Positions 1-32,000 are shown, counted from the first letter of the stretch. The stretch: DNA of 32,000 nt from an archaeon (GCA_024275415.1 JAJRZD010000099.1:1-32000); one strand, 5' to 3'. The notes: generated by a model from the sequence alone, not told the origin. Made by a program: numbers and translations.

Positions 1-776
1 AATGCAAATATCGCTAGAGCCACTCCTCGTAACGATTCTGAAAGACCAAGCACTGTGGATATGAACAACGGAAGAGCTATCAGTATGAAACCAATGTGTA
101 ATCTATCAATGAAATTGAATAGCCCAGGTACTACAAGCTTTGGATGTCTTTTTGCCACCATGAGGCTCTGTACCAGACTTGGTCGAGTCTTGGTGAGTGC
201 TGGTTCTCTCAGCCATATGATTGATAATACAAGAACTGCGATGTTCAGACCGGATGCGACATAGTAGGGCATGAACACATCGTATGCTGCAACGACACCT
301 CCCAAAGCAGGCCCCATCCCCATAGCCAGAGCAAGGAACGCTCCGAAGATTCCCATATTCTTACCCCGATTATGAGATCCGGAGAAGTCCGTTGCCAATG
401 TCATGAATGTCTGCCAGACCATGACTGCGAACGCTCCTTGAATGAATCTGTACAACAGGAGGACTGGATAATAAAGAGTCGTCGTCATGAGCCAATAGAA
501 TATGACTGAGCCAAATGTTCCAACATGAACGAAAACTCGTCGTTTGTTCCAACGATTCGAAAGAACCCCTGTGATTAGACCAAACACGAGGTATGAAATA
601 TACAACACCCCATCAAATAGAGCGTATTCCAGCTCCGTGATCCCCGCAAATCGATCAAGGATGAATTCTGGTTGGTTCACATGAAGTACGGCTGCAGAGG
701 TTATTGTCAGTAGTGTCAGAATCCCTATAACTACGATTTGTATTACTCCTTCAGGGGAGTGTGGTTTTTGAAGCAT
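1..776 (-). CDS. MFS transporter, 3'-truncated by the window edge (not in ORF track)
   Basis: Hand translation of the minus strand from ATG at 776 (alternative TTG at 815) is open to position 1: MLQKPHSPEGVIQIVVIGILTLLTITSAAVLHVNQPEFILDRF...GLITGVLSNRWNKRRVF...YRFIQG...RGKNMGIFG...GMGPALGG. Shows an MFS motif A-like GxLSxRWxKR, the RxxQG motif, motif C-like GPALGG and multiple TM helices. Confidence 0.88.
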   Translation of the reverse strand, partial: MLQKPHSPEGVIQIVVIGILTLLTITSAAVLHVNQPEFILDRFAGITELEYALFDGVLYISYLVFGLITGVLSNRWNKRRVFVHVGTFGSVIFYWLMTTTLYYPVLLLYRFIQGAFAVMVWQTFMTLATDFSGSHNRGKNMGIFGAFLALAMGMGPALGGVVAAYDVFMPYYVASGLNIAVLVLSIIWLREPALTKTRPSLVQSLMVAKRHPKLVVPGLFNFIDRLHIGFILIALPLFISTVLGLSESLRGVALAIFA

Positions 777-1275
777 CGATGGAGTTTCAAGACCTGTTAT
801 GGGATGTGCCTCCAACTCAGTTTTACCTGCAATGACAAAACCTTCTAAATGATAAACATTGACTAATGAATATGTGCCCTCTTAGACATTTGAAGGACAT
901 TGATGCAGCTTTGAGCTTTCGAAAAGGTTTGCAATATGGAAATGTACAACAAGACGATGGAGAATGAGATCCTTCCACCAACAGAGCCTCATTGAATAGA
1001 CGCTTGAGGTATGGCTCTAAGTTTCATTCAATAGTGCACACAGCAGCATAATGCCACCATTCCAACGGTATCACAGTTCCAGTAAGTCATAACTCAAAAT
1101 TCATGGTTGTTTCCCAAAGGGGTGGTGAATAGAAACACATCCTTCGTAAGCATTCAACGTTGTTTCATTTCAAGCATGAACATTGCAGAACCCGCGAAAC
1201 CAAAGGTATAACCTCCATTTTGTGAATGACTTGGGCATCTCTTTAGCCTTTGTAGAGATATGGCAGGAATCCCTG

Positions 1276-1294
1276 GAAAACCGTGATTTTATAT
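1276..1294 (+). promoter_or_regulatory. Putative BRE-TATA promoter of cas6
   Basis: GAAAACCGTGATTTTATAT: purine-rich BRE-like run followed by TTTTATAT, 35-50 nt upstream of the cas6 start. Confidence 0.55.
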
Positions 1295-1328
1295 TACAAG
1301 TTTGGGTAGAACTTGCAGAGAAAGATAG

Positions 1329-2075
1329 TTGGATGTATGCTCATTGAGGTTCAGGTTGACATTGATTCCGTGGAGGTGCACTACAGGAACACCAATTCTT
1401 CGTTATGACTATCAGCATTCGATAAGCTCCATGATATACAACACGCTGATTGATGTGGATTCCAAGTATAAGGAGATGCATGATTCCAAGGAATACAAGT
1501 TCTTCACTTTCTCTCGATTAGAGGTTCCACGGAGGAAGGCACTCAGGAACGGGCTGGCAATCCTCTGTAATGACACATATCTATGGGTGAGCAGTCCAGA
1601 TGCCATACTTATTCATACCCTTGCCGGGGTCTTTGCGTCAAAGGAAGCTGTGAAAGTAGCAGGGTTAGGATTTGCGGTTGCCGGGGTTGCCAGTCCGGGG
1701 GTGTATATGCCTCAGGAAGAAGAAACTTTCCGTACGCTTTCGCCTATTGTCATACGAACCGCCATTGAAACAGAAGATGGCGTTAAGAGGTGGGACTTGA
1801 GTCCTGCTGATGATGAGTTCGTCCCGAGATTGCTGGAGAATCTCTATAGGAAATATGAGATGTTCAGTGGACACGCTCCTACGGGGAGAATCGAGTCAAT
1901 CGAGGTGGCTCACGACAAGCAACAGAGGATTAAGATCCTCGATACCTACCATCGCGCGCATCTTATGAGCATCACTCTAAAGGGGGATCCCGAACTCATC
2001 AAATTCGCCTATGATTGCGGTCTGGGGGAGAAGAACTCCATGGGCTTTGGGATGCTTCAGTGTGTCCCGAATTGA
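1329..2075 (+). CDS. cas6: CRISPR-associated endoribonuclease Cas6
   Basis: N-terminal LRFRLTL, YKFFTFS motif and C-terminal glycine-rich loop GLGEKNSMGFG. The real start may be TTG at 1344. Confidence 0.95.
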   Translation: MDVCSLRFRLTLIPWRCTTGTPILRYDYQHSISSMIYNTLIDVDSKYKEMHDSKEYKFFTFSRLEVPRRKALRNGLAILCNDTYLWVSSPDAILIHTLAGVFASKEAVKVAGLGFAVAGVASPGVYMPQEEETFRTLSPIVIRTAIETEDGVKRWDLSPADDEFVPRLLENLYRKYEMFSGHAPTGRIESIEVAHDKQQRIKILDTYHRAHLMSITLKGDPELIKFAYDCGLGEKNSMGFGMLQCVPN

Positions 2076-2514
2076 ATCAGGTGAATTGAAACGTGTGCGT
2101 AGTGAAATCGAATAGCAAATCACAGAACCTTTCATATTGACAAGGAATCCATTCGTTGACTCGGGGATTACAGCTGTTGCTGTGTCGAACCAGATTTAAT
2201 GGCAAGATTGCCAGCATTTACAGTAAACTTGCGAAATTGTACATCTTTCATTGTAAGTTGGATAACCTTTGATACCAGAGTGTTGTACTCCCAGATAACG
2301 GCACTGGGTGGACTCTGCGATGCCGTTTGCGTGTCATGTACAACCCCATACTCCTATGGGAGTGGTCGAGTCTAAAGCTCTATAATTTACTTCGAATGTC
2401 CGTCTGAGGGATGTCCACGTTTGGGTACGTGTAGCGTAGCTGTTTGCAACCCGAATCAGGACGCTCTGATTCCGCAAAATTCTTGGTGTGAGAACTGGAT
2501 TTTCCAACTGCCAC

Positions 2515-2682
2515 TTAGTCAGATTCTAACTTACGATCTGGACTCACGATGCCAGACCAGCCACAATGACTGCAGTACACATCATACTCTATTTCTGCAT
2601 CATCTTCGGTTCCTTGCACCTCAACGATTGCAGTCTTCCCTTCTAGCAACTTACCGCACCTGAAACAGTACCTTTTCAGCAT
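2515..2682 (-). CDS. 55-aa zinc-ribbon microprotein (below ORF-track cutoff)
   Basis: Hand translation from ATG 2682 to TAA 2515: MLKRYCFRCGKLLEGKTAIVEVQGTEDDAEIEYDVYCSHCGWSGIVSPDRKLESD. Two CxxCG knuckles (CFRCG, CSHCG). Confidence 0.75.
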   Translation of the reverse strand: MLKRYCFRCGKLLEGKTAIVEVQGTEDDAEIEYDVYCSHCGWSGIVSPDRKLESD

Positions 2683-2926
2683 ACCATATTTTCCCTGTCA
2701 GCCCAATATGAATCTTGACTTGGTTCACTTTCATTGAGCAATGTGCCTGCCTGTCGGCGCTGTAAAATAAATCACAGTGCCAGACATCGAGTGAGGATTA
2801 GACCTTCTTCTTAATGAGCCAATCTACCAATCGTTAGTATTGCTTCCATGAATTCACGCATTATTTTACAAAACCCTGCCTGTCCAAAAGAAGATAAGAT
2901 AGGGATACACCCAGTAGGTTTGGTCG

Positions 2927-4243
2927 ATGATTATGAACGAACTCCCACTTGATGCACTACCAGATGCATTGCCTGATGCAATAGATGTCGAGAAGTATGT
3001 CATCTGCACATACTACGCCCGCCTTCCGCCATTCATGAATGCGAGAGAAGTCGCGCAGGCCGCAGCGGTCGAACAGAGCACAGGGACTTGGACTCTGGTT
3101 CCTGGAGAAACTGCCGAGGTCCGGAAACGGCATGTTGCCAAGGTCATCGGGGTCTACGAGGTTCCACAGTACGAGTACAGCGTGCCCAGTGACCTGAGCC
3201 GTCGTCAGTACATCTTGCAAGTCGCATTCCCTTGGGAGAACTTTGGTCAGCAGATCCCCATGCTGCTCTCATCAGTCATTGGAAACATCTCCCTTGGACC
3301 AATCAAATGTCTTGATATGCGATTCCCGAAGAGCTGGCTGAAAGGGTTCAAGGGTCCCAAATTCGGGGTCAAGGGACTGCGTAAACTACTAGGGGTGAAG
3401 GACAGGCCCTTCGTCAATAACATGATCAAGCCCTGCGTCTACACTTCTGCAAAAATGGGTGCCGAGCTGTGTTATGAGGCGGCAGCTGGAGGGGCAGACA
3501 TTATCAAGGACGATGAGCTGCTTGCCGATGCATCATTCAACACACTTGAAGAGCGGATTCCTCTATTCATGGAGGCGATTGACCGAGCGGACGCAGAGAA
3601 GAACGAGAAGACAATCTATACTGTGAATATAACGGACAGCATCCCGAAGATGTTCGACAATGCTGAACGTGCAATCGAACTGGGGGCGAATGGGCTAATG
3701 GTGAACTTTCTGGCTGTCGGGTATTCGGCATTCAGGCATGTCTGTGAGGATCCATCTCTCAATGTTCCTGTTTTGGCACATATGGATGTCACTGGAGCAA
3801 TGTCTTATTCTCCGGACATCGGCATTGGTACCAACCTTGTCATCGGGAAGCTACCACGGATATGCGGTTCTGACATCACGGTGTTCCCAGCGCCTTACGG
3901 GAAAGCACCTATGCTCAAGGAGCGCTTCCTCAACATGGCACACAACATGATCATGCCCTTTCATCATATCGAGCAGACTGCCCCTATGCCCAGTGGCGGT
4001 ATCAGCCCCGGCCATGTTGAAGAGGTCATAGACGACCTTGGAACCGATATAGTCATTGGCACAGGTGCGGGAATCCATGCTCACCCAGATGGGCCACGAG
4101 CAGGTGCCATCGCGTTCAGACAGGCGATTGATGCCAAGATGCAAGGAGTCCCTGTCAGCAGGTACGCGAAAGAGGAAGGTCATGAAGAACTCAAGCGAGC
4201 GATGGAAACATGGGGTTCAAAGCGGACAGGATTCGACCTCTAG
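2927..4243 (+). CDS. RuBisCO-like protein (form IV RLP)
   Basis: EQSTGTW, IKP, IIKDDELL (carbamylated Lys motif), PSGG, GIHAHP. Lacks the bona fide RuBisCO residues K177 (IKPCV) and the H327 HxGT motif (VFPAPYGK). Confidence 0.93.
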   Translation: MIMNELPLDALPDALPDAIDVEKYVICTYYARLPPFMNAREVAQAAAVEQSTGTWTLVPGETAEVRKRHVAKVIGVYEVPQYEYSVPSDLSRRQYILQVAFPWENFGQQIPMLLSSVIGNISLGPIKCLDMRFPKSWLKGFKGPKFGVKGLRKLLGVKDRPFVNNMIKPCVYTSAKMGAELCYEAAAGGADIIKDDELLADASFNTLEERIPLFMEAIDRADAEKNEKTIYTVNITDSIPKMFDNAERAIELGANGLMVNFLAVGYSAFRHVCEDPSLNVPVLAHMDVTGAMSYSPDIGIGTNLVIGKLPRICGSDITVFPAPYGKAPMLKERFLNMAHNMIMPFHHIEQTAPMPSGGISPGHVEEVIDDLGTDIVIGTGAGIHAHPDGPRAGAIAFRQAIDAKMQGVPVSRYAKEEGHEELKRAMETWGSKRTGFDL

Positions 4244-4274
4244 TACTATCGACATGCGAAGAAGATAAGCCGCC

Positions 4275-5852
4275 TCAGTGAGCGTTCATCTTCTTCCACA
4301 GCTTTTTGTTCGCCTTGTAGTACTCCTTCAGCATCTGGAAGTGATATTCATAGATTTCTATATTCACGGGGTCTGGCTCGAACACTTTCTCGACTTGAAT
4401 TTTGTTCGCAGCCTTTTGAAAATCACTTATCTCCCCCAGTCCGATGAATGCTACAAATGAAACCCCAACAGTTCCCGCTTCAAGAGGATTCGCCATCCGA
4501 TATACTGGCTTTTGCAAGACATCAGCATAGATCTGTGTCCATAGATCCGAGTTCGCACAACCTCCAATCATATGGACATTTGAAACCTTTCCCAGCATCT
4601 TCTTTTTCTCGATGCCATCCATCATCCATCGCGCATGGAGTGCCACTCCCTCGAGAACCGCTCTGACCATATGTTCCTTACCATGAGCCAGAGAGAGATT
4701 GAAGTATCCTCCCCGCACGTTATGGTCGTCAATGGGGCTTCTCTCACCGAACATCCATGGGGCAAAAATGAGGTTTTCCGAACCTGGTGGTGCATGTGCC
4801 GCTACAGCATCAAGTGTCGAGAATGGATTGCGTTCCCCAGATTCACAATCCGAGCAAGCTGGACTAGCGTAGTCCTTTACGTTCAGACACAGCTCACAAT
4901 GCCAGTGCTCCTTTAGATGCTTCAGACACGCTCCTGCTGCTTCCTGTTCAGCGATTAGGATGTACTTGTCAGGTATCGCGCTTCTGATGGATCCCGTGTA
5001 TGTGAAGATGTCCAATTTCCTGTCTTGGACATGGGCTCCGATCCATGCACTCGAGCCTGCATAGATATGAACCTCCTTCTCTCTTACCGCACCCGACCCT
5101 ACCCCTGCGGCAGGCATATCACCACAGCCATTGACGACTTGGGTGGATGTCGGGAGCCCGAGTTCGGTCGCTGCCGATGCCGTGAGGTTTCCAATGACCT
5201 CGGTCGAAGGTGCCAGCCGAGGGAGCCTGTCCATATCCAAATCGATCCACTCTAGAATGGTGCTGGACCATGTGTTCTTTCCTTTCCGCGAGTCCATGAA
5301 CCATGTCAGGTTCGCACAATCGTATGAGGTGACATACTCTCCCGTGCACTTGAATATCAGATAGTCTTTGCAATCGAGGAACTTGTGGGTCTTCTCGAAG
5401 ACTTGGGGTCGTTCTTCCCTGACCCAGACAATCTTCCCGATGATGTCCTTCCCCGATGGGATACCGCCAGTGATCCTAAGCATCCTAAGCATCTTGATCG
5501 GGTTGGATATGATCTCCTTGTTCTGCTTTGCAGCTCTGGTATCAAGCCATGTCATGCAATTCATGAGAGGCTTGCCATCGACATCAACAGGGATAGTACC
5601 CATCATCTGGGTCGAGAAAGTCATGGCTATCACTTCGCTCGGGGTTATCCTGCTTTTCGCTAGCACATCCCTCGTAGTATCGCGAATTGCAGACCACCAT
5701 TGCTCCTCAGGGTCTTGTTCTGCCCATCCCTGCTGTGGATAGAGAACTGAGTAGAATTTCTCCGCAGATGAAACTATGTTTCCATTGATATCCACTAATG
5801 ATGCCTTATTACCACCTGTGCCCACATCATGGGCTAGAACGTAACCTGACAT
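4275..5852 (-). CDS. FGGY-family carbohydrate kinase (xylulokinase-like)
   Basis: HDVGTGGNKA, WAEQDPEEQWW, WLDTRA, GERSP, GGCANSDLW. Start moved from 6026 to ATG 5852, which has a strong SD (GAGGTGGAG) and begins MSGYVLAHDVGT. Confidence 0.92.
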   Translation of the reverse strand: MSGYVLAHDVGTGGNKASLVDINGNIVSSAEKFYSVLYPQQGWAEQDPEEQWWSAIRDTTRDVLAKSRITPSEVIAMTFSTQMMGTIPVDVDGKPLMNCMTWLDTRAAKQNKEIISNPIKMLRMLRITGGIPSGKDIIGKIVWVREERPQVFEKTHKFLDCKDYLIFKCTGEYVTSYDCANLTWFMDSRKGKNTWSSTILEWIDLDMDRLPRLAPSTEVIGNLTASAATELGLPTSTQVVNGCGDMPAAGVGSGAVREKEVHIYAGSSAWIGAHVQDRKLDIFTYTGSIRSAIPDKYILIAEQEAAGACLKHLKEHWHCELCLNVKDYASPACSDCESGERNPFSTLDAVAAHAPPGSENLIFAPWMFGERSPIDDHNVRGGYFNLSLAHGKEHMVRAVLEGVALHARWMMDGIEKKKMLGKVSNVHMIGGCANSDLWTQIYADVLQKPVYRMANPLEAGTVGVSFVAFIGLGEISDFQKAANKIQVEKVFEPDPVNIEIYEYHFQMLKEYYKANKKLWKKMNAH

Positions 5853-6047
5853 ATCTCCACCTCTTTTGATTATAACCAATGTACGTGAGTACATGAAATA
5901 CATTTCGTTTCTTAGAGGTTCGGTCTTCGTACCACTTAATCCATTCCTACAATAGTCGCAAACAGTACCTTGCCAGAGAGCTGAGCTTATCAATGAGTAC
6001 CTGCCTGTTAAAATTGTCGATACCATGATTTGAGTGGGTGAAGGCGG

Positions 6048-7649
6048 ATGAAGCTGGTAAAGGAAATTGCCGAAAAAGCCGGGATTCCGGACGAGTTTCT
6101 TGAGTTATATGGCAACTACATGGCAAAGATCAATTTGAGCATCCGGAAAAGCCTAGGTGATCGGAAAGGAAAGCTGATCCTTGTGACAGCCACAAACCCA
6201 ACTCCCGCGGGAGAAGGCAAGACGACCAATTCGATAGGTCTCTCAATGGCACTGAACGCCTTGGGACATAACGCTGTGGTGACTCTCCGCCAACCCTCTC
6301 TAGGACCTGTTTTTGGTGTGAAAGGTGGTGCTGCTGGTGGTGGCAAGTCTACAGTAGAGCCATTCGAGAAGATTAATCTCATGTTCACATCAGACTTCCC
6401 AGCGGTGGAATCTGCGCATAACCTCCTTTCGGCAATGATAGACAATTACATCCAGCATGAAAAGGAGCCTGAGATTGACGTTCGGAGGATATATTGGCCT
6501 CGGACAATGGACATGAACGACCGAGCGCTACGGAAGGTCATTGTGGGGCTTGGAGGACGGTTCGATGGGTTTCCACGGGAAGACCGCTTCGTCATCACAG
6601 CAGCCTCTGAGATCATGGCAATCCTTGCTCTAGCGAAGGACTATCGAGACCTCAAGAAGAAGCTTGGGAACATACTTGTCGCTAGGACCTCTGACCTCAA
6701 AGAGATGTATGCGCGGGATTTGAAGGCTGAGGGTGCCATGGCTGTCCTGCTCAGGGATGCACTGAAGCCAAACCTTGTCCAGACTGCTGAGGGCACTCCT
6801 GCTATCATCCATGCCGGTCCGTTCGCGAACATCGCTCATGGCACCAACTCGATTATTGCAACTGATATCGCGCTCAGGATATTCGATTATGTCGTGATAG
6901 AGGCCGGATTTGGTGCCGATTTGGGAGCTGAGAAATTCTTCAACATAGTGACTCGTGCAGGAGAGTTCACGGTCGACGCCACGGTGGTCGTCACCACGAT
7001 TCGAGCCCTCAAATACCATGGGTCTGGAGACCTCTCCAAGGGCTTCCCGAACCTTGAGAAACACATGGAGAACATCAACAATTTCGGTGTTCCTGCTGTC
7101 ATCGCATTGAACAAGTTCCCTGATGACACGGACGAGGAAATTGCGCTTCTGAGGGACTTCTGTGATGAGCGTGGTTGGAGGATGGAGGTCTCTGAGGTGT
7201 TCAGTAAGGGCGGCGAAGGAGGCAAGGATCTTGCAAAGGCTGTCATTGAAACCATCGGCTCTGGCAAGTCCCCCAAGATCAAGTACACTTACGACCTGAA
7301 GGACAGCATAATGGATAAGGTTCACAAGGTGGCAACAAGCATCTATGGTTCTGTGGATGTCGAATACACATCGGGAGCTCGTGGACGGATACGCTCTCTT
7401 GAGAAACGTGGTTATGGTAAGCTGCCAGTCTGTATAGCAAAAACCCAGTTCAGCCTCTCAGACAATAGAGGACTACGAGGTCGTCCCGAGGGTGATAAGG
7501 CCGAGGTAGTGGGTGCAGATGTGAGCAATGGCGCTGGTTTCATCGTGATATACATGGGCAACGTCAATCTGATGCCCGGACTCCCTGAAGTGCCTGCAGC
7601 CGAAGGTATGGACATTGATGACGAGGGAAACATCAGTGGCGTGTTCTAG
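6048..7649 (+). CDS. fhs: Formate--tetrahydrofolate ligase
   Basis: TATNPTPAGEGKTT, LRQPSLGP, KGGAAGGG, HAGPFANIAHG, EAGFGADLGAEKF, CIAKTQFSLS, MPGLP. Confidence 0.97.
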   Translation: MKLVKEIAEKAGIPDEFLELYGNYMAKINLSIRKSLGDRKGKLILVTATNPTPAGEGKTTNSIGLSMALNALGHNAVVTLRQPSLGPVFGVKGGAAGGGKSTVEPFEKINLMFTSDFPAVESAHNLLSAMIDNYIQHEKEPEIDVRRIYWPRTMDMNDRALRKVIVGLGGRFDGFPREDRFVITAASEIMAILALAKDYRDLKKKLGNILVARTSDLKEMYARDLKAEGAMAVLLRDALKPNLVQTAEGTPAIIHAGPFANIAHGTNSIIATDIALRIFDYVVIEAGFGADLGAEKFFNIVTRAGEFTVDATVVVTTIRALKYHGSGDLSKGFPNLEKHMENINNFGVPAVIALNKFPDDTDEEIALLRDFCDERGWRMEVSEVFSKGGEGGKDLAKAVIETIGSGKSPKIKYTYDLKDSIMDKVHKVATSIYGSVDVEYTSGARGRIRSLEKRGYGKLPVCIAKTQFSLSDNRGLRGRPEGDKAEVVGADVSNGAGFIVIYMGNVNLMPGLPEVPAAEGMDIDDEGNISGVF

Positions 7650-7658
7650 GGGTTAGCA

Positions 7659-8549
7659 ATGATGAGTGAGAACGTACCAAAACCAATCATCGAGAACCAT
7701 GTGATTAAAGGGAAACGCCTTTCCAAGCGAATTCGAAAGCAAATCAAGGCTGAAGTCGCCGAGCTCGTCGAGAAGTTCGGGCAGCCTCCCAAACTTGTTA
7801 CCATCATCGTGGGATCGGATCCCGGTTCCCAGATGTATGTCCGTATGAAACGAAAGGCATGCGAGAAGGCAGGCATTCTCTCAGAGCACCATGATCTTGC
7901 AGGATCCACGACACAAGAGGAGCTGCTTGCTCTGCTGGACAGACTCAATGACGATTCGACTGTCCATGGGATTCTGGTTCAACTGCCATTGCCCAATCAT
8001 ATTGATGAGAAGACCATCATTGGAGCATTGAACCCCTTGAAGGATGTCGATGGTTTCTCGCCAATGAACGTGTACCGCCTTTTCTATGGAGGCGAGAAGC
8101 TCAGCGCTGCAACACCTCATGGGATTGTTACCATATTAGACGCCATTGGCATGAACGACCTCTCTGGAAAACATGCTGTAATCATCAATCGTTCAAACAT
8201 CGTTGGCAAGCCACTGATCATGCTCTTGCTGAATCGAAATGCCACTGTGACCGTTTGCCATTCAAAGACCGCTGACTTGTCCTCGTGGACTAGGATGGCC
8301 GATGTCCTTGTGACAGCAATTGGACGAAGGACTTCTTCGGACGACGCCTACTATATCACAGCAGAGATGGTCAAGAAGGATGCTGTTGTGATTCATGTAT
8401 CCACGCCCTTCGGGGATGTGGATTTCGATACGGTCAAGGACAAGGTATTGGGCATTACTCCGGTTCCCGGCGGAGTCGGACCCATGACCATTACGATGTT
8501 ACTGCGAAACGTAGTGGATGCATATCTTACTCAAATGAAGCAGAGTTGA
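7659..8549 (+). CDS. folD: Bifunctional methylene-THF dehydrogenase/methenyl-THF cyclohydrolase
   Basis: YVRMKRKAC, GILVQLPLP, KDVDG, RSNIVGKP, TVTVCHSKT, TPVPGGVGPMT. Confidence 0.96.
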   Translation: MMSENVPKPIIENHVIKGKRLSKRIRKQIKAEVAELVEKFGQPPKLVTIIVGSDPGSQMYVRMKRKACEKAGILSEHHDLAGSTTQEELLALLDRLNDDSTVHGILVQLPLPNHIDEKTIIGALNPLKDVDGFSPMNVYRLFYGGEKLSAATPHGIVTILDAIGMNDLSGKHAVIINRSNIVGKPLIMLLLNRNATVTVCHSKTADLSSWTRMADVLVTAIGRRTSSDDAYYITAEMVKKDAVVIHVSTPFGDVDFDTVKDKVLGITPVPGGVGPMTITMLLRNVVDAYLTQMKQS

Positions 8550-8826
8550 GCAAGTACCTTCATTTAATGTTGTACAACTCTGGATTACAAAGTGGTGCAT
8601 CCCTATAGAACAGTAATGAGCAGACTCCGCGAGGTATTGTATGTGCCAGGGACATTCTCCTAGGCATGTCATTAATTAGCCCATATAACGATCCCTATGA
8701 CTCGTCGAACAAACATCTAATGCACGTTAAACATTGTACAAGGTTTGTTTAGACGTTAGCAACACACTACAATCCATATACAATCTTAAAAAGGAAGATT
8801 CCGATACAATATGATGTTGACTACAA

Positions 8827-9537
8827 ATGTCCACAGAGAATGTAGACCGTGCATTTATCGAACAGATGATTAAGATATTGGAACAAGATGCCTCATTGCG
8901 AGCTAGGATGACTCAGCTGTTCAGTCCATTCGAGTTCGTCAAGCGAGATGAGTTAGCTGAGGTTCTAAAGGAGATTAAGGAGCTACGTATTGACCACGCA
9001 CAGCGTTTTGAGGCTATGGACAGACGTTTTGAGGCTATGCAGAAGCAGATGGATGACCGCTTCGAGGCTATGGACAGACGTTTCGAATCTATGCAATCAG
9101 TCCTTGTTTCTATTCAGGCTGATATGGCCGACCTTTCTGGGAGGTATGGCAAGCGTGCTGAGGATGCTATCCGAAAGGTTCTGACCAAGGTGCTTCAAGC
9201 TGAAGGCATAGAAACTGCACGGATTAGCCATATCCAAGTCAAGGACAACGATGGTTCAGTGTTCGGGAAAGATTATACAACGGACATAGACATCTACTAC
9301 CAAGGGAAGGAAACATGGGCTATCGAATATAAAGGACGGGCCAAACGTGAGGATATTATCCATCTTCATCTGGTAGGACGTTTGCTAAAGGAGCAATACA
9401 AGATCGAGCCTACTCGACTGGTAATGGTAGCATTGAACATCGGAGAGGATGTGACCGCATTGGCAAAGGACATGGGCATTGAGATAATCCATGGGATCAG
9501 CTCCAATCCTGTTCCTTATATTCCGCTAGACTACTGA
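8827..9537 (+). CDS. Coiled-coil repeat plus PD-(D/E)XK nuclease-like protein (DUF3782-like archaeal family)
   Basis: RFEAMDRRFEAMQKQMDDRFEAMDRRFESMQ coiled-coil repeat, then LSGRYG and the TDIDI...AIEYK nuclease-fold motif. Confidence 0.75.
   Translation: MSTENVDRAFIEQMIKILEQDASLRARMTQLFSPFEFVKRDELAEVLKEIKELRIDHAQRFEAMDRRFEAMQKQMDDRFEAMDRRFESMQSVLVSIQADMADLSGRYGKRAEDAIRKVLTKVLQAEGIETARISHIQVKDNDGSVFGKDYTTDIDIYYQGKETWAIEYKGRAKREDIIHLHLVGRLLKEQYKIEPTRLVMVALNIGEDVTALAKDMGIEIIHGISSNPVPYIPLDY
9004..9096 (+). repeat. Intragenic tandem repeat, 21+33-bp unit duplicated (second copy partial)
   Basis: cgttttgaggctatggacaga (9004-9024), cgttttgaggctatgcagaagcagatggatgac (9025-9057), cgcttcgaggctatggacaga (9058-9078), cgtttcgaatctatgcaa (9079-9096). 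Confidence 0.9.
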
Positions 9538-9677
9538 GAACACATTACCTCCACATTAGATTGGGGCACCTGCCTGTTTAGTGTGGCAGAATGACAGTTA
9601 ACCTGTTTAACGTTGACCTTTGGACAATCCCAAATCCTTTTCAACACCAATGTATCGAGCGCACATCGGTGGGTCTA

Positions 9678-11240
9678 GTGAAGATTATCGAGTGTGTCCC
9701 CAACTTCTCTGAAGGACGAGACAAGAAAGTAATTGATGCGCTTGCGGATGCTATAAAGAGCGTCGAAGGTGTCAGGCTTCTAGATGTCGAGTTTGACCCT
9801 GACCATAATCGTTCTGTGTTCACCTTCATTGGTGAGCCAGCAAAGGTCAAGGAAGCCGCTCTGAAGGCCTCAAAATTAGCCGTTGAAAAGATTGACCTTA
9901 CAAAGCATAGTGGACAGCACCCCCGGATGGGGGCAGTCGACGTGGTTCCATTCATCCCTCTTCATGGAACCACAATCGGTGAATGCATTGCCATATCCAA
10001 GGAGTTTGCTGAGGAGTTCTCAGCGAAATGCAATGTTCCTGTGTATCTATATGCCAAATCTGCAACTCGCCCTGAGCGTGTGGATTTGCCCAACATCAGG
10101 GAAGGCGAGTTTGAAGGACTGCGGGATCTCATCGGAAAGGATCCCGCGAAGGATCCCGACTACGGCCCAAAGGAGATACACCCGACTGCCGGAGCTACTG
10201 CTACCGGAGCTCGTAATTTTCTCATTGCAATTAACTTCAATCTCAGCACCGACGATGTCAGGGTTGCCCAGGTTTGTGCCGATGCTGTTCGCGCGACTAC
10301 AGGAGGCTTTGTGAACGTCCAAGGGATTGGTCTTGAATTGCCTGACAAGAACTGCGCTCAGGTTTCGCTTAATCTCACACACCCGAAGAGGACGAAGATT
10401 CATCAAGTCCTTGAGGTTGTTCGGAATGAGGCACGGAGGTTTGGGGCAACTGTCATAGAAACCGAGATTGTAGGCATGATTCCCCTCTTCGCTCTTCTGG
10501 ATGCTCTGCGATACTATCTTCAGCCCGAGAAGCTTGATGAAAGCATGATCCTAGACCTATACTACTTGGGAGGTTCTGAGGATCCGACAAAGAAAACTTT
10601 CACTGAGATGTCTCTCATCGAGTTTGGCAATCAGGTTCGTAGGGCCCGTGCAACTCCTGGTGGCGGAAGTGTTGCTGCTGCAATCGGTTCCTTTGGAGCT
10701 GCGCTGGTCTGTATGGTCACCGGTCTCTCATTGTCCGGTAGGCGATTCGCTGCCATAAAAGAAGAGATGCTTGAACACCGTCATGCTGCAGAAAATGACC
10801 GGGGTGTCCTCATGGGGCTCGTGGAAACTGATTCATCCGCCTTTGATGAGGTCATGGCGCTATTCAAAATGCCCGAGGAAACTGAAGCGGAGAAAAAGAA
10901 GAAGGCAGACGCCATTGAGGAAGCCACAATAAAAGCAGCCTCGATCCCTCTAGACACAATGCGCCACTCGTTCAACGCCATGATACATGCGAAGGCCGCA
11001 GCAGCGAAAGGGAATGCGAATGCAATCACAGATGCAGGCGTAGCGGCACATGCGCTCATGGCCGCAATGGAAGGTGCTGCTCTGAACGTACGAATCAACC
11101 TTGGGAACATAAGAACCAAAGAGTTCGTCGAGGAAACCGCTGCAGAGGTTGAGAAGCTTCTGACCGATGGTAGGAAGCTCAAGGACGAGATTCTTGAGAT
11201 TGTCGAGGACAGGATGAAGGAACTCCAAGACGCGAGTTAA
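9678..11240 (+). CDS. ftcd: Fused glutamate formimidoyltransferase / formimino-THF cyclodeaminase
   Basis: MKIIECVPNFSEGRD, DHNRSVFT, HSGQHPRMGAVDVVPFIP (formiminotransferase), then ATPGGGSVAAAIG and NAITDAGVA...GAALNVRINL (cyclodeaminase). Start placed at GTG 9678 behind a GGTGG SD rather than 9591. Confidence 0.95.
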   Translation: MKIIECVPNFSEGRDKKVIDALADAIKSVEGVRLLDVEFDPDHNRSVFTFIGEPAKVKEAALKASKLAVEKIDLTKHSGQHPRMGAVDVVPFIPLHGTTIGECIAISKEFAEEFSAKCNVPVYLYAKSATRPERVDLPNIREGEFEGLRDLIGKDPAKDPDYGPKEIHPTAGATATGARNFLIAINFNLSTDDVRVAQVCADAVRATTGGFVNVQGIGLELPDKNCAQVSLNLTHPKRTKIHQVLEVVRNEARRFGATVIETEIVGMIPLFALLDALRYYLQPEKLDESMILDLYYLGGSEDPTKKTFTEMSLIEFGNQVRRARATPGGGSVAAAIGSFGAALVCMVTGLSLSGRRFAAIKEEMLEHRHAAENDRGVLMGLVETDSSAFDEVMALFKMPEETEAEKKKKADAIEEATIKAASIPLDTMRHSFNAMIHAKAAAAKGNANAITDAGVAAHALMAAMEGAALNVRINLGNIRTKEFVEETAAEVEKLLTDGRKLKDEILEIVEDRMKELQDAS

Positions 11241-12325
11241 CTTATCTTTTCAATTATGGCCAGGGATGCTCCCTGGCCAATCTTCACCTTGTAGGGAATC
11301 CCGCCTGCTGATCGGATTGCTTCAGAAACCTCTTCTTCTTTGTTCGGTGCATATGCCAGCATAGTTCCACCTCCACCACTACCATTTATCTTACAGCCTA
11401 GCGCTCCTGCTTTCAGTGCGCTGTCAATCATCATGTCTATCTTTGGGGTCGAACGTGCGAACAAGTATCTGAGGATAGAGTGTTGTTTGTTCAGCAGATT
11501 TCCTATTGCTTTTTCATCCGGATGTCTTTCACTGAGTAAATCTAACGCTCTTGCTGTAAGATTTCGATTCCTTAGCGAACCTTCAGCCATCATGACCTCA
11601 CTATCTGGCAAAGCACAATGAATATCATAGACTCTCTCGACTAGTGTAGTACGACGATTAAAATCAGGAATCTTTGACCTGATATGCGCGTAGCCTGCTT
11701 CAATTGCCTTTCGCATCTTACGAAGGTCTTCTACTGTATCCTTTTTCTGCTGAGAGTCACCTATCACCAACCCGTCGATTTCGGCTGGCAGTCTTGTCAC
11801 TTTCCGGTCAGATTCCATCGACACATGAATGATGCCGCCGTAGATCGAAGCATAGTGATCCATCATTCCCCCACTCTCGCCGAAGCGTTCCACCTCAGCT
11901 TCGAATGCCATCCGGACTAGGTCTTCCTGCTGAGGTTTGCTCCCGCAGATGTGATTCACCAAGAGAGTTGATGCAACCGTCAGTGCGGAAGAGGATGAAA
12001 GCCCGCCTGCGATAGGGACATCCCCCTTGACCTCAATATGCCATCCATGGTCGGGGATGAGGTCATTGTCGAATGCCACATTGAATGCGCTCCTGAGATA
12101 GTCCCTATTGTGCCTATACTCAAGAAGCGTTCCGATAGTGAACTCATCATGTGTCCCAAGATCGAGATAGTCCACAACGATAAGGTCGTCCTCACGGGGG
12201 CAGGCAAAGATGTCAATGCCCAAATCGATTGCTGCGGGAATGACATCCAAGCCGATGTAGTCGCTATGCTCGCCAAAGAGGCATACTCTTGCAGGTGCAT
12301 GGATCTTGAACGGGGAATTGGTCAC
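11237..12325 (-). CDS. GHMP kinase, galactokinase-like
   Basis: APARVCLFGEHSDY, VPIAGGLSSSSAL, GMMDHYAS, KINGSGGGG. Substrate is not certain. Confidence 0.88.
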   Translation of the reverse strand: MTNSPFKIHAPARVCLFGEHSDYIGLDVIPAAIDLGIDIFACPREDDLIVVDYLDLGTHDEFTIGTLLEYRHNRDYLRSAFNVAFDNDLIPDHGWHIEVKGDVPIAGGLSSSSALTVASTLLVNHICGSKPQQEDLVRMAFEAEVERFGESGGMMDHYASIYGGIIHVSMESDRKVTRLPAEIDGLVIGDSQQKKDTVEDLRKMRKAIEAGYAHIRSKIPDFNRRTTLVERVYDIHCALPDSEVMMAEGSLRNRNLTARALDLLSERHPDEKAIGNLLNKQHSILRYLFARSTPKIDMMIDSALKAGALGCKINGSGGGGTMLAYAPNKEEEVSEAIRSAGGIPYKVKIGQGASLAIIEKIS

Positions 12326-12388
12326 TTGACATAATCTCCCTGTTTTGGATTGAGAAACGGATGCTGTCTAGTGATATTTGCGTGTCGG

Positions 12389-12643
12389 TCATGTTCCATT
12401 CTTTTTGATGTATGCTATCTGCTTGCGAGTTTCAAAGCCCAACTTGTCATGGAGTCGGATCGCACCCAGTTTCGCTTGTCCGAAATCCCAGTTTGTCGCT
12501 GCAAACCAGATGACTGGGATTTCGCTATCTCCCTTCTCCATAGCCAATACGCAATGGCATACCGATGTACAACTTTGTCTAATACTCGCTATGCTCGAAG
12601 CATCCTCGCGGGATACAAGCATGATTCTCAAATGTGAGGTCAT
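12389..12643 (-). pseudogene. Eroded GNAT acetyltransferase fragment
   Basis: 84 aa with a GNAT-like start (IMLVSREDASSIASI) and motif-B-like end (AIRLHDKLGFETR), but no acetyl-CoA-binding motif A (RxxGxG) and about half the normal length. Confidence 0.45.
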
Positions 12644-12871
12644 CTTCTTTCCTTGTTTCAGAGGTTTCTTGATTGCAGTTACGAAACTAATAGGATTGAC
12701 CCCCGATTAACCACCTCTCGGATTTGTTGTCTATATCTTTAGTCTATTTGGTCAACTTTTTCTGTTTCGCTGGCATCAAGTTCTTTTCGATCCTACGGGG
12801 TGTTCAATTTTGACATAGGTTGTAAAGACAATAATTAAATCCTCTCACAGATAGCGCTAGAATGAATCCTG

Positions 12872-13645
12872 ATGATCGAAACACTTGGACTGGTCAAGCA
12901 ATTCAATGATTTTGTTGCCGTCAACAATCTATCCTTCACTGTCAGCCCTGGAGAAATATACGGTCTCTTGGGCCCGAATGGCTCTGGAAAGTCAACAACG
13001 ATGCGGATGTTGCTCGGTCTTCTCCGTCCTACCGAGGGGACTGCAAGGATAATGGGTCATGATATCCGTACCAACATAGTGGCGGCAAAACGTGTGATGG
13101 GGTACGTACCTGAGGAACCAGTCCTTCCTGAACGCTTGACAGCGTGGGAATACATCAATTATGTGGCCGACATATGGAGAGTGCCTCGCGGTTCCGAGCG
13201 CGAGCAAGAGATTGAGGAGCTGCTTGTCTTGTTGGATCTCCGAGATGCAAGTGACGATCTCATCGAGACCTACTCAAAAGGAATGTCAAGAAAGACCTCT
13301 CTTGTGGCTGCGCTTATTCATAAGCCACGCGTATTGATCCTTGATGAGGTACAGGCGGGAATTGACCCGAGGGGTGCTGCGACCATCAAGGAGATATTGA
13401 ACGGTCTTCGAAGCCGTGGTGCCACAATTCTCATGTCCACGCATGTCCTTGAGATAGCAGAGCAGATGTGTGATAGGATTGGCATCATCAACAAGGGCGA
13501 GATGATTGCCGAGGGCACAATGGAGGAGCTTCGTGTGAAAGCTGTAGGCCAATCAAGTCTTGAAGAGATATTCCTTGGTCTGACAGGCGGTCCCGACATG
13601 CAACTGATTGCCAAATTCTTAGAGGATGCAGGTGCTTCAACGTGA
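12872..13645 (+). CDS. ABC transporter ATP-binding protein (ABC-2/exporter type)
   Basis: Walker A GPNGSGKST, signature YSKGM, Walker B LILDE, H-loop STH. Confidence 0.95.
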   Translation: MIETLGLVKQFNDFVAVNNLSFTVSPGEIYGLLGPNGSGKSTTMRMLLGLLRPTEGTARIMGHDIRTNIVAAKRVMGYVPEEPVLPERLTAWEYINYVADIWRVPRGSEREQEIEELLVLLDLRDASDDLIETYSKGMSRKTSLVAALIHKPRVLILDEVQAGIDPRGAATIKEILNGLRSRGATILMSTHVLEIAEQMCDRIGIINKGEMIAEGTMEELRVKAVGQSSLEEIFLGLTGGPDMQLIAKFLEDAGAST

Positions 13646-15357
13646 GTTTTCCTGACCTTCTTATTCTTCTCAAGCAAGACCTCCTACAGACGTTTCGTGT
13701 ACGCCGTGTGAAGGGCAAACGCACAGAGCAGAAGAGTGCCCTTCGACGGTTCTTAGGTCCTATCGTTGCTGTCACAATTGGTGTCGTTATCATATGGGCA
13801 CTCGTGATGTTCGGTCCGTTTCTTTGGCCGTTCATTGAAGATGTGCTTCGTTCAGAAGGTGGACTTGGGATTGGAGCGACATTGTTCAACGCCCTGATGC
13901 TCTTTGCATTACTTGGCTCGATAATGATATCTGCGACAACCGTTGGGAACAGTGAGCGCATGGAGTACCTAATGACCATGCCCATCTCACTCCGAACACT
14001 ATTCCTAGAAAAGACTATCATCATCATCTTTTATAACTCCATGATATGGCTCGTCATCGGAACCCCACTGTTCATCGGGTTTAGCATCCTTTCACCCTAT
14101 CCTTACGCTTTCCTCTCAGTTCCCGCTTTTCTCGTTCTCATGCTGGTTCTCGTTTCGATAGGTGTCGCCATAGGCGGTCTACTAGGACTTATTTTCTCTA
14201 GAATACTTGCTGGGAGAAGGGCACTCAAACAGGTAGGCTATGCATTGATGTCCGCCATCGGGATTCTCACAGGAACCTTCTGGTATGTATCGATTTACAC
14301 CGACCAGTCCGGTGAGATGTTCCGATTCATTTTCGAACTTGCAGATATGGTAGGACTGTCTTCAAACCTCACCCCTGGATATGCAGTGAGTGTGCTGACC
14401 CTCGGTATCCTCGTGGGTGTACCACTCACACTCCCCGAACTATTGGTTCCTGTGGTCTATGCTGTCATCGCGTTCGGACTGGTGTATGCTACAGCTATCG
14501 TCAGCGAGGAAGCTCATTACAGTGGATGGCTCGCAAGTGGATCCAAGCGCTCTTCAAAAGTAAAAGTGGAGATTGGCGAACGAACATGGGATCCCCAGCC
14601 TTTCAGACGGCTCAAGTTCAACAACACGATTAGCGTTTCAATTTGGTACAACATCACTTCAATACGGCGCGAGGCACGGGTCTTCACACAGTATCTTCTC
14701 GGTCCAATTCGGTTGGTCATCTGGATGATACTCCCTGCCATAATCGCAGGGGAATCTGCACTGGACATCACAGGATACTTCATCATCGGTGCAGTGATCC
14801 CATTCGCCACATTATATGGGGTTTACTTTGCTGGGTACGAAACTGTCTATGAGGGTAAGAACCTGATGAACTTACAACTGGCTGCTACTAACATGCAGGA
14901 TTATGTCAAAGGCAAGGCACTAAGTGCGGTTCCATTTAGTCTTGCAGCCAGTATCATCGTATCCGTAATCATCGCATTCATCTCGCCATCCCTCATCCTC
15001 TACCTACCTGTTCTTGTGGGTTCCATCACCTTCCTTACTCTCGCGTCCGGATCCATTGCTGCTAACGCTGCTGCAATGGGTGGTGATTTCAAAGCTGAGC
15101 GAATGATCACTAGACAACGCGGGTCTGCAGTGCAGATGCCCATTACTGGTTGGTCCATGATTAGAGCCCAATTATTACCCCTGGTGCTTGGCTTCTTGGG
15201 TATCTATGGTGTAGTGCTCGTAGGTGTGTTCATCCATCCCCTTCTGTCCTATATTGCTGCTCCCGGTTTCATGGCACTCTGCTACCGCCTCTATGGTTCC
15301 TACTCTCACAGTGCGGGTGTCAAGCTCGCACAGATCGAAGCTACCAAGTACCTCTAA
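13642..15357 (+). CDS. ABC exporter permease, multi-pass membrane protein
   Basis: Many hydrophobic helices in two repeated halves. GTGA start/stop overlap with the ATPase gene. Confidence 0.85.
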   Translation: MSFPDLLILLKQDLLQTFRVRRVKGKRTEQKSALRRFLGPIVAVTIGVVIIWALVMFGPFLWPFIEDVLRSEGGLGIGATLFNALMLFALLGSIMISATTVGNSERMEYLMTMPISLRTLFLEKTIIIIFYNSMIWLVIGTPLFIGFSILSPYPYAFLSVPAFLVLMLVLVSIGVAIGGLLGLIFSRILAGRRALKQVGYALMSAIGILTGTFWYVSIYTDQSGEMFRFIFELADMVGLSSNLTPGYAVSVLTLGILVGVPLTLPELLVPVVYAVIAFGLVYATAIVSEEAHYSGWLASGSKRSSKVKVEIGERTWDPQPFRRLKFNNTISVSIWYNITSIRREARVFTQYLLGPIRLVIWMILPAIIAGESALDITGYFIIGAVIPFATLYGVYFAGYETVYEGKNLMNLQLAATNMQDYVKGKALSAVPFSLAASIIVSVIIAFISPSLILYLPVLVGSITFLTLASGSIAANAAAMGGDFKAERMITRQRGSAVQMPITGWSMIRAQLLPLVLGFLGIYGVVLVGVFIHPLLSYIAAPGFMALCYRLYGSYSHSAGVKLAQIEATKYL

Positions 15358-16073
15358 GTTTCGAACTTCGCAATGGTCTTCCCGAGAGGCACAGTGATGT
15401 CGCAGTCGAAATAGAGACCTATCATGGTACTCTCGATGGACACCATCTCATAGTTGTCACTAGGGCCGCTATTGATGTCGATATCCACATCTCCAGACCG
15501 TCCATTCTTGATATCATACTCCAAATAGGCTGCATTCAATACAGCGACATCATATCCCTCTCCTGTAACGCTAGGTATCAACTTCAGGTTAATATTTGGC
15601 CCACTATCAATCCATGCTCCCTCATCATCAAAGGTGCATGTGGCCTTCAAAAGAACCACTTCATCTCTAACCACCTTGGCTGTGAGCTTATTACCTTCCC
15701 ACTCCATCGTGATGTCTGCATGCTTCCTCGGGTATCCCCAGATTTCACGGCCTGCTGTGATAGCGACATCCGTATCTGCATAGCTATGGGAGAAGAACAC
15801 TCCGACCTCTTCTTCGTTGGTTTCCGGATTGTCAAACATACATTTAACGAGCAGTCCTGCTTCCGTGAAAGGGCCTGTTTCTACGCAGGGCATCTTACCG
15901 ACCATGAGGGCAACAAGAGGCATCTGGGAAGGTCTCAACGGATCTGGGAGCAGTGCCTCAACAGTTTCTTCTGGGGGATAGAAAAGGGATAAGAAGAGTT
16001 CCGCGTCTTTATAATGATAGGGCGGTTTTGGGTATAATGGACTTTCTATTGGAGTGCTATATCTCTCACCCAT
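15354..16073 (-). CDS. Acetoacetate decarboxylase-like superfamily protein
   Basis: YPKPPYHY, GPFTEAGLLV, AITAGREIWGYPRK motif. Confidence 0.85.
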   Translation of the reverse strand: MGERYSTPIESPLYPKPPYHYKDAELFLSLFYPPEETVEALLPDPLRPSQMPLVALMVGKMPCVETGPFTEAGLLVKCMFDNPETNEEEVGVFFSHSYADTDVAITAGREIWGYPRKHADITMEWEGNKLTAKVVRDEVVLLKATCTFDDEGAWIDSGPNINLKLIPSVTGEGYDVAVLNAAYLEYDIKNGRSGDVDIDINSGPSDNYEMVSIESTMIGLYFDCDITVPLGKTIAKFET

Positions 16074-16145
16074 GCGACTTCACCGCAATCCATATCACCC
16101 ACGCAACTATTGAATGTGTCGCATCATTCCGAAAGTGCATCAGGA

Positions 16146-17759
16146 TTATCTGTAGCTCTCCATAGATTCTAACCAACTGGCTGGTTTCTCTTTGAGGGGC
16201 TTCCATTTTCCCAACTTCTCATCCCAAAAGTCCAACCAGTCCACGAGCCTCCAATGCCCCCAAATCCTATTTCCTACCAGTTGGATTGATGGATATGGTT
16301 CTATTGGTTCTACCGCTATCGAGAATGCATAGATTCCTCCCTTGGGTAACCTGATTCTCATAAAGAGATTTTCATCTTTATCATAATCGATGAATGTCCT
16401 CGGAAGCCGTAATCCAAGTGCTGAAACACATTCTCCAGCGTTCTTGTCAGTTGTGTATACGATGCATTCCTCCACAAGCCCGATATGATGAACCTCGTAT
16501 CTTTTCACAATTACGTTTTCAGTACGCAGTCTTCTCATCCTGTTAGCAATAGTACTTATCCTCAAACCAAGAACTCTCTGTAGCTGTCGAATGGTCTTGT
16601 TCCCTCGTTCAAACTCTGAAAGAATCTTGATATCAATTCTATCTAGATTCCTCACATCCGAGAATTCCGAAAATGTCATCTCGGGGTATATCTTAGCAAG
16701 GGCATCTCTTTGCATCATCGATGCTTCCATTCTGATGCTATCCCAATCGATTTCCCACTTGCCTAGTGAGGGCACATAGTCAGTCAGGTTCAGGTTATTG
16801 CTTGCCTTGTACCGTTCGAAAACAAACGCATTTACACCATCACGCGCAGCAGTTTCCTTCATCATATTAAGATATGCAAGGTTTCTCGGGTTGTCAGGGA
16901 TACAAAGAGTTGCGAGCACTCCCTTTCCTCTTGTTAGAAGTGATGCCCTTGAGAATATGAAGGGACACCCCTTGAGAAGGTACCAGCAATCCGTAATACC
17001 AGTTCTTTCTGGTGTGAGAGCTACTTGGAAAACCCGAATTCCAATTTTCGCATAGGAAACAAATTCGTATTCGTATAACTGTTCTTTTTCTTTTAGTATC
17101 CTACGCGTTTCACTAATCCACTTCTTTGTAATTCCTGTTCTTTTATTGACCGTTTCAATGCTTGCATACGGTTCTCTCACTAGCGTATCTATGATGGCAA
17201 TCTCTGTTGAATTGATAGGTTGTTCATACTCCGTGGAATATCTTATCAAGAAGTATGCCCAGTCCTGAATTTCCAATCGGATGCCGTGACGTTCCATCTT
17301 AGCAAGTCGCCTGACAAGTCCATCCAAAGCCTGTTCCCTACCAAGATTCCAGAGAAGATTGAAGAATACTCTAGGACGATAACGAATTCCTGATGGAAGT
17401 TGTTCATCTGGACTCTCTCGAACCCAGATCTCAGTCCAATGATCCTTTTCATTTTTGGATAATACCTGTCTTCCGTATTCATATGCCAAATCTCTTCGGG
17501 CTCGCTCATCACTGATAGACGCTGGCAATGCATATTGCATAATCTCTCGTGCAACCACTGCTTTGGAGAATAGATCTGAAAAATCTACGTGTTTATGATA
17601 TAATAGCGAAGTTCCTGTAAAACGAATAGTATCCGTAAATGAATTGGAAGATGGCACATCGTCTTCTATGATCTCCACATTCTCCAACGGGATATGCAAT
17701 CCAAATCTCTTCTTAATATCCTCTACAATCTCGTGAAGAATCCCATCAATGATAGTCAT
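16146..17759 (-). CDS. Large tandem Lrp/AsnC-like wHTH regulator with uncharacterised N-terminal domain
   Basis: Two HTH-like segments (STEIAIIDTL...SIETVNKRTGITKKWISETRRIL; DRIDIKILSEF...TIRQLQRVLGLRISTIANRMRRL). Each is followed by (KI/HI)G(I/L) and an ACT/RAM-like stretch ending in LGKW. Confidence 0.7.
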   Translation of the reverse strand: MTIIDGILHEIVEDIKKRFGLHIPLENVEIIEDDVPSSNSFTDTIRFTGTSLLYHKHVDFSDLFSKAVVAREIMQYALPASISDERARRDLAYEYGRQVLSKNEKDHWTEIWVRESPDEQLPSGIRYRPRVFFNLLWNLGREQALDGLVRRLAKMERHGIRLEIQDWAYFLIRYSTEYEQPINSTEIAIIDTLVREPYASIETVNKRTGITKKWISETRRILKEKEQLYEYEFVSYAKIGIRVFQVALTPERTGITDCWYLLKGCPFIFSRASLLTRGKGVLATLCIPDNPRNLAYLNMMKETAARDGVNAFVFERYKASNNLNLTDYVPSLGKWEIDWDSIRMEASMMQRDALAKIYPEMTFSEFSDVRNLDRIDIKILSEFERGNKTIRQLQRVLGLRISTIANRMRRLRTENVIVKRYEVHHIGLVEECIVYTTDKNAGECVSALGLRLPRTFIDYDKDENLFMRIRLPKGGIYAFSIAVEPIEPYPSIQLVGNRIWGHWRLVDWLDFWDEKLGKWKPLKEKPASWLESMESYR

Positions 17760-17782
17760 TAGGGGTACTCCATTATTCTATG

Positions 17783-18424
17783 CTACTTTTTCTTTTTCCA
17801 GTAGCCTGCAGCTCTCAATACTATTCGTCCAAGGTCAGTAATGCATAGTATATTACCATCCCTCTCTCTTCTCTTTGTAATATACCTCGCTTTTTCTAAC
17901 TCGTTCACATGACCGCTGATAGTGCTAGCGCCTAACTCCGCTCTACTTCCCAGTCTTTTCTGGAGGATGCATCCGTCTTTTTCTTTATTGATTATCCCAA
18001 GTATGTTCTTTTTTGGCAACGTAAGCATCATTCTCTTTATTGGTTGTAACTCAACCACTCCCTGAACATCATTCTTTTCCCCCCTGACCAAATAAACTGG
18101 CGAATTTGAGAAAGCGCCAGCCATATGGAGTGCTACCGTCATGACTCTCGTGCCGAGAGACGCATTAAAGCTAAGGTCGTATTTTCGATATTTGTATGCA
18201 ACCTCTAAGGCTGTCGCTAGGACATCCTGGTAGTCCCACGGATTTACCTCTTTCAAACACACTGGCATCTGACCACCAATATCTTCTTTGATCATCTCCG
18301 CATTTTCTTTTGATTGACTGCTGTGTAAAATAACCAACTTGTCCCACTTTCTCTTGAAAAGCACGAACTTTAGTCTCTCAGGTTCGTATTTGCCCATCGT
18401 TGCGATTTGAACTCGTTCGGCCAT
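17783..18424 (-). CDS. csa3: CARF-wHTH transcriptional regulator (Csa3/DUF6293-like)
   Basis: N-terminal Rossmann-like RVQIATMG...DKLVILHS, CARF motif NASLGTRVM, C-terminal wHTH (QKRLGSRAELGASTISGHVNELEKARYI...ITDLG). Adjacent to the cmr operon. Confidence 0.75.
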   Translation of the reverse strand: MAERVQIATMGKYEPERLKFVLFKRKWDKLVILHSSQSKENAEMIKEDIGGQMPVCLKEVNPWDYQDVLATALEVAYKYRKYDLSFNASLGTRVMTVALHMAGAFSNSPVYLVRGEKNDVQGVVELQPIKRMMLTLPKKNILGIINKEKDGCILQKRLGSRAELGASTISGHVNELEKARYITKRRERDGNILCITDLGRIVLRAAGYWKKKK

Positions 18425-18526
18425 CCCACCAGCTCCGGTTCTTGTTATCCATTATTCGGCATTTTTTCCGTAATTCGGATTCCCAGTCGCAGTTCGAATC
18501 TGCTGTTTTCTCTGTTTTCGGGTCTA

Positions 18527-18549
18527 TCCTTGTTTGAATCAAACAAGGA
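18527..18549. promoter_or_regulatory. Perfect 23-bp palindrome (operator or RNA hairpin)
   Basis: TCCTTGTTTGA-A-TCAAACAAGGA: 11-bp arms around a 1-nt centre. Confidence 0.6.
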
Positions 18550-18558
18550 GGTGGTATA

Positions 18559-18594
18559 GTGATTCCTGGAGAACCCGAAGATCCCCCTTGGTAA
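18559..18594 (+). CDS. Putative 11-aa mini-ORF MIPGEPEDPPW
   Basis: AAGGAGGTGG (18545-18554), then TATA, then GTG ATT CCT GGA GAA CCC GAA GAT CCC CCT TGG TAA. Strongest SD seen in the window, at optimal spacing. Confidence 0.55.
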   Translation: MIPGEPEDPPW

Positions 18595-18603
18595 CCCAAG
18601 GGG
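18584..18603 (+). other. GC-rich hairpin with the mini-ORF stop codon in its loop
   Basis: CCCCTTGG-TAAC-CCAAGGGG, 8-bp perfect stem. Confidence 0.7.
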
Positions 18604-18606
18604 CAA

Positions 18607-18641
18607 GGGCCGTAGGCGCTGGTCTACGGTCCCCCTTTTTT
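18607..18641 (+). terminator. Terminator-like stem-loop followed by T6
   Basis: GGGCCGTAGG/TCTACGGTCC 10-bp stem (2 G-U pairs), followed by CCC and TTTTTT (18636-18641). Confidence 0.65.
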
Positions 18642-18823
18642 CTGTTTCAATCTACAACTTATCCGTTCTGCTAATTCAGTACCTCTGGTATCAAATCCCT
18701 AGTAAAATGTGTTTCTGGTTCAACAATGTTACCCGATTTTGCATGAAATGACTGACTCTCCTGATTCTCCCGCGTAATCGTACGTGAAACCATATTTTTG
18801 CATGTGAATTCGCGTGGCAATTT

Positions 18824-18841
18824 GAAAACGTCATCTTATAT
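18824..18841 (+). promoter_or_regulatory. Putative BRE-TATA promoter of the csx1-cmr operon
   Basis: GAAAACGTCATCTTATAT, about 100 nt upstream of csx1 and very similar to the cas6 promoter motif. Confidence 0.55.
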
Positions 18842-18924
18842 ACTCCTATTATTCCATGTACCTTGAGGGTAATACATAACCCCAGCTTGGCATTAAGACG
18901 GCTGGGGGGGAGTCCCCTTAAGGA

Positions 18925-20670
18925 GTGAGAAGTTGCCAATTGAAGATTCTCATGACTACAATCGGAAGAATGGATCGATACGAAAGTATCGAGTATTTGA
19001 TGGACGAGGAAGGAACCAATTCATGGAAAGGAAAAGTAGCTGGTATAGCAGCCTGCAAAATCATTGGCGGGTTTGATAAGATATTGGTCTTCTACACATC
19101 TGAAACGGAACAATGGATTGAAGAATACCGCAAGATTTGTCTGGATAATGAATTGCCAAATCCTGTCTTCAAGAAGATCCCTTCCGGAAATGATTCTCGA
19201 GAACAAATGCAAGTCGTAGATACTGTCATCGATTCTGTCCTTGAGATAACACACGGTGTGGAATCAGCATTCCTAACAATCGATATTACTCCCGGATACC
19301 GCCTCTTGCCGTTACTCTACTTTGCAGGGGTCAGTTTTCTCACCAGTTTTCACAAATCGACTCTCGAAAAAGTAATCTATTCAGAGGTAAACCGAAAGGA
19401 GAAGACGGGAACAATCCGAGATGTCACTTCCTCCTTTGAAGTGATTGAGTGGTATCATGCAGCTCTTACCTTTGCAAAGACTGACAATGTCGAAGGTCTT
19501 CTTGCACTAGTAGAACGTCGAAGGGACGAGCTTCGATTGGCCGGAGAGGATTTCAAGGACATTGACAATATACGAAAGGGACTGTGTGGACTTTCTGGAT
19601 ATTCAACAGCAGCTTTGCCACTTGAACTTGGTATCAGATCCTACTCGGTCAAAAAATTGCTGGATAGTGTCAAAGAATCTCCCTCGTCGTTGCCACTGTT
19701 CAAGCATCTTTTTGATGCAGTTCGTGAAATTGTAAACAATTGCACCATTGATTTTGCAACAAAAAAAGTTTCCATTCCGCTAACATTAGATGAGATAAAG
19801 CGACAGAAATACATTATTCAACGAGCACTCGATCATGGCCATATCACCAATGCTCTAACAATGTTACGTGAAACCTTTCTGAATGCGGCATTACTCGAGT
19901 TTAATCCCGCAAATTGGCTCTCCCGACAGTCGTTTCGGCAGGTCGTGACACAGAGATTAGGTGCTCTTGCAAGGAGAAGTACTGACTCGTATTTGGCAAA
20001 GAACCTATCAATGCAGGAGATACAAATTGGAAAGCTTTGGGATCAACTCACGCAAGCCAGAAACAAGGTGGCGCACTGCGGGTATTCCAATGATACCATC
20101 GACATAAATGACCTTAATTCTAAGGCGTTTGAAATACTTCAAGGTCTCGAGAAACTTGACTTCTCCAACATATGGATTTCTCAGGATAGTGGGTGCAAGT
20201 TACTTGTCAGTCCTTTGGGACGGTCGAAAGGAGCACTATTCTCTGCACTAAGACACATCTCTCCTGATAGCGTACTTGTCCTGACTTCTCGGGAAACTTC
20301 ACCAACATTGAAGGAGGTCTTGAGGAATGCAGGTTTTCCGTTTGAGAAATCCAAGAGGGAAGAGCTTGACAATCCTTACACAGGATTTGATGAACGGCAA
20401 ACAATCTCCACTAAATGGAGGGAGTTTCTTTCGGCACACCAGGAAGTCTTCGTGAATGTGGTAGGTGGAACTACCTTGATGGGCGAGATAGCGCGTACCA
20501 TAGGACGAGAAGCCATTGGACTTGGGATTCCTACTACTGTCTTTGCCTGTGTTGATTCTAGGGATTACGAGAGCCAACAAAGAGAACCCTATGTTGTGGG
20601 AGAGTATGTAGAGATTGAAAGATGGCCAGACTCGATAGGAGCTGAGGAAGATGAAGAAAACCACGATTGA
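18925..20670 (+). CDS. csx1: Csx1-like (TIGR02221/TM1812-type) CARF-HEPN RNase with an extra C-terminal CARF-like domain
   Basis: KILMTTIG, IDITPGYRLLPL (DxTHG-like), LPLELG, HEPN RNKVAH (20059-20076), then a second Rossmann-like domain LLVSPLGRSKGALFSAL...NVVGGT. The real start may be TTG 18940. Confidence 0.88.
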   Translation: MRSCQLKILMTTIGRMDRYESIEYLMDEEGTNSWKGKVAGIAACKIIGGFDKILVFYTSETEQWIEEYRKICLDNELPNPVFKKIPSGNDSREQMQVVDTVIDSVLEITHGVESAFLTIDITPGYRLLPLLYFAGVSFLTSFHKSTLEKVIYSEVNRKEKTGTIRDVTSSFEVIEWYHAALTFAKTDNVEGLLALVERRRDELRLAGEDFKDIDNIRKGLCGLSGYSTAALPLELGIRSYSVKKLLDSVKESPSSLPLFKHLFDAVREIVNNCTIDFATKKVSIPLTLDEIKRQKYIIQRALDHGHITNALTMLRETFLNAALLEFNPANWLSRQSFRQVVTQRLGALARRSTDSYLAKNLSMQEIQIGKLWDQLTQARNKVAHCGYSNDTIDINDLNSKAFEILQGLEKLDFSNIWISQDSGCKLLVSPLGRSKGALFSALRHISPDSVLVLTSRETSPTLKEVLRNAGFPFEKSKREELDNPYTGFDERQTISTKWREFLSAHQEVFVNVVGGTTLMGEIARTIGREAIGLGIPTTVFACVDSRDYESQQREPYVVGEYVEIERWPDSIGAEEDEENHD

Positions 20671-21742
20671 ACTTGAACTGATAACACCAGCCTACCTAGG
20701 TAATGCAACAAGTGCACCTGAAATCAGGCTTCCATCAATCAAAGGGCTGCTGAGGTTTTGGTACAGGGCAATTGATCCTGACTACAGGAAACACGAAGCA
20801 ACAATTTTTGGTAGTGCATCAGACAAACGAGTTTCACCAATCGTGCTTCGTTTTAGAAAGAAGTATCCACAATTCAGGAAATGTCATCTCCTCATATCCC
20901 CATCAAATGAGAGAACCGAGTCGTGTATTCAAGGCATTAAGGATGTTGATGAATTCAGGAAACGCTACCAAGGTCTTAGTTACCTAGCTTTCCCAATGGG
21001 CCTGAAGGATGGAATTCGGAATGCACTTTCTGCCAATCAAAGATTTACCATTGATTGTATCGATTTAAGAGACAATCTACCAGCAAGGAGTATCCGCAGA
21101 TATGCAATGGCTTGGTGGGCATTTGTGATAATTGGAGGGGTTGGAAGCAGATCCAGACGAGGGTTTGGCTCTCTTTCAGTTGCTTCAATTCATAGTGGTG
21201 AGAAACCATTCGTTCTTTTGCGTCAGTATCCAAATATAACCAAACTCAAAAACTGGTGGAATCTTTTCGAAAGAGGAATGAATCTCATAAATAAATGGTT
21301 CAAGACCAATCATAAGAATGACCATTTTCACATTGGTTCCGGAACCCGATTCCTGCTATTCGGATCTAATAATTCCAGTGGGAATGGATTCCACACTTGG
21401 TTTGATGCGCTCAACTCTTTTGGTACTAAATTCATGCAGTTCAGAAAAAATCTCTCTGAGGAAGCAAAGATGGCTTTAGGACTTCCGATTACCGGACAAA
21501 AACAGGAAAACATTGCAAAAGGATCTGGACGGGGTGCTTCTCCACTTATGGCAAGAGTTGTACGGATTGGCAACCGATTCTTTGTCCTTGTCACTATAAC
21601 AAAAAGTCCCGTATGTCCTAAAAACACCTCACTGATAAAGGGAACGAAAGGGTCTCCTCTAAAAGAACCCGACTATAGGATTCTTGATACCATCTGGATG
21701 GAATGGAAAGATAATGCCATACATTCTCTGGAGGTGAAATAA
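20651..21742 (+). CDS. cmr1: Type III-B RAMP protein Cmr1
   Basis: ITPAYLG, IRLPSIKGLLRFWYRAI, IFGS, GGVGSRSRRGFGS. Confidence 0.93.
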   Translation: MKKTTIELELITPAYLGNATSAPEIRLPSIKGLLRFWYRAIDPDYRKHEATIFGSASDKRVSPIVLRFRKKYPQFRKCHLLISPSNERTESCIQGIKDVDEFRKRYQGLSYLAFPMGLKDGIRNALSANQRFTIDCIDLRDNLPARSIRRYAMAWWAFVIIGGVGSRSRRGFGSLSVASIHSGEKPFVLLRQYPNITKLKNWWNLFERGMNLINKWFKTNHKNDHFHIGSGTRFLLFGSNNSSGNGFHTWFDALNSFGTKFMQFRKNLSEEAKMALGLPITGQKQENIAKGSGRGASPLMARVVRIGNRFFVLVTITKSPVCPKNTSLIKGTKGSPLKEPDYRILDTIWMEWKDNAIHSLEVK

Positions 21743-23643
21743 TGGCAGGAATTCACATCTCATTCGGTCCTGTACAGGCTTTCATCACACAGGCCCGAAA
21801 GACACAAGACCTCTGGGCTGGATCGTACCTGTTGGCATCCCTTGCACGAGCTGCTGTTCACGAGGTTCTAAAGAATCATCCTTCGGTCACAGTGATTAGG
21901 CCATCACTACAGGATTCTGAAACAAAAAAGAACCTTGCCAAGTCTTACCGGGTCAATGCTTTTCCAGAGAAACGGATTGGAACGTTCCCAAATCTATTGG
22001 AGTTCGAGTCCGATTCTGATGAGGAGCATATTGCCGAACTTGCAGTTAATGGTTGGTTTGCACTCTGGGAAACTATCACTCAGGAAGCCAAGGAAAAAAT
22101 ACGTCAAAAAGTCAAACACAGCAAGCAACAATTCGAGCACATCTGGAATCGACAGGTCACAACAATCTGGGAGTATTATTGGGCGATTGGTGAGTACCGC
22201 AATCTCATGCGACGAAAGTCAATTCGTACTCTCACAAGACCTCCAGAAGAAGGCTCCAAGTGTACAATGTGTGGCGAGCGGGAAGTATTACATGATGGAG
22301 CCTCTCGCCTGTCCGATATCAGATCCTTCTGGAAAGGGGTTGGTGCAATCGACTCGTTTCGAGTGAAGAAAGATGGGTCTGAGCGACTCTGTGCGATTTG
22401 CCTTATCAAACGGCTAGTTCCTGATATACTACCAAAGGTCATTGGGAGTGAAAGAGTACATTATCCCTCAACCACAAGTTTCGCTCTACTACCATGGAGA
22501 CTCGCCTGTCTGGAATCTCAGGATTCTAGGGTTCTCGGAGCTGTAGACAAATACATTGAAACGTTACAGGAGTATGATGTGTCTTTCAGAAGACGGCCAT
22601 GGAAAAACAAGTTATTTGCTGATAACGAACGTGCAAAGATATTGTACGTTGATGGTGACTATTTCTATCCCTCTTCGATTGAAGAAGGAAATATTGACAT
22701 TAAGGGAGATCACAAAAAGATGCTTGCCTCTCTCAACTCTCTGAGAGACGCAGCCAAAAATTCAGGCATTCCCGATTATACCCCCTATTATGCTATACTT
22801 GCCATGGATGGCGACAGTATGGGAACAATGTTGTCTGAGAACAAGGACAAGAAATCATTGATAAGTGAGAGAATGGGCGTCTTTGCAAGGGATGTCTGCC
22901 GAATTGTCGAGAACAGATGGGGGCGCGTGATTTATGCTGGTGGTGATGATGTCCTCGCTCTATTACCTGTTCACACCGTTCTTGATACAGCATATGAACT
23001 TCGGAAGAAATTCACGACAGAGATGGCAATCGAAGGGCTTCAAATAGATGGCAAAGAATCGAGGCTCACAGTAAGTGCAGGCATCCTTATTGCTCATCTC
23101 TCCGCGCATTTATCCGCTGTGATTTCGAGAGCCCATTTCCTTCTCGAGTCTATTGCAAAAGGACATAGTGTTCCAGAAAACGTATTGATTGGGAATGCAC
23201 CTCCCCTTAATGACGCATTCGCAATCGAAACATGGGACAGAGGAGGTTCGAGTCTTCGCCTTGTCAAGAAGTGGGAGAGCATCGAAGGAAACACGTCCTA
23301 TAATTGGATAGACCTGTTGCAGACATTGGTTTCCCGCGTATCAAAGTCATCTCAACTTCCTCTGACATCCAGTTTTCTGTATTCAATTGCGAGTCTTCTT
23401 CGCCGCATTGAATGGAGCGAATCTGAAATCGAGCCCCTTGAGAATCTCTTCCTAGTGGATTATCTACAAAGTAGAGATGAACGGATCTCAAAAATCAGGA
23501 AGGATCCGGATAAGATCGATGAAGCACAGTCACTCATGAGGGAACTGGTTCGGATGTCAATTCATCGAGATTCGCAAAAGGTGATGTTCAAACCTGACCA
23601 CATTGAGATGATACAATTCCTATCTAGAGGAGGTACCGTATAG
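21742..23643 (+). CDS. cas10: Cas10/Cmr2, HD-less, with intact Palm cyclase motifs
   Basis: Starts directly at SFGPVQAFITQARKTQDLWAGSYLL. Zn-finger CTMC...CAIC, MDGDSMG, YAGGDD (22933-22950). 633 aa. Confidence 0.96.
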   Translation: MAGIHISFGPVQAFITQARKTQDLWAGSYLLASLARAAVHEVLKNHPSVTVIRPSLQDSETKKNLAKSYRVNAFPEKRIGTFPNLLEFESDSDEEHIAELAVNGWFALWETITQEAKEKIRQKVKHSKQQFEHIWNRQVTTIWEYYWAIGEYRNLMRRKSIRTLTRPPEEGSKCTMCGEREVLHDGASRLSDIRSFWKGVGAIDSFRVKKDGSERLCAICLIKRLVPDILPKVIGSERVHYPSTTSFALLPWRLACLESQDSRVLGAVDKYIETLQEYDVSFRRRPWKNKLFADNERAKILYVDGDYFYPSSIEEGNIDIKGDHKKMLASLNSLRDAAKNSGIPDYTPYYAILAMDGDSMGTMLSENKDKKSLISERMGVFARDVCRIVENRWGRVIYAGGDDVLALLPVHTVLDTAYELRKKFTTEMAIEGLQIDGKESRLTVSAGILIAHLSAHLSAVISRAHFLLESIAKGHSVPENVLIGNAPPLNDAFAIETWDRGGSSLRLVKKWESIEGNTSYNWIDLLQTLVSRVSKSSQLPLTSSFLYSIASLLRRIEWSESEIEPLENLFLVDYLQSRDERISKIRKDPDKIDEAQSLMRELVRMSIHRDSQKVMFKPDHIEMIQFLSRGGTV

Positions 23644-24831
23644 ATGTCGTTTTCGATAATTGCACAGCCGCTCGACACGCTATTTTTTAGAGGTGGAATT
23701 CCATTCCATGCTGGAGAGAGTTCTCATGTCACATCAATCTTCCCCCCTAACCCGAATACAGGTTATGGATTCTCGCGAGCAGTTCTTCTAGAGCTTTTCT
23801 GTAAAAAGTTAGGTGTCTATATCAAGAAGGGCTGTAACGGCTGTCCGCACATGGATAGCTGTCATATCTCAGCTGCAGTAGGCGACCCTTCCAAGCGTGA
23901 CGGTTCTCTTAGGGTCAAAGGCCCGTATATCCACATCACTGAACGGTTTTTCGCATTACCTTGTGATGTGACATGGACTAAAAGCAATGACACTTCACAA
24001 GAGATACGTCCCGCCATACTTCCTGACGATGCTGTCCCTACTGATCTCGGATATGTACGATTTCCGATCCCACGAAAAGAATTCGGTTTCCCAAAGGGAA
24101 CTGGTGACTATTTACTTTCAGAATCGGATCTTGTTTCATACCTTCGTGATGAGAGTATCGCTCATTCAAAGCTACGTGTGCAGTCTGGCGAGAATGGGCT
24201 TGAGCCAATACTTTCCACTGAACGCCATATTGGAATAGCATTGGAACGGACATCGCGAACAGCAAAGGACGAACATCTTTACAGCATTGAAACAATTCGA
24301 GTACACGATGGAGTCACTCTTTGGACAGGAATCGAAGGACTCCCTCCCGATCTTCACCTACCAAAGGACCGCATTGTAGCACGGCTGGGCGGAGAAGGGA
24401 AACGTGTTGCAGTAGAACTGACAGGTAGCACCAAACTACCCGATCCAAATATCACGCACATCATTTCTGAAAGTGGCAGGTTCAAGATACTCCTCCTGCA
24501 ACATACAGATTTTGGAGGAAGTTGGATACCTCCAGGGTTCAAGCAGTCTGAACGCGATGGCAAGGTCGTATGGACTGGAGTCTTGAACAAAGTCGAAATG
24601 ACACTAGTATCAGCAAAATTCTCAAAGCCGATATACATTGGCGGGTGGGATACTGCTAAGAATAGACCACGTCCTCTAGAGCCTCATCTTCCGGCAGGCA
24701 GTGTCTTGTACATGGAGGTCGGCAACAATGTGGCTGAAGAGGTCGTATCTGCTATTCATGACAATCACATTGGCCTGAAGACCGAATTTGGCTTCGGACA
24801 TTCAGCAATTGGAGTGTGGAGTAATGAGTAA
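23644..24831 (+). CDS. cmr3: Type III-B Cmr3
   Basis: QPLDTLFFRGGIPF, FPPNPNT, RHIGIALE, LGGEGK, IGGWD, GFG near the C-terminus. Confidence 0.93.
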   Translation: MSFSIIAQPLDTLFFRGGIPFHAGESSHVTSIFPPNPNTGYGFSRAVLLELFCKKLGVYIKKGCNGCPHMDSCHISAAVGDPSKRDGSLRVKGPYIHITERFFALPCDVTWTKSNDTSQEIRPAILPDDAVPTDLGYVRFPIPRKEFGFPKGTGDYLLSESDLVSYLRDESIAHSKLRVQSGENGLEPILSTERHIGIALERTSRTAKDEHLYSIETIRVHDGVTLWTGIEGLPPDLHLPKDRIVARLGGEGKRVAVELTGSTKLPDPNITHIISESGRFKILLLQHTDFGGSWIPPGFKQSERDGKVVWTGVLNKVEMTLVSAKFSKPIYIGGWDTAKNRPRPLEPHLPAGSVLYMEVGNNVAEEVVSAIHDNHIGLKTEFGFGHSAIGVWSNE

Positions 24832-25717
24832 GAATGCAATACTAACACTGGTAACTGAAACCCCTCTGCATCCTGGTATCGGTCAAAATGTAGGTGTAAT
24901 TGACCTTCCAGTGCGGAGAGAACGACATACGCGATTTCCATATGTGCCTTCGTCAAGTCTGAAAGGGTCATTACGAAGTGCTATGGAAATCGATGACGAA
25001 ATGAAGAACGCTCTGTTCGGATCCGAGTTGGGTAGTAGCTCCCAACATGCAGGAGCGATGAGCTTTTCGGACACCCGAATACTCGCTTTTCCGGTACGGA
25101 CTTTGAACGGGATCTTCGCGTGGGTGACCTCTCCTATAATCATTGATCGCCTAAGACGGGACTTGGATTTACTTGGTCTTGAATTTGCTGTAGACATACC
25201 TGCAAGGATAGATTCCTCAAAAATCCTTAGCACATCCACATACAAAGGTCCAACTAGAATTGTGATTGAAGACCTGATGCTCGAAGTTACCAAGAACCCC
25301 GAAGTAGACCGACTTGCAAATGTGTTTGCATCTATATGTCTCGGACGGAACTCTCACAAGGTTCTCCGAACCAAATTACAACAGGATCTCTTTGTCTTGA
25401 GTGAGCCACATTTCCAGCATTTGGTTGAATTTGGGACAGAAGTACTTGCAAGGAATCAATTGGATTTAGATACGAAGACGAGCAACAATCTTTGGTCAAT
25501 CGAGCTAATCCCACGAGATACATTATTCTATAGCATCTTGATTGCGGAGGACAGTCGAAGTGGACAAGGTCAGACCGCAGAGATACTACTTCAAGAACTG
25601 ACATCAAAGCTGTCTGGCAAACATGTTCAATTAGGTGGGAATGAAACCCTTGGTCATGGATGGTGTGCAAGCACTATCCTCACAATCGATAGTCTAAAAG
25701 GGATATTAGATGCCTGA
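24824..25717 (+). CDS. cmr4: Type III-B backbone nuclease Cmr4
   Basis: ETPLHPGIG, IDLPVRRERHTRFPYVPSSSLKG (catalytic Asp present), QLGGNETLGHG. Start placed at ATG 24824, overlapping the cmr3 stop. Confidence 0.96.
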   Translation: MSKNAILTLVTETPLHPGIGQNVGVIDLPVRRERHTRFPYVPSSSLKGSLRSAMEIDDEMKNALFGSELGSSSQHAGAMSFSDTRILAFPVRTLNGIFAWVTSPIIIDRLRRDLDLLGLEFAVDIPARIDSSKILSTSTYKGPTRIVIEDLMLEVTKNPEVDRLANVFASICLGRNSHKVLRTKLQQDLFVLSEPHFQHLVEFGTEVLARNQLDLDTKTSNNLWSIELIPRDTLFYSILIAEDSRSGQGQTAEILLQELTSKLSGKHVQLGGNETLGHGWCASTILTIDSLKGILDA

Positions 25718-25729
25718 GGAGGGACTCAT

Positions 25730-26140
25730 GTGACAGCATCAAAAGAACGGTCGTTGGAGCAGAAAGAGGCGCTTTTTGCACTTCAGTGTGTTGGACGAAT
25801 CCGATCAAAGAACAACAAGGAACTTGAGAGCAACTATTTCATTCAGATCAAACGTTTCCCTGCGATGGTCTTGACAAATGGACTTGGGCAGTCGCTGGCG
25901 TTCCTCCTCGCACGAACCGATAAGAACTCCTCCGAGTCATCTGGTCATAAGGCTCTGTATAATGATATCGCAAAATGGCTTGTAGCAAATGACATCTATC
26001 CAAAGGAGGGTACCATCATTGAGCAACTTATGAAGAATGATATGAACAAGTATATGCAAGCTGAGCAATTCACCTTGCGTTTCTTATCTTGGCTGGTTCG
26101 ATTCGCTAAAGCATACCTGTCGTCTGATAAGGAGGGATAA
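25730..26140 (+). CDS. cmr5: Type III-B small subunit Cmr5
   Basis: RSLEQKEALFA, FPAMVLTNGLGQSLAFLL, FLSWLVRFAKA. Confidence 0.94.
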   Translation: MTASKERSLEQKEALFALQCVGRIRSKNNKELESNYFIQIKRFPAMVLTNGLGQSLAFLLARTDKNSSESSGHKALYNDIAKWLVANDIYPKEGTIIEQLMKNDMNKYMQAEQFTLRFLSWLVRFAKAYLSSDKEG

Positions 26141-26142
26141 CC

Positions 26143-26928
26143 TTGCGATTGCCTTTCTATGATCATGTAACGATGGAAAAACATCTAGTGGAAGCAATAA
26201 AACAACGACCTTATGGGGTCAATATCGGACTCGTCTTTGAGAAGTATGCGAAGTTTTGGAAAGGAAAAGATATCGATATCTCCATTGATGACGAGTTGCG
26301 GAAACAATTCTACGAAGACCTCATTAAACTAATGAAGCAGGCAGATCGTGCAGCAAAATTCATACGAGAATACAACACACGTCTGGACAAGATCGTTGAA
26401 TCTAGAGGTGGCAGGGCCATCAAATTGGATACCAATTGGAGGTTCATCACCGGATTAGGAGGACCACATCCCTCTGAAACAGGATTCAGATGGGATCGCA
26501 ACTTAGGTATGCCCTACTTGTCAGGTTCTTCAATAAAAGGTGCATTGAGAGCGTGGATGACAATCACAGGAAAGGAAACTGCCGAGATTGATTCATTGTT
26601 AGGCTCGACAGACATGAGCGGCTCTGTTGTATTTTTCGATGCCATTCCGAATGCAAAACCCTCCATTGAGATGGACATCCTCAATCCCCACTACTCTGAC
26701 TATTACATGGATCCCCATAAGAAAAAGCCTCCTGCTGATTACTATAGTCCGGTTCCTGTCTTCTTCCTGACCGTAGCACCGGGCACGCAATTTATCTTTC
26801 GTTTAATTGCAACAGACAAGTCAGTTGATCTTGGTAAGGTAGAGGAATACCTGAAATCTACAGCCAATGACATGGGATTTGGTGCAAAGACTGCTGTAGG
26901 ATATGGACAGTTCATAGAACCAACATAG
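26143..26928 (+). CDS. cmr6: Type III-B Cmr6
   Basis: RFITGLG, PYLSGSSIKGALR, VFFDAIP, DILNPHY, PVPVFFLTV, GFGAKTAVGYG. Confidence 0.95.
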   Translation: MRLPFYDHVTMEKHLVEAIKQRPYGVNIGLVFEKYAKFWKGKDIDISIDDELRKQFYEDLIKLMKQADRAAKFIREYNTRLDKIVESRGGRAIKLDTNWRFITGLGGPHPSETGFRWDRNLGMPYLSGSSIKGALRAWMTITGKETAEIDSLLGSTDMSGSVVFFDAIPNAKPSIEMDILNPHYSDYYMDPHKKKPPADYYSPVPVFFLTVAPGTQFIFRLIATDKSVDLGKVEEYLKSTANDMGFGAKTAVGYGQFIEPT

Positions 26929-26995
26929 ATGAAGTTCATTGAAACTTCACAGGTTCTAAAATGAAGGCAGCATCTCTGGATAATCTGCTTTCGTT

Positions 26996-27871
26996 TCATA
27001 GGTTCGCCTTCGTGAAAAGGAGAGGCCAGACGAACACACCAACGACTACCACGATTAGATATCGTAGTGTCCTGAGCCACACGTTCACAGATGGCATCAC
27101 CAGTGCGAGTCCAAAGAGCAGGAGGATGACCAAGATGACTCCGAGAAGTGCTCTTATGACAAGTCGCCATCTCTGCCCATTCCTAGGTGTCACGTCAAAG
27201 TCAACAAATCGCTTCTCTAAAGGCAAGCCTATTGCCATGCCCATGATTAAACCGCCAATAGCACCGAAATTATCGTTTGGAGGCAATGGAGTGAGATACG
27301 TCATGATTGCCGTGAGCGCGAGCCCCGCTATGAAAAGGGCACAGTAGAGATATTCCTCATTGAACTTGGAGAGTGTCGTTTCAATTGGCTCCTGTAGGTA
27401 GTACAGCACTAACGCGGTTGCGATGCCCACACTCCACCCGATTAGCACATCACCCAGATAGTGGACACCAAGGTACACTCTCGAAACCCCGATTAGGAAA
27501 ATCAGGACTGCCGAGATTAGCAACGCCCACCATGTCTTCACTCTCACTGTGAACCACGAGTATAAAGTTCCTGACAACTGAGCATGTCCACTTGGCGTAG
27601 AATAGTTATTTGCTTCCATCCCCTCATACCAATAGGTCTGATCCGGTCTGGGATTCGCGATTGCTGTCTTCAGCAAATAATTCGATGCCACGGCGAACAG
27701 AAGGACAAATGTGACCACAATGGCTTCGCGCTTGTTGAATGTCCAGTATGCGATAAGGATAAGCCCAATGTAAAAGACCTCAGAGCCAAACTCTGTAATC
27801 AACTTGAAGAATTCTCCCGCCCATGGAAGGGCATCTCTCAACGCCAATGTGATGTCCGGGTCGAAGAACAT
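26996..27871 (-). CDS. PAP2-family membrane phosphatase
   Basis: KTAIANPRP, TPSGHA, SRVYLGVHYLGDV and several TM helices. Confidence 0.92.
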   Translation of the reverse strand: MFFDPDITLALRDALPWAGEFFKLITEFGSEVFYIGLILIAYWTFNKREAIVVTFVLLFAVASNYLLKTAIANPRPDQTYWYEGMEANNYSTPSGHAQLSGTLYSWFTVRVKTWWALLISAVLIFLIGVSRVYLGVHYLGDVLIGWSVGIATALVLYYLQEPIETTLSKFNEEYLYCALFIAGLALTAIMTYLTPLPPNDNFGAIGGLIMGMAIGLPLEKRFVDFDVTPRNGQRWRLVIRALLGVILVILLLFGLALVMPSVNVWLRTLRYLIVVVVGVFVWPLLFTKANL

Positions 27872-28002
27872 AGCAGATCACTTCGTATATTGGTAAGCAT
27901 CCTATACAACATTCCATCCTTATATGTCCCACGAGAGAACTCGTGCACATTGACAAATGCTTATAGTCCAGAACATTCCTCCCTCCTACTGAGGTATCTC
28001 TT

Positions 28003-29499
28003 ATGGTGCTGGAGACACTGGAGCCCCGATTGGTCTGGGATATCTTTGAGAACATCTTCACAAAGACTCCCCGTTGCTCCAAGAAGGAAGAACGAATTCG
28101 CTCTGTTTTGAAAGAATACTTGAGCAAGGAAGCAGCCTCAAGAGGCATTGACCTTCTGATAAAAGAAGATGAGGTCGGGAATATCCTCGTCAAGAAGCCA
28201 CCTTCGCCAGGGATGGAATCGAAGCCGAGCATCCTTCTTCAAGGCCATCTGGACATGGTCTGTGAAACTGATAGGACAGACGGATTCAATTTTGAAACGG
28301 ATCCATTGCCAATCCGAATTCAGGAAAATAGTGAATGGGTAGACTCGGAGGAAACCACGCTTGGTGCCGATAACGGGATTGGCATGTCTCTGGCACTTGC
28401 TCTTTTGCTTGACCTAGACACCGAACACGGCCCTCTGGAAGTGCTTGCCACAGTGGATGAGGAAACCGGGTTGACAGGGGCTTTCGCGTTGAAACCCAAG
28501 GAGTTAGGCATTGAGAGCAAGTTACTTATCAACATCGATTCGGAGGATCTTGGCGTCATCACTATTGGTTCAGCTGGTGGTGGTGATACAGTCCTTTCCA
28601 AGAGACTTGTAAAACAGCCTGTCCCACCTGACTATCAATTCTTCTCTCTTTCCGTATCCGGATTTTTCGGAGGCCACTCTGGTGTCGATATACATCTGCC
28701 ACGTGGCAATGCAAACAAGACAGCAGCAAGAATGTTGTCTGCACTCCTCGATGAGATACCGGTCTTGATTGTAGAATGGAATGGAGGCGGAAAGCGTAAT
28801 GCAATCCCTCGCTCTTCAGAAGTCATCTTCGGAATCCCGCGCGAGAAGACCGAGCGAGCTCAGGCCATCCTTGACTCTGAAAGGCGCGACTTGGAAGCCT
28901 ACTACAAAGAGGGCGAGAAGCCAATTGAACCCGATTTGATAATTGAGTGGAACGTGCAGGGTGTCACCGAATCTTTCTCGTCGGACGAATCACAGAAGAT
29001 TATCCGTACCTTTCACTCACTCCCACACGGCGCATTGAAGTTCTCTCCGTCGGTGCATGGGCTTGTCGAAACCTCAAACAATGTAGCAATCATCTCGACT
29101 ACGAGTGATGGGATTTCTCTTCAGATGTCTACACGGAGCAACATCGACTCGGAGCTTGCTTCCAAGCGACGAGAGCTCCTGTATATTGGGGACGCCTTTG
29201 GCTGGGATGTCAATCAAGGCCCCGCCTATCCAGGATGGGCGCCCGACCCTGCTAATCAGTTTCTCACGTTCATTAAGGACAAATATGCGGAAGTGCTTGG
29301 AAAACCTGTGAAAGTGGAAGCAATTCATGCCGGGCTCGAATGCGGAATCTTAGGTGCTGGAATTCCCGGGCTCAGGATGGTTTCGATTGGCCCCACTATC
29401 AGGAATCCCCACTCTCCTGATGAGAAAGTCAACATCCGAGCTGTGGCAATCCTTTACGATGTCTTGAAAGGAATCCTTAGAGACCTCCCCGCTATCTAG
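28003..29499 (+). CDS. pepD: Aminoacyl-histidine dipeptidase (peptidase M20C)
   Basis: LQGHLDMV, TTLGADNGIG, DEETG, NIDSE, GGHSG, HAGLECG, HSPDE. Confidence 0.93.
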   Translation: MVLETLEPRLVWDIFENIFTKTPRCSKKEERIRSVLKEYLSKEAASRGIDLLIKEDEVGNILVKKPPSPGMESKPSILLQGHLDMVCETDRTDGFNFETDPLPIRIQENSEWVDSEETTLGADNGIGMSLALALLLDLDTEHGPLEVLATVDEETGLTGAFALKPKELGIESKLLINIDSEDLGVITIGSAGGGDTVLSKRLVKQPVPPDYQFFSLSVSGFFGGHSGVDIHLPRGNANKTAARMLSALLDEIPVLIVEWNGGGKRNAIPRSSEVIFGIPREKTERAQAILDSERRDLEAYYKEGEKPIEPDLIIEWNVQGVTESFSSDESQKIIRTFHSLPHGALKFSPSVHGLVETSNNVAIISTTSDGISLQMSTRSNIDSELASKRRELLYIGDAFGWDVNQGPAYPGWAPDPANQFLTFIKDKYAEVLGKPVKVEAIHAGLECGILGAGIPGLRMVSIGPTIRNPHSPDEKVNIRAVAILYDVLKGILRDLPAI

Positions 29500-29502
29500 G
29501 TA

Positions 29503-31332
29503 CTATTGTAGGTCAATCAGGGATAGCCGTTTCAGAGACTCTTCTGACGGCATCCCAGTTTCTCTGTCCCATCCCCTGAACTTGTACCATGTTTCGAGAT
29601 GTTCGTCGATATCTGGCACATGTCCCTCAGTTGCACCTTCCAATGGGCGGAGTATCAACTCTGGCAATTTCTCGTTCTTGACATCATATCCGAGTTTTAG
29701 GTTCAGCAGCCGCATCATGGTGAAGATTCGTTCGCCAGTTTCTTTCAGTTCATCGATGGTATAGTCCCAGCCAGTGATCAGCTGGAGCAGACGTACGACA
29801 TGACCTCCTTGGATAGGGAGAAAGTTGCACACACCCACCGAATTTGTTATGCATCTGAAGTTCTGCTGTCTTGCGACGATATCCGCTTCATTCGCAAAAC
29901 GATCCTTGCTTTCTATCTGCAGATCCTCGTTGATTTGTCCCATCTGGACATTGTACATATCCGCTGCCATGTGACATGCCCCTCTTGGAGACGTGGCATA
30001 TCCCACCCCGAGGCCCGAGAATCCCCGGGGATCGTGTTGGGGGAACTCCATACCGTGCGTGTGTACTACTAGGTTCTCAACTCCGAACTGCTTCCCAACA
30101 GCCACGCTACCTTCCGCAAGGAGGTTTCCCACACCCTCTCTCTTTGCTATCTTGTCAATCAGAGCGCTTGCAGCATCAGGATTTCCCCATTTCGGCTCAA
30201 TCCCATCTAAGTCTTCAGATGATATGATTCCTTCGTTGTAAAGATAGTACACAAGTGCGATGGTGTTCCCCCCTGATATGGTGTCAAACCCGACAAGATC
30301 CAGCTTTTTTGTCAGGAACGATAATGCTTCGAGGTTGTCGTTCAGAATCAAGGTTCCCATGGTTCCCGTGACCTCAAGTTCCGGCCCTTTGAAGACACCT
30401 GTGGCGTACTTTCCTTCTTTGACCTCAACGACTCTGCCACACGCAATCGGGCAGCGGAAACACGCCTTCTTGCCGGCAAGGATGGTTTCCCTGACAGTTG
30501 TGCCACTCAGGTTGTAGGAATCAAAATCAGAAACCGTATAGTAGCCCGCTGGCAGAGACCCATACATTAGACTCGCCATGTCCACGAAGCCTGCTGTCCC
30601 GAGATCCGAGTACATCCGGACAGAAGGATCCTCAAGATAATTCTCCTTCAACTCGTTCGCGTAGGCATTGAGGGTTTCTGAGTCATGAGTCGGTATTCTC
30701 CTGTCAGTCCCCTTCACAACAATGCCCTTGAGCTTCTTGGACCCCATCACAGCTCCGATTCCCGTCCGACCAGCAGCTCGATGATGATCGACGATGACAC
30801 TGGCATATTTTACTAGGTTCTCCCCCGCAATCCCAATCCGTGCCACACCGGCCGTCCTATGACCAGTTTCCTCCCTCAATGCAGTCCATGTTTCTTCAGT
30901 GTCCTTGCCCCACAGGTGTGATGCATCTCGTAGCTCAATGCGGTCATCTTCGATAAAGAGATACGTGGGGCTGGAAGATATTCCAGTGATAATAGCGCCG
31001 TCATATCCCGCAAATCTTAGGTCTGCCCCAAAATGTCCGCCCACTGTACTGTACCCAAGTATCCCCGTATACGGTGAGCGTGCACAGAAAGTCGTCTTGC
31101 TCCCTGTCGGCACCATAGTCCCAGTAAATGGGCCTGTCATTATCAGAAGGGGGTTATCCGAACCCAGAGGGTCAGTATTCTTGGACACCATATCGTAGAG
31201 AATCCTTGTTGCAAGCCCTGCACCACCGAGGAACATCCTAAGATCTCTTTCCTCGACACTCTGTTCCGATACTTCCTCTGAGTCCAAATCCACCCTCAAG
31301 AGTTTGTTCCGATATCCAGAAACCATCTGCAT
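29503..31332 (-). CDS. aor: Tungsten-dependent aldehyde:ferredoxin oxidoreductase
   Basis: GGAGL, RSPYTG, AAGRTGIGAVMGSKKLK, CFRCPIAC, DTIS, SPRGACH. Confidence 0.93.
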   Translation of the reverse strand: MQMVSGYRNKLLRVDLDSEEVSEQSVEERDLRMFLGGAGLATRILYDMVSKNTDPLGSDNPLLIMTGPFTGTMVPTGSKTTFCARSPYTGILGYSTVGGHFGADLRFAGYDGAIITGISSSPTYLFIEDDRIELRDASHLWGKDTEETWTALREETGHRTAGVARIGIAGENLVKYASVIVDHHRAAGRTGIGAVMGSKKLKGIVVKGTDRRIPTHDSETLNAYANELKENYLEDPSVRMYSDLGTAGFVDMASLMYGSLPAGYYTVSDFDSYNLSGTTVRETILAGKKACFRCPIACGRVVEVKEGKYATGVFKGPELEVTGTMGTLILNDNLEALSFLTKKLDLVGFDTISGGNTIALVYYLYNEGIISSEDLDGIEPKWGNPDAASALIDKIAKREGVGNLLAEGSVAVGKQFGVENLVVHTHGMEFPQHDPRGFSGLGVGYATSPRGACHMAADMYNVQMGQINEDLQIESKDRFANEADIVARQQNFRCITNSVGVCNFLPIQGGHVVRLLQLITGWDYTIDELKETGERIFTMMRLLNLKLGYDVKNEKLPELILRPLEGATEGHVPDIDEHLETWYKFRGWDRETGMPSEESLKRLSLIDLQ

Positions 31333-31338
31333 CTCTCC

Positions 31339-32000
31339 CTAGAAATCTACATGCTTCCCCTCGTACATATACTCGTAGATTTTCTTTATATCCGCAGATT
31401 CGATTGGCCTTGGCGTCATAGTGATACTGGAGTCCATCATAGCAAAGTCAACCAGTTTCTCAAGTCCCTCATCGAAGTCGCCCTTTGCTATCCCAGCCTC
31501 TTTCAGGCTCTTCGGGAATCCTACTCTATCTTGCAGCTCTCGTATTTTAGTAGCAAATAATCTTGCGCCTTTTTCATGTTCCTTCTCTTCTATTCCTATC
31601 AACCGCCCGAGCTCCCAGTAGTGTTTTGCGCTCTCAGGGTTGTCGTGTGCGTTGAACTCGATCGTGTATGGCAGTGCCATTCCTACCGCCATGCCATGTT
31701 GGATGCGGAGCACTGATCCAAGACTGTGTCCTAATGAATGTGCAAGGCATACCTGTGAGTTACTGAATGACATCCCTGCGAGTGCCGCTGCTACGAGCAT
31801 CTTCTCTCTCGCCTCAAGATTGGCTAGGTCATCGACCGATTTTGGCAGCCACTCGAAGACCATCTGGACAGCCTTCATTGTGGTAGCATCTGAGAAATCA
31901 TTCTTCCACACCGATGTGTATCCCTCAACGGCATGTGTCAATGCATCCATTCCAGTATAAGCCGTCAAATCTTTCGGAAGATCCTTCACGAATGTCGGCT
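31339..32000 (-). CDS. Iron-containing alcohol dehydrogenase, 5'-truncated by the window edge
   Basis: TAYTGMDALTHAVEGY, AGMSFSNS, LAHSLGHSLG, HG motifs. The frame is open to position 32000. Confidence 0.92.
   Translation of the reverse strand, partial: PTFVKDLPKDLTAYTGMDALTHAVEGYTSVWKNDFSDATTMKAVQMVFEWLPKSVDDLANLEAREKMLVAAALAGMSFSNSQVCLAHSLGHSLGSVLRIQHGMAVGMALPYTIEFNAHDNPESAKHYWELGRLIGIEEKEHEKGARLFATKIRELQDRVGFPKSLKEAGIAKGDFDEGLEKLVDFAMMDSSITMTPRPIESADIKKIYEYMYEGKHVDF

Follow-up and report, generated by a model that had tools for sequence, protein, structure and literature searches.

A predicted micropeptide gene divergent from csa3-like regulators, conserved in a mostly CRISPR-associated module of Thorarchaeota

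Results

Features of the locus

A small element, made up of three hairpins, a Shine-Dalgarno (SD) sequence and a very short open reading frame (ORF), lies in the window, as we call the whole 32-kb stretch of archaeal DNA analysed here. It is flanked by a divergent csa3-like regulator gene on its left and, on its right and on the + strand, by the gene for Csx1 (CARF-HEPN-CARF; PADLOC 6e-85) and then by a cmr operon. The features are listed in Table 1.

Table 1. The element and its neighbours on the csa3-like side, with positions counted from the first letter of the window
Feature	Position	Strand	Description
537-aa protein, third member of the module	16146-17759	-	N-terminal helical domain and two Lrp/AsnC-like wHTH+RAM modules
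Csa3-like CARF-wHTH regulator	17783-18424	-	213 aa; divergent partner of the small ORF
Shared divergent control region (putative operator/promoter)	18425-18526	.	between the csa3-like start and the small transcript; repeated TTCGG/CCGAA/TTCGAA half-sites
Pyrimidine motif CTGCTGTTTTCTCTG	18500-18514		within the shared control region
Hairpin 1	18527-18549	+	10-bp stem, 3-nt loop; -11.8 kcal/mol, z -4.8
SD AAGGAGGTGG	18545-18554	+	GGAGG core 7 nt ahead of GTG
Micropeptide gene	18559-18594	+	GTG start at 18559; MIPGEPEDPPW (11 codons); TAA 18592-18594
Hairpin 2	18584-18603	+	18584-18591 paired with 18596-18603, 8 bp, TAA in loop; -14.4 kcal/mol, z -3.0
Hairpin 3 and T6	18607-18641	+	11 pairs at 18607-18632, T6 18636-18641; -20.4 kcal/mol, z -4.7

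The SD-masking hairpin, the GTG-initiated mini-ORF, the hairpin with the stop codon in its loop and the hairpin followed by T6, all reported in a first-pass annotation of this DNA, were found in place on direct reading. The 3' arm of hairpin 1 overlaps AAGGA, the first five bases, that is the 5' half, of the SD, and the stem of hairpin 2 pairs the final codons to sequence 3' of the stop. Not one of 200 dinucleotide shuffles folded as well as any of the three hairpins, and the whole 161 nt has a folding z of -3.75; all three stems were recovered by an inverted-repeat finder, and hairpin 3 with its T run was independently picked up by a terminator scan. Stable hairpins are predicted on both strands at the element. 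In archaea the usual termination signal is an oligo-T run and not a hairpin; hairpin 3 with T6 is likely to be the 3' end of the small transcript. An SD of the same type and spacing stands ahead of cas10, cmr3, cmr5 and cmr6 in the cmr operon of the window, so the organism does use such sites; the 3' end of the 16S rRNA is missing from this MAG. The element is present as a single copy in its own genome, and an Rfam scan of 17500-19500, with E up to 10, returned chance-level matches only and no family.

The 213-aa product of the divergent gene, the start of which lies 134 nt from the small ORF across a 134-bp intergenic region, has both hallmarks of Csa3-like proteins, an N-terminal CARF-like domain and a C-terminal winged helix: Pfam HFX_2341_N covers residues 4-117 and MarR_2 residues 134-188, and PADLOC reports CARF3 at 6.6e-24. 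HFX_2341 is a repressor of cas genes (PMC11434293). The AF2 model of the 537-aa protein has a pLDDT of 90, and in Foldseek it is most similar to NirDL (tandem Lrp-like) and to Lrp/FFRP regulators. CARF and Lrp-type RAM modules are both ligand-binding folds. The family of the 537-aa protein (91 representatives, E below 1e-30) features many invariant Trp residues, including those of a Trp-rich C-terminal tail; distant members, with no csa3 neighbour, adjoin unrelated genes, and no ORF of the kind described here was found beside them. The genome carries at least six CRISPR arrays (contigs C6, C29, C63, C98 and C113), with three repeat types of 37, 30 and 31 nt, none of them inside the 32-kb window with the cmr operon.

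Conservation of the micropeptide

A nucleotide search of the intergenic DNA against 40 related genomes gave nothing beyond 20-nt chance matches. Each contig encoding one of the nearest Csa3-like proteins (55-65% identical) has the unit where the window has it and in the same direction: an SD, a start codon (GTG or ATG) and a frame reading I-P-G-[ED]-P-E-[DE]-P-P-[WY]-stop. When the 86 genomes of the family were scanned less strictly, further copies emerged whose N-termini are longer, for instance MAFETHYQFPGEPQDPPW, MKLRNSPGDPEDPPW and MSIAIAYTWPDEPEDPPW. Sixteen more distant csa3-like loci (31-42% identity) were also surveyed, by listing every short ORF reading away from csa3: 15 of them feature a divergent ORF, 110-160 nt from the csa3 start, ending in one of the two cores described below. 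Altogether, 22 distinct versions were found, all within one Thorarchaeota (Asgard) family; the close Csa3-like homologues are likewise labelled Candidatus Thorarchaeota. Conservation of the frame in related genomes, which had been named as a check on the mini-ORF, thus proved to be wide.

Scans of larger collections of contigs returned practically nothing else. The exact, GTG-anchored pattern had no match in genome contigs, where a looser core pattern found a single Thorarchaeota MAG; metagenome contigs gave one high-GC chance match, within a coding frame, and viral contigs four matches, all within longer unrelated frames. From this MAG and the labels of the close Csa3-like homologues, the source of the window is an Asgard archaeon.

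The peptides are 11 to 28 aa long and fall into two types. Type A (14 sequences) has the core P-x-x-P-E-D-P-P-W and ends in ...P-E-D-P-P-W, as in MSFNFKTWPDGPEDPPW; type B (8 sequences) has the core P-P-E-D-P-E-W-P-W and ends in ...P-E-[DE]-P-[ED]-W-P-W, as in MVTLHPPEDPEWPW. Conservation is confined to the C-terminal 9-11 residues, the length of the N-terminal part being free; the core is acidic, and in the 11-residue form just two residues stand ahead of it. Pro-Pro-Trp is found near the ORF end in all 14 type A peptides (in one of them as PPY) and is replaced by W-P-W in all 8 of type B, one of which has no Pro-Pro at all. Seven peptides run for 2-9 residues beyond the W.

Substitutions are concentrated at third codon positions. 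Over the nine core codons of type A, the first, second and third codon positions have 2, 4 and 9 variable columns and 59, 114 and 520 pairwise differences, and 388 codon pairs are synonymous against 167 non-synonymous; for type B the corresponding figures are 4, 3 and 7 variable columns, and 34, 27 and 147 differences. Identity is 79% in the core and 30-42% in the flanking 30 nt. Since third-position substitutions dominate and all three stops, TAA, TAG and TGA, are used in the family, sequence comparison shows the peptide to be under purifying selection and the frame to be a real gene. A frame kept in 22 distinct loci with such a codon-position pattern is more than a chance occurrence.

A three-gene module

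Eighteen loci extend far enough downstream of the csa3-like gene to show what follows it, and in 17 of them the small ORF, the divergent csa3-like gene and a gene for a Lrp-like protein of about 540 aa occur together. In the tree of Csa3-like proteins, type B loci form one clade (support 100/100), and the subclade of the window, A1, characterized by a short peptide, an SD and a masking hairpin, is a clade inside type A (97/97). By this tree, peptide type tracks the phylogeny of the regulator. Several genomes have two or three modules; in G018 and G021 there is one of each type.

The control regions differ between the two types. In type A loci the TTCGG/CCGAA/TTCGAA half-sites are again found 50-110 nt ahead of the small ORF; in most type B loci their place is taken by GCAACTT/CAACTT. 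We infer that these half-sites are putative operator or promoter elements. At least 12 of the 22 loci have a motif resembling CTGTTTCC. The L051 locus (G021:C63) has a peculiar arrangement: the small ORF lies about 1.5 kb from the csa3-like gene, against 110-160 nt elsewhere, and four tandem copies of a unit of about 19 nt (CCCGTAGTACGCCCTTGAA-like), located about 20-110 nt upstream of the ORF, replace the CCGAA/TTCGG half-sites.

What lies on the other side of the small ORF varies. Type A modules adjoin csx1, cmr or SAVED genes in the window, L038, L045, L061, L063 and L068, and cas6 in L058. Six type B modules adjoin a csa1-cas6-cas3 operon (type I-A genes by Pfam). No cas genes were found in the flanks examined of the G392/G393 lineage, L062 and L057. 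Whatever lies downstream, the comparison of loci shows that the small ORF stays in place, and in the same orientation, with respect to csa3. On these grounds micropeptide, Csa3-like protein and Lrp-like protein of about 540 aa make up a conserved, mostly CRISPR-associated module of Thorarchaeota, bound to no single CRISPR type. One of two earlier readings, by which the element is a small peptide or RNA in its own right and linked to the divergent regulators, is supported by this synteny, the ORF travelling with the pair of regulator genes regardless of the gene downstream.

In type B loci L056, L059, L060, L064, L066 and L067 the small ORF is convergent with csa1-cas6-cas3, the csa1 stop being about 100-150 nt from the start of the small ORF; at so short a distance, the intervening hairpin and T run may terminate both units. 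A conserved block further downstream in type B corresponds to the 3' end of the convergent csa1. Strings resembling CTAGTTCA in the type B 3' regions were considered as a possible tRNA, and ARAGORN found none.

Ahead of csx1 are a TATA-like box (TTATATAC / TTATATGC) and a GGGGGGAG-like G-rich stretch (18840-18925 in the window). Both are kept in L038 (3470-3600) and in L039 (3440-3560); their retention in L039, where neither csx1 nor cmr genes follow, suggests loss of the operon from that locus.

RNA features across loci

In all six A1 loci a stem covers either the SD or the start codon, and no two of these stems share a sequence: the SD is masked in the window, L038 and L037, and the start codon is masked by a 10-bp stem in L039, L042 and L045. 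As the stems over the ribosome binding site (RBS) differ in sequence, a role at the RNA level is favoured over that of a conserved palindrome bound by a protein. GGAGGTG is invariant in the six loci, where the peptide is cut to two residues plus the core. Most of the distant members start with ATG without an SD and have a conserved GAT at -7 to -5, so the strong SD with its mask is an innovation of the subclade of the window. The SD, whose conservation had been proposed as a further check, is therefore kept, together with its masking hairpin, in the six nearest loci, and is missing from most other members. In L018-L027, L033-L035, L046 and L050 the ATG, again without an SD, is preceded by a conserved (C/T)(C/T)GAT at -9 to -5, and no canonical TATA box was found at a suitable distance in these loci.

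In most loci the stop is followed, at a distance of about 40-120 nt, by a GC-rich hairpin with a T5-T8 run 3' of it. Covariation, suggested earlier as a way to check the stems, was found for this terminal hairpin: 11 of the 28 pairs predicted by folding the alignment show double changes preserving pairing, nearly all of them in this stem. Hairpin 2 shows compensatory changes in L038 (CCCCATGG/CCATGGGG) and L037, and recurs in some distant loci. As a family-wide feature, the stop-spanning hairpin was rejected, pairing within a locus being no better than pairing across loci (Wilcoxon p 0.5).

Discussion

Taken together, the comparisons indicate that the element is a stand-alone small gene, with a predicted structured transcript of roughly 115-130 nt, encoding an acidic peptide of 11 residues rich in Pro and Trp. 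Several known systems resemble it in part.

CreT RNA toxins, described in Haloarcula hispanica, Halobacterium hubeiense and Pseudomonas aeruginosa, are small transcripts from within cas loci or next to them; each combines an SD, or another start that works efficiently, with a mini-ORF of few codons, closely followed by a stable GC hairpin. They act via their codons (rare Arg or Ile, or two Pro), and Cascade, directed by a repeat-like CreA RNA, represses them. The P. aeruginosa 'proline-codon toxin' was shown in a 2026 preprint to need the SD, a mini-ORF ending in Pro-Pro-stop and the GC hairpin, and it arrests translation. The first-pass statement that no described CRISPR element has this architecture was accordingly too strong, SD, mini-ORF and hairpin being all present in CreT, in one case with Pro-Pro-stop. 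The likeness of the window to CreT (SD, GTG, 11 codons, hairpins) holds, however, for the A1 subclade only. Moreover, the peptide is here kept through synonymous codon change, and there is no convincing CreA, only a 16/19 likeness to one repeat, with no second target.

The AZIN1/ODC-homologue uCC (PPW) and the MAGDIS uORF likewise combine a short coding region, C-terminal conservation and an eIF5A-dependent Pro-Pro-Trp pause. These are, however, eukaryotic uORFs (that of AZIN1/ODC being in cis to a main ORF of the polyamine pathway), while here there is no main ORF, CRISPR regulators or cas genes adjoin and type B lacks PP-W. The bacterial leader peptides TnaC, SecM and ErmCL control a downstream gene on the same transcript, via alternative structures or Rho access. 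They share with the element a short peptide conserved near the C-terminus at the amino-acid level, and hairpins around the stop; in contrast, the downstream genes are here variable or convergent, and no conserved alternative pairing was found.

A different resemblance is offered by Rgg/SHP and ComR/ComS, where a tiny ORF also lies head-to-head with a transcription factor at a short fixed distance (here 110-160 nt in 15 of the 16 distant loci). In these systems the C-terminal 7-9 residues are the active ones, Trp residues serve as anchors (double-Trp in XIP), and a single genome can hold paralogous pairs whose peptides differ; the peptides are hydrophobic, exported, processed and re-imported, and the receptors are of the TPR type. 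The peptide described here is instead acidic, in its 11-residue form it is too short for an export leader, and its partners are a CARF-wHTH and a Lrp-like protein.

The element thus fails a defining feature of each of its nearest counterparts, CreT, the PPW-type uORFs and the bacterial peptide-regulator pairs. The main text of the HFX_2341 paper, which contains neither 'upstream' nor 'divergent', describes no such neighbouring ORF, and none was found by full-text searches beside Csa3/HFX_2341 regulators or in Asgard CRISPR loci, Csa3 having been sought together with Asgard terms only. From its conservation and gene context, we regard the element as a new CRISPR-associated gene family, a predicted gene for a small regulatory peptide, linked to that of a transcription factor, for which no earlier description was found.

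As to its function, we tentatively favour a free peptide acting as a trans partner of its cognate regulators. One or both regulators would bind the repeated half-sites of the 134-bp control region, setting both divergent units; the RBS-masking hairpin would gate translation of the small mRNA; the peptide would then act in trans on its own regulator pair, for instance as an anti-repressor or as a co-factor for the RAM or CARF modules, and provide a feedback or timing step in CRISPR regulation. Such a role is suggested by the fixed head-to-head geometry with the csa3-like gene, by the agreement of peptide type with both regulator tree and operator type, by paralogous modules with different peptides in one genome, and by the ligand-binding folds of the partners. 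On the other hand, the agreement with the regulator tree may reflect shared descent only, and we know of no archaeal precedent for an unprocessed cytoplasmic peptide of 11 residues acting on a transcription factor.

Two further properties fit as well or better the idea that the act of translation is what matters: the composition (P, G, D, E and W) is the make-up of stall motifs dependent on eIF5A/EF-P, and a strong SD locked in a hairpin resembles the control of a harmful product. According to this idea, which is possible but on the whole unlikely, a P/G/D/E-rich DPP-W core in need of aIF5A would pause or trap ribosomes; the estimate covers both its modes, a growth-arrest toxin under the control of the regulators, analogous to CreT, and a sensor of aIF5A or polyamine status. 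The literature bears out the premise of the first-pass annotation that PPW is a strong stalling triplet: it is prominent among EF-P/eIF5A-dependent pauses (PMC8705083) and serves as the polyamine sensor of the AZIN1 uCC (PMC2811004). The window element shares the three parts of CreT (SD, mini-ORF and GC hairpin), and its RBS is masked as in tightly controlled toxin mRNAs. A conserved C-terminus with a free N-terminal length, such as is found in this family, is also typical of arrest peptides.

The variation within the family is less easily reconciled with a ribosome-directed function. With W-P-W in the place of PP-W in type B, and residues after the W in seven peptides, stalling exactly at PPW-stop, as initially envisaged, is not a family-wide mechanism; one member is devoid of any Pro-Pro, and the SD is absent from most members. 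A mechanism based purely on proline codons would leave the conservation of acidic residues and Trp unexplained, and no gene that could be regulated in cis lies downstream.

In a more specific and distinctly improbable version, a cOA-sensing Csa3-like transcription factor would drive an RBS-gated mRNA, whose aIF5A-demanding DPP-W peptide would trap ribosomes, forming a dormancy or translation-status switch attached to CRISPR-Cas. If true, this would be a counterpart of CreT toxins driven by a transcription factor, peptide-specific and regulated by protein, in the closest archaeal relatives of eukaryotes, and the DPP-W pause would be the same as in the eukaryotic AZIN1 polyamine sensor.

The other reading originally put forward was that of an attenuator-like leader, in which translation of the mini-ORF, or stalling on it, sets read-through of hairpin 3 and T6 into csx1-cmr. 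The element does lie 290 nt upstream of csx1, on the same strand, in the window and in L038, csx1 or cmr genes are also found downstream of it in L045, L061 and L068, and the stop-spanning hairpin adjoins a terminator-like one. In the G392/G393 lineage, however, the ORF, the SD hairpin and the 3' hairpins are intact with neither cmr nor csx1 downstream, and the six type B ORFs convergent with csa1 cannot lead any gene. In addition, a TATA-like box (about 18846-18853), kept in L038 and L039, separates the T run from csx1, no conserved alternative (anti-terminator) pairing opposes hairpin 3, and the stop-spanning hairpin is not common to the family. Because the downstream gene varies, csx1 has a TATA-like box of its own and type B ORFs are convergent, synteny largely refutes a leader of csx1-cmr, a role that we now consider very improbable.

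A true CreTA module, in which the mini-ORF RNA would act as CreT toxin and a CRISPR-repeat-like CreA RNA, encoded on the opposite strand, as its repressor, is similarly remote. Besides the architecture of SD, mini-ORF and hairpin, it could account for a repeat-like sequence on the minus strand at 18532-18550, within hairpin 1 and the SD, which agrees at 16 of 19 positions with the 3' end of a CRISPR repeat of the same genome, an agreement reached by only 5 of 2000 block shuffles. The repeat belongs to array C63:38039-38861, and 10 exact bases, the 8-nt tag ATTCAAAC among them, are part of the match. Yet no second site matches the would-be pseudo-spacer, the intergenic region of G392/G393 has no repeat-like multi-copy match in its own genomes, and the stems at the position of hairpin 1 differ in sequence among loci; conservation at the amino-acid level is not a property of CreT, and the constant partner is here a pair of protein regulators. 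A CreTA module is, by these comparisons, unlikely.

Finally, a non-coding structured RNA or a chance ORF, with the frame incidental to a conserved RNA or DNA element, would agree with the stable hairpins on both strands and with hairpin 1 being a perfect DNA palindrome, able in principle to bind a dimeric regulator, and has practically no chance of being right, being already refuted, as far as sequence comparison goes, by a type A core variable at all nine third positions against 2 first and 4 second ones, by the excess of synonymous codon pairs, by a frame and stop kept in 22 loci despite diverged flanks, and by a palindrome whose sequence is not conserved.

To our knowledge, regulation of CRISPR systems by Csa3-type CARF transcription factors is known only as an affair of protein, DNA and cOA. 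A third, peptide-coding component would have been missed because gene callers rarely report such short ORFs. The 11-residue peptide can be synthesised, its two putative partners are soluble proteins, and it provides a natural PPW-type sequence for asking whether archaea regulate via aIF5A-dependent pausing. The component is kept across at least a dozen genera of the Thorarchaeota family, beside both type III-B and type I-A loci, and this breadth points to an unrecognised layer in the way in which Asgard archaea may control, or exploit, their CRISPR systems.
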